Sequence record: NC_070966.1
Length of the DNA: 64,000 bases
Direction: 5' to 3' (one strand)
Below are positions 1 to 64,000 of the stretch, one piece after another (within the stretch, counting starts at the first letter, position 1; each line of letters begins with the position of its first letter). Position numbers and translations under genes: made by a program. Under the pieces are notes generated by a model that saw only the letters and a list, made by a program, of their open reading frames with translations, did no database searches and was not told where the DNA came from.

Positions 1-2
1 AT

Positions 3-1043
3 GAACGAGTTAAGACCAAGATCAAAGACATTGAATGGAATCTGTCAAGAACTGGTCGTATGGTTCCTAAGGCAATCTTAGAACCTGTCAATCTTGCAGG
101 AGCTACAATCTCCAGAGCGACCTTGAATAACTATGAATACTTGACTGAACTCGGATGCGGTCCAGGATCTGAAGTTGAGATCATCCGATCTAATCTGATT
201 ATCCCTAAGATTGTGAAGGTTCTGAATAAGGAACCTGCAAGACGACCACTTGTATGCAACAGGTGCTATGAAGTACTGAAGGTCGTAAAGACTGATTTGA
301 TGTGCGTCAATGAGATGTGCGCATGTCGAGTTATGTCGTCAGTCAATCGTCTCTTCTCATTGACGAAACCTGATGGTATCGGTGGTAGTGCTTGTACGAC
401 TCTCGTTAATAGTCTTGCAATCGATAGTTGGGAGACTGCTAAGTCAAGATTCATAGATCAAGACGTGAGTGGTTTGGATAAGATCTTCGGTACCAAGACT
501 GAGATTAAGATTCAAGAAATGATCTCGAAGATCAAGAATCTGAATCAGATAATCACTGTCAAGGGTGTACTTTATCTCGCGAATATTCCTAAGCTTGGTA
601 ACTCAAGTATAGGTCCTATCGCTGAGAATGTCTCAGTGGATGCATTCTTGACTGCTATCCGTGAAGATGAGATTCCTGTTTCATGGAAGCAATACTGTGC
701 ATCTGAGCCAGCATTCAACAATCTTCGTAAGTCGATTCAACGAATTCGACTGATATTAGACTTCCTTAATTGGAAGGTTAATGCTGTAGTGAAAGTCGAG
801 AAAGTAGAAACTCGTCTGAAGTACTGCATGACTGGAACATTCAGTAAGAAGAGATCTGAGCTACAAACTGAGTTCTCTAAGTTAGGTCTTGAATTCGTCG
901 ATGTCAAGAAAGCTCAAGTCTTGATGTGGGATGGAGAAGATCAGAAGAATAAGTATCATACTGCCAAGAAGCTCGGGATTGAGATTATCTCCGAGAAGGA
1001 ATTCAGAAGTCGATATGTCCAATCAGAAGAAGCCATCGTATAA
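3..1043 (+). CDS. ligA: NAD-dependent DNA ligase, C-terminal part (5' end lies before the window)
   Basis: Frame is open from base 3: IEWNLSRTGRMVPKAILEPVNLAGATISRATLNN matches the LigA OB-fold motif; Cys4 zinc finger (CNRC...CAC); C-terminal BRCT-like CMTGTFSKKRSEL. Confidence 0.9.
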   Translation, partial: ERVKTKIKDIEWNLSRTGRMVPKAILEPVNLAGATISRATLNNYEYLTELGCGPGSEVEIIRSNLIIPKIVKVLNKEPARRPLVCNRCYEVLKVVKTDLMCVNEMCACRVMSSVNRLFSLTKPDGIGGSACTTLVNSLAIDSWETAKSRFIDQDVSGLDKIFGTKTEIKIQEMISKIKNLNQIITVKGVLYLANIPKLGNSSIGPIAENVSVDAFLTAIREDEIPVSWKQYCASEPAFNNLRKSIQRIRLILDFLNWKVNAVVKVEKVETRLKYCMTGTFSKKRSELQTEFSKLGLEFVDVKKAQVLMWDGEDQKNKYHTAKKLGIEIISEKEFRSRYVQSEEAIV

Positions 1044-1959
1044 AAAGACTTATGAGATTCTAGATCCTAATGATCCTCCTACTCTAGCTAAAGAGACGGA
1101 GGATCATTATGTATTCTATTGTCCTAATTGTGTTGAGAAGAGAGGAAAGCCTGACAAAGACGGTAGGCTTTATTGGAGTAAACCTAAGCAGGTAGGTTAT
1201 TGCTTCAAATGTGTCACTTCATTCTTTCCTGCAGCAGATGAGAATCTTACTCCTGAGGAGAATGAGCTCTTCCATATGATTGGACGGACTCTTTCAAAGA
1301 TGGATAAGGATGAGTCGATCGTCGACCCTCCTCCTATGGACTTCTCATTCGATGCCCTGGATTACGATCTTCTTACTTATTTGAAGAATCGTAATCCATT
1401 TTTGCCGTCTCTAGTGAAATTGCTCGGATGTAGAGCATGGTATGGCAAGATTAATGGTGTAGCATTTCCATTTATCTATAAAGATTACGTAGGTAAATTC
1501 CAGGTCCGATTTGATACCAAGATCAAGGATAAGAGATATTATACATCTCCTGGCAAGGACAAGCTACCGTATTCTCCTACAGGTCTGTTCACTGACTTCA
1601 AGTTGAGAGATGAACCTACCATCACAATCTGTGAAGGTGTATTCGATGCCATTGCATTGATGATTCTTGGTTATCCTAATCCAATCGCTGTTCTAGGTAA
1701 AACATTGACAGCATTCCAAATCAGATTATTGAGAACTATGATGCCATCTAATGCATTCGTAGTAATGGATGATTGGGAAATCTCAAAGGCTATTAAAGGT
1801 CAATTGATGAGCAATGTGATCTCGATGGAAGACGTCAGAATTGTTTCGTATGGAGATGACGTGGATCCTGAAGAGTATCTAGTTGAAGAGATTAAGGATC
1901 CTGAGAAATTTAAGATATATGCTGGAAATGTTGCAGAGATTATAAGAACTTATTCGTAA
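1015..1959 (+). CDS. DNA primase-like protein (Zn finger + TOPRIM)
   Basis: CPNC...CFKC zinc ribbon; TOPRIM ICEGVFD and VVMDD. ATG at 1015 (MSNQKK) preferred over 931, which overlaps the ligase. Confidence 0.75.
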   Translation: MSNQKKPSYKKTYEILDPNDPPTLAKETEDHYVFYCPNCVEKRGKPDKDGRLYWSKPKQVGYCFKCVTSFFPAADENLTPEENELFHMIGRTLSKMDKDESIVDPPPMDFSFDALDYDLLTYLKNRNPFLPSLVKLLGCRAWYGKINGVAFPFIYKDYVGKFQVRFDTKIKDKRYYTSPGKDKLPYSPTGLFTDFKLRDEPTITICEGVFDAIALMILGYPNPIAVLGKTLTAFQIRLLRTMMPSNAFVVMDDWEISKAIKGQLMSNVISMEDVRIVSYGDDVDPEEYLVEEIKDPEKFKIYAGNVAEIIRTYS

Positions 1960-2669
1960 TGAAGTTTAATATTATTGAGACTAAAATCCAAGGATATCTA
2001 AGGAAGGGATCTCTCCTTTTGACTAAGGAAGATCTCAATATTAACATCAAGCGTCATACACGTGCTCACTACGTAGGCATTTCGACAATCTCAGGATGTG
2101 CTCGAATGCTATGGATGAAGTACTTTCATCCTAATTTGATCAAATGGCCTGATAATTCAGCTAGTGATCATAAGAGTGTCCGAATCTTCGACATGGGACA
2201 TATTTGTGAGTGGATTACTGTTAGATGCTTAGAATTAGGTGGTGCCACGATCACCGGTGCTCAAGATACCTACGAAGAATTCGGTATCTTTAAAGGTCAT
2301 CCAGATGCGACTATTGATGGTAACCTAACAGGTGAAATCAAGTCAATGAATGATAATCATTTCCAACATTTTGTTGAACAAGGTGTCAAGAAGAGTCATT
2401 GGGGATATTATGTCCAAACTCAGATGTATGAATATTACTCTGGAACTCATGACGGATGCTTGATAGCTACCAATAAAAATACTGGTGAGATGAAATGTGA
2501 GCACGTTCCTTATGATGAAGCAGTTGTAGAGCACCATCGTCAAAAAGCTAAGCATATTTCAGAGACTAAACATTTCTGGGATATTGATAAAGAGTTTATA
2601 GCACAAGATTTGAATAGCTGCTCATTTTGTCCTCTCAGAAAATTATGTCATGGAGACAAGCAATGGTGA
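1959..2669 (+). CDS. Cas4-like PD-(D/E)XK exonuclease with Fe-S cysteines
   Basis: GHPD..GEIKS, QTQMY, N-terminal Cys (GCAR) plus C-terminal CSFCPLRKLC. Confidence 0.75.
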   Translation: MKFNIIETKIQGYLRKGSLLLTKEDLNINIKRHTRAHYVGISTISGCARMLWMKYFHPNLIKWPDNSASDHKSVRIFDMGHICEWITVRCLELGGATITGAQDTYEEFGIFKGHPDATIDGNLTGEIKSMNDNHFQHFVEQGVKKSHWGYYVQTQMYEYYSGTHDGCLIATNKNTGEMKCEHVPYDEAVVEHHRQKAKHISETKHFWDIDKEFIAQDLNSCSFCPLRKLCHGDKQW

Positions 2670-2968
2670 CAAAGATTGTTAACATGCATAAGGATCGTCA
2701 CTTTGATATCGACATTACTCGAAATGGAATGTACGGTAATCCATTTATGATAGGTCGAGATGGTGATCGTGTCCAGGTCATCAATAAATTTAGAGACTGG
2801 ATCAAAGGAATTAGTTGTCAAGAAGTGGAGCCAATTCGACGTAGAAGCATAGTTGAAAGCCTTCCTTCTATGAAGGATAAGGTACTAGGATGTGTATGTT
2901 CTCCTAATCCTTGTCATGGTGATGTTTATGTGGATTTCATTGAAGGAGTTGAAGAGATAATATGTTGA
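2663..2968 (+). CDS. DUF4326-like protein
   Basis: DIDITRNGMYGNPF...LGCVCSPNPCHGDV pattern; ATG at 2663. Confidence 0.75.
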   Translation: MVTKIVNMHKDRHFDIDITRNGMYGNPFMIGRDGDRVQVINKFRDWIKGISCQEVEPIRRRSIVESLPSMKDKVLGCVCSPNPCHGDVYVDFIEGVEEIIC

Positions 2969-3465
2969 AATGGCGTAAGAGATTCCTCAGGTTGGCTAGA
3001 GAAGTCGCATCCTGGAGTAAAGATCCTTCGACTAAAGTTGGATGTGTAGTAGTCGATCCTAAGACTAAGAAGATTATCTCACTCTCATACAATGGATTTC
3101 CTCGCAATCATCCTGACGATGAAGAGTTGTACAAAGACCGACAGTATAAGCTTGATAATATTATCCATGCAGAGATGAATTCGGTCATCGGTAATGATGT
3201 CAACGGGATGGATTTATATGTCTGGCCATTCTTCTGTTGTTCAAATTGTGCTAAACATGTAGTTCAATCAGGTATTAAGATGGTATGTTCATCTAATCTT
3301 ACACCTGAAAGATGGATAGATGATCTTAACAAATCTAAGAGTATATTTGAAACTAGTGAAGTTGAATATATTATCTTCAAAGATAAATTCCTAGATATGT
3401 CCGAAGATGAGATAGAAATCGAAGTCATAGTAGATGAAGGTTATATTAAACCTGCAAGTTGGTAA
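2962..3465 (+). CDS. dCMP deaminase (zinc-dependent)
   Basis: SKDPSTKVGC, GYNG-like SYNGFP, HAEMN and CSNC zinc motifs. Confidence 0.9.
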   Translation: MLKWRKRFLRLAREVASWSKDPSTKVGCVVVDPKTKKIISLSYNGFPRNHPDDEELYKDRQYKLDNIIHAEMNSVIGNDVNGMDLYVWPFFCCSNCAKHVVQSGIKMVCSSNLTPERWIDDLNKSKSIFETSEVEYIIFKDKFLDMSEDEIEIEVIVDEGYIKPASW

Positions 3466-3467
3466 TA

Positions 3468-5180
3468 ATGGCATCTCGTAGAATTTACAGTCAGCAAGAA
3501 ATTGATAAGATTACTCCAATGGTCTGGAGGGAGATTGATAAACAATTTCCTTTCGATAGTGCTCGTTCAGGTCAGAAAGATCTGATTTTCAGAATTGTTA
3601 AAGCTTATATGGAAGGCAAGAAGTACTTCATTCTTGAAGCTCCTACTGGTACAGGTAAGTCAGTTATTGGTACAACTGCTGCAAAAGTGATTTCAGCACT
3701 ATTCACTCTAGAAGCAGAAGACGATAAGAAGGCTCCTCCTAGCAATAGTTGTGTATGTACTAAGACGAAGGCACTTCAGAAACAGTACTCTGACTCCTTT
3801 CCAGATATCGTTACACTCTGGTCAAAGACAGGATATCCTTGTAACCTAGAACCGTACAATCCGGATGCTTATTACGGATCGTATACATGTTCCAAGAAGT
3901 ACTGCAAGCTATTCAATGAATGTAATTTCAGAGTAGCTCGTGAGAAGTTTAACAGTGCTAGTACTGGTACACTCAACTATGCGTACTACTTGAATTTTCG
4001 TCATTATCGATCAAAAGTACTAGTGCTTGACGAATGCCATACACTAGAGCAAGTTCTATGCAATCACCTGAGTGTTAAGTTCAATGTAGAATTCACTCAT
4101 CGTACTCTACAAGTTATGCTTAAGTACGATTTGATATCCTCTGAACTAGCTTCTAAACTTTATGCACTGCTGACTAATGCGATTTCTATCAAGGATACAA
4201 TGCCGAGATGGTTTCTTGTTATGAAGTCGATCATTCAAGCTATGAAGCCTATTGTATCCCTGATGGTATCGAATTTTAATAGTCTTCAGGATGAAATTGA
4301 TATGGGTAACTATACAATTGATCCTACGGCTAAGAAGAATCTGTACCATCATGCTGGTTTAGTGAATACTCTAGAAGGTAAGTTACAGAAGCTACTTCAT
4401 TCTTCTGTTGAATGGGTTATTTCTGAACGTAAGGACAATGACTTCATTGAATTGAAGCCTGTGGAATTGCATGAAGAGGCACATATTCTATTCAATAGAT
4501 GTGAGTTCGCAATCTTAATGTCTGCTACGATCTGTGGTATTCAAGTCTTCGCAGAGAATCTTGGTATCAAGCTGCATGAGTATTCATCAGCTCAGTTGAA
4601 TTCTACTGTACCAGTCGAGAATCGTCGAGTATATTCTGTTGGACTACCTTCATTCTCTCGTGAGACTAAAGAGGAAGTATTTCCACTTTATGTCCATGTT
4701 ATGGACGAGTTGATTAGTCAATTCGCACCTAATGATCGAGGAATTATTCATAGCGTATCTTACGACAATGCGAGATTTATCGTTGATAACTCTAAGCATT
4801 CTCATCGCATGAAGATTCCTGAATCTTATGAGTTGATGCATATCAAAGACTATATGTCAATGGAAGATGATCGTATTATCGTGACTCCTGCAGCAATCGA
4901 AGGTCTTGATCTTGAAGGCGATCTATCCAGATTTCAAGCATTCTTGAAAGTACCTTATCCATATCTTGGAGATAAGTGGGTAGCTCGTAAGAAAGAAATC
5001 AGTAATGATTGGTACCTGCGAGAGACTATCTCGGCTATCGTACAAGGTGCTGGACGAAGCGTTCGTGGTGGTGATGATTATGCTACCACTTTTATTATGG
5101 ATAGTAATTTTGATCGCTTAACTTATCGAGGAGATTTGATTCCTCAATGGTTCAGTGAAGCTATTGTTAAATTAGGTTAA
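3468..5180 (+). CDS. DinG/XPD-family SF2 helicase
   Basis: EAPTGTGKS, Fe-S cysteines, LDECH, MSAT, EGLDL, QGAGRSVR. Confidence 0.9.
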   Translation: MASRRIYSQQEIDKITPMVWREIDKQFPFDSARSGQKDLIFRIVKAYMEGKKYFILEAPTGTGKSVIGTTAAKVISALFTLEAEDDKKAPPSNSCVCTKTKALQKQYSDSFPDIVTLWSKTGYPCNLEPYNPDAYYGSYTCSKKYCKLFNECNFRVAREKFNSASTGTLNYAYYLNFRHYRSKVLVLDECHTLEQVLCNHLSVKFNVEFTHRTLQVMLKYDLISSELASKLYALLTNAISIKDTMPRWFLVMKSIIQAMKPIVSLMVSNFNSLQDEIDMGNYTIDPTAKKNLYHHAGLVNTLEGKLQKLLHSSVEWVISERKDNDFIELKPVELHEEAHILFNRCEFAILMSATICGIQVFAENLGIKLHEYSSAQLNSTVPVENRRVYSVGLPSFSRETKEEVFPLYVHVMDELISQFAPNDRGIIHSVSYDNARFIVDNSKHSHRMKIPESYELMHIKDYMSMEDDRIIVTPAAIEGLDLEGDLSRFQAFLKVPYPYLGDKWVARKKEISNDWYLRETISAIVQGAGRSVRGGDDYATTFIMDSNFDRLTYRGDLIPQWFSEAIVKLG

Positions 5181-5182
5181 TT

Positions 5183-5491
5183 ATGAGCAAATATCGTACA
5201 GTACATACTCTCAAGACGCTTGCACCATTCTACTATGCTGTAATGAATGGTGAGAAGACATTTGAGATTCGTAAGAATGACCGACAGTTTCAGAAGGGTG
5301 ATCTTCTAGTCCTTGATCTTTATGAACCAGACAATCAAACAAAGAATACTATGATTAGACCAGTATCCGTTTATTGTGAAGTAACATGGGTACTTGCTGG
5401 AGGTCAGTTTGGTATCGAGCTAGGATATGCAGGATTGGCTATTCGTATTCTTAACTCACAGGAATTTAATGAATTAAGAGGTCCTTTCTGA
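5183..5491 (+). CDS. ASCH/DUF3850-like protein
   Basis: LKTLAPFYYAVMNGEKTFEIRKNDRQFQKGDLLVL signature. Confidence 0.8.
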   Translation: MSKYRTVHTLKTLAPFYYAVMNGEKTFEIRKNDRQFQKGDLLVLDLYEPDNQTKNTMIRPVSVYCEVTWVLAGGQFGIELGYAGLAIRILNSQEFNELRGPF

Positions 5492-5498
5492 GATTATT

Positions 5499-5527
5499 CA
5501 GCGAAATTCGGCTCTGAGAGCCTTCCT
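5499..5527 (+). promoter_or_regulatory. Bipartite motif CAGCGAA-N13-AGCCTTCCT, copy A
   Basis: CAGCGAA attcggctctgag AGCCTTCCT, intergenic, about 30 nt before the HD gene ATG; identical blocks and spacing at 17106-17134 and 63730-63758. Confidence 0.7.
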
Positions 5528-5559
5528 TTCTACGACCCCTTAGATGAGATCGACACTTT

Positions 5560-6231
5560 ATGAAAGACATTGTCTTTAATCCTCTCCTTAAGATCTCTAG
5601 TGTGAACCGGTACTCCGGAGTTTATCTGACCAAGAATGAGTCAGTTTCAGATCACACTACTCAAACTGGATTACTATGTATTCTAGTCGGCAACGAGATC
5701 AATAAACGTCTTGCGAAATTGAAATCCTCTGTTAGAGTGAATCTCGAGAAATTAGCCTACAAGGCTTTAATCCACGATCTCGAGGAATCCAAGACTTGTG
5801 ACACTCCTAGAAATGTTAAATACTTCAATGACTTGATTTATCAAGAATTTGAGAGAATGGGTGACCAGGTTGTTCTTGAACTATCTGAACTCTATGAATT
5901 TCCTGAGCTCTATGAGCAATGGAAAAATGCTAAGGATAAGACTCTAGAAGGGTATATTCTTAAGATCTGCGATATGATTCATGTCGTACGTAAACTAGTT
6001 GATGAAGTTGTACTTCTTGGAAATCTTAACATGCTTCAGGTAGCACTGGAGTTGAAGGATCATCTGAAGAAGACTCACGATTATATTAATAAGATTACAG
6101 ATCTACCTGCTGAAGCGATTGACGTCTTTAATGAATTGACGATTTTCTCATTGGATACCGTTAACTATATTCTTAAGAAACATCAATCGGAGATTACAGA
6201 TTATAACTTTACATCTCTGAAGAGCGCATAA
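5560..6231 (+). CDS. HD-domain 5'-deoxynucleotidase / dNTPase (YfbR/DatZ-like)
   Basis: RY...ESVSDH, LIHDLEE...D.P..VKY, ICD metal ligands. Confidence 0.8.
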   Translation: MKDIVFNPLLKISSVNRYSGVYLTKNESVSDHTTQTGLLCILVGNEINKRLAKLKSSVRVNLEKLAYKALIHDLEESKTCDTPRNVKYFNDLIYQEFERMGDQVVLELSELYEFPELYEQWKNAKDKTLEGYILKICDMIHVVRKLVDEVVLLGNLNMLQVALELKDHLKKTHDYINKITDLPAEAIDVFNELTIFSLDTVNYILKKHQSEITDYNFTSLKSA

Positions 6232-9200
6232 TGTCCTTAGAAATTGAATCCATTATTAACAAAGTTGATCTGACTAGTGATGTTCGTGTATGTCACATGT
6301 GCCCACTAGCTGAGAAGTTTGGTGGATGTGATAATCTTGGACGAGTATCTTTTGAGATTGTAGGTCAGAATCCTAAGGTTCTACTTGTAGGTGAAGCACC
6401 TGCAGCTGAGGATCTGAAATCTGAACGACCATTCAGTAGTCAGTCTGGTTCATTCTTGAGAATGGCGATGGCTGAAATTGGCATTAATGATTACGCTCTA
6501 GCGAATGTGATCATGTGTCAACCTAAGAGTGTAAATATCTACACTCCGACTCCTGAAGAGTCCGCTCACTGTAAAGCACATATTCAAAGATTTGTTGAAA
6601 AGTACAAACCTGAGACAGTCATCTTGCTCGGACGAGGAGCATATGAAGTCATTCTACCAGAGAGTTACTTCGCAGGTCAGTCAGTTACGAATGTAACCAA
6701 GAAGAAGGCTATCGAAATTGATGGTGTACGTTATGGAGCAGCATTTCATCCATCGTATATCTTCCGTAATGGTGGTAAAGAATCACCACAGTACATCGAC
6801 TTCTTGAATCGATTGAGACGACTGACTCAGAATAGTGTTGATGCAGAATTCATCGTACCGTTTAAGATCGTTAATCTCGATCAACTAGATGAGACTCTCG
6901 AAGAGTTTGATGTCTACAAAGAACTAGGCTTCGACTATGAAGGTACCTCGCTTGATCCGTATGACGTCAATTATCAGGTTCTCGGACTTGGTATGTCATC
7001 GATGGACAAGGCAGTTTATATCGACTTTCATCGAGAGCCTACTCAAGAAGAAAAGAATAAGATATCTGACTTCATTCGTAAGAAGCAGATGTGGGTTTAT
7101 AACGTCAACTATGAAACCAAAGTTACATGGTCTAAGTTGAGTAATGATCTTATTCGATTCCACGATGCGATGACTCTTGTAAAGATCGACTGTTCTCCTG
7201 GATCACTGAAGGACAATGCTCGTAAATATCTGAATGCAGAAATCTGGGAAGAGATCGTAGGTAACTTGACTACCTTGTTCTACGATATCTTCCAATTTAT
7301 GAAGAAGATTGAGGAGAAATCTCCTAAACTATATAATGCTTGTAGACAAGCTAATATGGAGGCGATCTATCTTCTTAAGGAAGATACTGCTGAGAAAATC
7401 ACTGGTGGTAAGAAGAATCCTAAGGTTACGAGATATCGTACCAAGCAGGCAGATCATGCAGACTACATATCTGCTAAGATCTCTGCACTTAGAGAATTCT
7501 GCTCTGATGAAGATATCCAACGTGGATTTACTAAGTTTCCTTACGAGTGGGCAGCTGTTCCTCCGAAGATTCTAGGTGAATACTGCTGCTACGACTCTTA
7601 TTACACACTAGGTCTTAAGAATCATCTGTGGGATAAGTATAAGAGCGTTTACCAGTATTATATCACCCAAGGGTGGCTAGGCTCTACGATGGAGAGCTAT
7701 GGTCTGAATTGGGATGATGATAAAGCTTCTGAGCATGAACGATTCTATCTCGTTGAAGCTACGACATGCTTGAATCAGATCATTCAGAAATTGGATTTTG
7801 GTGAGAAAACTCTTGATATTCATACAAGAGCAAGCATGATTTTCAATGACTCTAGTCTTCCTGATGCTAGGAAACTCATTGATCTGAAAGGTATCTTTAA
7901 TCCAGGTACTCCAGATAAACTTAAACAGAAACCCTTCTGGGATAAGTACGTAACTGACTTTACGACTGCAATATCCATCTATCTTGTTCTCAGTGAACAG
8001 ATTCTAATGTCTCCAATCATTCCTGACCAAGCGATTGAGTTAGTCGATCGTCAAGATCTCAATAAAGCTATTGAGAATTTGATGTCAGTAGATTGGACTA
8101 AGTACGATGGAGTTGATCTTAAGACTGCCAAGTCAATTCAGAAATTGATGATGGATCTTATTGGTACACTCGATGAGAAGATCGGATGGAAGCTATATGC
8201 ATTCAGAAGTGATGTTCTAGAGTGGCAATATAAAGCTCACGAAACGTACGGTGGACTAGATATCGACAATCGTGAGACTTGGACTCCTGAGTTCGAGTTG
8301 TTATATCTTCTGAGAAGATATAAAAAGGTTGAGAAGAGTAAGAATACGTACATCAATGGTAAGGTAGGTAGAGCACGAGTATGGTTGTCGACAGTCGATG
8401 ATTACCAGAAGCCTCCTGTTCGACTGAAGCGTTACTTTGATGTTATGGAAGAGAGACAGTGGAAGAAGTATGAACTTCAGCATAACGAGAGATGGATTCT
8501 TGATACAGAATTCAATGTTGCTGGTGCAAATACTAAACGATGGAAAGCAGCTATTCATACTGTTCCATGGGGATCAGAACTCCGAGAGATCTATGCATCT
8601 CGTTGGTGGGATGGTCTGTTTATGCATTACGACTACTCTCAGGCAGAAGTTCGAATTCTAGCAGCTATCTCTCAGGATAGAGCACTACTGGAAGCATTCG
8701 CTGATCCTGATACTGACATTCACATGTTCGTTGCATCTCGAATCTGGAAGAAAGATCCTAAGGATGTGACTCCAGCTGAGCGTCGATATGCTAAGGTCTG
8801 CTCGTTCTCGATTTTGTACGGTAAGTCTATCGAAGGATTTGCTACTGAACATACCAAGGGTGATGTTGCAGCAGCTAAGCGTATCTTTGATGACTTCTAT
8901 GCAGCATTCCCTCAAGTTAAGGAGTGGATTGAGAAACAGCATAGAGATGCGAAAGTATCTGGTAAGGTCTTTACCTTATTCGGAGATCCTCTGTATCTTG
9001 ATATGTCGGACCCTAATGGTGCTATGCGTGATGCTCAAAACTGGCCAATTCAGTCCTCGAGCAGCTGTGTAGCAGGATGGGCTATCTGGATGAACTACGA
9101 GTTTTCTAGAAATAGAAACATTCCGATTCTTCCAATGGTCTTTACTCACGACTCTCACGATATGGAATTCAGATGTCAACATCTATTCGAGACGATTGAT

Positions 9201-9560
9201 ACTGTTCTCGAAACTGCAGTTGATCTACCTAAGCGTAGATTTAATCTTCCGATGAAGATCGACTGGGAAATCGGTGTTAATCAGTCTGATGCAATTGAGT
9301 TCAAAGAAACATCTCGATTTGATGAAGGTCGAGGTCGTACGTATCACTTTGAATGCAATGAAAATGCAATGATGCCTGTATTCGATCGTCTAAAGAACTA
9401 CTTTGACATCGAATATGAAGTCACTTCTAGAGAGACTGAGAGAGCATCGCTGAAAGAAATGTTCGTTGCAAGACGAGCATTCTCTAAGTATCTTGGTACA
9501 GATGTAACCGTCGTAGGTGGTAACCTCAAACTAGTGAAGAAAAATGGGATAAAAATATGA
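6231..9560 (+). CDS. polA: Family A DNA polymerase with N-terminal family-4 uracil-DNA glycosylase-like domain and 3'-5' exonuclease
   Basis: UDG4: CHMC, VGEAP, ANVIMC, FHPS. Exo: FDYE, YNVNYE, YCCYD. Pol: DYSQAEVRILA, RRYAKVCSFSILYG, NWPIQS, THDS. Confidence 0.92.
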   Translation: MSLEIESIINKVDLTSDVRVCHMCPLAEKFGGCDNLGRVSFEIVGQNPKVLLVGEAPAAEDLKSERPFSSQSGSFLRMAMAEIGINDYALANVIMCQPKSVNIYTPTPEESAHCKAHIQRFVEKYKPETVILLGRGAYEVILPESYFAGQSVTNVTKKKAIEIDGVRYGAAFHPSYIFRNGGKESPQYIDFLNRLRRLTQNSVDAEFIVPFKIVNLDQLDETLEEFDVYKELGFDYEGTSLDPYDVNYQVLGLGMSSMDKAVYIDFHREPTQEEKNKISDFIRKKQMWVYNVNYETKVTWSKLSNDLIRFHDAMTLVKIDCSPGSLKDNARKYLNAEIWEEIVGNLTTLFYDIFQFMKKIEEKSPKLYNACRQANMEAIYLLKEDTAEKITGGKKNPKVTRYRTKQADHADYISAKISALREFCSDEDIQRGFTKFPYEWAAVPPKILGEYCCYDSYYTLGLKNHLWDKYKSVYQYYITQGWLGSTMESYGLNWDDDKASEHERFYLVEATTCLNQIIQKLDFGEKTLDIHTRASMIFNDSSLPDARKLIDLKGIFNPGTPDKLKQKPFWDKYVTDFTTAISIYLVLSEQILMSPIIPDQAIELVDRQDLNKAIENLMSVDWTKYDGVDLKTAKSIQKLMMDLIGTLDEKIGWKLYAFRSDVLEWQYKAHETYGGLDIDNRETWTPEFELLYLLRRYKKVEKSKNTYINGKVGRARVWLSTVDDYQKPPVRLKRYFDVMEERQWKKYELQHNERWILDTEFNVAGANTKRWKAAIHTVPWGSELREIYASRWWDGLFMHYDYSQAEVRILAAISQDRALLEAFADPDTDIHMFVASRIWKKDPKDVTPAERRYAKVCSFSILYGKSIEGFATEHTKGDVAAAKRIFDDFYAAFPQVKEWIEKQHRDAKVSGKVFTLFGDPLYLDMSDPNGAMRDAQNWPIQSSSSCVAGWAIWMNYEFSRNRNIPILPMVFTHDSHDMEFRCQHLFETIDTVLETAVDLPKRRFNLPMKIDWEIGVNQSDAIEFKETSRFDEGRGRTYHFECNENAMMPVFDRLKNYFDIEYEVTSRETERASLKEMFVARRAFSKYLGTDVTVVGGNLKLVKKNGIKI

Positions 9561-10288
9561 GTCGAGCAAAATCACTGATCGACATGATTAAAGGAACCAA
9601 GAACGAGTCTGGTGACGATGACGACGAAATCTCAAATCGTCGTCGTGGTGGTACTTGGATTGATCCTCATCATGTTGACGCAGCATCCAAGAATCTGAAG
9701 CGTACTCAGTCATTCTACAAGAAGGCTAGTAATGCTAGCTCAGTTGAAGATCAAGAGTATTGGTTAGCTCGAGTCTTTAACAAGAATGCTGTTGCTAAGA
9801 GAATCTCCTCTGGATTCTATAACAAGGAAGCTAAGGCAGGAGTCGTAGGCGTCGATGACGTTGAAGATCTGTCAGCATCTCTTGTTACAGGTAATCCAAG
9901 AGCATCGGGTCGTGTTACGACTAAGGATCACACACGTAATCCTGAAGAGATCTTTGCTGCTAACCAGATCGTTAAAGCTCTCTACGATACGATTGACAAG
10001 AAGTGGCCTGGACGTCCTCAGAACAAGATGGTTCTGACATACTTCCTCAAGGTCAATAAAGCTGATCATCTTATTAACTTTAAGCTTCCATACGATGATC
10101 GTGTGGAAGAAATCATCTCTTCTATTGAGAAATATGCTAAAGACAATAACTCCAAGATTACTTGGACTACTCCTAAGCAGTTTCAGAATTTTTCAGGTAT
10201 TGAAGACAGAATGTATGCAAAGGTCATGCAGTTCCTAGCAGATAATGCTGTAGAATTGGGTGCTCTTATCATTCGAGGTAAGAAATAA
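9557..10288 (+). CDS. Putative sigma-like transcription factor carrying the MSRA leader; paralogue of 10731..11387
   Basis: Shares EYW..VF.KN..K.I.S.F..K and VL(T/S)YF blocks with 10731..11387; NPEEIF...LYDTI...KMVL resembles a sigma region 3-4 linker. Confidence 0.4.
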   Translation: MSRAKSLIDMIKGTKNESGDDDDEISNRRRGGTWIDPHHVDAASKNLKRTQSFYKKASNASSVEDQEYWLARVFNKNAVAKRISSGFYNKEAKAGVVGVDDVEDLSASLVTGNPRASGRVTTKDHTRNPEEIFAANQIVKALYDTIDKKWPGRPQNKMVLTYFLKVNKADHLINFKLPYDDRVEEIISSIEKYAKDNNSKITWTTPKQFQNFSGIEDRMYAKVMQFLADNAVELGALIIRGKK

Positions 10289-10635
10289 TGGACCAGAGAG
10301 TACTTGACGTTCTAGCTCAAGGATATATTAATCGTGAGCTTACACTACCAGCCGCTGATCTATCTAAGGCTGTTATTTATATTGTTAATTATCATGTTAG
10401 ACATAAGACAAGTGGACTGGCAGATCTAAAGACTGCTTATGGTAGTCCTGAGTCTTCTAATCTGGCAGTTAGGTTCTACTCTACAGGTCTATTTAATGGT
10501 GTTGTAGATAATGATTCTAAGAGCTCAGATCTATTCTGGTCTCTATTCAATTCGATGACTACATCTCTGATGATTGAGTCCATCAATGAATCGTTAGCTG
10601 AATCCTCGAAAGAAGTTGAAGTGATCGCCGAATAA
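10288..10635 (+). CDS. Hypothetical protein
   Basis: ORF coupled to the upstream stop (TAATG), in operon. Confidence 0.7.
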   Translation: MDQRVLDVLAQGYINRELTLPAADLSKAVIYIVNYHVRHKTSGLADLKTAYGSPESSNLAVRFYSTGLFNGVVDNDSKSSDLFWSLFNSMTTSLMIESINESLAESSKEVEVIAE

Positions 10636-10673
10636 AGGCGCTTACTTGTTGGGTAAATGGGTGCAGTTAGGCT

Positions 10674-10707
10674 CTTGGAGGGATTCTTATTCGGTGAGCC
10701 CTCCAAG
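10674..10707 (+). promoter_or_regulatory. GC-rich hairpin upstream of the second sigma-like gene
   Basis: CTTGGAGGG...CCCTCCAAG 9-bp stem, no U-tract. Confidence 0.5.
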
Positions 10708-10730
10708 GCTTCCAGAAAGAGGGTAATGTA

Positions 10731-11387
10731 ATGGCTAGCGATAGACAGATGAAAGGTTACATCTGGGGAGAGCAAATCCTGGATCATGCTCACATTGAGC
10801 ATTATGCAAGGGCGATGAGATCCGATGATGTACGTACCGAGGAGTACTGGTACCAGGCAGTATTTCATGGGAAGAACCACTCTAAGGTTCTTCAGTCGGA
10901 AGTCTTTCATAAGAAAATCCGCAACAACGTTACAAATAAAGTAGAAGTTGAGACTCTGGTTTCTACTTCTAACTCTGACGTCGTTAATGATGTTCTAGCA
11001 GAGGAGAGAAAGAATGAAGTAAAATATTCTCGAGTTATCGAGGATGATAAGGTCGGTAATATGTCCGACTATCTTCCCGATGCAACTGTTGGGTTCTCAG
11101 TTATTATCAGAGAAATAGCTGACAAATGCAACGATGATGAAATCAAGGTCCTGAGCTACTTTGTATGTCAGGAACATCTGGATAATATCCTATTCGAGGG
11201 GAATTCGATTCATTCATCAAACGATCGCTTCAATCGTACGATCCTAGGTATCTGGGAAAAGAATGTGAAGAGCATCAATGATCTGAATCGATTTGTAGGT
11301 ACTCGTGCTCGTGCTGATAAAGCTAGGTGGAGACTCTGCAATCTCTTGAAGAAGGAGTATCCTGAACTCTTGTCAGGAAAACGATGA
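10731..11387 (+). CDS. Putative sigma-like transcription factor; paralogue of 9557..10288
   Basis: Shared blocks with 9557..10288; C-terminal SINDLNRFVGTRARADKARWRLCNLLK is HTH-like; lies just upstream of rpoC. Confidence 0.4.
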   Translation: MASDRQMKGYIWGEQILDHAHIEHYARAMRSDDVRTEEYWYQAVFHGKNHSKVLQSEVFHKKIRNNVTNKVEVETLVSTSNSDVVNDVLAEERKNEVKYSRVIEDDKVGNMSDYLPDATVGFSVIIREIADKCNDDEIKVLSYFVCQEHLDNILFEGNSIHSSNDRFNRTILGIWEKNVKSINDLNRFVGTRARADKARWRLCNLLKKEYPELLSGKR

Positions 11388-11623
11388 GTCCATCTAACAA
11401 GCCCTATGACCCAAAGTTAGACACAATCATCTACGAAAATAGACATCCTGAAACGGGTTTGTGCATCTCGGTGCATAAATACGGAAGCAGTGAACCGAAG
11501 ATCAAGTTAGGTCCAAGAATCGTCGGTGACGACTCCAAACCTGTCTACTTGAAATTAGGTAGAATATCTATAAACGAGTTTTTGTGGATATCCGAGGTCC
11601 TAAAACCCTACGTTAAATCTTAG
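11384..11623 (+). CDS. Small protein, possible PC4-like ssDNA-binding fold
   Basis: PYDPKLD...ISVHKYGSSEPKIKL...KLGRIS beta-strand pattern recalled from PC4-like small proteins. Confidence 0.35.
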   Translation: MSPSNKPYDPKLDTIIYENRHPETGLCISVHKYGSSEPKIKLGPRIVGDDSKPVYLKLGRISINEFLWISEVLKPYVKS

Positions 11624-11635
11624 AGGATCTAAAAC

Positions 11636-14600
11636 ATGCAACTTTCTCTGAAGCCAGTCTCTCCAGAATCTGTACTCTTGACTTCACAAGGAGAGGTCAA
11701 GTCGTATGAGACTCTGAACTTCAAGACAGGTCTACCTGTTCGAGACGGTCTCTTGTGCCAGAAGGTATTCGGACCGATTAGAGACTACGTATGTGAATGC
11801 GGCAAGTACGATGGTAAGAAATACCAGGGACATACTTGTGAGAAGTGCGGTGTTACGGTAGCGAGTTCACGTGCTCGTACTGTGAGAATGGGTCATATTG
11901 ATCTTCAAGTTCCCATTCTTAATCCGTTGATGATCGAGTCGATCGAATCGATTATAGGTCTCCCATCCAGAAAGATGGAGGACTTTATGAAGAACAAGAT
12001 CTGCCTGAAATTTTCAGCATCTGGTACAGGTAATCTTGTTCGTAAGGACGGTACACGAGGTATCGCGTATTTTGTAGATCCTAAGGAATCTGATCCTCGA
12101 TCTCCTACTCTGCAGCATACGAAGTCGTCTCTGGTTCTTTATGAACTCTTGACGGATCTCGATATTGAAGAGACGCTCAAAGTCAATGGATCCAAGATCC
12201 TGAAGACCTATGTGCAGAAGAACTTCCCTCTTTCTAATCTCTTCATTCGTTATCTACCGGTATCTCCAGCAGGATACCGTCCAGTCACTCGTATGAGAAA
12301 CTACTATTCTCAGCATCCCAAGAATGACCTTTATCAGAAGATCATTCGACGTACTCTGCGAGTGAAGGAACTGGTTAATATCAATGCAGACTCAATGATT
12401 CTTCAGGAAGAGGCAGGCATTCTGTATAAGTCTGTCGATCAACTCTTCACTGGAGGAGCTCGAGATGGCGATGGGAACCCTCTTCCTGGAACCATTGAGA
12501 AGATGATGGGTAAGAGAGGTATTCTCCGAGGAAATCTTCTCGGTAAGCGTACCGACTACTCTGGACGTTCAGTTATCACTTCAGCAGGTGATCGTGTAGA
12601 AGTGGACCAGATTGGTCTACCTCGTAAGATGGCATACATCTTGTTTCGTCCTTTCATTCTCCGTTATCTGATGACGGAGTATCTGGATCATTATACTGAA
12701 GCACTGAAGCACTACGAGAAGAAGACTGTTATCGCACTGAAGTCTCTCGAGATGGTAGCTAAGGATTATCCGATCATCATGAATCGTGCTCCTACGCTTC
12801 ATAGATACGGTGTAATGTCTTTCCGTACCAAGTTGGTAAATGGTAAGGCTATCCTCGTTCATCCGATTGTATGTTCTCCATTCAATGCAGACTTCGACGG
12901 AGATACTGTAGCTATCCACTTGCCTCTTTCAGCTAAGTCTGTTCAGGAGTGCAAAGATTATCTCATGCCTCAGAACAATCTCCTGTCTTCACTTGATGGT
13001 GATCCGATCATCAATATGTCGCACGAGATGGTTATCGGTCTTGCTATCATGTCTCGTATTAAGGATCATGATAAGGGATTCGGTACATTCCGACGTATGG
13101 ATGAGCTCGAGTATCTTCATACTGTCACCAATCCTCAGACTAGCCGTCCTACACTTGAGATCTACGATAGAATCAAGTGGAAAGATGAACGAGGAGTGAC
13201 AGAGACGTGCTATGGTCGACTTCTTCTCGAGCAGACATTCAAGACCAAGAATCTTCCGAAGGACTTCTCTAAGAAGACTATTCGTCGGATGATCAGTGAT
13301 GCGTACGACAAGCTTGGACCTGATGAACTGATTAAGGTACTGGATGTAGCTACTCAGCTTTCATTCAAGTATGCTACGAACTCTGGTTTCTCAGTTTCGA
13401 TTGATGATTGTAAGGTACCTTCTACGAAACCTGCTAAGATTGCGAAAGCTAGAGAGCAGGAAGCTGAGAATTATCGTCAATTCGATAACAATGAAATCAA
13501 TCTTGCAGAGCGTCGAGAGAACAATATTCGTCTCTGGAACGATGTCTTTGAAGATCTTCATCACGATTGGATGAAAGAAGCAGGTGAGGACAATCCGGTA
13601 GTTCTTATGTATACTACTGGTGCTCGTGTTAGTAAGTCTCAGGTCAATCAGATCGGAGTCGCTAAGGGTCTTGTATCCAATGCACTCAATCAGATCATCG
13701 AGAAGCCTATGGTTAACTCCTTCCGTGAAGGATTGTCGACGTTTGAGTACTTTGCATCTTGCTCTGGATCTCGTAAGTCCATGGCAGACAAGAAGAATCT
13801 GACTCCCAAGTCTGGTTATCTTACACGTCGAATGATTACTGCTAGCCGAGATTTCTTCATTAATTCAGATGATTGTGGTACCGATAAGGGTATCATGCGT
13901 ACGATGAAGTCCTCGTATGGACGTTATCGTTGCGACAATGGTGAGATGATTGGTACGAACAATAGTGAAGAACTCGTTAAGGTTCGTAGTCCGATTCATT
14001 GTGAGTCGCATGGTGGTATCTGCGTTAAGTGCTACGGTATTGATCCTGCTAAGCGTAAGATCGTCACGAAGGGGTCCAACGTAGGAGCTATTGCAGCTCA
14101 CTCGTTGACTGAATCTACAACTCAGATGACGATGCGTACCTTCCATACATCTGGTGCAGTCGTTCTGAAGGATAGTCCGATGGTCATTACTGCCCAGAAG
14201 GATGGTAAGATCAGCTGGGATACTCTTCATCCTGTCTACAGCAAGATTCATGTTGTTGCAGATATGGAAGATTGGGATACACCTCTCAATGATCGATTGA
14301 CGTATACAGTTCATAACAAGATGTCTCGCATTCTTGTTAAGGATGGTCAGTCTGTCAAGAAGGGTGATCCTCTAGCGATCTACGTTGATGAAGATCTTGA
14401 GAGCGACGACGTCAGTGGATCGCTCCCTAAGATTGAATCTCTGTATGAAGGTCGAGTACCTCCGAAAGCGTACAAGTCAGTTATCTCGAAGGTAGCTGGT
14501 AAGATTGGTATTAACATCGGAGATGAAGGTCTTAAGATCTTCGTTGATGGTGAATACCAAGGTACTGCTCATCCTAAGACTCCGGTATTCGTTGCTCAAG

Positions 14601-15019
14601 GTCAGTATGTTGAAGCTGGTCAGACTCTCTCGTTTGGTTCTCCAGACGTAGTAGGTTTGTTCAAGGAGACAAAGGATCTTGATCTCGCTTACAAGGTCTT
14701 TGAGAAGACTCTGATGGATATCTACAATAAGGAAGGTCTCCAGCCAGTACCAACTCATTCGGAGATGATCTTCAGAGCGATGTCTAATCTGGTATACACC
14801 GAGAGTGGTCCTTATGGTCTTCGATCCCATGGAGACAAGGGTAGCATTATGCTGAAGGGTATTACTCAGATTGGTGCGAATCATCCGTCCTGGTTGAAGT
14901 CAATCGGATTCGGATGGGTAGCTCAGACGATCAGAACTTCTGCTGTGAATCTTGCTACCACGTACGATCTTCCTACCGAACGTCTGATGTCTGGTGAATT
15001 GATTTACGAGGATAAATAA
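11636..15019 (+). CDS. rpoC: DNA-directed RNA polymerase beta-prime subunit, unsplit
   Basis: CECGKY..CEKC zinc site, LLGKRTDYSGRSVI, NRAPTLHR, FNADFDGD catalytic motif, bridge helix SGYLTRR, second Zn site, trigger loop QMTMRTFH. Confidence 0.97.
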   Translation: MQLSLKPVSPESVLLTSQGEVKSYETLNFKTGLPVRDGLLCQKVFGPIRDYVCECGKYDGKKYQGHTCEKCGVTVASSRARTVRMGHIDLQVPILNPLMIESIESIIGLPSRKMEDFMKNKICLKFSASGTGNLVRKDGTRGIAYFVDPKESDPRSPTLQHTKSSLVLYELLTDLDIEETLKVNGSKILKTYVQKNFPLSNLFIRYLPVSPAGYRPVTRMRNYYSQHPKNDLYQKIIRRTLRVKELVNINADSMILQEEAGILYKSVDQLFTGGARDGDGNPLPGTIEKMMGKRGILRGNLLGKRTDYSGRSVITSAGDRVEVDQIGLPRKMAYILFRPFILRYLMTEYLDHYTEALKHYEKKTVIALKSLEMVAKDYPIIMNRAPTLHRYGVMSFRTKLVNGKAILVHPIVCSPFNADFDGDTVAIHLPLSAKSVQECKDYLMPQNNLLSSLDGDPIINMSHEMVIGLAIMSRIKDHDKGFGTFRRMDELEYLHTVTNPQTSRPTLEIYDRIKWKDERGVTETCYGRLLLEQTFKTKNLPKDFSKKTIRRMISDAYDKLGPDELIKVLDVATQLSFKYATNSGFSVSIDDCKVPSTKPAKIAKAREQEAENYRQFDNNEINLAERRENNIRLWNDVFEDLHHDWMKEAGEDNPVVLMYTTGARVSKSQVNQIGVAKGLVSNALNQIIEKPMVNSFREGLSTFEYFASCSGSRKSMADKKNLTPKSGYLTRRMITASRDFFINSDDCGTDKGIMRTMKSSYGRYRCDNGEMIGTNNSEELVKVRSPIHCESHGGICVKCYGIDPAKRKIVTKGSNVGAIAAHSLTESTTQMTMRTFHTSGAVVLKDSPMVITAQKDGKISWDTLHPVYSKIHVVADMEDWDTPLNDRLTYTVHNKMSRILVKDGQSVKKGDPLAIYVDEDLESDDVSGSLPKIESLYEGRVPPKAYKSVISKVAGKIGINIGDEGLKIFVDGEYQGTAHPKTPVFVAQGQYVEAGQTLSFGSPDVVGLFKETKDLDLAYKVFEKTLMDIYNKEGLQPVPTHSEMIFRAMSNLVYTESGPYGLRSHGDKGSIMLKGITQIGANHPSWLKSIGFGWVAQTIRTSAVNLATTYDLPTERLMSGELIYEDK

Positions 15020-15022
15020 AGG

Positions 15023-15220
15023 ATGCAAGACCTATCTCAACTATGTGAAGTTGAGATGGAGAAGTTAGTTGAAATACTAATGAGATCGACTCACTTGACA
15101 CTCGACGGTGTTGAGCTGAGTCGATCTCATGAATATCATAATAGCCCATCTGTCTCTACAATTAAAACTCATAAAGTCCTTGATGACTCATACATTACAG
15201 TTAGACTGAAATATGTATAA
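15023..15220 (+). CDS. Hypothetical protein
   Basis: Short ORF 3 nt after the rpoC stop. Confidence 0.5.
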   Translation: MQDLSQLCEVEMEKLVEILMRSTHLTLDGVELSRSHEYHNSPSVSTIKTHKVLDDSYITVRLKYV

Positions 15221-15926
15221 CTTGCAATACGATGATGGAATTCTTAAATCAAATAGGGAGTCTCTCGTAAACATACGAGCTCCATTCTTCAAACGGATTG
15301 ATCGACGATCTCGCAAGTCGTCCATCGAGAGATTAATGATCTCACCTGATACAACAAGAAATTGTAGTCAGATTAAGAGATTTCTCGTTCCGTTCAACGA
15401 TAAGTACTTGTACAGCATGCATGTGACTTATCGTGACGACTTAAAGTGTCAATCTATTTATGACACTAACAAGTCTCTCAAGCGAATCCTCCGATCTAAA
15501 ATGTTAATGTCAGCTGTGAACAGGATAAATGAGTATCCTCAACTCAAAGCAGACATATTGTCTGTAATCAAGCTTGTAGTTAATTCTTGGGAGTTTGATG
15601 GTCTTATCACAGACATTGAATGGCTCCAGGATGAAAATCTACTGGATACTGTGATATCTAAGTGGAAACTGAAGAAGTACGAATCCTCTACAGAGCGAGG
15701 GTCAGTGATCAATCTCTTAATAAAGAGTTTTGATGGAGTTCCACTTAATCTTCTATCTCATCTAGAGATGAAGAAAATCAGTATTGAGGATACTGACATT
15801 GAGGACGTTAAGTTTAAATGTCCTCTGATATTAATGCGATCGAATTCATCTTGTGCAGGATTCATATCTAAGTCCTTGGATAAAGGACTACCTGTGAGTC
15901 TGTTCAAGATTGATATAAAAGAGTAA
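15213..15926 (+). CDS. Hypothetical protein
   Basis: 237-aa ORF, last gene of the + strand arm. Confidence 0.7.
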   Translation: MYNLQYDDGILKSNRESLVNIRAPFFKRIDRRSRKSSIERLMISPDTTRNCSQIKRFLVPFNDKYLYSMHVTYRDDLKCQSIYDTNKSLKRILRSKMLMSAVNRINEYPQLKADILSVIKLVVNSWEFDGLITDIEWLQDENLLDTVISKWKLKKYESSTERGSVINLLIKSFDGVPLNLLSHLEMKKISIEDTDIEDVKFKCPLILMRSNSSCAGFISKSLDKGLPVSLFKIDIKE

Positions 15927-15982
15927 AAATAAAGGCCACTAGGCGGACCCTTCTCGGAGGATTCACCTAGTGGCCTATTTTT
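15926..15982. terminator. Bidirectional intrinsic terminator between the convergent arms
   Basis: AAAAATAAAGGCCACTAGG...CCTAGTGGCCTATTTTT: 11-bp stem with A-tract and T-tract flanks. Confidence 0.85.
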
Positions 15983-15987
15983 GTGTC

Positions 15988-16242
15988 TTATGGAAGAAGT
16001 GGTACGAAACTCTTCAGCTTATTGTACACATCATCCTGCTTACCCATTTCAGTCGAATACTTATCAAGAATCGTCTGATTATCTGGGAATTCATTACCTT
16101 GATTAGCTACCCAGTCGACATAATCATGCCAATCCTGGTCATCGTGAAGATCACGATGCTGCTTAATCAGATTTGCATATTCAGCATCTGTGAATTCATG
16201 CAATGATGAAAGCTTCTCAAGAATGTCTTTAGCTCTACTCAT
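15988..16242 (-). CDS. Small protein with MSRA leader, probable internal head protein
   Basis: GGAG then ATG at 16242: MSRAKDILEKLSSLHE. Confidence 0.65.
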   Translation of the reverse strand: MSRAKDILEKLSSLHEFTDAEYANLIKQHRDLHDDQDWHDYVDWVANQGNEFPDNQTILDKYSTEMGKQDDVYNKLKSFVPLLP

Positions 16243-16253
16243 ATTAATCTCCG

Positions 16254-16709
16254 TCAAGCTACTACAGCGAGTTCATTACTTGGTACTTCATGAACGTCAC
16301 CATCGACTTCGATCATGCAGATTTCACCGTTCACTTTAAGAACAGTGCCTGTACCGTGAACTGATTCAACAGTGTTATTAAGAAGGATCTCACGACCATT
16401 CTTATCTTCGCATTCGATGAATGCTCTCTGACCATTGTCAGGAGTGTAATCAGGAGCTTTACCTGTTACGCCATCTGCATTCACATTGTTCCAGTGACCG
16501 TATGCGTCAAAGTATAGTACGTCGAGATCCGAACTATCTTGGAACTTGTCACGTTCAGCCATAGCATCCTTGAAAGGCATTGCTAGAGGACCTAGGATAA
16601 CTTTATTGTTGGTACGATTAACAATGTACGTACCAATGCGTTTACTGGTATCTTCGTCGATACCTGTGATCTTTGACAGATCACTAATCAGACCTGATGC
16701 TCTGCTCAT
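16254..16709 (-). CDS. Protein with MSRA leader, probable internal head protein
   Basis: AAGGA RBS; MSRASGLISDLSKITGIDE; SH3-like C-terminal strands. Confidence 0.65.
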   Translation of the reverse strand: MSRASGLISDLSKITGIDEDTSKRIGTYIVNRTNNKVILGPLAMPFKDAMAERDKFQDSSDLDVLYFDAYGHWNNVNADGVTGKAPDYTPDNGQRAFIECEDKNGREILLNNTVESVHGTGTVLKVNGEICMIEVDGDVHEVPSNELAVVA

Positions 16710-16737
16710 ATTAAATATCCTTGTTAGCGTTTATGAC

Positions 16738-17037
16738 TTAGAGACCAGCAGCCTTGCGCTTTCTCATAGTCATTTGACGCTTACGAGAGATAGCAGCTTG
16801 CTGTCCTCTCTTCTTACGAGCACCCATCTTCGCAGCCTTACGCTTAGCGATGATCTCACCGGCACTCATCTTGACGCAAGTCTTACCATCAATCTTGTAA
16901 CCTGGAGGGCAATCAAGAATAACACTCTTGGCTCCACCTCTGAATGTTACTTTCTTCTTAGGAGCAGCTTCACTAGCTGGAATAGAAGACTCATAGTAAG
17001 CATCAATTTTAGTGATCAAATCTGCAGATTTAGACAT
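16738..17037 (-). CDS. Prohead core protein, T4 gp68-like
   Basis: MSKSADLITKI leader; basic C-terminus AAISRKRQMTMRKRKAAGL resembles the gp68 end (RKRKKALKRRKALGL). Confidence 0.6.
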   Translation of the reverse strand: MSKSADLITKIDAYYESSIPASEAAPKKKVTFRGGAKSVILDCPPGYKIDGKTCVKMSAGEIIAKRKAAKMGARKKRGQQAAISRKRQMTMRKRKAAGL

Positions 17038-17105
17038 AATGTACATCCATTTTAGTTTATTTAATGAGGATTATCACTTTACACAATTATAAAGTGTGCA
17101 CAAAG

Positions 17106-17134
17106 AGGAAGGCTTATGTCGCCTTCCTTCGCTG
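17106..17134 (-). promoter_or_regulatory. Bipartite motif copy C, superimposed on a terminator-like hairpin
   Basis: Minus strand CAGCGAA ggaaggcgacata AGCCTTCCT; GGAAGGC/GCCTTCC stem followed by TCTTT. Confidence 0.7.
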
Positions 17135-17149
17135 AATCCTTAGCTTTAT

Positions 17150-18994
17150 TTACGTTATTAACTTATTCTTCTCACTAGCAGGTATCCCATTAGCGATTCG
17201 ATCCATCATTATAGGATACGGATGAACACCATCTTGTGTAACACTAGGTCGTACAATAGATCCTACAGGTAAAATTGCAGCACGTGGAATTGAGAGTATA
17301 AGAGTATTTCCACTAACACTTAGAATAGTAGTCGTAGATAGTCTAGCAATTCCATCAGGCGCTGCATAAGTATTGATTTCTTGTTCTCCTCTAAACAAGT
17401 TAGCATTAGCAACTTGAATAGATGAATAAGTTTCTACTCCATCAGTACCAGCTTGGACAGTGACAGTTGTGCTAGGTAGTTCTAACGTACCTGGCCATGC
17501 ACCACCCTTTACACTTGATACCCATGCGTAATAAGTATCAATAGAATCATCGCAACATGATGATGTCTTTGCTAAGATATCATTTCTCAGGCGCCATTTA
17601 CCACTATTGTCTGTTCCATCAGCAGGCCATGAATTCTGAGATGAGTATGTCTGGAATTCTGCCTGAAGATATAGATTACTAGCAGTGATCGACCCTGTAG
17701 CAGGAGTCGTAGCAGACCCTGCAAAGTTATAAGTGAAACTATTTGGACCTGTGACTGTTATAATCACATTACCATTGTACTCAGTTTGAGTAGCTCCACC
17801 AATCGTAACTGTTTGACCTGTTACAAGTCCGTTAGTACCAGAAGCGATAGCCGCAGTTACAACAGTTCCTACAGATGTCAATGTGACAGTACGTGTAGTC
17901 ACTGTACGACCGAGAGGGGTCGTCGCAACGATCTTAACACCTGGATAACGTGCACGTAGTCTGGTAACCAAGCTGCGGTAATTGGTATTGAAGAATGTCG
18001 TATAAACTGTACTAGTATCATTCTGACCCATCTGATTCAAGATAACAGTAAAAGGTTTCTTATTGTTATTGAATGCAGTGATTTCATCAAGAATTGCCCA
18101 TCGACGAGTAGCAATCGTACTACCACTACCTGTAAGTTCGAGTACAGAGTGTGATCCTGGCATACCAATCATAAAGTGAGGAAGACGTCCAATACCGTCT
18201 GCTTTATCTAGCCATCTACGTAACCATCCTAAGTTACCTCGAGCATCAGCACCTGCACTATATTCTTGACGAGCTTCACCGATACTATCAACGACTGCTA
18301 GTACTACAGGTCGACCATCCCAGTCACCTTTAGCAACCATAAAATCAGGACCGTAGTATGCTGGTTGAGTTACTAGAATGTAATTTATATCGAGTGATGC
18401 AGTGCAGTCTGCAAGTGGTGTATCTTTATAAGCTAGAAGTGTATTGAGATCACTAGCGCCCCATATTCTTTCACCACGATGTTTCTGAATACGATATACT
18501 GGCCAGACTTTCTCACCTACTGCAGTATGATAGAAAGTCCAAATTTCCATCTCACTTTCAGGAGCAACATCGCGTAGAACTAATTCATCCGTCCATGCAC
18601 CATTACTCTGGTCAGCAATTGTTATAGTATCTAGACCTGAGAACTTGCACTGATAGAATACGCCAGCAACTTTGATAAACAAAGCATCGACTACTACAGA
18701 GTTACCAGGAGTACCAATTGTACCAGTTACAACTGTTTCTTGAGGTGAATTTCCACCTTCTGTTGCAGCGAATCCAGATAGATGGAATTTGAATGAACGT
18801 GTTGCATATGAAGGAGTATTTACAATAATCTTACTGCAAAGATAGTTCGTGCCAGATGCTGCTGTAACTAAGTTACCAGATGGTACACGATTTCTAGTTG
18901 CAAAGAACATATAGCGACTAGGATCAACTGGACGAGCTCTTCGTCCATTAAATGCAGTATTAACAATTTTTAATGATTTTTTGGATATAGCCAT
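17150..18994 (-). CDS. SGNH/GDSL-like esterase with inserted beta-rich domain, probable virion-associated enzyme
   Basis: VDSIG (block I), GQND (block III), DGVHP (block V). Confidence 0.7.
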   Translation of the reverse strand: MAISKKSLKIVNTAFNGRRARPVDPSRYMFFATRNRVPSGNLVTAASGTNYLCSKIIVNTPSYATRSFKFHLSGFAATEGGNSPQETVVTGTIGTPGNSVVVDALFIKVAGVFYQCKFSGLDTITIADQSNGAWTDELVLRDVAPESEMEIWTFYHTAVGEKVWPVYRIQKHRGERIWGASDLNTLLAYKDTPLADCTASLDINYILVTQPAYYGPDFMVAKGDWDGRPVVLAVVDSIGEARQEYSAGADARGNLGWLRRWLDKADGIGRLPHFMIGMPGSHSVLELTGSGSTIATRRWAILDEITAFNNNKKPFTVILNQMGQNDTSTVYTTFFNTNYRSLVTRLRARYPGVKIVATTPLGRTVTTRTVTLTSVGTVVTAAIASGTNGLVTGQTVTIGGATQTEYNGNVIITVTGPNSFTYNFAGSATTPATGSITASNLYLQAEFQTYSSQNSWPADGTDNSGKWRLRNDILAKTSSCCDDSIDTYYAWVSSVKGGAWPGTLELPSTTVTVQAGTDGVETYSSIQVANANLFRGEQEINTYAAPDGIARLSTTTILSVSGNTLILSIPRAAILPVGSIVRPSVTQDGVHPYPIMMDRIANGIPASEKNKLIT

Positions 18995-19025
18995 AACATC
19001 AACTCTCAGATTTATCCATGATTAC

Positions 19026-20303
19026 TTATAGAGGAGCAAGTCTCACGTAGTTAGGTGGGACCCAATAAGGATCTAGCATAGGAGCCATAGCTGCAGCGAA
19101 GTATGGTGCCATGTTAGCATGATCTGTTTGCCCAGGGTGAATTGTATCTGACGGATACGAATTAGGATCTCCCTGATATGGTCTCATATCGATCGCAACA
19201 TCACAATATCCATCAGCTCCTGATAGAATCCAATTGTTGTAATCATTCTTTACAGTATTCTGAGCACCTGTGAACGTTCCACGATTCAAGCAGCAGACTG
19301 CTACCATAAGTAGCGGGAGTCCATAAGGTCCGATTGTATTCTTAACTGCAGTAGCAATTGAGATGAAGTCAGCTTTGATCGCTGCTAATGTTCTATTTGC
19401 TGCAATATCGTTAGTAATACATTGTAGAATTACACAAGTTAGCAGGTCAAGATTGACCCATTGAAGAGGAGCGAGTGCAGGAGTCTGAAGTTGCATTTTA
19501 TTAGCATCAACAGCAGCAAACTGCCATACAAACGTCTCTCCATTAATATTATTTAATCCACGTTTGATGTAACCACCAGTCGTTCCTGTATTGGTATCAT
19601 TGAGATACTGAGCAATACTGTCACCGATGACTCTACAAGCAGCCATAGGAACATCAGGAATTCCTGTAATCATCCATGGCCATACAGCGTTACCTCCACC
19701 AGATCCAGATGCATTCATAGCACCTACGCTATTAACCTGAGCACCACCTACTGTACGAAATCCTTGTGATGATGGGCCAACCATGTTGACACCATTAATA
19801 TTGTCAAGCGCTGGATCGAATACTCCAGTCGTAGCATTCTTTACAGTTCTAGTACCTCTGGTGAAGATCTGACTATTAGCAAGAGCAAATGCTCCAACAA
19901 TATTGTCAGTTTCAATCAATCCACCACTGACTAGATCTTTAGATATCGCACCACTATAGGTTGCAGGATACGTAGTTGATCCAATTTCAATTGCACGCCT
20001 CCAGATACTTGTAGCAGCAGGAGATGCAACTTCTGCTCCAGATCCAGGTGTCAGTCTTGCTTGTATATCCTGAATTCTAAGATCTTTAATATTAGCTCGC
20101 CCGATTTTATGAGCATTTCTAACTTGGTTAGCAGTATACGATCCACCTGAAGCCATTAATGATGGAGCTAGGTTAGGAGTTGCGCACCAACTAGCTACAA
20201 GTTGTCTTTTAGTAGGTGTAGGTCGAACTAAAGGTCGATTATTGTTGCGAGGATTTATTAAGATTAATTTTGACTTCAATAATCTGGTTTTAGAGATTGC
20301 CAT
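19026..20303 (-). CDS. SGNH/GDSL-like esterase
   Basis: IGDSI, ITND, DTIHP. Confidence 0.75.
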   Translation of the reverse strand: MAISKTRLLKSKLILINPRNNNRPLVRPTPTKRQLVASWCATPNLAPSLMASGGSYTANQVRNAHKIGRANIKDLRIQDIQARLTPGSGAEVASPAATSIWRRAIEIGSTTYPATYSGAISKDLVSGGLIETDNIVGAFALANSQIFTRGTRTVKNATTGVFDPALDNINGVNMVGPSSQGFRTVGGAQVNSVGAMNASGSGGGNAVWPWMITGIPDVPMAACRVIGDSIAQYLNDTNTGTTGGYIKRGLNNINGETFVWQFAAVDANKMQLQTPALAPLQWVNLDLLTCVILQCITNDIAANRTLAAIKADFISIATAVKNTIGPYGLPLLMVAVCCLNRGTFTGAQNTVKNDYNNWILSGADGYCDVAIDMRPYQGDPNSYPSDTIHPGQTDHANMAPYFAAAMAPMLDPYWVPPNYVRLAPL

Positions 20304-20328
20304 AATGCTATCCTTAATGAGATATAAA

Positions 20329-20360
20329 TGTTAGTAGGTGAAATTTTCCACCTACTAACA
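20329..20360 (-). terminator. Intrinsic terminator
   Basis: TGTTAGTAGGTG...CACCTACTAACA 12-bp stem followed by TTTATAT on the minus strand. Confidence 0.75.
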
Positions 20361-20374
20361 GATTTGAGAGTCTA

Positions 20375-22735
20375 TTAACTCTGTATGTATCTCCAGCAAT
20401 ATCCGTCATCATAACGAGCAGGTACAGCTACTGTTGCTCCATTTGAGAGCGTATAAACTACAGCACATGATACAGTTGGTGTGTTACGATATGTTGGCAT
20501 ATTCGGATTAACAACTTGTCCAGCAGGAATAATGAACGTCAATCCTGTTTCATTAAGGACTTTCTGGTCATTAATTAGCCATTGAACAACAGATGTTGCT
20601 CCAGCAATTTCAGGAACAGTCACTGTCAGAGTAGATCCTGCAGTCATCGTACCAGAGATTGTAGGTTTAACTACAGGATCAGTAGTCGTTACTGAATTAA
20701 CGAAATTAGGACCCTTCGTGAATGCAGGGTAGTCTGGTGTGACGAATGTACCACTAGCGTTTGTATAACCGGTAGCTGCTCCACCACTTCCTGAGAATCC
20801 ATTATTGTTATTCTGTTCAGCGATATTGTCTGTAACGAACCCTGTTGCAGGACGGTCTTGCTTGAAGAATGCTTTATTCTTACGCGTATGGTTATAAAGG
20901 ATTTCATAGTCCATACGCTGCCATCCACCGTCTGGGTCATCATATCCAGATAGTGCCATAGCAAACCAGTTACCTTCGATACGATTGAAAATCCATCGTT
21001 GATCACGAGTATGAATGATTGCACCAGTACCGATACCGAATGAGTTATCATTCAATATAGCACCACGAAGATAGTTATCACGTACGGTAACGAGACTTGA
21101 TAGTGATGACAAGCAGAAGTAGTTACCTTCACAGTCGTTACGTTCGAATAGAACTCTACTTGCACCTTCAATAACGCAGTTACCTTTAAGAGCATTCGAA
21201 AGTACTGAGTGTCTGAAGATATTGTCTGAGACTTCTACGTCAGCAGGTTCCATACCAGACTTGCGTTCGGAGGTGATCTGAAGATTATCTGCTCCAGTAC
21301 CTGTAGGAATACCAAACTTACACCAACGAACTCGACCTTGTCTCCATTTACGGAGATACATTCCGTCACCGTCAATACCATCAACAAGTGTACAATGATA
21401 GATATTACTATTAACGAATCCATGTAAGTAGATACCGTTACCGTACTGACTATTCTTCTCAATCTGGAGTCGCAAGAATGTACTTCCTGTACCATCCGTA
21501 AGACTGATCGCTCGTTGTGTGCCAGTAATCTTCAGATCTTTAAGAATAACGTTAGTTAATGTACCAGATACTGATGCACCAATTGCAAATCCACTTGGAA
21601 CTGTGGTTATAAAGTGAGGAGGTGGTTGTGAAGGGTCACCATAAGCTTGAATTGTTGTATAATTGCGAAGTGCGTGACCTGTTGTAGTCGTAGGAGTATC
21701 GTAAACAGTACCACGCTTATACATCGTGATATATGTACTGAAAACGTCTGCTCCTCGAATACCATTAGCCTTACCAAAGGTCTTGAATGGAGTAGCAGGA
21801 GTCTTACCATTGTTAAGACTATCGTCACCATTGACACTATCAACGAAGTAGGTTCTTGTTAGTCCAGCAGTCGGTACAAGAGTAATAGGAACAATTGTGC
21901 TCTGACTTCCAGCAATATTAGATGCTGTGATCGTTACATAATAAGTTCCTGCAGCTTTTGCTGAATTGACAAGAGTGATCATACCTGTACTTGCATCAAT
22001 AGCAAAATCAACATCATCAATTGAATAAGTGACTGCAGGTTTAGGTGAATTCAATGCAAGGACACGTCCTACACTCGTACCAGATGCAGCACCTTGAGTT
22101 ATATACATATAACCTAGGTATCCATACTTACCATTCTTCTCACTATCAACCCATGTCGTATAAGAAGGAGGCATCTGAGGAGCTTCATTAGGCTTATCTG
22201 TAGTAACACTAATCGTATTACTGATGATTTCGATGAATCCACTAGCTACCGTACCAGCAGTTACACGGAATTGATAAGTACCATCTTCTAACACGTCTTG
22301 GAATACGTGAGTAGAATTACCAGAAATATCTGACAATTCTGAACCGTCAACGATCCATTCTGTATTACCGAAAACTCTATATTCATAAACTATGATTCTA
22401 TCATTGACAGGAGCGCCATTCTCTAGATATAGATTAGAACTAAGAGTAGGGTGGATAGTATTTTGCGGACTAGTACCTGTAATTTTTAGACGTGCCAAGG
22501 AGATCTCCATATCTGTAACTTTAGGAATATTGATTTTGTCGTATTCACGAGCTTTAATCTCAACACTTCCTGGTGGTAAATTTGAGAACGATACAGACCA
22601 GTCCCCATTCTCGTCTGCTACGATAGAATAAGTATTTGATCCTATCGTACCCTTAACGCGCTTCCCAGGAGTAGCTTTACCATGGACTGTTGCAGTATTA
22701 CCTGAAGCATTTTTAGATGTAATTGATATAGCCAT
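20375..22735 (-). CDS. Ig/cadherin-like domains plus right-handed beta-helix, putative depolymerase or tailspike
   Basis: N-terminal Ig-like TVHGKATPG..ADENGDWS; cadherin-like FAIDASTGMIT; beta-helix repeats (GNGIYL, GDGMYL, DNLQI); C-terminal PTISG..WLIN. Confidence 0.6.
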   Translation of the reverse strand: MAISITSKNASGNTATVHGKATPGKRVKGTIGSNTYSIVADENGDWSVSFSNLPPGSVEIKAREYDKINIPKVTDMEISLARLKITGTSPQNTIHPTLSSNLYLENGAPVNDRIIVYEYRVFGNTEWIVDGSELSDISGNSTHVFQDVLEDGTYQFRVTAGTVASGFIEIISNTISVTTDKPNEAPQMPPSYTTWVDSEKNGKYGYLGYMYITQGAASGTSVGRVLALNSPKPAVTYSIDDVDFAIDASTGMITLVNSAKAAGTYYVTITASNIAGSQSTIVPITLVPTAGLTRTYFVDSVNGDDSLNNGKTPATPFKTFGKANGIRGADVFSTYITMYKRGTVYDTPTTTTGHALRNYTTIQAYGDPSQPPPHFITTVPSGFAIGASVSGTLTNVILKDLKITGTQRAISLTDGTGSTFLRLQIEKNSQYGNGIYLHGFVNSNIYHCTLVDGIDGDGMYLRKWRQGRVRWCKFGIPTGTGADNLQITSERKSGMEPADVEVSDNIFRHSVLSNALKGNCVIEGASRVLFERNDCEGNYFCLSSLSSLVTVRDNYLRGAILNDNSFGIGTGAIIHTRDQRWIFNRIEGNWFAMALSGYDDPDGGWQRMDYEILYNHTRKNKAFFKQDRPATGFVTDNIAEQNNNNGFSGSGGAATGYTNASGTFVTPDYPAFTKGPNFVNSVTTTDPVVKPTISGTMTAGSTLTVTVPEIAGATSVVQWLINDQKVLNETGLTFIIPAGQVVNPNMPTYRNTPTVSCAVVYTLSNGATVAVPARYDDGYCWRYIQS

Positions 22736-22741
22736 CTTATG

Positions 22742-24217
22742 TTATCCATGACTCTTAAGTTCAACTGTAATAAGCATACTATCTGTACCGCTATTAGTGA
22801 ATGCTGACTGCGGATCTGTATTAACAGGTCCATTAGTATCATAAACTGCTAGTCTTGATGTAGACGATGAGTTAGTATGGTCTTGTCTGACTGTCCATGA
22901 AGCTCCTATACTACCTAACGTGGTACTACGGATAGCAGCCATACAAATCAACCATGAGGTACTATCAGTATTCTGAAGTGCCATAACATCAGCATTCTTA
23001 CGCGTAGTTCCTGAAGCTGCGAATACAGTATTAATTGCACCTATTGGTGCAGCATTGTTTGCACCTCTATACACCATTACTACAGTATCTGTAGCACTTG
23101 TTGAAACGATAGAAGGTTCTGAGCTAGTAGCAGCCACCTTCCAGAAGACTCTACCTAGATAACCACCAGCACTTAAGAAAGCACTAGTAGCAGTCCAACC
23201 TGAAGGTAGTGTGAATGTTCCTCCATCACGGAATACACATGCTACAAATAGGTCACCCGCTTGGTGAGTAGGCATAGCTACAGTAGAAACACCCATTGCA
23301 GATGATACGAACGTAATTGCATCATCGATCGTAATAGAGTCGAGTGCTTCTTCACCTACTGGAAAGTCAGTAACCATCAAGTCAGCTAGATTGTAGCTAC
23401 CTGCTGGTAGATCTTCTGTGTATGTATAAGTCCAATCACCTTCTGCATCTGTAACTGCTGTGCCATTTTCTGTACCACTAGGCATAAGGAAGTGAATCGT
23501 AAGACCTGATACACCTGTATTTGATCGAACGTAACCTGTTAATGTAGGTCTAGTATTCGTTGTGATATTACCTGAAGAAACCGGTACACCGTCAATCGCA
23601 GATAGGTACAGACCTTCTACTTCAGTAGCTGTAATCAAAATTGTCAATGTTCTACCTGCTGTCGTAGTAACAAGTAGTTCAGTCGACCCTACTGTTACTG
23701 GACTCTCTCCTTTAAGAATTCTATTAGTAGTATCACTGAATGTGAATCGGCCATCATCTGGAGAGATGCTAAAGATCTTCTCATCAGCACCTATATCAAG
23801 ACCTGTCAAGGTAGCGATAGTTGTTCCTTCGAGATCGTCAATGGTAAGAGTACCAGTAGTAGGTCCTAATACACCTTCGATCGTATTAACAACGTTAATT
23901 GTAAAGGTACGGATAACAGGAAAATCTATTCCGTTATCAGCTTGAATCGTGACTGTGTGTGAACTATTAGTTTCAAAATCTAATGAGCCACTAAGTCGTA
24001 GAGTTTTATTAACTAGAGAGAATTTGTTGTCTGGATCATCAATTTTAGTAAAGATATAATTAGCTTGTCCACCTGTAATTGACAGATGTCCAATGACTGA
24101 ATTATTCAAAGAATTCTCGAATATTGTAGCATTAGAAAGATAAATTGTACCAGGCAGTCTCGTAGATTTAACGATACTGTTACCGAGAATTCTAATAAAT
24201 TTCTTGGATATAGTCAT
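22742..24217 (-). CDS. Cadherin/Ig-repeat virion surface protein
   Basis: LDFETNSSHTVTIQA cadherin signature; Ig-like RPTLTG..DAEGDWTY; GGAGGT upstream of the ATG at 24217 (MTISKK). Confidence 0.6.
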   Translation of the reverse strand: MTISKKFIRILGNSIVKSTRLPGTIYLSNATIFENSLNNSVIGHLSITGGQANYIFTKIDDPDNKFSLVNKTLRLSGSLDFETNSSHTVTIQADNGIDFPVIRTFTINVVNTIEGVLGPTTGTLTIDDLEGTTIATLTGLDIGADEKIFSISPDDGRFTFSDTTNRILKGESPVTVGSTELLVTTTAGRTLTILITATEVEGLYLSAIDGVPVSSGNITTNTRPTLTGYVRSNTGVSGLTIHFLMPSGTENGTAVTDAEGDWTYTYTEDLPAGSYNLADLMVTDFPVGEEALDSITIDDAITFVSSAMGVSTVAMPTHQAGDLFVACVFRDGGTFTLPSGWTATSAFLSAGGYLGRVFWKVAATSSEPSIVSTSATDTVVMVYRGANNAAPIGAINTVFAASGTTRKNADVMALQNTDSTSWLICMAAIRSTTLGSIGASWTVRQDHTNSSSTSRLAVYDTNGPVNTDPQSAFTNSGTDSMLITVELKSHG

Positions 24218-24248
24218 TTCAGGTATCTTACCTCCGAACATAGAATAG

Positions 24249-24279
24249 TGACGCTACTTACATCGTGTAAGTAGCGTCA
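24249..24279 (-). terminator. Intrinsic terminator / perfect hairpin
   Basis: TGACGCTACTTAC...GTAAGTAGCGTCA perfect 13-bp stem. Confidence 0.75.
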
Positions 24280-24285
24280 TATTAC

Positions 24286-24951
24286 TTACACTTCGATGGT
24301 ATGAAGAGTTACCTTATAAACTTCGCTATTAGCTGCAGGTGTATAAGCTCCAGCAGTAACAAGATAAGCGAATAGATCTGTACCTGTGGTACGAATCTGC
24401 TTACCAATGTTATTAACTTCGACGTATAGAGTTGAACCGATCAGAACAGGCGTACCTAGATCGACGTATCCAAGGAATGATGGACGATCAGTTGCATCGA
24501 ATACGAATGCTCCATTATCTGCAACAGCAGATCCTGGTGTTGCACTGTAAAGATATAGTCTGAAAGAAGTCATACCTGCTGGAACAGATGCAATATCGAG
24601 TTCCAGCTGTGTACCTGTAACAAGGAGAGCTCCTGCAGCAGATCTTACAGCAGCAAACGTAAGAGGTCCACCTACAACGTCGTTAGCAGCATATGCGTTC
24701 ATATCTGCAGGACGTGTAATAGTTAGAGCAACATCCTTAGCAGATGATGTCTGGTTGACAGGTAGAGTATCTTGGTTACTTGCGAGAACTACAGGTAGAG
24801 ATGCAGTCTTAGTCTGTTGACCAAACGTCAGATCTGCTGCTGCACCATCAGCTCCAATAGCTACCTTAATTCTTTGATAGAGTACGCCACCAACATCGTC
24901 AGCAGCGATTGTTGCACCATTACCTGGTGTTACACTCATATTATCAGCCAT
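24286..24951 (-). CDS. Hypothetical virion protein
   Basis: MADNMSVTPGNGATIAADDVGGVLYQRIK N-terminus; beta-rich. Confidence 0.6.
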   Translation of the reverse strand: MADNMSVTPGNGATIAADDVGGVLYQRIKVAIGADGAAADLTFGQQTKTASLPVVLASNQDTLPVNQTSSAKDVALTITRPADMNAYAANDVVGGPLTFAAVRSAAGALLVTGTQLELDIASVPAGMTSFRLYLYSATPGSAVADNGAFVFDATDRPSFLGYVDLGTPVLIGSTLYVEVNNIGKQIRTTGTDLFAYLVTAGAYTPAANSEVYKVTLHTIEV

Positions 24952-24965
24952 TTTCGTATCCTAAT

Positions 24966-25277
24966 TTAGCTGTTTAACAATAGAAGACCACGGTATGTAC
25001 TACCGGAGGTCGGTGGTGAAGTATTTTGACCTGCATAGGTCATGAGTAGTGTTAGTCCCATAGGACGTCCTACTCTGTCATCTACAGGAGGCGTGTCACC
25101 TGCTGTATAAGTCAATAACAATAGAAGTCCTAGAGACTTACCTGTTAAACTCGGATCTGGAGGATCAGGAGGATCTACAGGCGTTCCAGGACTATCAATT
25201 GTAGTCGAAGAGTATTGGTAGCCGTAACTGAACACTCCTTTGACTCCTTGGAATTCGTTAAATATAACGCCAACCAT
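24966..25277 (-). CDS. Hypothetical protein with Pro-rich linker and repeated GLLL motif
   Basis: LGLLLLLTY, MGLTLLMTY, RGLLLLN. Confidence 0.6.
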   Translation of the reverse strand: MVGVIFNEFQGVKGVFSYGYQYSSTTIDSPGTPVDPPDPPDPSLTGKSLGLLLLLTYTAGDTPPVDDRVGRPMGLTLLMTYAGQNTSPPTSGSTYRGLLLLNS

Positions 25278-25317
25278 CTTATGTCCTACTCAGAGATTTG
25301 AATCTCTATAAGATTCA

Positions 25318-25659
25318 TTAGTCGTGTTCTACGTGAATTTCGACACCAGTACCTACAACTGATACAATTCTTCTAACAAATTTTGGTAGAATCCATGCTC
25401 CTTGTGGACGTTTATATGTCTGAGGTTCACTATCTTCATTACTGATTGGGACTACAGTGATTTCAGCTACGATACCCGATGGAACATAGATATCCAATGC
25501 CTTACCATAAATTGGTAATTCTTTATTACCTATCATTTCCGATGTAAGTAGATATGATTTTGTAGACTGATGAGTTCTTCTCTTCTCACCAAGGTTGTAG
25601 AGATTAGACTCTCTATCGCTATACCAACCAGATGGATCTTTTTCTATGTCGTAAGGCAT
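25318..25659 (-). CDS. Hypothetical protein
   Basis: ORF in the late operon. Confidence 0.6.
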   Translation of the reverse strand: MPYDIEKDPSGWYSDRESNLYNLGEKRRTHQSTKSYLLTSEMIGNKELPIYGKALDIYVPSGIVAEITVVPISNEDSEPQTYKRPQGAWILPKFVRRIVSVVGTGVEIHVEHD

Positions 25660-25674
25660 CGAATCTATTCCGTA

Positions 25675-26259
25675 TCACTGATTAAAATATTTTATGACAC
25701 CATCGTAGATTGCATCTGCAACAAAGTCATGTTTATCATTAGCAATATACTTATCACAGTCTTTAATTGAAGAGATGTAATAAGGTTCAATAATTGCACT
25801 AGGCGCATTAATCTTACTCAAGAAGAGATCGATCTTAGGTTTAAAGTCAACTTTAAATTTGTTGCTTTCTACCATAGATGGAGACATCTTCTTAAACCAT
25901 CCTACCCATGCTCCTCTATTGTGAGATCCTAGCATTCTCACACATGACTCTAATAGATTTTCAGCGAGCTTCTTAGATGAATCTTTGTGCATCATAAAGA
26001 AAGCTCGACTGCCATCAGTCTTGGTATTGTTAGTATTACCAAGATGAACTTCGATAGCTAGATCCGGATTGATTTCGTTGATGCGAGTAACCTTGTCTAA
26101 AAGCTTACCTTCAACAACGTGAATCTGGTAAATCGACGGATCGAACTTAAGTTTTAATTGATCTACAATTTTGACTACTTCGTCGTATTCGACGTAGCCA
26201 TTTTTAGATACTCCACGATAATTCTCATAATGACCAGGACTGATGGCAATAACCTTCAT
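25675..26259 (-). CDS. N-acetylmuramoyl-L-alanine amidase (Amidase_3-like)
   Basis: ISPGH, VEY, IEVHL, IIEP zinc and catalytic motifs. Confidence 0.85.
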   Translation of the reverse strand: MKVIAISPGHYENYRGVSKNGYVEYDEVVKIVDQLKLKFDPSIYQIHVVEGKLLDKVTRINEINPDLAIEVHLGNTNNTKTDGSRAFFMMHKDSSKKLAENLLESCVRMLGSHNRGAWVGWFKKMSPSMVESNKFKVDFKPKIDLFLSKINAPSAIIEPYYISSIKDCDKYIANDKHDFVADAIYDGVIKYFNQ

Positions 26260-26268
26260 TTTATATCT

Positions 26269-26571
26269 CTACTTTTTCTTCTTGTGACGGTATGCGTCTA
26301 ATTGTGTTTCTAATCTACCAGCGTAGTTAGAAAGAATTTCTATAGACATTAATGCAGCTTTAGCTACACTAGGTGAACTTGTATCGAAGTCTTCAGTACT
26401 TAAACTTGTGATAGGTAGCTTAGGTCTGACATTCTTAGGTGGCTCAGGCCAGTCTTGTACAACGACTTTCTCGACGACCTTGACTGGAGGCGGGAGAGGC
26501 GTCCGTGACTTGCTCGTACTTACACAAGAACTCAGAAGAATTACAGGAATCATTGCATATACGTACTTCAT
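26269..26571 (-). CDS. o-spanin (lipoprotein)
   Basis: MKYVYAMIPVILLSSC lipobox, Pro-rich; ATGA overlap with the i-spanin stop. Confidence 0.8.
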   Translation of the reverse strand: MKYVYAMIPVILLSSCVSTSKSRTPLPPPVKVVEKVVVQDWPEPPKNVRPKLPITSLSTEDFDTSSPSVAKAALMSIEILSNYAGRLETQLDAYRHKKKK

Positions 26572-26999
26572 TGTCCTGATTCCCACTTATTACCTAGCTT
26601 ATTACCCTCTTCTTTGAGCCATTTCATAGATTCTTGACAAGAATTGCCAATAACTGCTGAAGATAGTTCACTTAGAAGGTGATTATGCTCGATATCTTTC
26701 TTATTAATGACCGTTTCAGAGTCTTCGAGATTCTTCATAAGATCTCTCTTATTCGCCTCAAGAGCGCTGATTTTCTCGTTATTAAGAGTGACAACTTCTG
26801 ACATTTGATTGTAAGAATTCTGCCACTGTTTGATAGCTTCATCTTTGATTTCAATCGTCATAGCAGAATTAACTAATTGAGTCTTAAGACTCTTAATTTC
26901 GATATGACAGTAATAAAGATAAAGTCCAAGAATTGCTACGACGAACAGTCCAATAATTTTAGTTAGATTGTTTGTCAGAAGGGTTGCTAGTATACTCAT
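26568..26999 (-). CDS. i-spanin
   Basis: Single N-terminal TM helix plus coiled coil, directly upstream of the lipoprotein. Confidence 0.8.
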   Translation of the reverse strand: MSILATLLTNNLTKIIGLFVVAILGLYLYYCHIEIKSLKTQLVNSAMTIEIKDEAIKQWQNSYNQMSEVVTLNNEKISALEANKRDLMKNLEDSETVINKKDIEHNHLLSELSSAVIGNSCQESMKWLKEEGNKLGNKWESGQ

Positions 27000-27348
27000 C
27001 TGTTGGAGAACCTCTAAAATCTAAATATTTCTTCCCGAGTACTTCTACCATGAAGATTGACATATAAATTGTCATAAACCATTCTGTGAGTTTATCATTT
27101 AAGACAAGAAATATGAAAGCCCATGTAGATACTACTGTTGCCAGAAGCATACGAATCTTCGAACCACTTAATTTGTTATCCTGAGGATCAACAATTAAAT
27201 CTGTAAGATCGATGTTAGGATACTTTCTGGATGAATGCAATTTGAGGATAACCATGATAGCTACCACAAGAACTACAACGAGACTGAATGCTCGCTCTGA
27301 CATCCACCCAGAGATGTCATGAATTAAATTGAATAGTGCGTCATCCAT
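26959..27348 (-). CDS. Membrane protein, holin candidate
   Basis: About three hydrophobic segments; lysis cluster. Confidence 0.5.
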   Translation of the reverse strand: MDDALFNLIHDISGWMSERAFSLVVVLVVAIMVILKLHSSRKYPNIDLTDLIVDPQDNKLSGSKIRMLLATVVSTWAFIFLVLNDKLTEWFMTIYMSIFMVEVLGKKYLDFRGSPTDEYTSNPSDKQSN

Positions 27349-27356
27349 AATAGTTC

Positions 27357-28136
27357 CTATGAATATTTCTCCTTGAGAGTTTTCATGGAGATCATTTGAT
27401 GGTCGATGATCTTACCTTCACCAACTCGTAATCTACAAATTCCGTATGTCCAACCAGTAGCACTTAGTCCAGCGTAGTGTTCAACTTCTCCATCAGGTAG
27501 AGAGGTGCCGACATTGAACACTTGAACAGATTGATTAGAACCAATCTTAGCTTCATGGTGAATACGGTGACGATGAGTGTGTCCTAGAACGACTGAGAAG
27601 AGAGTATCTCTTGCGATCGCTGCTTCGACATTCTTACCTTTATAAGGTACACCCATCGTATTGAATGGAACATGAGTAAATCCTACTCCACCTAAGAATA
27701 GAAATTTACCGTATGCGGATACATTAAAATTGTATCTGGCGTATAATTGCTCGATGAGAAGACCGAAATGACCACACTCCTTTGGTCTAGCTTTAGCTTC
27801 TCGATGAGCTCTGTCCTCGTGATTTCCTAGTGTAATATGGCGTTCGACTTCTGTATGAGATGGAGCTTCTTTATCAAACATATAAAGAGCTTCTTCACCA
27901 GCACTAATATCGTCCATAAAAGTTGGACGTTCAAGATCCTCTTTGGATCCAGGCAATTGATGCCTAGACAAACTATCGAGAGATAGAAAGTCACCTATGC
28001 TAACAACACAGTCAGATGGATTGGCAGATAGATAACGACCGATCCAAGTCATTCTTTCATTGGATCTTTTGGGACTGACGTGAGCATCAGCGATGACCAC
28101 CACGTCTTGAGATTTGTCGTCAGTAGATTTAATCAC
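27357..28136 (-). CDS. Calcineurin-like metallophosphoesterase
   Basis: DAH, GDFLSLD, GNHE, GHTH. Confidence 0.85.
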   Translation of the reverse strand: MIKSTDDKSQDVVVIADAHVSPKRSNERMTWIGRYLSANPSDCVVSIGDFLSLDSLSRHQLPGSKEDLERPTFMDDISAGEEALYMFDKEAPSHTEVERHITLGNHEDRAHREAKARPKECGHFGLLIEQLYARYNFNVSAYGKFLFLGGVGFTHVPFNTMGVPYKGKNVEAAIARDTLFSVVLGHTHRHRIHHEAKIGSNQSVQVFNVGTSLPDGEVEHYAGLSATGWTYGICRLRVGEGKIIDHQMISMKTLKEKYS

Positions 28137-28160
28137 GGAATAATCCTTAAGGAGACATTA

Positions 28161-28186
28161 GAGAGGTCACAAGAATGTGACCTCTC
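28161..28186 (-). terminator. Hairpin / terminator after the endolysin
   Basis: GAGAGGTCAC...GTGACCTCTC 10-bp stem. Confidence 0.65.
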
Positions 28187-28200
28187 CCTCGTCAATTCAA

Positions 28201-28806
28201 CTACGCAAGTACTGAATTAAACTTCTGAGCGTAAGTTGCTACATCTTTGGCTCGATCGAGACCATTGATGATTCTTCTTGCATTTACCCAGTCAGTTGTA
28301 TTAGAGTTAAAGTAATTCTCTAGAGATACTCCTGTGAAGTCACCTCTAGTGCTCTGCCCCTTAGTCATTCCTTCAATCATGATTCTAGCAGCGATCTTAG
28401 GATCCATTGCTAGTTCAGGATTGCCTACCAGATCAACTCCTAGGAGTTTACCCATATTTAAATAGTTATTGTACCATGTAAGTTGTACATATCCTCGTCC
28501 ACAGTACTTAGCTCCATCGCCTGGATTTTTATTACCCATTTGAAGAGCTAACTTAGGACGAGTCCCCTTGATGTCGTACATCTTGGTATAATAAGCATTG
28601 CCACCATACTCCTTAACAGGGAGCATAGTCTTAGCAGTTTCATGATAAGCAGTTGCTAACATGTAAGCTGCCCATCTTGTATCTTCTACTTCAGCCTCGA
28701 TTTCTCCAAGAATGAAGTTTAATCCATTAACTTGAGATTGAGTCAATGAAGTGAAGAGACCATTCTTCTTAATGCCATCGTAAAATTTTTCACGATTGAT
28801 TAACAT
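28201..28806 (-). CDS. Glycoside hydrolase family 19-like endolysin
   Basis: AYMLATAYHET, DGAKYCGRGYVQLTWYNNY, ARRIING. Confidence 0.88.
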   Translation of the reverse strand: MLINREKFYDGIKKNGLFTSLTQSQVNGLNFILGEIEAEVEDTRWAAYMLATAYHETAKTMLPVKEYGGNAYYTKMYDIKGTRPKLALQMGNKNPGDGAKYCGRGYVQLTWYNNYLNMGKLLGVDLVGNPELAMDPKIAARIMIEGMTKGQSTRGDFTGVSLENYFNSNTTDWVNARRIINGLDRAKDVATYAQKFNSVLA

Positions 28807-28819
28807 ATTGCACCTATCG

Positions 28820-29173
28820 CTAAGGGTTAATCTTACTGTTCAAGGTCTGGATCTGTACCTTCAGATTATCATTCTCTAATTTAAGATCACTGATTTCATC
28901 TAGAAGAAACTTAACTTGCATCTCTAATTTGGCACTATCTGCAATAGCCTTGTTACGCTCTTCATTCAGCTTGTCAGTTCTAGCTTCAAGTTCTAGTACT
29001 CTTTTAACGAGACTATCTCTGTAACTATCAAATGACTCCGTGGCACGATCATCTCTCAGATCTCGCTTAACCATACGGAATGCTTTGTAAGAACCTCCAA
29101 TTATTAGAGCAGCACACGATCCGACTGCAGCCCAGAATCCTCCTGAAGCATCGGTCGGTAAAAAGTCCACCAT
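28820..29173 (-). CDS. Single-TM plus coiled-coil protein, holin/antiholin candidate
   Basis: N-terminal hydrophobic helix, long heptad C-terminus, adjacent to the endolysin. Confidence 0.5.
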   Translation of the reverse strand: MVDFLPTDASGGFWAAVGSCAALIIGGSYKAFRMVKRDLRDDRATESFDSYRDSLVKRVLELEARTDKLNEERNKAIADSAKLEMQVKFLLDEISDLKLENDNLKVQIQTLNSKINP

Positions 29174-29175
29174 GG

Positions 29176-29637
29176 CTATTCTCCAACAGATTTATCGATT
29201 TTATTTTTATCAAATCTTAAGAAGTCCCACCAAGCAGCAACCATAACAATTGCAGTATCCATTACTGCAGCAGCTGGAGGATATTTAGAGCTGATACAGG
29301 ATAGAGATACAAATGTCCATACTGCACATGAAAAGAATTTGATGAGGAGTTCAAATTTGAATGTCTTCTTACTCGATACACGATAAAATCTCCACAATTG
29401 AATCGATGCGAGAAAGAAGAATAGCAATACCCATTGAATCTCAGACAGGATAGAACTCATTAATCCGTAGACAGGTCTGTCAGGACTCATTGTCTGTCCA
29501 GGTAAAGCTAATGAAATTGCCCAGAGATATCCTGACATAATCGAACAGATTATGGCAGGACTTGTGTCAGCATTTTTAACTGTTGATGAGAATGCATAAT
29601 ATATCTCAAATATATTATTTTTAAAATGGCTTAACAT
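29176..29637 (-). CDS. Multi-TM membrane protein, holin candidate
   Basis: True start probably ATG 29637 (TGATG overlap, GGAG RBS); about four hydrophobic segments. Confidence 0.5.
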   Translation of the reverse strand: MLSHFKNNIFEIYYAFSSTVKNADTSPAIICSIMSGYLWAISLALPGQTMSPDRPVYGLMSSILSEIQWVLLFFFLASIQLWRFYRVSSKKTFKFELLIKFFSCAVWTFVSLSCISSKYPPAAAVMDTAIVMVAAWWDFLRFDKNKIDKSVGE

Positions 29638-30557
29638 CACAACTCCGCATCTAAGCTGAATGCAAACGTATTTGTAACCGAATGAGTAAAGTACATCCCA
29701 GTCGCGAATACTTGTGTATTTCCATTTGCAGCCGTACCAATCCATGAAATCGATGGAACTGTTCTCATTGGAGTTGGCGTGATATGGACTGTATAGTTTC
29801 CAGAATTACCAACAGTTACAGGATATTTTATATAGTATCTGTAGCAGAGCAAAGTTTCAGTTATAAGTGGACGCTCATAGAATGGATCCGACTCACTTGT
29901 GGCATCACCTTCAACTAGAGATACTCTAGCGATATCGAATGTCCCTGACTGTTGACCTAAGCTGACAGTATTCGCGTTCCAATTTGATCCTGCATCGAAC
30001 CAAAATCTTAACCCTAAATAATTATCAGGATTCGATCCTAAAGTTTTACCGCTGATCGACGGGATATTAACAGTATACGAGAATTTCTGCCAGCTAGTAC
30101 TCAGAAGAACTTTCTTAGGAGCAAAATCAACATTCGATGAGGGAGATCCACCAGTACCGAATACTTGAACTAGATCTACAGCAATATTTTTAGCTGAGTC
30201 AGCCTTAGCATAAAATGTAATAGTAGCTCTCTTTCCGACGAGCGTTCGTACATTTTCAATCTTTTGATGCTTTAATACATAATTTCCTGCACCTGCAACT
30301 GATGTTACTACTGTTCTTGAGAAGTAAATCGGTTCGCCAGGTACTTCAGTCTGACCTACTGTAAATGGTTGCTGCGAATGAGTCTTTGTTGATCCTACAT
30401 GAGTATTAGCCCATCTATCGTCAGATCCATAGTCTGCAGTTGTCTGAGAAGTAGCACGTTGCCAGATTCTAAAATCACCATTAATAATTTTATTTCTTGA
30501 TGGATCTGAGATCGGTATACTAGCTCGACCTGCTAATAATGTATTTTTACTAGTCAT
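29637..30557 (-). CDS. Tail fibre / receptor-binding protein, paralogue of 32424..33476
   Basis: RNKIINGDFRIWQR...LCYRYY...DAEL architecture. Confidence 0.75.
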   Translation of the reverse strand: MTSKNTLLAGRASIPISDPSRNKIINGDFRIWQRATSQTTADYGSDDRWANTHVGSTKTHSQQPFTVGQTEVPGEPIYFSRTVVTSVAGAGNYVLKHQKIENVRTLVGKRATITFYAKADSAKNIAVDLVQVFGTGGSPSSNVDFAPKKVLLSTSWQKFSYTVNIPSISGKTLGSNPDNYLGLRFWFDAGSNWNANTVSLGQQSGTFDIARVSLVEGDATSESDPFYERPLITETLLCYRYYIKYPVTVGNSGNYTVHITPTPMRTVPSISWIGTAANGNTQVFATGMYFTHSVTNTFAFSLDAEL

Positions 30558-30577
30558 TTAATTATCCTCAGGTCCGA

Positions 30578-31885
30578 TCAGAATTCCCACATCACATTAG
30601 CATTACCTGTCATCGTAGGAGTACCACTAACAGTAGTTAATCTTAGTGATGCTAACTCACCTGGTAGTGTGACTTGAGCATTACCTCGAGAGTTACCACT
30701 ACCTTGATAAGTTCCATCCACTGTCATCATCCAAGTACTAGCACCTGCCGATCCAGTTACTCTGTTAATGACTACAGTTACTGATGCATAAGCATTGACT
30801 GTAGTTCCACTAACAAAATTTAATCCTAGTGTATTCATAACAGCACTACTCATACTACTAGCACCTAAATTAGTAATAACTCCAGTGTAGCCTGTAGTAA
30901 CAATGCCAGTTGAAATTCCTAGTTGAAGAATTGGTGTCTGATTAGCACTTAATGTTAATGTAGGAATTAGAACAGTGACTCTATTAATTGCAGGTGGTAA
31001 ATTAGGCCAATCTATAAATGTACCGGATAGAGTGGTTACTGCATTTCTCTTTAGACCTTTAGTAGTCTGGAGATTTACAACATCATTAGTAAGATTAGTT
31101 AGATTGATTGTTGCAATATCGACGGGAGCATTATATGCTTTGATCCAGTAAGTAACTGTAATGTTAGTAGGACGAGTTTCAGATGCAGTACGAGGAGTAC
31201 CATTAACACCGTCGGTGACAGGATCACCTGTACTTCTTGATCCGCTACCATATGAGTTAGGATCATTTGAACCTGCTTGGACAATACCTGTAGTTGTCGA
31301 TACGTTACTAACTACAAATCTATGACCTTGGAATGCATCTTGTTGAGTTGATCCAAATACGCGGCCTGAGTCCACAGTCTGACCAGGAGTCCATCCACGC
31401 ATGAAGTAACCGCCCATATCAGGTAGGAGTGGATCTCCGTTTCCATTCAATGGTCGACCAATCGTGATTAAGTGAGCTCTGAGTTCAGGATATGTACTCG
31501 TAACTGCTGCACCATTCATCAGTAGGCATCCAGGAGGAGGCGTCGTGTCACTACCAAACATAGTAACAATCTCACCTACTCTACGTCCAACAGATGCCTG
31601 AAGATCAGATACTGACTTAGTTATAGCAGTCGATCCATATGATCTAATGACAACATTGTCATTAGCATTTCGACCATCAATTAAAGTAACAGTTGATGGA
31701 GTAGCGAATACAATATCTGACTGGAGAATTAAGATACCATTGATAAAGATATCGTAATTGTAAGGATCTATACTTAAAATTCTGCCGTCATTTGAGACGC
31801 CACTGAATACAGTTTGACCCTCGGTCGCAGTAAATGAATAGTCAGATCGAGCTACTAAATTTGGTCTATTTCCGAGATAGGTCAT
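30578..31885 (-). CDS. Tail fibre protein with collar domain
   Basis: VGEIVTM..PPPGCLLMNG..YPEL..PDMGGYFMRGW..FGSTQQDAFQGH..ETRP.N collar signature. Confidence 0.85.
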   Translation of the reverse strand: MTYLGNRPNLVARSDYSFTATEGQTVFSGVSNDGRILSIDPYNYDIFINGILILQSDIVFATPSTVTLIDGRNANDNVVIRSYGSTAITKSVSDLQASVGRRVGEIVTMFGSDTTPPPGCLLMNGAAVTSTYPELRAHLITIGRPLNGNGDPLLPDMGGYFMRGWTPGQTVDSGRVFGSTQQDAFQGHRFVVSNVSTTTGIVQAGSNDPNSYGSGSRSTGDPVTDGVNGTPRTASETRPTNITVTYWIKAYNAPVDIATINLTNLTNDVVNLQTTKGLKRNAVTTLSGTFIDWPNLPPAINRVTVLIPTLTLSANQTPILQLGISTGIVTTGYTGVITNLGASSMSSAVMNTLGLNFVSGTTVNAYASVTVVINRVTGSAGASTWMMTVDGTYQGSGNSRGNAQVTLPGELASLRLTTVSGTPTMTGNANVMWEF

Positions 31886-31902
31886 TGATCAAAATCCAAT
31901 TA

Positions 31903-32409
31903 TTAATCAGTCCAGTATTCATCGTCTGCAAAATTATAAGGAATAGGATCCATTGCTTTAATCGTCCAGGATTTGTCGTAAAGATACGATAAATATGCAG
32001 TGGACTTTAAGAATAATTCAACGATTTGACCAGGAGTAAGATTCTGGGTTGCATTATTGGCGTCTCTAAAAGGTGTAATTGTTGTTGTGTCACCTGTAGA
32101 GATCCTACTTGTAGCTACTGAGAATAGTGATTGAAGATTTCTGGTATCTTGTGTTGTACCTGTAATAGGTATAGATCCTACTCCAGTTACTTCAATCGAG
32201 ATTCCTTTAGAAATACGTCTCTCACGTTCTGCATTAATTTGATCTGAGGTAGGTCTAGGTGGAATGTAAGGAGAAATCTCATTACCTTGACTCTCCCACT
32301 CAAGAACCATTTGACGATAACGATTTCCCATATCGTCTGGAATAATTACAGTCTGACCGTCAATATCCGCTTGGATCGACCCATTTTCTAAGTATTTTAC
32401 ATTTTCCAT
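31903..32409 (-). CDS. Tail fibre assembly chaperone (DUF4376-like)
   Basis: IPDDMGNRYRQ..W; QINAERERRI; C-terminal DDEYW. Confidence 0.7.
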   Translation of the reverse strand: MENVKYLENGSIQADIDGQTVIIPDDMGNRYRQMVLEWESQGNEISPYIPPRPTSDQINAERERRISKGISIEVTGVGSIPITGTTQDTRNLQSLFSVATSRISTGDTTTITPFRDANNATQNLTPGQIVELFLKSTAYLSYLYDKSWTIKAMDPIPYNFADDEYWTD

Positions 32410-32423
32410 CTGATTCTCTTTAA

Positions 32424-33476
32424 TTATAATTCAGCGTCAGCTGTAAATTGGAACTGATAAAATCCACTTTGATTTGTTGCATTAGCAGTTAGATATACTC
32501 TGCATCTATCGGCATTCAAGTCATCAGTAGTTGGCGTACTACTAGGAAAACTATTAACACTGATTATAGTAAGTCCAAGTGTAGGAGCAGTTCTCATTGT
32601 TACAGGAAAATATAACATCGTAGTATATGTAGCACCTGAAATCGTATCACCTTGCCATGTAACTGCATTTAATGATTTTGTGTAGTACCGATAGCACAGT
32701 CTGATTTCATCACCTAGATGTCTTTTTGAAAAAGGGTCAGTTTCATATTGAGCGTCACCCTCTACTACAGATACATGAGATAGATCAAATGTTCCAGACT
32801 GTTGACCTAAGTTACTTGCTCGACTCGCAAGAGTCGATCCAGCATCAAACCAGAAGTTGAGTATTAGTGTATGATTGCTATCACTTCCTAGAATTTTTCC
32901 TGAAATCGATGGGAGAGTTACAAGTATAGAGTATCTCTTCCATGATGATGTAAGAGATACTAGACCTAGTGGGATCGAAACTGAAGTTGATGGTGATCCA
33001 CCACTACCAAAACTTTGGTAAAATTCTAGAGCAATATTACGATTAGTATCAGCTTTAGCATAAAATGTAACTGTAACTGTTTTGTTAGCTAGAAAATGAA
33101 CACCTTCTATAGCTTGTGATTTTACAGCATAATTTCCAGAACCTGCTACAGAGGCTACAACTGTACGACTGAAGTAAGACGGATTATTTGGAACTTCAGT
33201 ATGACCCAATGTGAATGACTGCCTGGATGCAGTTTTAGTAGTTCCGATATTCAGATTCATCCATCGATCATCAGATCCGTAACCAGAAGATGTCTGAGAA
33301 GTACCTCGTTGCCATATATCAAAGTCACCGTTGATAATCTTATTTCTGAAACCTGGCAGATTATCAACTAGTAGATTAGCACGTGATTTAGGTAGTGAAA
33401 TTAAGTCGCTTAGATTATTAGAACTGTCTAATTTACCATAAGCAACTTCAGGAGTTTCTGCTCCAATATATGACAT
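32424..33476 (-). CDS. Tail fibre / receptor-binding protein
   Basis: MSYIG N-terminus; RNKIINGDFDIWQRG...LCYRYY...ADAEL. Confidence 0.75.
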   Translation of the reverse strand: MSYIGAETPEVAYGKLDSSNNLSDLISLPKSRANLLVDNLPGFRNKIINGDFDIWQRGTSQTSSGYGSDDRWMNLNIGTTKTASRQSFTLGHTEVPNNPSYFSRTVVASVAGSGNYAVKSQAIEGVHFLANKTVTVTFYAKADTNRNIALEFYQSFGSGGSPSTSVSIPLGLVSLTSSWKRYSILVTLPSISGKILGSDSNHTLILNFWFDAGSTLASRASNLGQQSGTFDLSHVSVVEGDAQYETDPFSKRHLGDEIRLCYRYYTKSLNAVTWQGDTISGATYTTMLYFPVTMRTAPTLGLTIISVNSFPSSTPTTDDLNADRCRVYLTANATNQSGFYQFQFTADAEL

Positions 33477-33808
33477 TAACTACTCTCCATCAAAGATACA
33501 TAAGCATCAATCGATGCAGCTGTACTGGATACAATATATAAAGAATATCCTGGCATCAATACAAGTTTCTGATCTCCACCTACAAGTACAAGAGATGACC
33601 CTTGAATAATCGGAGCATTCTTAACAATATAAATATTGTTAGTTCCATCGTTGACATACACGTCGACATTTACAGATGCGATCAGTAGGTTAGCGACTGA
33701 AAATCCGATAACTGTAGCTGTAGTACTAGCAGGTACGTTGTAATTAGAAATCTTAACAGGAGTCGTACCGATTACTCTACTGTTAATAGATTTAAATACA
33801 GTAGCCAT
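33476..33808 (-). CDS. Small tail-fibre-associated protein
   Basis: MATVFKS..IVKNAPI..SSLVLVGGDQKLVL pattern common next to phage fibres. Confidence 0.6.
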   Translation of the reverse strand: MATVFKSINSRVIGTTPVKISNYNVPASTTATVIGFSVANLLIASVNVDVYVNDGTNNIYIVKNAPIIQGSSLVLVGGDQKLVLMPGYSLYIVSSTAASIDAYVSLMESS

Positions 33809-33812
33809 TTTA

Positions 33813-34043
33813 TTATCCTAACGCAATAGCCATAGCAATTGCAGTTGAAGTATCCGATACAGAATTTGCATCAATTGCAGTAGATAGTTCTGCAAGTGTA
33901 TCACGACTAGCAGGTGCACTACCTTTGATTGTATTGATCTTATCTGTTACAACAGTATTAACAAATTCTGTCGTAGCTACTCGGCTGGAACTATTATTAT
34001 TCTCAGCAGTTATTCCGACGAATGGTGGAACTGATAGTGGCAT
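33813..34043 (-). CDS. Short fibre-segment protein
   Basis: VATTEFV, APASRDTLAEL, C-terminal AIAMAIALG. Confidence 0.6.
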   Translation of the reverse strand: MPLSVPPFVGITAENNNSSSRVATTEFVNTVVTDKINTIKGSAPASRDTLAELSTAIDANSVSDTSTAIAMAIALG

Positions 34044-34047
34044 TGTA

Positions 34048-34830
34048 TTATCCTCTAATCCCTTCTAGAACAATATTTCCAGTGATGTTACCTGCAGATG
34101 CAATAAATCTAATAGCATTTTGACTACCTGTTAAAGTAGCTGACTTAGACGCTAGTGTAACTCCTGCATGCAAGCTACTTGTAACTAGTCCTGTAAAGTG
34201 GGTAATCATATACTTGATAGTTGATGCTTTATTAAGATTAATCAACGTTGCAGTAATCAGAGAAGGATCATTAGCCAATGTAGTAACTGTCATTTGATAA
34301 CCAACTGCAGTACTTGAGGTACCATTTACAACTGCTGTACTATATCCATAATAAGCCAAAGAATGATTTCCACTCGTTGTGAATGTCGATCCGTTATCTG
34401 AACTTAATTGAATAAATCCTAAACCACCTGAAGTCAGTGCTAAGTCACCAACAATTCTCAGAGTCTTAAATGCTGCTAGATTAGTAATAGGAAAGTTTGC
34501 AACGTTCGTAAATGAGTAAGATCCAATAAGTTCCCAGGCATTAGGTCTAAATACTTTCGTGCCAGTCCCATCACCTACTGCTATAGAGTTATCGTCGGTA
34601 TCCCATTCCATCACACCCTCTTCGGTTGGAAGAGATGATGTGCTTTGAGTGAGAATAATCTTAGGACTCGATAAAGTTTTATTAGTAAGTGTTTCAGATC
34701 CAGTCAAGGATGCTTTGGCGTCTAAACTTGACTGAACAGTTGATGCGACTGCCTTTGTAGCTAGTGCGTCTTTAATCGAGGAGTTAGATCCTCGTAATGC
34801 TTCAATTGAGTCTCTAACTTTGCTCGACAT
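34048..34830 (-). CDS. Tail fibre-related protein
   Basis: SETLTNKTL fibre motif; beta-rich tip. Confidence 0.6.
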   Translation of the reverse strand: MSSKVRDSIEALRGSNSSIKDALATKAVASTVQSSLDAKASLTGSETLTNKTLSSPKIILTQSTSSLPTEEGVMEWDTDDNSIAVGDGTGTKVFRPNAWELIGSYSFTNVANFPITNLAAFKTLRIVGDLALTSGGLGFIQLSSDNGSTFTTSGNHSLAYYGYSTAVVNGTSSTAVGYQMTVTTLANDPSLITATLINLNKASTIKYMITHFTGLVTSSLHAGVTLASKSATLTGSQNAIRFIASAGNITGNIVLEGIRG

Positions 34831-34831
34831 A

Positions 34832-35524
34832 TTAAGTACTTTCTGAGAATACTACAACATCCACTACGTCACCTAAAGTTAAAGCAGGTGTGAATGTTAT
34901 AAGAGTAGCTTCTATAACATAATCAGTACCAGCTACAATTTTCATACCGTTGACCCATACCATAACGATTTTATTTAGGAATGAACCATTGAATGTCGAT
35001 TGACCTGCTACTGCTGTGAATGAGGATGAACCGTCAAAACTGAGAGATGTTGGAGTATAAAGAATCGTTAGATTTGATTCTTTACATGTAAACTGATCAC
35101 CTGTGGTACCGTAAACATACATCTTACCAGGATTGATCATATAGGATGGCATTTCGTAAAGTGCATAAGGAGGTAATATAATACTACCAGCACCTAACGT
35201 GGCAGGTGAGTCAAAATTGATCGCCATCACATTTTGTTGACTCAAATTCTGAAATGTAAGTCCTGATCGATTAAAGTTCGTATCAACAACCATCGAATTG
35301 GTAGTGTTAATAGCTCTACTGTAATCTATCCAACTAGTTAAATTAGCCTTTGTACGGATCAGTTCATTTTCACCGATCGTAACATTCAAAGGATTAGTTT
35401 CACTAACTGGTACTCCATCAGGAGTCGAAGGAACGTGCTGATGGACATGAATCCCACCCGTTTCAATCGAACGGAATGTCTTCATATTACCAGAAGCGTC
35501 TACAACATTATAATTATTGCTCAC
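34832..35524 (-). CDS. Virion structural protein, fibre adaptor
   Basis: C-terminal FTAVAGQSTF..VWVNG..GTDY module. Confidence 0.55.
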   Translation of the reverse strand: MSNNYNVVDASGNMKTFRSIETGGIHVHQHVPSTPDGVPVSETNPLNVTIGENELIRTKANLTSWIDYSRAINTTNSMVVDTNFNRSGLTFQNLSQQNVMAINFDSPATLGAGSIILPPYALYEMPSYMINPGKMYVYGTTGDQFTCKESNLTILYTPTSLSFDGSSSFTAVAGQSTFNGSFLNKIVMVWVNGMKIVAGTDYVIEATLITFTPALTLGDVVDVVVFSEST

Positions 35525-35542
35525 TTTAATACTCCTGAAGAG

Positions 35543-35573
35543 AAGGAGATAGGATTTAAGATCCTATCTCCTT
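35543..35573 (-). terminator. Hairpin / terminator
   Basis: AAGGAGATAGGAT...ATCCTATCTCCTT perfect 13-bp stem. Confidence 0.7.
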
Positions 35574-35578
35574 ATGTC

Positions 35579-35806
35579 TTAGACTTCGTCCCAGGTAAAC
35601 TCACCCTTGTATCTAAATCTCTTACCAGTATCGTTTTCGACAACAATCGTACCGCGTACAGGATTCATTGTCTTACGATCTTCAGAAGATCTGTACAGAA
35701 GAGAAGGTTCACTTGCAGATACCTCTACGAATGTATGAGTGTACTCAATAACTCGCGTAGGATCTTCTTGTCCAAGTTCTGGTTTGACTTCAGTTTTCTT
35801 AGCCAT
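35579..35806 (-). CDS. Hypothetical protein
   Basis: AAGGTG RBS; in operon. Confidence 0.55.
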   Translation of the reverse strand: MAKKTEVKPELGQEDPTRVIEYTHTFVEVSASEPSLLYRSSEDRKTMNPVRGTIVVENDTGKRFRYKGEFTWDEV

Positions 35807-35815
35807 ATTTACACC

Positions 35816-38800
35816 TTAAGAGATTGTAAGTCTGATATTACGAATTGCAGGAGCAGTTGTAAAGTCAGTCTTGTCTAGAGTTAATCTCAGTCGACTTGCG
35901 TTAGCAGCCAGACCTGTATACGTGTAGACTGAAGTCGTCCACTCGTTACCGATTTGAGTACTAGATACGAAAGTCATTGAGGCAAACGATGAGTTAGCCA
36001 ACTGGACTGATGGTTGGAAGGTTGACCCTGTAGGAACATACTGATCGATAACGAGCTTGAGAGTCGCTGGCGTAGTAGATCCATTAGGAATGTCAAACTG
36101 ACGAGAAGTATACGTACCAGGCTTAACAGGTGTTCCACCATATAAGCAGAGACCCTTTCCGATAATCGGAGACTTGTTAGTAGATGATGAGATCATATCT
36201 ACTTTAAGTAGAACCGTACCAGAAAGTGGGACTGTATAGAGAGGAATACCAGGAGTGATATCGTACTGAGTACCTGCTTGATCCTGAAGATAGAATCTTG
36301 CTGTTGTACTCTGAGGAACCGTAATCGTCTCGTCTGATAGAACCCAATCAGAGATTGAGGTCAATCCTGTTAGAGTTAGAAGTGTAGCTGTCGAAGTTCC
36401 ACTAGTGTAGACAGCTTTTCTCAGAATCATCGTCAAGTCAGAGTCCTGGAATGCAGTCCATGTAGACTCGTTAGCCGAGACTTGGAATACACCACCATAA
36501 GGCTGCTGAGTGACACGCTTCTGAGTAAGCATATCATTGTAACCGAGTTTAGCAATACCTACTGAACCAGCAGGTTGAGATGTAAGTACAACAAGTGCCT
36601 TTTCATCACCTCGAGATACAGGAATTGGAGACTCGAATGAAATCTTATTCCAACCTGCTACAACACTGGCTTTCTTGATACGACCAGACTCTGACTGCGT
36701 AGCAGATAGAGGAATACCGTATTCAGCTTCTGCTACCTTGGTAACGATATCGTCATCTGGTAGCTCTGTAACATACAGTGAAACTGATGTCAAGTCACCG
36801 TCATCTTCATCCAGAACGAATGTTTCAGCAATCGGATCGTAATAAACAACTTCAGTAGTAGCCGTCGTCATGACACGAAGGACCGCACTGGCAGTTGTAT
36901 TACTTGACAGTCCTACACCTTTGATTTCGTAGTTGTTAGTAGGCGTACCTGCTGCAACTGAGAGGTTATAAGTGTAAGAACCACTACCATCTGCTGTTAC
37001 GTTCTGACTGATGGAACGATACGTAATATGAATCGTTTCACCTGGAGCAAATCCTAAGAATCGAGCCTGAACAGTTTCTGTCGTGATCGTACTAGTCTTA
37101 GTCTGAGACGTCAACGGAGTTGAGAACAGATCACGAATTGTATTCCAGACGTTCTTCTTCCAAGATCCTGTAGCAGATGGAATTGTACGATACTGATACC
37201 AGATCGTAGTCTGCGTGATATTGGATGGAGTTAACTGGAGCTGACCAATAGGAGGTGCACCTGCAACTGCATAAGGATTGATCTTCTGACTAGTCGTAAC
37301 TTGTGTCTGACTAATTACATCAGTTTCCGTGAATGGAAGAGTTGTAGTAGCAGATGTAACACCAAGTCTGTTGTATGTTGAATCAAGAATCAGAGATTCA
37401 AGATACAGAATCATATTGTTAGTAAGACCTAGGTCTTGCTTAACATTCGACTTCAAGTTATCAACGAACAGATTTCTCTTGTTAGTTGTCGGATCTGTTG
37501 AACGTGCACTATCCATTAGCGATAGAGTTGCAACATTATCTTCAACTGAGAAGAGTCTTGATTTCAGACTATTCAATTCTGACTGCGGAATATTAGTAAC
37601 GGTATCTGCAGTAATTACAGGATTCGAACCATTGATCAATTCGATCGTGAACAGTGAAAGAGCATTGCTCAGATACTGCGGAGGATTATAAGTTGTATAA
37701 CCTGGAGTACCTCTACTGATAACGAACTGCTTGTTCTCAGTAATACTGAGACGATCAATACGTTTCAAGAAGTAGTCGTAGTCAACGTAGAACACACTAC
37801 CATTAACAAGAACGTTACTTGAATCAAGAACGACTCCTAGACCGTCACCTGAAATCGTAGGTACGAACGTCGAGATGTAAGTATAAGTTACAGTGTAGGT
37901 TGAACCTGGAGCAGGTTCAGCACCACCTGGAGACCAGTTAATACTATCACCTGATACAATGTAATCTGTGTTTACAACGTAAGTCGTACCACCTTGTGTA
38001 ACGGATGATACTGCAAGAACTGGAGTATCTGGCAGTACGTCAATCGCTCCTGAGAAGCTACCGTGCGTAATCGTACGAGTTACAGACTTAGTACCTTGAA
38101 TACGAGTTACTGTATTGATCTTATTGTATCGAAGATTGTACGTTGCACTACCTGTGTAGGTATATGGTTCACCAGCTACTGCACGATTGTCAACAACAGG
38201 GTCGAATAGAACCTTCTGCTGAGTTTCAATGATAACTGGTACACCATTCACACGAGCTTTACCAGAACTGATATTAACAATCGCAGAATTACTACCATCG
38301 AATGAGTCAAACGATGCACTCATACCATAAAGAACAGTACTACCACGAGTTTCTCTATCGTACTGGTTAAGAAGCTTATTCATAACCAAGGATACATCAT
38401 CAGTCTGACGAGAGATCGTCTGAATGACACCATCAACAATAGTGATAATCGGGAAGAATACTTCATCACCGGTTAGCTCACCTTGTGCGATCCATCTTGC
38501 AGACATCTTCTCGCGCATAGCACCTGGCTGACCTACGTTAGGAGATGCAGGATCTGGCTCGAGAATGAGAGGATCTTCAAGTTCAGTGATGAGAACAGTC
38601 TTAGCAGCAACACCTACAACGTAGGTGCCAGTTGCAGTAATCGGAACTACTCGAGTAGGTACTTGAGCGGTTACACCATCAAGATATACCGTAGCATTCT
38701 TAAGAGTGATACCTGTAGTTGTAACAGCTTCAACTTCACCACCAGTAAGAATGCTACCGTTAGTGACAAGCTGAGTTAGAATGAGCTTTAGATCGTTTCT

Positions 38801-38926
38801 AATCGACTCCTGAATTTCATTCAATTCAGCTGCTTGTAGACCACTACCTGCAAGGAATAGAAGACGACTATAATTCTTAGTCGCATCAAATCTATTAAAA
38901 TATGCGTTAGGAGGCGTATATGTCAT
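35816..38926 (-). CDS. Large baseplate / fibre-attachment protein (DUF4815-like)
   Basis: YFNRFDATKNYSRLLFLAGSGLQAAELNEIQ N-terminus; LKRIDRL; DPIAETF. Confidence 0.75.
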   Translation of the reverse strand: MTYTPPNAYFNRFDATKNYSRLLFLAGSGLQAAELNEIQESIRNDLKLILTQLVTNGSILTGGEVEAVTTTGITLKNATVYLDGVTAQVPTRVVPITATGTYVVGVAAKTVLITELEDPLILEPDPASPNVGQPGAMREKMSARWIAQGELTGDEVFFPIITIVDGVIQTISRQTDDVSLVMNKLLNQYDRETRGSTVLYGMSASFDSFDGSNSAIVNISSGKARVNGVPVIIETQQKVLFDPVVDNRAVAGEPYTYTGSATYNLRYNKINTVTRIQGTKSVTRTITHGSFSGAIDVLPDTPVLAVSSVTQGGTTYVVNTDYIVSGDSINWSPGGAEPAPGSTYTVTYTYISTFVPTISGDGLGVVLDSSNVLVNGSVFYVDYDYFLKRIDRLSITENKQFVISRGTPGYTTYNPPQYLSNALSLFTIELINGSNPVITADTVTNIPQSELNSLKSRLFSVEDNVATLSLMDSARSTDPTTNKRNLFVDNLKSNVKQDLGLTNNMILYLESLILDSTYNRLGVTSATTTLPFTETDVISQTQVTTSQKINPYAVAGAPPIGQLQLTPSNITQTTIWYQYRTIPSATGSWKKNVWNTIRDLFSTPLTSQTKTSTITTETVQARFLGFAPGETIHITYRSISQNVTADGSGSYTYNLSVAAGTPTNNYEIKGVGLSSNTTASAVLRVMTTATTEVVYYDPIAETFVLDEDDGDLTSVSLYVTELPDDDIVTKVAEAEYGIPLSATQSESGRIKKASVVAGWNKISFESPIPVSRGDEKALVVLTSQPAGSVGIAKLGYNDMLTQKRVTQQPYGGVFQVSANESTWTAFQDSDLTMILRKAVYTSGTSTATLLTLTGLTSISDWVLSDETITVPQSTTARFYLQDQAGTQYDITPGIPLYTVPLSGTVLLKVDMISSSTNKSPIIGKGLCLYGGTPVKPGTYTSRQFDIPNGSTTPATLKLVIDQYVPTGSTFQPSVQLANSSFASMTFVSSTQIGNEWTTSVYTYTGLAANASRLRLTLDKTDFTTAPAIRNIRLTIS

Positions 38927-38933
38927 TTTATCC

Positions 38934-39752
38934 TCAGAATGTCATAACTATTTCGTAGAACTCTCTAGTTGAAGAGTTTCTAATAATAGGAGAAACGTTC
39001 TCAATTGAAAGTAGTGAACCCTTATCGGAGACTTCACTTGGTATTAGGTATTGCTTATTCTCATTACCTGCTGTAGGTACTGTACCAATAAATATACCGT
39101 ATTGATAGATAGTATTATTAGGCGCATCTGTGAGATCGTAAGCAATATAAGCGTAGATATATTTCGTCGGAGTTAATGACTCAGCCCATCGTCCCTGGTT
39201 TGTAACATACGCACCATTCACATCAGGTTTAACATACTTAACACTCATAACTTTTCTACGACCAAGTTCTCTATAAAGACCTTCATAGGTCAATAGAGGA
39301 CTTGGAGGGGATGTAGTCCAAAGTGCAGAAGAAGTAGTGTTAACAGTCGGTATTGAAACAGTACCGACTGTAACTGAACCGTTATCAATCCATTCAGCAG
39401 CAGTAACTGTTACAAGATACTTGTAATCATTTGATGCTGTTCTACCATAAACTTTGTAGGATTTAGCACCAGATACTGCACTCCAAGTCAACTTGATTGA
39501 ACTACCAACTGAACTTAGAGTGAATGCAATAGCAGAAGATCCCGTAGTTTCTCCAGCATCTGTCGTACAAGTAACCTTGTAAGTATAACTTCCCAGAGGA
39601 AGCGTTCCTGCAACAGCTGATAGTGTGGCAGCTCCACTTGTCGGAGGGTCCATGTAAGGAGGGATATCTCCCCATGCAAGGTACAGTTGCTGATCTTTAA
39701 TCGATTTAGCGATCGCAACGTGACCTGTATTGGTTAGCACCATAAAAGCCAT
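38934..39752 (-). CDS. Baseplate wedge protein with FN3-like insertion
   Basis: Position in baseplate cluster; LYLAWG..ELGRRK core interrupted by LTWSAVSGAKSYKVY. Confidence 0.6.
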   Translation of the reverse strand: MAFMVLTNTGHVAIAKSIKDQQLYLAWGDIPPYMDPPTSGAATLSAVAGTLPLGSYTYKVTCTTDAGETTGSSAIAFTLSSVGSSIKLTWSAVSGAKSYKVYGRTASNDYKYLVTVTAAEWIDNGSVTVGTVSIPTVNTTSSALWTTSPPSPLLTYEGLYRELGRRKVMSVKYVKPDVNGAYVTNQGRWAESLTPTKYIYAYIAYDLTDAPNNTIYQYGIFIGTVPTAGNENKQYLIPSEVSDKGSLLSIENVSPIIRNSSTREFYEIVMTF

Positions 39753-39764
39753 AATTAACTCCAA

Positions 39765-40943
39765 TTATAGAACAGTAAGATAGATACTGTTGAACTTCTT
39801 ACCAAAATTCAAGGTACCTCCACTGCTCTGATCGCCAGCGAGTGTAGGTGTTGTAATCGCATCTACATCTGCACTAATACCATGTCGATACATCGCGATG
39901 TGATTAGTTCTTAAAGTTTCAGCTCTATCTAGCATCGACTTACCGAGTACGAAGTTATGCGAAAGTGATTTATCTTGCCATGAATAATTTATGTTACCAT
40001 CAAGTGGTCTTAGATCCTGGTCAAGCTTACTTTCATCAAGTGTGAAAGCATAGATATTATGACGTCTACGTCTGATATCGAATGCGAACGAGTCGTCTAT
40101 AACAAGATCGTGAGATGTAATACGACCAGTTGTTGTCTGGAACATATAATAATCTTCACGGACGAATCTGTCCAGAATAAGATTAACGTCAAGCAGATTA
40201 GGTCTGAATCTATCGTAAACAAGATCCGACGATATCTGGTGACCTCTGATGGTCTCAATCTTGATTTCAGAATAATCGTAAATCAGATCCGAGTCAAAAG
40301 TATTACATAGAAGTAGATTAATCGTATTTGAGGTCGAAGTTGATGTTGATCCATAAGGTCTGCTCAACTTACTCATATCAAGAGTAAAGTCTCTTGACAG
40401 ACGATGCATACCTAGAGATACAACATTGTTAGAATAATCGACTGATTCATCATAAACTCGACAATTCGTAATACCTTGAAGAGTCAAGCATAGAGGAAAG
40501 ATTTCTCTCGCGAAGTCTTCAAGAGTAAGAATCTGATCAAGTGTGATTCTTACCTCATTCTCGAATACGAGAGTAACGTCTGTACAACCATTCTCTGACT
40601 TAACATAGATTATGTTCTTAGGTTGGAGATTCAATAGTCTCAAGACTAATTGAAATCCTTCTTCAGTACCTTTGATATTAGCCAAGTCTGACATAATCAT
40701 CGAAACTGATGTTTCGTCGACATTGCCAGAAAGTAGCTTACCTAGAGTACTGGAACCTAAAAACTTAAGAATCTGCTGAGCATCGTAGTGTTCGGATGCT
40801 GGATTGTACAGATTCTTGATCTTGTTAATTTCTGGAGATACTGTATCATTGATAACCTTATCGAGAACGTTCGTTACGTTCTCGTAAAGTGGATACTCTC
40901 GCAGATTAGGTGGTAAGTAATTAATACTTTTCATCATATTCAT
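39765..40943 (-). CDS. Baseplate wedge protein (gp7-like position)
   Basis: KGTEEGFQLVLRLL; follows the gp6-like gene. Confidence 0.55.
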   Translation of the reverse strand: MNMMKSINYLPPNLREYPLYENVTNVLDKVINDTVSPEINKIKNLYNPASEHYDAQQILKFLGSSTLGKLLSGNVDETSVSMIMSDLANIKGTEEGFQLVLRLLNLQPKNIIYVKSENGCTDVTLVFENEVRITLDQILTLEDFAREIFPLCLTLQGITNCRVYDESVDYSNNVVSLGMHRLSRDFTLDMSKLSRPYGSTSTSTSNTINLLLCNTFDSDLIYDYSEIKIETIRGHQISSDLVYDRFRPNLLDVNLILDRFVREDYYMFQTTTGRITSHDLVIDDSFAFDIRRRRHNIYAFTLDESKLDQDLRPLDGNINYSWQDKSLSHNFVLGKSMLDRAETLRTNHIAMYRHGISADVDAITTPTLAGDQSSGGTLNFGKKFNSIYLTVL

Positions 40944-42310
40944 TAGCTATATCCTAAATCAGGATCAGTACCTGAAACATCCAGTGTATTGATATCAAGA
41001 GAATACTGGATATCATAGCTGTTGATTTTAAAGTATTGATTATAGTTTGCACGCTTGTCTGCGATCGGATACTTAGGATAAACTCTCTTGACTCCAGGTA
41101 GATCCATAGCGATCAAACCTGAGACTGAGAAGATTCCACCTAACTTGTATTCCATTGATTGGAAGTAAGACTTAATAAGAGCATCTACTTCAACACTGTC
41201 TGCAATTGTACTGAGTACGACTAGTACCTTGATATTGACACCTAGTTCAACAGGATCTTGAAGAACAATATTCGTACCTAGAACTTTATGTTTATCTAAG
41301 TACGCATAAAATTGATCTTTCTCGTAACTGAGAAGATGTCTTTTCTGGTCTGTAACGTATGCGAGATCAACAGTACAACACGTATTTTGTCTCTTCACTG
41401 CATAACTTGAGATGATACCTGCATAAGATAGCGAGATACTATTGTAGTCCGCTAGTGTAATTAGACGTCTCTTAGTCGTGAAGTATCCTGGAGCAACTGA
41501 CTTTAGTTTCTCGAGACTATCTTCATTAGATCCATAAGAGAGAATTGTACCAGATAAGACTTCACCAGCATTGAATGTCAACTGAGATAGATCCAAACTC
41601 AGATCTTCAGTAGCTGCTCCAGGTTGAATGTATTCAACTTTAACGATATCGCCATTGTTAAGTTTCATCCCTAGATCGTCATCACCAAAGATGAAGTAGG
41701 TACCTGCCGTATAAGTTCTTTCTAGAACATCAGCATCAACTAGCTCTTCAGCATTTCGTACAACAGTTACAAGTTCGTCATTTACCATGACGTTGTAGAG
41801 ATTGTTGTCAATGGTGTCTTCAACAAGAAATCGTTCGAATACTTTCGTACTTGTAGAAGTGAATTGTACTGACTTCCAGAGACCAATAACTACATCAACA
41901 GTATTCTGACCAGCAACAAATCCTGTATCAGATAGAATCGAAAGAAACTCACCTCGATAGTTACCGATCGGAGTCTCTTTGGTCCACTGAACAGGATTAG
42001 TTAATGTGAATGTAATTCTGAATCTAGGTGCTGCCATTCTATTGACATTGTAACCTAGAGTCGTTGACAATCCTACTACTGAAGATCGTAGTCGAGCAGT
42101 ATCAATGTAGGCCTCTCTACGATTAGCAGATGCCATGTAGCTCAAGAATGATCCAAGACCTGCAGCGAGTTCGATGGTGGTCATACCAGCACCACCCTCG
42201 TAGAAGTCTTTCCATCTTCTCTGGTAGTCGTTCAGTGACTGAACATATGTCTTCAAGTCGTTTCTGATAGACTCAAAGGAGATTGAAGTAGGATTGATAA
42301 TATTACTCAT
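40943..42310 (-). CDS. Baseplate wedge subunit, T4 gp6-like
   Basis: SFESIRNDLK..YIDTARLRSSV..LGY; RLITLADY. Confidence 0.85.
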   Translation of the reverse strand: MSNIINPTSISFESIRNDLKTYVQSLNDYQRRWKDFYEGGAGMTTIELAAGLGSFLSYMASANRREAYIDTARLRSSVVGLSTTLGYNVNRMAAPRFRITFTLTNPVQWTKETPIGNYRGEFLSILSDTGFVAGQNTVDVVIGLWKSVQFTSTSTKVFERFLVEDTIDNNLYNVMVNDELVTVVRNAEELVDADVLERTYTAGTYFIFGDDDLGMKLNNGDIVKVEYIQPGAATEDLSLDLSQLTFNAGEVLSGTILSYGSNEDSLEKLKSVAPGYFTTKRRLITLADYNSISLSYAGIISSYAVKRQNTCCTVDLAYVTDQKRHLLSYEKDQFYAYLDKHKVLGTNIVLQDPVELGVNIKVLVVLSTIADSVEVDALIKSYFQSMEYKLGGIFSVSGLIAMDLPGVKRVYPKYPIADKRANYNQYFKINSYDIQYSLDINTLDVSGTDPDLGYS

Positions 42311-42675
42311 TTGGACAGTCCTATGACTTGTTCAAATCTATCGTCTCCTAGTCCGACGACCTCAAATACAAGATATACTCGATAGATATGATTATCGTAA
42401 TCCGGATCAACACTAGATCTTGATGTGTCCAGAATTACTCTAGGCTCCCATCTGTAGATAGCTTCGACGATTTCGTTATACATCTGAAACGCGAGAGCTT
42501 CAGTCATAGGTTCGAAAAGTAAGTCTTCCAGATTAGATCCGAAGTCTGCTAGGAATAGTCTCGTATTTTTACTCGTGGTTAGGATCGATATGATTGATTG
42601 TTTGATCGAATCAATATCGTAAACGTAATTAGATTTCAACGATTGATTGATATCGGAGTAAACATAATACTGCAT
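42307..42675 (-). CDS. Baseplate wedge subunit, gp25-like
   Basis: SIKQSIISILTT..R.F..FGSNL..LLFEP..RWEPRV. Confidence 0.9.
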   Translation of the reverse strand: MQYYVYSDINQSLKSNYVYDIDSIKQSIISILTTSKNTRLFLADFGSNLEDLLFEPMTEALAFQMYNEIVEAIYRWEPRVILDTSRSSVDPDYDNHIYRVYLVFEVVGLGDDRFEQVIGLSK

Positions 42676-42676
42676 G

Positions 42677-43285
42677 TCAATTCAGATTAATCTTATCACC
42701 AGTAACATTGATTTCTCCATTACTGGTAACATTAATCTCTCCCTCTGCACTAATGTTAATCGTACCTTTGAGACTGAGACTCAAGGAGCCATCCTTCTCA
42801 ATTTTCATATTCAACTTAGGCTCGTCAGACGATTGAGTAGAAGAAGACCCTTCATCTTCTTCAGTAGCCATGTGGATGTACTCTGCAGTACCTTTCTTCT
42901 TATTCTGTCGATAGACATTACCAGAAGTATCTCTCCAACCATAGCTCTCAGGATAATCTTCGTCGAAATCTCCTGTAGACTCTTTCTCACTCTGCCAATG
43001 ACCTGAGTAGAATGGCTGATAAACATTACCATGAGGAAAGGTAACAGATAGATGTGATCCAATCACTGGCACACTAAACTGACTACCTTTTCCAGACCCT
43101 CCTTGGAAGGTAGGTTGATTAGGATAAACCCATGGAAGGTCTTCAGTATTACCTTTGTAAATACCATCAATCGTGACTTTAACTCGACCTAGCTTCTTAG
43201 GGTCTTTGTTGTCAACAACAGTACCCTTCTGAGGCTTATTCAAATTATTAGTCTTGCTCATCCACTCTGCTGGTTTTAGAAGCAT
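42677..43285 (-). CDS. Baseplate central spike, gp5/VgrG OB-fold
   Basis: VVDNKDPKKLGRVKV..LPW..P.IGS.V.F; short beta-repeat C-terminus. Confidence 0.85.
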   Translation of the reverse strand: MLLKPAEWMSKTNNLNKPQKGTVVDNKDPKKLGRVKVTIDGIYKGNTEDLPWVYPNQPTFQGGSGKGSQFSVPVIGSHLSVTFPHGNVYQPFYSGHWQSEKESTGDFDEDYPESYGWRDTSGNVYRQNKKKGTAEYIHMATEEDEGSSSTQSSDEPKLNMKIEKDGSLSLSLKGTINISAEGEINVTSNGEINVTGDKINLN

Positions 43286-44409
43286 TAATTATTTCCTACT
43301 GCACCGTTCATAGCTTCACGATTCAATACGAGATTAGTTTTGAATGAATAATCTTCGATGATTCTAGCTACTTTAGATACAATCCAGTAACCTGAATAGT
43401 TCTCTGAACTGTATTCACGAGTGGTAGGACCGTCTGTGAATTTAACTAGATCGAGAGCACGTACTGGAAAGAATCTATTTGAACAATTGACGGTCAACTT
43501 ATTGCTACTGAAAGTAGCAAGATTAGCTAGATTGTTAGATTTAGCTTCATGGAATTTCTTATTAGTATTCTCATTAAGAATCAGATTCTCACCTGTTCTA
43601 AGAAGAGCACTAGCCGACTGTTCAAGACCTGATCCCATCGACATTACTTGAGATACGACTGAACTGAATAGAGAAAGAAGTCCTCCGTCGAGATCAATAA
43701 CATTGTTAGATCTGGAGTAACCTTGCCAATAGTTCATAAATCCTGTATCTGCTTCAATTACATAATTGGTATCGTAATAGATCGTATTCGGACCTTCATT
43801 ACGATTTGACAGAATGAATTTAGGACTACCTGCCATAACATTTTCGATAGATCGTAATCTGAATCTTCCATCTGAAGTAATTGCGACCATAGGAAAATTC
43901 TTAGATCCTAAGTCGGATCTCGTCCACAATTCATTAACGAATGACTTATCTGTGATACTATGTTGGATCCAATTTTGGATATCTGAAGATGCTGAGATAT
44001 CGAAATCTGGAATAAAGTGCTTGCTAACAATTTGACTCATTGTGGCAATAGCTGACTGCTTAGGGGTGACCATAACATCGGTACCAGTTAGGTATTCGAT
44101 TCTATCGTACAACCCCTTCACAGTCATAATGTAACTCGAACCTGAACGTCTTGAAAGCTCTTTCTTCATAGGCTTCAATCTCATGTTCGATAGTTCTAAG
44201 GTATCTAATCCCATCGCAGCGTTGATGACAGATTTCTCATTCATATGAGAGATAACTTCGTCACTATCAGACTCGAATGTCAACTCGAAAGTTGGTAAAG
44301 TATTACCAGCTTCTTCGACAACCATGAATCTCTTTAGATCTGAGTTACCGAGAAAGTTACGTCCATTGATATCGAATGATGCGACATACTGACCTTTAAC
44401 ACCTATCAT
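43285..44409 (-). CDS. Baseplate hub protein (gp27-like)
   Basis: Position and size; C-terminal YSGYWIVSKV. Confidence 0.7.
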   Translation of the reverse strand: MIGVKGQYVASFDINGRNFLGNSDLKRFMVVEEAGNTLPTFELTFESDSDEVISHMNEKSVINAAMGLDTLELSNMRLKPMKKELSRRSGSSYIMTVKGLYDRIEYLTGTDVMVTPKQSAIATMSQIVSKHFIPDFDISASSDIQNWIQHSITDKSFVNELWTRSDLGSKNFPMVAITSDGRFRLRSIENVMAGSPKFILSNRNEGPNTIYYDTNYVIEADTGFMNYWQGYSRSNNVIDLDGGLLSLFSSVVSQVMSMGSGLEQSASALLRTGENLILNENTNKKFHEAKSNNLANLATFSSNKLTVNCSNRFFPVRALDLVKFTDGPTTREYSSENYSGYWIVSKVARIIEDYSFKTNLVLNREAMNGAVGNN

Positions 44410-44419
44410 CTTAAGTCCT

Positions 44420-44767
44420 CTACGATGAAACTCCTGGCACTAGCGAGAAGTAGATATTCTCAAGCGTTGATACACTTGGATAACGGATAACTGTACCTGT
44501 AACAATATCCTCAGGATCTACAATATCGTTGTAGAGCATGAGGATCCACCAATACTGAGAATAACCTAGACCATAGATCTTCTCAGCAATCAGATCAGGA
44601 CGACCGTCCTCACTTGTGACAGTGAAGACACCGTATTTACCAATAGTTCTCAGTTTATCCATAAATGTCGAATCAAGGATATCGTACATGTCCTCTGAAT
44701 AAGGCATAAACTTTGCTTGATCGTATCTATTGATAACATTAGCGTCGTAATTGATTTTGAATGCCAT
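44420..44767 (-). CDS. Baseplate wedge gp53-like / LysM-like protein
   Basis: GRPDLIAEKIYG..YWWILMLYNDIVDP. Confidence 0.85.
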   Translation of the reverse strand: MAFKINYDANVINRYDQAKFMPYSEDMYDILDSTFMDKLRTIGKYGVFTVTSEDGRPDLIAEKIYGLGYSQYWWILMLYNDIVDPEDIVTGTVIRYPSVSTLENIYFSLVPGVSS

Positions 44768-44776
44768 TTACGACTC

Positions 44777-45460
44777 CTAACGAATGTTGTCCAAGAACCA
44801 TCCTTGGACTTCCTTCTTAGTAGGAAGTATTGCAGGTTGGAATTGGAGAGTTACCTTAGCATAAAGTGGTTTATTCGTACCCTTCACAGTCTCTTTCGAG
44901 AATACTGTAGATACACTCATCAGTACGAGTCGACTAGCTCTAAACCAATTGGCATATTGGATTGACCATGTCCCTCGTAGTGAATTTCTGAATGAGTCTT
45001 CTCCGACATTAGCATCAACATCTGGTGTCCATCCGTCCATACTAATATCGACGATCTTCGAACTGTACCCATAAGGTGCTTGAAGAAGTGGAAAGGAGTA
45101 TTCAGGAGTAACACCACCATAGAGATATTTAATATCGTCAAAGATATTAACATTTCTATTGTAAGTGATAAGAGTGATAGGGATTACGAACGTCGGTTTA
45201 CTTGAACCATTCCATCTCGATAATGTCTGCTGGAGTGATTTAACAACTCTCTGAGTCATACCGAATGGATTGGTAGCTGCATTTAAGAATTTACTGGCTG
45301 CTTCACCTAGACTGGCTGAGTCTGCATCGCTGAATTCACTAGTAATGTCGAAGCCAAAATCGGCTTCGACAAGTGCAGTGATGGCTCTACCTGGACCAGC
45401 AATCATAACTGTAGCATTTCCATTTTTCTTAAGAGATTCTACATAGAGAGATTTTGTCAT
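44777..45460 (-). CDS. Tail tube initiator / baseplate-tube junction protein
   Basis: Position after the tape measure; P.F.I.L and YAKVTLQF. Confidence 0.55.
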   Translation of the reverse strand: MTKSLYVESLKKNGNATVMIAGPGRAITALVEADFGFDITSEFSDADSASLGEAASKFLNAATNPFGMTQRVVKSLQQTLSRWNGSSKPTFVIPITLITYNRNVNIFDDIKYLYGGVTPEYSFPLLQAPYGYSSKIVDISMDGWTPDVDANVGEDSFRNSLRGTWSIQYANWFRASRLVLMSVSTVFSKETVKGTNKPLYAKVTLQFQPAILPTKKEVQGWFLDNIR

Positions 45461-48400
45461 CCTAGAAACATCTGTTGGAACATAGATATACCAAGATCGT
45501 CGATAGAGTTCTTCGTGTCCTTAGCAGTGGATGTATTCATAGCAGTCTGAAGACTAGCTGGAGCAGCTGCAGCAGGAGCTTGAGATATATTAGGTGCAAC
45601 AGTAGGTGGTTGTATTCTGTTGACGTTAGGCATATCCATCTGAGGGACAACTGTAGTTCTCACTTTTCTAGGATCTGTACCTTGAGGAGTGAAATTAGGT
45701 CCGTTCAGATAAGCATCTGCTTCAGCATCAGTATACTTGTACTCAGGATTAACTCCTGCGAGACCTTGATCGATAAGTCTCTGAGACTCCTTCGATACGA
45801 TAGGTCCACCTTCGTTATTGTAGTTCCAGAATTTAGCACGATCGGTATGTTTATCCATATGGATACCACCACCGCTCATCTGCATTCCTACTCCACCATA
45901 ACCTGAAGCAATATATCCTTGACTTACTCTTGCATACTCTTCTTGAGAGATCTGCTTGCCATCAGGTCCGATAATCTTAAGGTCTGCAGCACCTCCATGG
46001 TCGTGACGAGTTGATCCTGTACGAGGACCTCCTTCTTCCTTACCATTTTGACCACCACTATATACCTCTACACGGTATCCTGGACCTAGAGTCTTGTAAA
46101 CACTTCTGGCAATATTTCTCTTCAGATCAGGTTCAATACCTTGCTTACGAATACCAGCTGTCTGACCTTGATTCTCTGAAACAATCTTATCTACACCTGC
46201 TGATCCTTGACCTGGACCAAAGTTAGGCATCATAAGGGACATTCCAGATCCAGGACTTGCACCTAATAAATTGAAATTAGGCTTACCAGAAGCTTGAGTA
46301 TCGTTAAGATACTGGCTACGTTTACCTATTTCACCTGAAGGATTCTGAGGTCTCTCAAACCCACTAATATGTGCAGACATTGCCTCTGCAGCAGTTGTGG
46401 CAGACATGATCTTAGCATTGGCTCTAGATTCAGATCCTAACATCTCTTGACGATAGTACTGTTGTTGAACACCAACGTCAGTCCAATCTTTTCCTTGAGA
46501 TGCAGCGAACTTCTTCAGATCAGTGAATCTCGTAGATCCATTTCTGGAACTATCGTGCCACTGAGCAGTACCACCTGATTCACCGTCAACGTCATTAGCA
46601 TTGTAAGCAGCAGAATTCAGACCAGATCCACTCTCGCCTCTCATCGAAGCGATTTCACCTCTAGCTTGTTCAGGAGTTCTTCCTAGTCCACCTTGAGATA
46701 CTGGTTTGGTTAAGAAATCATACCAACTCTTAACGTTGTCATTAGCGCCTGATCCACTGATACCTGGTTTAGACAAGTCTTGAGCAGATGCTCCTAACAT
46801 CTTGAAGTTACTACCAGATGATCCTGAGAATCCTGCAGATTGAGGCATATTGCTATTGGAGAAACTCCCTTTACCATCTCCGAGGAATCCGGAGTTGAAT
46901 AAGTTAGCTCTCTGTCTTTCAGCAGCGATCTGTTGAGGAGTCTTAGCTGAACGACCTGATCTTCTTGATCGACCTGATCCTCCACCACCTCCAAATCCTG
47001 CTGAACTTGATCCTCCTAATCCAGGGAGACCATCTGCAGGATTATAACTGATCCCCGATGCAGACACTCCTGCTCCAGGATAATTAGGTAGACCTGAATT
47101 GAAATTCAAGCGAGGATTAAGTTCCTTAGCTATCTTCTTAGCTAAGTCTTCTCTTTCCTTCTCTCTTTCTCTATTCAATTGACTTTCAGATTTACGAGAA
47201 TCTTCAAGTGATTTCTGACCGAGTCCAAGCCAGCTTCTAGGAGTACCTATATTATCGAGGATCCATTTATCCAGACCTTCAGCACTCTTACTGTTCTTCT
47301 CAATAAACTTCTGAAGTTCTTTAGGATCAGTAGGTATCTCATCTACAAGACTGTATGCTGTATAAGCTCCGATGAGTGGAACTGCTTTACCTAGGACCTT
47401 ACCAAGTACCGAAGACGATCCTTTGAAGATACCTCCAACAGATCCTCCTTTACCTTTCAGCCATCCTAAGAGTCCACCTCCACCAGCTGCTCCTCCACCG
47501 ATTCCGAGAGCATCCTTCCAATTCAATCCACCACCGTCAGCAATACCTGCTAACATACCTAGTAGACCTTTGGATGCTTTCTTTTCACGAAGACTATCTG
47601 AGATGTTGTCTCTATTAATAGCCTCACTGATTTCAGAGATAGACTTCTCTTCAAGACGAATCTGCGTCATTTGATTGTTGATCATCTTAGTCTGAGTAAC
47701 CTCAGATTCTTTAAGTTGATCAATAACAGTCTTGTTAGACTTAGCTAGACTCTGAATTCCTGTCTTGATTTCTTCAAGATTTTCAGAGTCATCTTCTTGA
47801 CGCTTCTCATCTGCAGCACTAGACTCTTTATCCACACTCGCGAACTTATTCAGATAGTCTTTCTTAGAATATCTGCCTCGGAGTTTACTGAGTCCTACTT
47901 TAGTAACACCAGATAGTCGATCCGATATTCCAAGAATATCATCGATACCGTGAAGTCCTAGTGAGCCAAAACCTACTCCATAGATGTCCTTAATGAGATC
48001 GTCTGGATTGAATCGACCAGGATTTTTCAGGAATGCATCTTTAAATTTCTCGCTACCGACTTTTCGATTATCGAGATTGACACGTTCTCTGTGAGAGTAG
48101 AGTGACAAGTCAGAGGATCTTTTCAGATCCATGACACTGATCTTCTTTGCTTGCTGTTCTAATTTCTTGATGGCTGCATCAAGATTCTGATTGGAACGAT
48201 CTTGATCATATATACTATATGATCCTGAGACTCCACTTTTAGACAGAACTTTATTAAGTTCTCTAACAGCTTTCTTCTTAATGTCACTTGAGTAATGCTT
48301 TGTACTCAAGAGTGCACGGTAGTTATTAATCACGTCTTGAACGTTGACGTAGACCATAAGATCTGACGCTTCAGCATCCTTAACGAGATCTGCTACACGT

Positions 48401-48669
48401 GAACGTAATTTACGAATAGAGATAGCGTCTGAACGATCAAGATCTCTTTTATGCTTATAGATCTTCTCGTTCAGACGTGCTAGTTCATTGAAATCAGATT
48501 GACTTAATCTACGATTAGTCTCAGCGTCGAATTTACGAAGATTATTCATCGTCATCTTAAATTCGACGAGTTCTTCTTCGACCTCAAGTCTCAGTTTTCT
48601 GAGTTCTTTATCTGAGATTTTAGATCCATTATCTCTGTCGGGATGAGATCCCTCGCGGGTCGTTACCAT
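45457..48669 (-). CDS. Tape measure protein with tail-lysozyme and M15-like peptidase domains
   Basis: Helical N-terminus; MRGESG..GTAQWH..R (tail lysozyme); STRHDHGGAAD...GIHMD (M15 zinc peptidase). Confidence 0.8.
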   Translation of the reverse strand: MVTTREGSHPDRDNGSKISDKELRKLRLEVEEELVEFKMTMNNLRKFDAETNRRLSQSDFNELARLNEKIYKHKRDLDRSDAISIRKLRSRVADLVKDAEASDLMVYVNVQDVINNYRALLSTKHYSSDIKKKAVRELNKVLSKSGVSGSYSIYDQDRSNQNLDAAIKKLEQQAKKISVMDLKRSSDLSLYSHRERVNLDNRKVGSEKFKDAFLKNPGRFNPDDLIKDIYGVGFGSLGLHGIDDILGISDRLSGVTKVGLSKLRGRYSKKDYLNKFASVDKESSAADEKRQEDDSENLEEIKTGIQSLAKSNKTVIDQLKESEVTQTKMINNQMTQIRLEEKSISEISEAINRDNISDSLREKKASKGLLGMLAGIADGGGLNWKDALGIGGGAAGGGGLLGWLKGKGGSVGGIFKGSSSVLGKVLGKAVPLIGAYTAYSLVDEIPTDPKELQKFIEKNSKSAEGLDKWILDNIGTPRSWLGLGQKSLEDSRKSESQLNREREKEREDLAKKIAKELNPRLNFNSGLPNYPGAGVSASGISYNPADGLPGLGGSSSAGFGGGGGSGRSRRSGRSAKTPQQIAAERQRANLFNSGFLGDGKGSFSNSNMPQSAGFSGSSGSNFKMLGASAQDLSKPGISGSGANDNVKSWYDFLTKPVSQGGLGRTPEQARGEIASMRGESGSGLNSAAYNANDVDGESGGTAQWHDSSRNGSTRFTDLKKFAASQGKDWTDVGVQQQYYRQEMLGSESRANAKIMSATTAAEAMSAHISGFERPQNPSGEIGKRSQYLNDTQASGKPNFNLLGASPGSGMSLMMPNFGPGQGSAGVDKIVSENQGQTAGIRKQGIEPDLKRNIARSVYKTLGPGYRVEVYSGGQNGKEEGGPRTGSTRHDHGGAADLKIIGPDGKQISQEEYARVSQGYIASGYGGVGMQMSGGGIHMDKHTDRAKFWNYNNEGGPIVSKESQRLIDQGLAGVNPEYKYTDAEADAYLNGPNFTPQGTDPRKVRTTVVPQMDMPNVNRIQPPTVAPNISQAPAAAAPASLQTAMNTSTAKDTKNSIDDLGISMFQQMFLG

Positions 48670-48805
48670 TCTTCATCTCCTCTTGGAGTCTCTCGTAGAT
48701 GTAGGTAGCTTCCACATAGTCAAGGGATTTCAGACTCATAGGATCAGCGTTCAGGTAGAATGCCAAACCGAACGACATTTCTAACAGACTCTGCGGATTG
48801 ACGAA
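48629..48805 (-). CDS. Putative +1 frameshift extension of the tail assembly chaperone
   Basis: Open +1 frame from the CCC TTT CGT site (48809-48801): FVNPQSLLEMSFGLAFYLNADPMSLKSLDYVEATYIYERLQEEMKNGNDPRGISSRQR*. Confidence 0.65.
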   Translation of the reverse strand, partial: FVNPQSLLEMSFGLAFYLNADPMSLKSLDYVEATYIYERLQEEMKNGNDPRGISSRQR

Positions 48806-49529
48806 AGGGAAATATCAAATCATTGATATCCTCCATCGCCAAATGGTTATCCGCACCACAATGACTACATTTAGTTTCAATTGACTGTCTGCCAAGATAC
48901 ATCATCTTGTCTACGTAATTGAGCATATCAAGAAGATCGCCAGTAGCGTTCTCGATAATGCCCTTTGCTGTACTATAAGGCAGGTTACTTACAGATCTCG
49001 CGAAAATCTCGAGACCTTTATCCTCGTCTTCATCTTCATCAAAGTCGATCTTTAAGTAATTACCGACTGAGAGTGGCATAATGTGTAAATCAATGTCATC
49101 TCCGACAGGGATCACAGCAGGAAGTGCTGGAACTTGAATATCGGAGAATTCAATATTTGACAATTCATGTGTTTGAGAATTTGATTCCTCGCACGAATTG
49201 CATCTAAATCTGCTGGTAAACTTAGTATGGGAGAATGAAGAGATCTTTCTCAGAGATGAGACATAGAGAAAATCGTAATACGACAGATCGTTCTTATCGA
49301 ATCCCTCTGTAGTAATGCCGTCCAGTACGAATAGGAATCGATCTCGTAAGCTCAATTTGGATGAGCTGAACTTCTGAAGTTCACCGTAAGTGAATGGAAC
49401 ATACTTAACGGTCGAGCCCTTCGGGTATGGAAGGAACTTGGATGGCAGATCTCTTACTTGAATAATAGGTAGATGTGACTTATCAGATGCTGCTTTAGTT
49501 AAGTCAGCTAAATTGTCTATGACTTTCAT
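48744..49529 (-). CDS. Tail assembly chaperone / baseplate hub assembly protein (T4 gp26-like)
   Basis: LPSKFLPY..PFTYGE; two CxxC pairs; lies between the tube genes and the tape measure. Confidence 0.7.
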   Translation of the reverse strand: MKVIDNLADLTKAASDKSHLPIIQVRDLPSKFLPYPKGSTVKYVPFTYGELQKFSSSKLSLRDRFLFVLDGITTEGFDKNDLSYYDFLYVSSLRKISSFSHTKFTSRFRCNSCEESNSQTHELSNIEFSDIQVPALPAVIPVGDDIDLHIMPLSVGNYLKIDFDEDEDEDKGLEIFARSVSNLPYSTAKGIIENATGDLLDMLNYVDKMMYLGRQSIETKCSHCGADNHLAMEDINDLIFPFRQSAESVRNVVRFGILPER

Positions 49530-49554
49530 TTCTGTTTATCCTCTAGAAATAGCG

Positions 49555-50040
49555 TTAGCTATCTTGATGCCCTACAACGTTGAATGCAACAGAGTAGAGC
49601 TTTAAATCTGCTTGTGAGTTCAAAGATTCCTGAACATTACCATCTGGGTAAGCAAAGTATGTAGTTGACTTAATGATATTCTTCTTAGTATCCAACTTAC
49701 ACACGATAATCTCTCTGGCAGCATCATCAATGCACATAACGCCATCAGAGTCGTCGTAGATTTCATCGTGCCATGCTTGTAACCATGTTGATAATGATTT
49801 CTTAACACTATCTGCAAATGTCATCTGAAGTTCAGGAGTCGAACTATTTTGAGGAAATTTGTACTGCTTGAGAAAGAATGGAGTAGTGAATGAAGAACTA
49901 AAGATTCTATTCTCAGTAATATCAACTGCAGGAAACCATGCGTTGAAAGGTGATGGTGCAGAGGGAATACGAATATCCCATAGGTTAGTCGTACCCCACT
50001 GCACTTCACGTAGTTGATCAATGGACTTGAGGAATGGCAT
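49555..50040 (-). CDS. Tail tube-like protein (second tube paralogue)
   Basis: WGTTNLWDI parallels WATTVNWNL of the tube protein; YKFP..LQMTF..W. Confidence 0.65.
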   Translation of the reverse strand: MPFLKSIDQLREVQWGTTNLWDIRIPSAPSPFNAWFPAVDITENRIFSSSFTTPFFLKQYKFPQNSSTPELQMTFADSVKKSLSTWLQAWHDEIYDDSDGVMCIDDAAREIIVCKLDTKKNIIKSTTYFAYPDGNVQESLNSQADLKLYSVAFNVVGHQDS

Positions 50041-50072
50041 TGGATAATCTCCTTATGACATTCCTCGTCGCA

Positions 50073-50600
50073 TTATAGAGGAGTGTCTTCAAAGTAATCA
50101 TACGAGATAGTGAGCGTAGGCTTCAGGATGTCCGCAGACTGACCCTGAAGCTGACCACCAGCATCGTAATCTTCTAGATAACAACCAAGTAGGTTGTACT
50201 CCCAGATGGGAACGTCTCTACGGTTGAGACGTTCGATCTTAATCATGCATTCAACTTGAGACTTCTCTTGCTGAACACCTGTCTTCGTTTCAGAGCAGAT
50301 TTCTCTCCAGTTACGAATGAACGTAGAGATCTTGTTATCGACCGATTCGTTCATTGTAAGAGTAATCGTACCAGACGGTAGATAGAGACCTGGCTGCTTA
50401 ACACGATGACCACGGATCATAATTTCAGTTGATGTACCTGTCGACTTAGGAATGTCGGTTGATTCACAACGTAGGTTCAGATCCTGAAAGGTTACAGTTC
50501 TAGCTAGAGCTCTTGGAAACGTGACGAATGTCAAGTTCCAGTTAACTGTAGTAGCCCAGTCACCTACATTTCTAACATTTTCAATAGTTGGACGAGCCAT
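50073..50600 (-). CDS. Tail tube protein (gp19-like)
   Basis: CESTDIP..IRGHRVKQPG..TITLT..W..YNLLGC..YD. Confidence 0.85.
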   Translation of the reverse strand: MARPTIENVRNVGDWATTVNWNLTFVTFPRALARTVTFQDLNLRCESTDIPKSTGTSTEIMIRGHRVKQPGLYLPSGTITLTMNESVDNKISTFIRNWREICSETKTGVQQEKSQVECMIKIERLNRRDVPIWEYNLLGCYLEDYDAGGQLQGQSADILKPTLTISYDYFEDTPL

Positions 50601-50614
50601 CTTATATTATCTCC

Positions 50615-52444
50615 TTAAACTGCTGCCTGAGCAAGCTTAAATTCAGTACCCTTACGAGTAACGATAAGCGAGCATGGGATTTCTTCAACAGATTCAACAG
50701 GCTTAATAAAGACGTCAACAATTAGCTTGTGATTACTAATATCATCGTCGCTATTGTTATCGGTATCGCACTGTACTCTGTACTCATAGATACCTCTTCT
50801 CGAGACGTACGATTCGAGTGCAGCAGATACCATTGATCTGACGAGAGATCTTGTAGTATCGTCGTTGACTTCGAATAGGAATTCTTCGAGAGCTTCCTTG
50901 AGAGAAGGCTCGATTGAGATGAGAAGTAGTCTTGTATTGAGACGATCCAGAGTCGAAGGAGTAGCAAGAAGTGTCTTCTGCCCCCATACAACGATACCTC
51001 TACCAGGAGCGAATCTGAGAGGATTGATACCGTTATCGTACAGGTAGTCCATCTCACCCTTGGTGAATCTGCGACGAACATCGATAACGTTTAGAACACC
51101 TCTACGGAAACCAGCAACTGGGAACCATAGTTCATAGTTGTCTGCAGTTTCAGATACGAGACCTGCTACGAAACCGTCTGGAGAGACATAAAGATCACGG
51201 TCGTTGTAACGATCGTAAATCTTGACGTGAGTCGTATAAATTGCAGCATATGATGAATTAGCATTCAGAGTGTAATTCTTGTATGCAACGATCTGATTCA
51301 GATAGTCACTATCATCTTCTGCAGAATAAGGTGTTGAGAGAATAGCTACACAATCCATTCTGGCTGTGCAGATATCAATCATTGCCTTATGATAGTTGAC
51401 AGTAGCACGACCACCGTCAATCAGAAGAGTCATCGGATTGCTGTCAGGATTAGCTAGAGTCTGGAGAGCCAGAATACAATCACTGTCAGTTGCAGCAGAA
51501 CCATCAGCACCACCTACAATTGCTAGTGCAACAGCTTGATCCTTGATCGCTCCAGTAACAGAAGGATTATCTACTGCTCTAATATAATTGGATGATGCTA
51601 GAACATCTTCCAGATAGATATTATTGTTGTAGCCATCCTTGGTACCAGGAGTCTTCGAGCAGATGAAGGATTCAACATACGTATTCATATTGTCTTTCTT
51701 GAAGACCTGAATAGCGAATGTACCTGTCTGTCTTGTGAACTCGGTGGCTGGACGAATCGAGAAAGTACCACTACCTGCAGTTGTTAATACGATTGCAGTA
51801 CCAGCTACAGCTAGGTCTGCAGAAGCAGCAAGCTTAATAGTGGTAGCAGATACTCTGATTGCAAAGTAAGTCGTAGCTGAATCAAGAGGAGCAGGAAGCG
51901 TTGCTGTAGAACTTAATCTAACAGGATATCCTGTACCCCAGTCTTGTGTTACTGTCCAGATACCTGTACCTTGAACAACTGTCGCAGTTTCAAGAGCTTT
52001 GTAATTAAAGATTTTGATACGTAGATCGTTGTTCCATGCTCCAGGGTTAGAACCTACAATCGTGAACGATTCAGTGCTAAAAGAGTGAGCATCAACATCG
52101 ACTTCACCAGCTGAGAATGAAGAGTTAGCCGTAGCATTAGATGCTGGCTCGACCTTCAGACCACCAGTCAACATGCCTGTAGTGCTAGGTCTAACTGTCC
52201 AGACTTTATTACTCTTCTGGAGAGCAGCTAGAACTGAATAGTGAGCATTGTCAAAACCTACTCCAACAGTCTCGTTAGGAGTAAACGTCTTTAGAAATTG
52301 AGTATCAGAAGTACTTAGGACTGCCTTATTAACAGGACCCTTCTTAGCTCCAGGAACAACTACACCGATGTACAGTCCAGGGAAACTAGGAACTCTAGTA
52401 CTTATATCAATTTCTTTAATTTGTGCATAAGGAGCTGCCATCAT
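50615..52444 (-). CDS. Tail sheath protein (gp18-like)
   Basis: SNPGAWNNDL; WFPVAGFRRG; LYDNGINP; WGQKTL; DRLNTRLL; FEVND. Confidence 0.95.
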   Translation of the reverse strand: MMAAPYAQIKEIDISTRVPSFPGLYIGVVVPGAKKGPVNKAVLSTSDTQFLKTFTPNETVGVGFDNAHYSVLAALQKSNKVWTVRPSTTGMLTGGLKVEPASNATANSSFSAGEVDVDAHSFSTESFTIVGSNPGAWNNDLRIKIFNYKALETATVVQGTGIWTVTQDWGTGYPVRLSSTATLPAPLDSATTYFAIRVSATTIKLAASADLAVAGTAIVLTTAGSGTFSIRPATEFTRQTGTFAIQVFKKDNMNTYVESFICSKTPGTKDGYNNNIYLEDVLASSNYIRAVDNPSVTGAIKDQAVALAIVGGADGSAATDSDCILALQTLANPDSNPMTLLIDGGRATVNYHKAMIDICTARMDCVAILSTPYSAEDDSDYLNQIVAYKNYTLNANSSYAAIYTTHVKIYDRYNDRDLYVSPDGFVAGLVSETADNYELWFPVAGFRRGVLNVIDVRRRFTKGEMDYLYDNGINPLRFAPGRGIVVWGQKTLLATPSTLDRLNTRLLLISIEPSLKEALEEFLFEVNDDTTRSLVRSMVSAALESYVSRRGIYEYRVQCDTDNNSDDDISNHKLIVDVFIKPVESVEEIPCSLIVTRKGTEFKLAQAAV

Positions 52445-52461
52445 TATCTCCGTTGGTATAC

Positions 52462-52656
52462 TTAGAAGCGTACGAAGCTAATGGCGCTAGGTAGCTCTTC
52501 TTCAATCAACTCTTCGGTCAAATCTAAGGCATTCCCTCTTGCAGGAATGAAAATATTAGTAGAGTCGTACTTAAGTGTAATAGGGTAGTCTGCTCTAGAA
52601 TAGAGGTTGATCTTAGTCAACTTCTTGTCTAGAGATGATTCATTCTTATCAGCCAT
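52462..52656 (-). CDS. Hypothetical protein
   Basis: Short ORF in the neck/tail operon. Confidence 0.55.
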   Translation of the reverse strand: MADKNESSLDKKLTKINLYSRADYPITLKYDSTNIFIPARGNALDLTEELIEEELPSAISFVRF

Positions 52657-52657
52657 T

Positions 52658-53293
52658 TTAACCTCTGATGATATCGTTACTTAGCAATTCACTTTCAGAA
52701 GTGTATATATTGCTACGGATTTCGTTAATGAGAGGAGTGTCACCTATGAACGAGAGGAAGCGACCTCGAATAGTACAAGACCCTGTTAGAGACTTGTATG
52801 CCGTACCGTCCATATTAAGAACCATATCTTCCAATGGATAATTCCATGTAATATAATATGGCCATACTCCGTATTCACCTACATCGACGTCAAGCTGAAT
52901 ATTCTCGTTGAGAGATTCTTGAGAACAATACATAATCTCGAATCTTTCAATTTCTGCCATATCCTTAGATACGTATAGAAATCTAAAATCAAAGTTACAG
53001 TCTGCTATTCTCAATGACTTAGCGTCATCTGTAGTACCGATACGATTATATGCTAGTCTTTGAGTTCGACTACCTAACTGTTCATTTCGTAAAACAGATC
53101 TATTATATGCAAGAAGAGGTAGAGTCTTTCTCTCACTATCTTTCTCGTTATAATTCTTGTCCATTCTTGATAGTGATGCACTTCTTGAGAAAGTTAATTC
53201 AGGATCATATACAGAGTGCTTAATTCCGTACTCATCCATGAATTTAGTTTTCAATGCTTTCACAACCATTGCTACAGTACTAACAACTTCCAT
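52658..53293 (-). CDS. Tail terminator / neck protein
   Basis: Position before the sheath; LPLLAYNRS. Confidence 0.5.
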   Translation of the reverse strand: MEVVSTVAMVVKALKTKFMDEYGIKHSVYDPELTFSRSASLSRMDKNYNEKDSERKTLPLLAYNRSVLRNEQLGSRTQRLAYNRIGTTDDAKSLRIADCNFDFRFLYVSKDMAEIERFEIMYCSQESLNENIQLDVDVGEYGVWPYYITWNYPLEDMVLNMDGTAYKSLTGSCTIRGRFLSFIGDTPLINEIRSNIYTSESELLSNDIIRG

Positions 53294-53715
53294 CAGTCTG
53301 ATTCTCCTAGATTTGTCAACTTAAATCTTTTGAGGATTTTAGTCGTGATACCTAGAATCTCAGTACCTAGTACTTGGAAAGTTATCTTCTCACCATCTTC
53401 TCTTGTCAACGATACGAGATCGCCGTCAATAATATCGTACATACAGTACATATACCCGATATCGTCGAACCACCCTCCTTCGTATGAAGTAGCAATTCGC
53501 CATTGAGACGTACTCATCAGAATTTTAGTCGTACTTAGAACGTCGACATCCGATGTACCCGCATGAGTACCGTAAACATCATCTTCGAGTCTTGGAATCT
53601 TTCGAGAGATCTCGCAATCGATACCTTGAATCGCAATCAGCATAGGAAAGTGAGCTTGATAATAAATCCTAGAGAGCTTCTCTGAAGATTTAAACATCTG
53701 GATAGGGTCAGACAT
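53293..53715 (-). CDS. Head completion / neck protein
   Basis: Synteny; DDVYG motif as in gp14-like proteins. Confidence 0.5.
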   Translation of the reverse strand: MSDPIQMFKSSEKLSRIYYQAHFPMLIAIQGIDCEISRKIPRLEDDVYGTHAGTSDVDVLSTTKILMSTSQWRIATSYEGGWFDDIGYMYCMYDIIDGDLVSLTREDGEKITFQVLGTEILGITTKILKRFKLTNLGESD

Positions 53716-53716
53716 C

Positions 53717-54364
53717 TTATCCTCCTATCGCATAATACCATGAATTTGTATCTGAGATAGACTGTTCGATTTCGGAAACGATTTGTTGACCTTCAGAGAT
53801 GAGCTCATTTGAGTCCATCTGGATAGGGAAATCTTGAGATGTGAATGCTCTTCTAGATCTGCCGAGAGATAGTAGAAAATTGCCCTTGATATGAGTGAGG
53901 AGTTTATACTCAGACTCATCCAAATCAGGAATATCAACGTCTACAATCTTCTTATCGTCTACCGTATCAAATTCAATCGTGAATTTATACTTGAAGTGAG
54001 CTGTAATCTCAACTTCAGAAGCATTAGCGACATGAAGTTTACCTTCATCCTCGTTGTACTGAAATACTACAGGTATCAATTCTAAGTTAGCACCTATATT
54101 AAAGATACCAAAGTTAGCAGGGATACCTGTAGGATAGACTCTAGAAATCCAGGAAGGCTTCTCGTCGGGAGGGAATACATAAGGCGTAGAAGGAATATAA
54201 CGATATAACTTCTTCGTAATAGGCTTATGCTTTTCGTAATACTTTAGACTACGCTTTACAATAAGCCAGAATCTATTCATATCGAAGTTGATAAGACTGA
54301 TATCACCGACGATGAATTGTCCTGTTTCAAGTAACATATAGTCAATTATCTCGGTGAGTTTCAT
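53717..54364 (-). CDS. Head-tail adaptor / neck protein (gp13-like)
   Basis: Synteny; LGRSRRAF..PIQMDSNELISEG resembles neck proteins. Confidence 0.55.
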   Translation of the reverse strand: MKLTEIIDYMLLETGQFIVGDISLINFDMNRFWLIVKRSLKYYEKHKPITKKLYRYIPSTPYVFPPDEKPSWISRVYPTGIPANFGIFNIGANLELIPVVFQYNEDEGKLHVANASEVEITAHFKYKFTIEFDTVDDKKIVDVDIPDLDESEYKLLTHIKGNFLLSLGRSRRAFTSQDFPIQMDSNELISEGQQIVSEIEQSISDTNSWYYAIGG

Positions 54365-54366
54365 TA

Positions 54367-54684
54367 TCAGTCATCCTCGTCGTCTGAATCAACTTCTTCA
54401 GTGTAGGATACGCCAGCATCATCGAGCTTAGACTTCAGAGTTTCATAGAAGCTCTGAGCATCTTCAACACTCATCTTGACAACGCAGTCATAGATTCCAA
54501 GTTCTCCTGTATCGTCAACAGAAGCTAGCTGATCAGCTACCCAGTCTTCAATCTCTTCAGGAGCATCTTCCATTGAATCAACAATATTCTCGCATGCGAT
54601 AGCGATCGCATCCAGTGTATCTTCATCATCTTCAACGATGGCATTAGGATACACCTTGTTAAGTAGTTCACTAGAACGCGACAT
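54367..54684 (-). CDS. Acidic protein with MSRS leader, probable internal head / core protein
   Basis: GGAG then ATG at 54684: MSRSSELLNKVYPNAIVE; very Asp/Glu-rich. Confidence 0.6.
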   Translation of the reverse strand: MSRSSELLNKVYPNAIVEDDEDTLDAIAIACENIVDSMEDAPEEIEDWVADQLASVDDTGELGIYDCVVKMSVEDAQSFYETLKSKLDDAGVSYTEEVDSDDEDD

Positions 54685-54696
54685 TCTAATCTCCAA

Positions 54697-55203
54697 TTAC
54701 TTCAAAATCTTCATCTGAACAAGTCTGCCTGTAAGCGTCATAAGATGCTTACACATACCAGGAGCATGTTCTTTATTACGTTCAGGGTAATTCGTAGTTT
54801 TACGTACGTATGGCTTCATTGGAGGACCTGACAATGTCTTGTTCTCCTTATTCCAGTATCCCCATGTATAATAAAAGTCGTCGCAAGTACAACGTACCTG
54901 AGCACGAGCTTTTCTCATATCAATCTGCTTAGCGAACTTATATTCACCATCACCTAAACTGACAGTCAATGGAAATTCAGCTGATTGCATATCTGAATAC
55001 TGAACATCGAAGATCGTCATCGTCAACGAGTACAGCTTAGTGCTCTGAGCGAGAGCTTTGACAGACAGTGTCTTGTTATTGATGACAGGTGTCATGTCGA
55101 CGATCGAGACTTTTCTCTTATCGCCAGTAGCATGACCAAGTACATCCTTACCTTTAGTCAACTCAAACAGAGTAGCTTGAATTTTAGGAGTCTTATCTGC
55201 CAT
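54697..55203 (-). CDS. SWIM-type zinc-finger protein
   Basis: RCTCDDF...MCKH. Confidence 0.7.
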   Translation of the reverse strand: MADKTPKIQATLFELTKGKDVLGHATGDKRKVSIVDMTPVINNKTLSVKALAQSTKLYSLTMTIFDVQYSDMQSAEFPLTVSLGDGEYKFAKQIDMRKARAQVRCTCDDFYYTWGYWNKENKTLSGPPMKPYVRKTTNYPERNKEHAPGMCKHLMTLTGRLVQMKILK

Positions 55204-55213
55204 CTACGAGACC

Positions 55214-55549
55214 TTACTTCTTGTTCTCAGCTGCTTTCTTAGCAGCTTCTTCGTCAGCTTTCTTCTTAGCTGCAGCTGCTTCATCGGCCTTCTTCTTAGA
55301 TTCAGCAGCTAGTCTCTCTGCTTCTTCCTTAGCCTTCTTAGCATTAGCTGCTGCCTTCTCTACTTCTTCCTTGCTAGGCATAGGCTCAAGTACGAGATCG
55401 AAATCCTTGACATAATCCTGAAGCACTAGATATTCTTCATTAGAGATATTCTCCTTGGAAGTCTTAGACTCAAGATAGAATACAAGTCCGAGATCTGGAC
55501 GGTTGAAGAATAGTGCACCTGCAGAATTATTAGTTAGTTTATAAGCCAT
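55214..55549 (-). CDS. Hypothetical protein with Ala/Lys/Glu low-complexity tail
   Basis: KAAANAKKAKEEAE...KKAAENKK. Confidence 0.65.
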   Translation of the reverse strand: MAYKLTNNSAGALFFNRPDLGLVFYLESKTSKENISNEEYLVLQDYVKDFDLVLEPMPSKEEVEKAAANAKKAKEEAERLAAESKKKADEAAAAKKKADEEAAKKAAENKK

Positions 55550-55610
55550 AATAAATCCTCTATTTTATATTCAGAATGAGTAGCAATCTACTTATTATAA
55601 ATATAAAGAA

Positions 55611-55636
55611 TGAGGTGGATCTTTCGACCCACCTCA
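55611..55636 (-). terminator. Terminator after the major capsid gene
   Basis: TGAGGTGGGTC GAAA GATCCACCTCA then TTCTTT. Confidence 0.85.
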
Positions 55637-55642
55637 CTAAAA

Positions 55643-57055
55643 TTATGCCGTAATCGTGATCTTCGTGATGAAGTTCGGTACGAGAACGTCGATAGCAGCC
55701 CATACTGCAGCAGCACGCTGGTTGATGAGCGGGTTAACGCCACCAGGTAGAGCTGAAGTAACAACGAGCGGCATGTACGGAGCGTACACGAGTGCAGACT
55801 CGAACGGAGATACTGCATTGTACATGCAGAGGATGGTGTCTGCGTTCAGAACGTTACCGTTAGGAACACGAACAACAGTCATACCGTCAAGAGTACCGAA
55901 GATGTGAGGACCAATGGTCGAACCATCAGAGATCTTCACGAATCCAGGAAGCGTCTGGATGATAGCTGCAGCGTTACGTCCAGCGATCATGACGTTAACA
56001 GTACCACGACCAGCTACTGAGAGGATGTTAGCTTCTGCAACAGAGAGCTGATCCTTCAGAGACTGCTTGTGTTCGAAGTACGATACACCATCAGGTGCAG
56101 TCTTCGACCAGTTAACGTTACCGATAGCCTTAGCAGCTAGCTGAGCGATACCTGTGTTAACAGTTTCAGCGTTGATAGCTGATACGAGGTCTGTAGCAAC
56201 TTCGTCTTCAGCGATCATGCCGAAACGACGACGTAGAGCATATGACTGCTCAAGACCGATGGTATCCTTCAGAGCGAATACGCGAGCATTAACGCTCTTC
56301 GTATCGAGCTTGAAGAGGATCTTCGGAATATCGGTCGAAGCTTCGAAGTCCGTAGCGAAGGTTAGAACAATGTTCTTACCAGCGGTAGGGTTAGCAGCGA
56401 AGTTAAGTACTACAGCACCAGTCGTGTAGTTAACGGTACCAGAGATACCGCGACCTAGGATATTACCCAGACCGTCATCGATAGAAGCTGGCAGACCAGA
56501 TACAGTTGTTTCAACTGTCAGCGATCCTGGACGAATCGGAGGATTCGAGATCGTGATGTTGTAAGCAAGCTGTGCATCAACAGTAACAACTGGAGCCATC
56601 GTTAGACGGTCACCAGCGAAGCCCTGAGGAGCTACCTGTTCGATGTCAGTCGCACCAGCGATCATCTGACCTGCAGTAACGTTACCACGAGTCGTCTGAG
56701 CGATGACGTTCTTGTAGTATACAGTACCGCGTTCTTCATCGATCGGCTGAACCGATGCGATAGCTGAAAGTGGCGATGTACCATAAGCTACAGTGATAAC
56801 GTCGAATGCAACGTTAGGGATCTTACCTAGCTGAGCTAGTGTACCGTCTTCTTCGCAGAGAGCCTTATAGACTTCGAAAGATTCGAGCTGCTTACCAAGA
56901 GCGTATACGTCCTGAGCAGTGATTGAACGAACCTTAGAAAGTACAGACTTACTTTCAAGAGACTCAACGAAGGTACGGTACTGCTTGAGATAACGCTCAG
57001 CGTCCTTCTCAACCTTCTGACCCTTCAGTTGTTCAGCAATAGAGATGTCACTCAT
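55643..57055 (-). CDS. Major capsid protein, T4 gp23-like
   Basis: IASVQPI..GTVYY; KSVNARVFALK..LEQSYAL..GMIAEDEV; LVYAPYMP. Confidence 0.9.
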   Translation of the reverse strand: MSDISIAEQLKGQKVEKDAERYLKQYRTFVESLESKSVLSKVRSITAQDVYALGKQLESFEVYKALCEEDGTLAQLGKIPNVAFDVITVAYGTSPLSAIASVQPIDEERGTVYYKNVIAQTTRGNVTAGQMIAGATDIEQVAPQGFAGDRLTMAPVVTVDAQLAYNITISNPPIRPGSLTVETTVSGLPASIDDGLGNILGRGISGTVNYTTGAVVLNFAANPTAGKNIVLTFATDFEASTDIPKILFKLDTKSVNARVFALKDTIGLEQSYALRRRFGMIAEDEVATDLVSAINAETVNTGIAQLAAKAIGNVNWSKTAPDGVSYFEHKQSLKDQLSVAEANILSVAGRGTVNVMIAGRNAAAIIQTLPGFVKISDGSTIGPHIFGTLDGMTVVRVPNGNVLNADTILCMYNAVSPFESALVYAPYMPLVVTSALPGGVNPLINQRAAAVWAAIDVLVPNFITKITITA

Positions 57056-57075
57056 TATTTTGTATTCCTATTAAA

Positions 57076-58587
57076 TTACTTAGAGAATGATTCCATGAGA
57101 CGGCTGGTCAGACTTCCACCACGTGTGCGGAGCTCAGATTCCTGATGATCTTCATTTAGAGATTCATTCTGGACTGGCTTCTTAGTCTTATTAGTTGCAT
57201 CGTAACGATCAGCAACTGCATCACCCTTGATTGATTCAAGGAGAGACTTAGTTTCTGAAACACCATGCTTCTTGACCATTGCCTCAACTGCTTCGGACTT
57301 AACTCCGAATTCGGTAGCGATAGATTCAACATCCTTACGGAATGCTTCATCCTTAGACTTAGAAACGATAGACTCAGTCATATCGAAAGCCTTAGAGATG
57401 TCTTCTGGCGTACCTAATGCAGCATAGCTCTCTAGGGTAGCCTTCAGATTCTTAATTTCTTCAGGATTACCTAGTGCCTCGTATTTACCGAGGGATTCAA
57501 GCTTACTACCTAGCTCTTCAAGATTGCCAAGTTCAGAATAGTTACTGACAACATCTAGCATCCCACTGAGTTCGTCAGGAGATCCAAGATCCTTGTAATC
57601 TTCTACCAGAGTGTCGATACGGTTGAAAGCCTCAGTGAGCTCTTCTGGAGTACCAAACTCTTTATACTGAACAAGCATAGCTTCTGCTTCATCTAGAGCC
57701 TTAGCAACCTGTTCAGCTGTACCTAGATCCTTGTATCCAGATACGGTTGTCTGGAGATCAGCGACCTGACCTTCGAGAACAGTAACCTTGCGATTACTAT
57801 TAGCGACGGACTCTTCAAGTCTACCGATTTCCTTGTCCTTGAGTGCAATCGACTGACTAAGTGCATCAGCTTCATTCGTCTTAGACTTAACTGTGTTCAG
57901 AGCCTCATCAAGTGCTAGCTGGAGCTTAGCCTTGTCCTTTGAGAGAGACTCTAGTAATTCTGTGCTCATGTTATTCTCCGAAATATTATCATCGGTATCG
58001 ATGTTGTCTTGGTTTTCACTTTCGACTAGTACAGGAATAGCCGTCGGTACTCCTGGTCTCTGCACAAAGTCGAATCCTTCTAACTTAAACGTATCAGGAT
58101 CTACGACCTTGGAACCACTCTTGGTTGTTCCCTTGTACTCACCAGTTGCTCTTGAAGATACTTTAAGTCGAACTCCACCACGTAGTAGTGCATTTAGATT
58201 GCGACCAGCGTCAGTATTTAGGACCTGGATTTCTCCCATCCCAACACCTGTATCTTCGTCAATCCAAAGCTTAGTGACTTTGTGACTTGCTTTACCTTCA
58301 AGTAATGATTGATCATCGAGAGGTTGCTCGTGACCAATTGTACCTAATACTTCACCGTAGGACATTCTTTCGGCACTCTCGAAGATCGCTTTCTCCCAGA
58401 GCTTGTCTGAATAGAATCGACCGTTGAGAGACTCACCGTTAACTGTAAAGAATGGTCCTGCGACTCTCGCTAGGATATTGACACCGTCAACAACACGATC
58501 TTCTTCCGACTCAGTCATAACCGTCCAAGGCTTCATATGCTTAGGATCGATATTGAATGAGTCAACGATCAGTTTCTTTTCAGACAT
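57076..58587 (-). CDS. Prohead protease fused to a scaffold-like coiled-coil / repeat domain
   Basis: GPF..NGRFYS..LGTIGH..SHKV..VSSRATG..GFDFV..P (gp21-like); six Y..LG.PEE repeats. Confidence 0.88.
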   Translation of the reverse strand: MSEKKLIVDSFNIDPKHMKPWTVMTESEEDRVVDGVNILARVAGPFFTVNGESLNGRFYSDKLWEKAIFESAERMSYGEVLGTIGHEQPLDDQSLLEGKASHKVTKLWIDEDTGVGMGEIQVLNTDAGRNLNALLRGGVRLKVSSRATGEYKGTTKSGSKVVDPDTFKLEGFDFVQRPGVPTAIPVLVESENQDNIDTDDNISENNMSTELLESLSKDKAKLQLALDEALNTVKSKTNEADALSQSIALKDKEIGRLEESVANSNRKVTVLEGQVADLQTTVSGYKDLGTAEQVAKALDEAEAMLVQYKEFGTPEELTEAFNRIDTLVEDYKDLGSPDELSGMLDVVSNYSELGNLEELGSKLESLGKYEALGNPEEIKNLKATLESYAALGTPEDISKAFDMTESIVSKSKDEAFRKDVESIATEFGVKSEAVEAMVKKHGVSETKSLLESIKGDAVADRYDATNKTKKPVQNESLNEDHQESELRTRGGSLTSRLMESFSK

Positions 58588-59296
58588 CCTGAATCTCCAT
58601 TAGGGACTTCAGATAGTCAACATTTGACTTCATCTCAAGTATTTTAAAGTACTTAACGAGCATTCCATATGTCAGGTCTTCATTGACATCCTGCGACTCT
58701 AATTGAGAAGATAACTCTTCTGGTTCGAAGTCCACAACTGTCGATAACGCTGATAATACTTCAACTTGTTCAACAAGTCTTAGTAATAATTCGAGTTCGT
58801 CATATGAAATGTCTTCATACTTGCCATCATGAACTTTCTGTTCAAGAGAAGCAAGGTGAGGTAGCGAATACTCAAGAAGAAAATCGAAATCTACATCTTC
58901 ATCCATGCTCGATCGGTAATATTCACCTTCGATGAATAGATGAGTACGTAGAGAACTTAATGCTTTAAGAGTCTCGTACTTCGTATTATCAATACTCTCG
59001 AATCTATTGGTAATACGAGTAGCAAGAAATCGACCGAGTTGTCGATGGAATTTCTTACCTTCAGTGGACTTATGCCACTTTCGTACACCTTTCAGATGCG
59101 AGTATCTATGTCTTCTCCAGCTAGCTTTGCCTATCTGAGATCTTCTGAAATCTTTTACTTTAGATACCAGAGTTTTACGATTCTTAAGGAATATTTCATG
59201 CAGATCGTCAGGGATCGTGTCCTGACCGATAAGATCTATTCTCTCCATTTCTGTACAGAACAGAGACCTATCAAGATCTGATTTGAACTTGACCAT
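58580..59296 (-). CDS. Hypothetical head protein, possible core protein
   Basis: Lies between portal and protease; basic segment plus acidic C-terminus. Confidence 0.55.
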   Translation of the reverse strand: MVKFKSDLDRSLFCTEMERIDLIGQDTIPDDLHEIFLKNRKTLVSKVKDFRRSQIGKASWRRHRYSHLKGVRKWHKSTEGKKFHRQLGRFLATRITNRFESIDNTKYETLKALSSLRTHLFIEGEYYRSSMDEDVDFDFLLEYSLPHLASLEQKVHDGKYEDISYDELELLLRLVEQVEVLSALSTVVDFEPEELSSQLESQDVNEDLTYGMLVKYFKILEMKSNVDYLKSLMEIQDV

Positions 59297-59365
59297 GATT
59301 ATATCCTACACGGAGGGTCGTGCTACCGTCCCTCCTCCTGGAGTTATCTGAGGATTAAACGACTG

Positions 59366-60910
59366 TTAAGACGGTGCTGAACCATCGTCGTCTTTACTAT
59401 CCGAATCTTTAACAATCTTAGGTTCTAATTTAGAAGTCTTGGGATTAGGTTGATTCGTATTTCGGCTATTGCCTTTATGTTCACCATCGTATTTCAAGAA
59501 GTTCAGCTTATCCTGAAGGAATGTCTTCAAGGCATCTTCGTCAACAATATCATTCAGACCTGCATCTTCAATGTCATTCAAGAAGGTGAAAGTATTACGT
59601 AACATACCAACGGTAGCGTCGTGATACTCTAGCTTCTCAAGTTCGTCAACATTGACTGTTTCATTGAGGAACTGAACTTCTAGATCTGCGAGAGTTACAT
59701 CTCGGGTAGCAGTACAATTCTTCAAGTGAGTTAAGCAGATTTGAAGAACACCAGATGCAATACTGTTCTGGATGGCTTTAATCTTACGCAAATATCTAGC
59801 GTACTTCTTAATAGTCTCTGTCTTGGATGCTCCACCAAAGAAGAGCTCTGTAGGGAATCCAATTGATGTACAGATTACGTCTCGAGTATCTCGAATCGTA
59901 TTCATAACGTCACTGACATTACTATTATTTCGAACGTCGATATTCTGCATACCTCCTTTACCAGCAAAGGTAGGTACAACTTTAATTCGACCTGCAACAG
60001 TTAGAATATCTGATGCAGTCAACATTCCTGATTGTGGATCAACAGCAATCTTTTTATTGAAGAGATTTTCATACTCTCTTGCAATATTAAATGCTTCCTT
60101 AGGGTCAGTCGATGCAGGAACTTCTACACCAACAATCGATCCAGCTGTAATATCAGAAAGCTTAACTGCAGGAATCAATTTCTCAAGAAGTTGTAACTCC
60201 TTGATCTTTGATAGAACTCCGAACAGAATAGGCTTGCCGATACGAGCATGAGATGGTAGCTGAGATAGTCCTTCAATTTTGGACAATTCCTGCTTCTCAT
60301 GTTCTGAGAATGTAGGTACTCTGATCTTGCGACCAGAAAGAATAAAGTGAGCGATCTCGTGAGGATCTTTCAATTCATAAGAATCTTGATTAGAACGATT
60401 CTTAGTCTTGACAAGAAACTTGAACGGATAACCCTGACGATAAAATCCGAGAATTGCTGATGGATTTAGATCGTCAGTAATTTCAGTCACACCCTTACCA
60501 GGTTGGATTGTCATACGAAGAGGGTACTCACCATATGAAAGCAAATCTGGCGTAATATCATTCACGATATTATCAAGGTCGAACATCTTCTGAAACTTCT
60601 CAAGTTCTCTATTGTACTTCTCATTAGGAGAAGTAACTTTGAGAATCTCACCTGAACTGATGTCTGGAGTGAGAGCGTCTTCAGAGATATTTGTGAGAAG
60701 AGCATCAACCAGATAATAACCTTTGACCTGATTGAACTCTTTAAGATAGTCATCTCTTGAATTCACTGCTGATGTGAAGACAGATGCCATAGCACTAGCT
60801 ACAACTGGAGATGCTTTAGGAGTTGCACCTGTAGATTTCTTAGCTACAGGTGCAGGAGTAGTCTTGGCTTCGAATATCGAGCCATATAGTCTTTCAAAGA
60901 GTCCTGCCAT
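59366..60910 (-). CDS. Portal protein (gp20-like)
   Basis: Position after the terminase; DLLSYGE, RIGKPIL, SIGFP, 514 aa. Confidence 0.85.
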   Translation of the reverse strand: MAGLFERLYGSIFEAKTTPAPVAKKSTGATPKASPVVASAMASVFTSAVNSRDDYLKEFNQVKGYYLVDALLTNISEDALTPDISSGEILKVTSPNEKYNRELEKFQKMFDLDNIVNDITPDLLSYGEYPLRMTIQPGKGVTEITDDLNPSAILGFYRQGYPFKFLVKTKNRSNQDSYELKDPHEIAHFILSGRKIRVPTFSEHEKQELSKIEGLSQLPSHARIGKPILFGVLSKIKELQLLEKLIPAVKLSDITAGSIVGVEVPASTDPKEAFNIAREYENLFNKKIAVDPQSGMLTASDILTVAGRIKVVPTFAGKGGMQNIDVRNNSNVSDVMNTIRDTRDVICTSIGFPTELFFGGASKTETIKKYARYLRKIKAIQNSIASGVLQICLTHLKNCTATRDVTLADLEVQFLNETVNVDELEKLEYHDATVGMLRNTFTFLNDIEDAGLNDIVDEDALKTFLQDKLNFLKYDGEHKGNSRNTNQPNPKTSKLEPKIVKDSDSKDDDGSAPS

Positions 60911-60918
60911 TTGCTTCT

Positions 60919-62754
60919 CTACTTGTAAACTTGGAAGTCACTCGTACCTAGAATGCCTTCATAACTATTAGTAGGCTTACTACTTGAAGCGATAGCCTCA
61001 ATGAATTCTTCCGTTGTCGTATTTGCACGATAACGATTCATACCGAGTTTAGCACTCCAGATAGATCCGCAGATAGCATCAGCACCGTCTTTACTACCTT
61101 CCATAGGATGGTCGACCTTACGGGTACCAACTTCAAGTTCTTTCAATTCTTTACTTAGGATAGGATGCTTGATCCCATGCCATCTACTTTCAAGAATTGC
61201 GAGCTTGAATTCATTGTAAGGATCGAAAGTTCTATCGCAAGATAGAAGCTCAGTATTGAAACCTTCTAGAAGCAAGTCTTGACGAAGATTTGTAGACTGA
61301 TAACCATCGGTAGTAATGCAAGTGACTGGATAACCTCGAGCTCGAAGATCAATCATAAGATTCTTGATCTTATAAATTGGTACTTCTTGACCGATACGTG
61401 CCTCGATGTACATGACAAAGTCAGTACTGTATACCGGTGAGGACTCAACGATCTCCTTACCTGCGATAGCGTCAAATCGCCTCGTAGTAATGATACCATC
61501 AAGTCTCGTCGATGCAATACCAGTTTTATCGTGTTTGATACCAAGGTCAACATGAATAAATCTCGGACGACGATCCTTGTCAAGTTTAGTGAAGTCAATA
61601 AACTCAATCAATCTTTCATTCGGATTGAAGAAGTCAACAGATACCACATCCTTGTGAACAGGATTATCTTTCTTGAAGGACTCTTCGATCTTCTCCACTG
61701 ATGGAATGAATCGATGAGCTGCCTGAGTACTCTTACCAGCGATGTCCTGAAGTGCTCGGTAAATATCTTTCTCGAAGTTTACCTGATACTCAATTGGGAC
61801 ATCCATGATGTAGGATTCGTCAATACCAATCGTTCCAGTTTGTGGAGTGATAATGAACGGATCCTTGAATTGGTTACCTACGAATACCTTAAAGGTCTGA
61901 CCAGAATACTGAATCTTCCACGGAGGGAGAACCTTCCAGATCGGATTGTCCCAAATTCTAATCTTAGGATCGTCTTCTCTACCCTTAAGTAGATAATCTT
62001 CGATGAATGAACCTGAGTCAGTCTTCGAGGAGTCGATCCACATACGTCCTGGGTACGATTCATTCTTCATGAAACGTGACTGGAGACGAGCTAGAACACC
62101 GTTATAGTTCTCGACTGCCTGACCTGCAACCTTATTCTGGAAGTTAATTTCCGATAGAATAGTTGAGAAGACAGCTTTACCGAGAACGTCTGATGGACGA
62201 GAACCTGTAATGATATCAATATTGTTAGGAAGAATCGACAATTTACCTGAAGTCTTCTTCATCTCTGATTTGAAGAATGGTGAATTCTTAAGGTAAGTAA
62301 TGATCTGGTCGTAAAGAACGGTACCAGCTAGACTCTTCGTAGCGTTCATCAGAGCCAAGACGATCTTGGTACTCTTGATGAGATTATACTTTTCATGCGG
62401 ATCCTTAAGATACAGCAACTTACATAGATCGTAAGTCACACCTGCTAGTGCGCATGTAGACTTACCCTGACCAATCGATCCTGTAAGAACGATCTCAAGA
62501 TAAGGTGAGAAGAATGGATTAGGGTAGATCTCATAAAGAGCGCTACGCCAGATCGGATAGGTATTGTCACCAAACATGTCACCCATGAAGTAATCATCAT
62601 CGATGAATTTGTCAATGGTAGGTGGAGCATCTACGTACCCTCCCATTTTAGCGAGAGTACGTAGTGTTTCAGTCTTACCATGAGCAGCCATGAGATTCTG
62701 TACAAGAGCTCCCATCGACTGATCAACAGGACTCGTGTTATTCTCAGTGCTCAA
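60919..62754 (-). CDS. Terminase large subunit
   Basis: GSIGQGKS Walker A; nuclease HVDLG, TTDGYQS, VDHP.EGSKDGADA. Confidence 0.92.
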   Translation of the reverse strand: MSTENNTSPVDQSMGALVQNLMAAHGKTETLRTLAKMGGYVDAPPTIDKFIDDDYFMGDMFGDNTYPIWRSALYEIYPNPFFSPYLEIVLTGSIGQGKSTCALAGVTYDLCKLLYLKDPHEKYNLIKSTKIVLALMNATKSLAGTVLYDQIITYLKNSPFFKSEMKKTSGKLSILPNNIDIITGSRPSDVLGKAVFSTILSEINFQNKVAGQAVENYNGVLARLQSRFMKNESYPGRMWIDSSKTDSGSFIEDYLLKGREDDPKIRIWDNPIWKVLPPWKIQYSGQTFKVFVGNQFKDPFIITPQTGTIGIDESYIMDVPIEYQVNFEKDIYRALQDIAGKSTQAAHRFIPSVEKIEESFKKDNPVHKDVVSVDFFNPNERLIEFIDFTKLDKDRRPRFIHVDLGIKHDKTGIASTRLDGIITTRRFDAIAGKEIVESSPVYSTDFVMYIEARIGQEVPIYKIKNLMIDLRARGYPVTCITTDGYQSTNLRQDLLLEGFNTELLSCDRTFDPYNEFKLAILESRWHGIKHPILSKELKELEVGTRKVDHPMEGSKDGADAICGSIWSAKLGMNRYRANTTTEEFIEAIASSSKPTNSYEGILGTSDFQVYK

Positions 62755-62762
62755 GTGAAATC

Positions 62763-63266
62763 CTATTCTTCAGTTGTTTTCTTAGGTGGAGCAGCTACAG
62801 CATTAACATTCAAGTTAGATAGAATCGCAGAGACGATCGCTTGAACGTCGGTACCTGCTTGAGTCTTATCTGCTGGATCAGTTGCAGCTAGAGCGAGTAG
62901 CTGAGCTTCAACATTACCCCAGTCGATTGACTTAAGAGTCGATCTAACGTAAGACGAAGATTCGTTAAGTGCTTCAACACCCATCTTGTAGAGACCAACC
63001 AGTTTGGATGGTTCTAGATTACGAATCGTGTCTTCACTAAAGACCTGACTTTCAAGATTATATACAAGCGCAGATAGATTCGAGACTCTCTTAGCCTGAA
63101 CTTCTGCTAGACCGAAGAGGGCCAGTTGAAGACCGACCTCCTTGATTCTCCAGTCATTGAATCCATTTACCTTACGATCGACAAGCTGAATAGCGTAGTC
63201 AATCGATTTCGTTAGTTCTGGTGCTTGGGAACTTTCTGAGAATTCATCAGTCAGATCATCACTCAT
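62763..63266 (-). CDS. Probable terminase small subunit
   Basis: Helical 167-aa ORF directly upstream of TerL; AAGGAG RBS. Confidence 0.55.
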   Translation of the reverse strand: MSDDLTDEFSESSQAPELTKSIDYAIQLVDRKVNGFNDWRIKEVGLQLALFGLAEVQAKRVSNLSALVYNLESQVFSEDTIRNLEPSKLVGLYKMGVEALNESSSYVRSTLKSIDWGNVEAQLLALAATDPADKTQAGTDVQAIVSAILSNLNVNAVAAPPKKTTEE

Positions 63267-63291
63267 CAGGTTCTCCTTAATTGAATAAAGT

Positions 63292-63317
63292 TGGTGTCCC
63301 GATTTCTCAGGACACCA
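63292..63317 (-). promoter_or_regulatory. GAAA-tetraloop hairpin in the leader of the terminase operon
   Basis: UGGUGUCCUGA GAAA UCGGGACACCA: 11 bp including a U-G pair that forms only on the minus strand. Confidence 0.7.
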
Positions 63318-63376
63318 TAGTATTATTACATTATATAAATGCCCTTATAAACTGGGCGCTACTGAAAATTGATAAA

Positions 63377-63599
63377 GGGAGGAGATCAAATAACTTTGAC
63401 GAGGATAGTTACGATCTCCTCCCATGCTACTCAGAAAGAGGAGTAGCCACTCAGGCGACAAGACAGACTAGAGAGCTCCAGCACAAACTCAATCTAGCGA
63501 AACGTCTCGTCAGCCAACTACCAAGGAGAGGTTCCCAGTAAGAAGCGCTTCTCATGTATTATGAAAGCTAGTTCTTCCAGAAGGGTTACCTTAAAGAAC
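63377..63599 (-). ncRNA. Candidate structured RNA of five consecutive helices
   Basis: Stems at 63571-63599, 63547-63568, 63454-63515, 63426-63447 and 63377-63423; G-U pairs favour the minus strand; U-rich tail after the last stem. Confidence 0.5.
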
Positions 63600-63729
63600 T
63601 TTCCGACCGGCGTATTGCGGCGCACCCTTCTTCTGAGGAGGACCGACTTACATTATCGATTATTAGATAATTGTAGAATAACTCACGACAAAATAAAACG
63701 CTCTTTCTTTCTTGATTCACGGTTACCTG

Positions 63730-63758
63730 CAGCGAATTGAGCTCTCAAAAGCCTTCCT
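63730..63758 (+). promoter_or_regulatory. Bipartite motif CAGCGAA-N13-AGCCTTCCT, copy B
   Basis: CAGCGAA ttgagctctcaaa AGCCTTCCT, followed by CTACG as near copy A. Confidence 0.7.
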
Positions 63759-63947
63759 CTACGTAATGCCAGGACCCTCCTTATTATCACATGACATTCC
63801 ACACGAGATTGCATTCGCATTATTCTTATTATAAGAATTGTAATAGACTTTATTACTTATCTCGATTTTATCCTACCTTATGGAATTTCATTTTCTCCTT
63901 ATTAAAATAAAAATTTTACGAATTTTCACGATCTGACTTTCTTAATT

Positions 63948-64000
63948 AGTTATTATATTATAATAATAATTATAATTATTATATAATTATTATAATAAGA
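63948..64000. repeat. Almost pure A/T tract of TTATAAT-like palindromic units
   Basis: ttattatattataataataattataattattatataattattataataaga. Confidence 0.7.

Follow-up and report, generated by a model that had tools for sequence, protein, structure and literature searches.

The stretch of DNA analysed here, referred to as the window, is 64,000 nucleotides long and was assigned by blastn to Rhizobium phage RHph_TM30 (TM30; MN988521.1, 207,623 bp; Kleczkowskaviridae, Cuauhnahuacvirus), of which it forms the final 64 kb; subtracting 143,623 from a record position gives the window position. Two sets of genes diverge from an intergenic region of 817 bp in which no features are annotated. On the minus strand the order is a 167-aa gene followed by the genes for TerL, portal, prohead protease (Pfam Peptidase_S77) and a Gp23-type capsid protein, and these belong to a late block of packaging and structural genes of about 47 kb in RHph_TM30-like rhizobiophages. 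The early genes begin on the plus strand, beyond the record's origin. The 167-aa protein matches no family in Pfam or PHROG and its AlphaFold model is all-helical but poor (pLDDT 47); the label 'small terminase' for its gene is putative and comes from gene position alone. In the clade, many relatives of TerL exceed it in length by 100-400 residues and contain intein or Hint and HNH domains; the TM30 TerL is intein-free. Within the intergenic region, on the minus strand, the late block is headed by the RNA element described below (Table 1). The literature on these phages makes no mention of an RNA at this locus.

Other features of the intergenic region were also recorded. An AT-only block at 63940-64000, in the centre of the divergent region, is made of overlapping palindromes and direct repeats and shows a 3-nt length polymorphism among close relatives; it could serve as an unwinding element or a promoter spacer. 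In phages Y65 and TM39 a 33-codon gene is annotated at L003:138-239 and L004:138-239 (window about 63762-63863, minus strand). It depends on an A-to-G change that makes an ATG, is absent from TM30, and is probably a spurious call. On the early side, a repeat of about 45 nt stands ahead of many early genes and consists of GGTTCACTTAG, a few bases, and then AAGGGATTCTTCTTTGAAGG with a small variable hairpin. One copy lies just past the window end (L002:25-70, record 25-70) and 12 more at plus-strand sites between 14 kb and 107 kb of the record. Of the repeat core, RGGATTCTTYYT, the plus strand has 13 copies and the minus strand one, whereas a control word gave 2 and 0. The repeat probably serves the phage as an early or middle promoter, or else as a 5' regulatory element, and its first copy shares the intergenic region of the RNA in the opposite orientation.

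Table 1. The RNA element, the features around it and the first genes of the late block (window coordinates)
Feature	Position	Strand	Remarks
−10-like box, GATAAT then GTAA	63648..63657	−	From sequence; marks the upstream limit of the stretch without variation in the TM30 group
5' domain, tentative three-way junction P2/P3/P4	63516..63647	−	Fold prediction
P2	63606-63610 with 63535-63539	−	5' domain
P3	63594-63599 with 63571-63576	−	5' domain
P4	63561-63568 with 63547-63555	−	5' domain; well-kept hairpin
P5, 62-nt long arm	63454..63515	−	Three stacked helices; z −4.61 alone; apical loop GUGCUG
P6, GCUACUC/GAGUAGC hairpin	63426..63447	−	Lineage-specific insert; TM30 group and third lineage (contigs)
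P7, 3' hairpin	63377..63423	−	Perfect 11-bp stem, 5-6 bp extension, 11-nt loop
Spacer after P7	63350..63376	−	Variable; U-rich in the TM30 group only
Promoter-like site, TTTATA, 18 nt, AATAAT	63322..63351	−	Scan match; TG before the second hexamer
P8, 11-bp hairpin	63292..63317	−	Followed by a U-rich run, a ribosome-binding site and ATG at 63266
167-aa gene, small-terminase position	62763..63266	−	Annotated hypothetical; immediately upstream of TerL
TerL	60919-62754	−	Directly downstream of the 167-aa gene

The minus strand at 63377-63640 folds with a free energy of −101.5 kcal/mol and a z score of −5.25, and 0 of 200 shuffled sequences folded equally well; the corresponding values for the plus strand are −82.9 kcal/mol and −2.95. 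An initial annotation, made from the sequence alone, had listed five adjacent helices in this interval, and all five were found in their places. When subregions were folded separately, a strong signal was obtained from the long arm P5 and none from the 5' part (63516-63650, 135 nt; z −0.08). This result indicates that the thermodynamic signal originates in the 3' half of the element. The 185 nt upstream of the element are unstructured (z 0.14), giving it a sharp 5' edge. Two features had been absent from the earlier list of helices: the extension of P7 with its loop, and the conserved hairpin P8 downstream.

Close relatives of TM30 were of limited use for analysing this fold. GenBank blastn returned ten same-genus records only, which are 98.7-100% identical and without variation inside the RNA, and such genomes are unable to show covariation. 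In a seven-record alignment 293 consecutive columns (63365-63657) are invariant. A run of this length has a P of about 0.10 by permutation test and is not significant alone, and it was dropped as evidence. Four variable columns at 63658-63682 lie just upstream of the −10-like box and invariance begins at the box; the sole variable column near the RNA on the other side is 63364, just after the T-run. The box is a putative start region of the RNA, and a sigma-70 scan did not flag it.

A more distant homologue was reached through the 167-aa protein, which has three metagenomic relatives only, the closest being 84% identical and encoded on JGI contig L009. Directly upstream of this homologue L009 carries a recognisable copy of the RNA, truncated on the 5' side where the contig ends, that folds with a z of −4.87. 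A covariance model (R1) built from the TM30 sequence alone with the helices reported here (281 positions, 60 pairs) matched L009:18-214 with an E value of 1.8e-16, and no other match was found in the window, the rest of the genome or the other fetched loci. In the TM30/L009 alignment, 98.2% of cells are standard pairs, with 13 pairs changed on both sides, 5 on one side and 2 broken, although such counts lean toward structure in a model-fitted alignment of two distinct sequences only. Slid controls, in which partners were moved by 1-3 columns, gave 40-53% paired cells and 0-3 double changes. RNAalifold recovered the same architecture from the same alignment, with 15 compensatory pairs. For P4, P5 and P7 the alignment is fixed by the flanks and pair probabilities from each lineage's own partition function are 0.87-1.00; these three helices alone contain nine double changes. 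The comparison of homologues that the initial annotation had proposed as a check does reveal compensatory changes, in L009.

The individual parts of the element are supported to different degrees. In the 5' domain, P2-P4 have pair probabilities of 0.86-0.99 in TM30. By L009 thermodynamics P2 and P3 have a probability of 0.00, and of the whole domain only P4 is supported, with the consensus structure at −11.2 versus −29.1 kcal/mol for the minimum free energy fold. Compensatory pairs of the 5' domain occur solely in the model-fitted alignment. As the L009 sequence, taken alone, favours a different fold over P2 and P3, the three-way junction is regarded as tentative. The inner AAGG/CCUU stem that had been proposed for this end is present in the TM30 sequence but is not kept in L009. 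By contrast with P2 and P3, the long arm P5 has pair probabilities of 0.96-0.99 in TM30 and in L009. Its internal loops are conserved in sequence, and comparison of the two lineages shows double changes in five of its pairs, one-sided changes in three and loss of pairing in two. The GCUACUC/GAGUAGC hairpin, P6, is likewise present in the TM30 sequence as claimed, but its pair probability there is 0.01, because its 3' half is able to pair with 63626-63640, and the hairpin is missing from L009.

P7 is the other well-supported arm. Its pair probabilities are 0.91-1.00 in TM30 and in L009, and the two lineages differ by double changes at three pairs, with no pair broken. Its loop, AUCCUCGUCAA at 63396-63406, is identical at 10 of 11 positions in L009. 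The 207-kb genome contains exactly one copy of the loop word, and a search for its targets gave scattered one-mismatch words in coding DNA and nothing else. The tail that follows the stem is UUUAUCAAUUUU in TM30 (UUUAUC...) and begins with ACU in L009 and in a third lineage introduced below. The U-rich tail noted earlier after the 11-bp stem thus exists in TM30 but is peculiar to the TM30 group. As the U-tract is not conserved, P7 seems to be kept for something beyond plain termination. As a candidate intrinsic terminator P7 is conserved and very stable; the terminator scan flagged P8, and the P7 loop is above the limit of that scan. An annotated transcription termination factor Rho, encoded by the 248-aa early gene EVB93_086 (record 35958-36704, outside the window), may bear on how termination is handled in RHph_TM30.

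The third lineage comes from Logan contigs of four root RNA-seq runs of one study, with a TerL and a 167-aa gene that are about 90% identical to those of TM30. It is known as listed differences rather than as contig letters and adds no pair counts. Throughout 63377-63497 it differs by at most one substitution and two single-base indels, and the indels lie outside helices, in the P6 loop (63435, a 1-nt deletion) and in the linker joining P5 and P6 (63451), with no change listed for P7. Set against a difference of about 10% in the flanking genes, this near-identity means that the 3' core is held well above coding level. The spacer (63350-63376) has six substitutions and two indels in 27 nt and is about 70% alike, and no change is listed for 63306-63349, an interval that takes in the promoter-like site and half of P8. 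In one contig, 186 unlike letters stand in place of 197 upstream of 63497 and the alignment resumes at 63695-63757, and the 5' domain in this lineage appears to have been replaced or to have diverged beyond 80%. Contigs from these RNA libraries span 63138-63482 and 63147-63435, running from the RNA through P7, the spacer and P8 into the coding region. The depth of the bridging contigs is 5.8-20 versus about 9 for TerL, although contigs of RNA libraries may derive from contaminating phage DNA and carry neither strand nor ends.

These data bear directly on whether the helices are merely chance hairpins in non-coding DNA with no function, a reading that we consider exceedingly improbable. It would accommodate a 5' domain without thermodynamic signal and an invariant run in close relatives that is not significant. 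It does not sit well with z scores below −4.6 in two lineages, with a model match at E 1.8e-16 accompanied by compensatory changes, or with a 3' half that is conserved well above the neighbouring coding DNA.

The question of which strand is under selection was approached through G-U pairs and folding energies. The assigned helices comprise 67 pairs in TM30 (8 G-U) and 56 in L009 (6 G-U). At least three G-U pairs had been claimed for the long arm, and our count on the minus strand is five, out of the eight in the whole TM30 model. In two of the double changes a U-A pair becomes G-U, a change that leaves only the minus strand paired. In TM30 as in L009, the energy of the sense strand is lower than that of its complement by 9-19 kcal/mol. 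These G-U pairs, the changes to G-U and the lower sense-strand energy favour an RNA transcribed in the orientation of the packaging genes and argue against a DNA cruciform or binding site. The initial annotation's view that selection acts on an RNA, either a phage ncRNA or a long leader of the packaging genes, and not on a cruciform is accordingly backed by the compensatory changes, the strand-specific G-U pairs and the conservation of the 3' half in the third lineage. A DNA-level element, such as a pac site or other inverted repeats bound by protein, to which any transcript would be irrelevant, is in our judgement very unlikely. It could draw on the adjoining terminase genes and on the opposite strand of L009, which also folds well (z −5.15). 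However, the 6-8 G-U pairs of each lineage are A-C mismatches on that other strand, the two compensatory changes to G-U and the energy difference speak for the sense strand, and pairing is kept while the helix sequence changes, which sites bound by protein as DNA do not need.

A small protein-coding gene was rejected as an explanation, as the sense frames of TM30 (17-35 codons) have no L009 counterpart except for one shared AUG. That AUG (MGGD...) lies just before P7 and the peptides diverge after four residues through a frame change; there is thus no conserved frame. Protein searches with a spurious antisense frame of 86 codons gave nothing related.

Cumulatively, these results indicate the following: 1) the element is a real, clade-specific and uncatalogued structured non-coding RNA of about 275 nt on the minus strand; and 2) its conserved core is P5 plus P7, downstream of a fast-evolving 5' domain whose structure is tentative.

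Family searches agree with its uncatalogued status. Rfam 15 at gathering thresholds gave no match in the window, which is the outcome of a check that the initial annotation had suggested. With E values up to 10, the interval 62900-64000 gave chance-level miRNA and snoRNA matches (E 1.7-9.6), none of them over 63377-63650. Contig L009 and the more distant loci L021, L022 and L028 had no Rfam match. The RNA had been described as neither tRNA-like nor a tmRNA, and ARAGORN finds neither in the window, with Rfam giving no family. At the start of the 167-aa gene (63227-63274, minus strand) CUGAUGA words are repeated, and a weak C/D-box snoRNA match there (E 2.2; 19.7 bits versus a threshold of 43) was taken as chance in coding sequence.

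The distribution of the element is narrow. It is present in single copy in the 207-kb genome, and a search of 151 genomes from the order to which the host belongs (defined by a Devosia genome) gave no match. Searches of IMG/VR with TerL and with the 167-aa family gave nothing; DNA patterns in the same database gave seven 18-mer matches, all in coding DNA and all rejected by the model, and none with two stricter patterns. Two patterns run against species genomes gave none or chance matches, with no model match in 80 loci. The model was also unmatched in relatives whose 167-aa protein is 42-64% identical or whose TerL is 55-62% identical (L021-L030, searched with models R1 and R2), at distances where a fast-evolving RNA could be unrecognisable. 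Two of these relatives have a coding gene in the RNA's place; such a gene is seen in L013, the one distant relative found in JGI metagenomes by the 167-aa family search. In L021 and L022 (TerL 58-62% identical) the hairpin before the homologous gene is kept and the RNA model is unmatched. In L028 (JGI metagenome; TerL 55% identical) a hairpin-rich stretch of 938 nt without a called gene, L028:1500-2437, lies about 1.5 kb upstream of the terminase genes; it has no Rfam or model match.

Between the RNA and the 167-aa gene, the organisation resembles that of other gaps in the late block. A single G+C-rich hairpin, in many cases with a GGAGG/CCUCC stem, is found in most of the gaps that separate late genes, and the ribosome-binding site of the next gene comes close behind (window 20304-20374, 24242-24285, 28137-28200, 35525-35815, 55550-55642 and 59297-59365). 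The layout of P8 matches these hairpins. P8 is a terminator-like scan match in TM30. The equivalent position in L009 gave such a match too, with a stem of entirely different sequence, and L021, a relative without the RNA, has a P8-like hairpin ahead of the homologous gene. The spacer upstream is unalignable in L009. The AATAAT of the promoter-like site is kept in L009, and TTTATA is found between P7 and P8 in all three lineages. On the sense strand TTTATA is enriched in late-block intergenic DNA (6 of 20 copies in 4.3% of bases), and the intergenic copies precede four genes, the capsid gene among them; for three genes, one of them the capsid gene, TTTATA comes after a late-gap hairpin. We infer that the site may function as a promoter, and the packaging genes probably have a promoter of their own. 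The word ATAATGTAA was also considered as a shared promoter box and was discarded, since its 8 copies genome-wide are close to chance.

The reading that we place first, at less than an even chance, is that the element is a cis-acting leader of the packaging and structural block, slightly ahead of a free RNA. Transcription would enter the late block from a promoter upstream of 63650, so that the RNA element would be made first. P5 and P7 would then act as RNA-level sites, through binding of a protein or RNA polymerase, processing, or partial termination, and together with P8 they would set the transcription and the stable message that reach the terminase genes. This reading is favoured by the position of the element, which in all three lineages has the same orientation as the block and lies directly upstream of its first gene, by the RNA-library contigs that run unbroken from the RNA into the coding region at a depth near that of TerL, by the lack of conservation of the U-tract after P7, and by the sharp 5' edge. 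It is weakened by L021 and L022, which keep the hairpin before the gene but give no match to the RNA model. The conserved promoter-like site between P7 and P8, next to a spacer that is not conserved, also means that the packaging genes may be transcribed without the RNA. A variant in which 63522-63531 sequesters the ribosome-binding site was seen in the long fold of TM30 and was rejected, as the pairing is impossible in L009.

A serious contender, though slightly less probable, is a free-standing accessory non-coding RNA gene with its own promoter near 63650 that ends at P7 and acts in trans. P7 would be a weak terminator or 3' stabiliser, like the hairpins after protein genes in RHph_TM30; the RNA would serve as a protein-binding scaffold, decoy or regulator; and the packaging genes would use the promoter at 63322-63351. 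Such a gene would explain why two conserved units, P5-P7 on one side and the promoter-like site with P8 on the other, are split by a drifting spacer, and it is in keeping with the enrichment of TTTATA ahead of late genes. The −10-like box lies exactly where invariance begins and P7 has a U-rich tail in TM30, but the putative promoter is weak and unflagged by the scan, and the U-tract is conserved neither in L009 nor in the third lineage. P8-like hairpins in relatives without the RNA make the RNA resemble an added module, and the conserved loop and internal-loop sequences suggest a bound partner. However, no partner, target or second copy was found, and the depth of the bridging contigs, being near that of TerL, gives no sign of an abundant small RNA. 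We see only a slim chance that the RNA is a trans-acting partner of the phage machinery or of host defence rather than a leader. It could then be a cofactor of the packaging motor or terminase in a myovirus that has T4-like capsid genes, pRNA-like but outside the phi29 group, or a decoy against RNA-sensing immunity, and the P7 loop and the P5 internal loops could be its contact sites.

The position of the element at the junction of early and late genes also raises the possibility of a primer or origin RNA, in which a structured transcript beside AT-rich DNA forms a persistent hybrid that primes replication. RNA II of ColE1 and the T4 origins, which combine a promoter with an unwinding element, are models of this kind. 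The main divergent intergenic region with its AT-rich palindromic repeats at 63940-64000 and the AT-rich spacer downstream of P7 would suit such a role. We nevertheless regard it as highly unlikely: there is no origin evidence, the GC skew of the window tracks gene orientation only, the AT-rich repeats lie upstream of the RNA and not downstream, and the spacer after P7 is the least conserved part.

In comparison with known systems, the closest likeness may be to the leader RNAs that head phage operons or to RNase III processing leaders, and the element would be a member of neither group. Leader RNAs at the head of late or early phage operons include the 6S RNA of lambda, which runs from PR' to tR', and the put RNAs of HK022, which consist of two hairpins. 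Like these, the element is non-coding, is transcribed first into a long operon under the leader reading, has strong hairpins, one of them terminator-like, and shares the orientation of the genes. Its two adjacent conserved stem-loops, P5 and P7, recall the two hairpins of put, and an anatomy of the put type appears compatible with a gap between P5 and P7 of 5 nt in L009 and 30 nt in TM30 and with hairpins downstream in the block. Unlike lambda 6S and put, the element is much larger (about 275 nt, with a 62-nt arm), scores with no such family in Rfam, is separated from the genes by a promoter-like site, and has no Q-like or Nun-like factor that we could find; RHph_TM30 also differs from the lambdoids in its T4-like capsid and prohead-protease genes. 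RNase III processing hairpins occur in phage leaders, for example T7 R0.3. The element resembles R0.3 in its long imperfect hairpin (more than 20 bp), its conserved internal loops and its place as a leader before the first gene of the block, although a processing site alone would leave the conservation of the P7 loop and the extra domains unexplained.

Other comparisons are more distant. With the pRNA of phi29 the element would share a functional tie between a phage non-coding RNA and DNA packaging and, tentatively, a three-way junction; the initial annotation had brought up co-purification with proheads. A phi29-type pRNA was rejected, as no Rfam family covers the element even at the relaxed E value given above. 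Ring formation was also rejected, as the loops examined by eye in TM30 and L009 (UAAGGUAAC..., AAUAC / UCUAAAU, GUGCUG and AUCCUCGUCAA) include no conserved complementary pair of at least 4 nt. In contrast to phi29, RHph_TM30 encodes a T4-type capsid and protease, has a gene where a small terminase would be expected, and is not a phi29-like podovirus. Staphylococcal phages reportedly make a structured RNA from the terminase region, cabRNA, that is sensed by CBASS. The likeness is that of a structured phage RNA at the terminase locus; however, cabRNA overlaps coding sequence and is defined by its host sensor, whereas the element is intergenic with a conserved architecture of its own. A riboswitch was rejected as well: the junction strands differ wholly between TM30 and L009 (CGGAAA / AACUGA; GCUUCUU / GGUA), the junction domain is replaced in the third lineage, and there is no Rfam riboswitch match. 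Within RHph_TM30 itself, the late-gene hairpins have a GGAGG/CCUCC-type stem, a weak U-run and a ribosome-binding site, and P8 and the outer stem of P7 fit this pattern. Those hairpins, however, are short, single and placed after a coding gene. P7 adds a 25-nt apical extension with a conserved loop, and what lies ahead of it is not a gene but over 200 nt of additional conserved structure.

To our knowledge, few non-coding RNAs have been characterised in large lytic phages and none has been described for rhizobiophages. The present, well-delimited candidate lies at the switch from early to late genes and combines two conserved hairpins and one conserved loop with a 5' domain that can be swapped. 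Its architecture is testable, and RHph_TM30 can be grown on laboratory strains of Rhizobium. If the RNA controls entry into the packaging operon, late gene regulation in phages with T4-like capsid genes would gain an RNA-based layer; a trans-acting RNA would be a new phage RNA gene. In either case, annotation is due in the ten GenBank genomes that carry this RNA unannotated.
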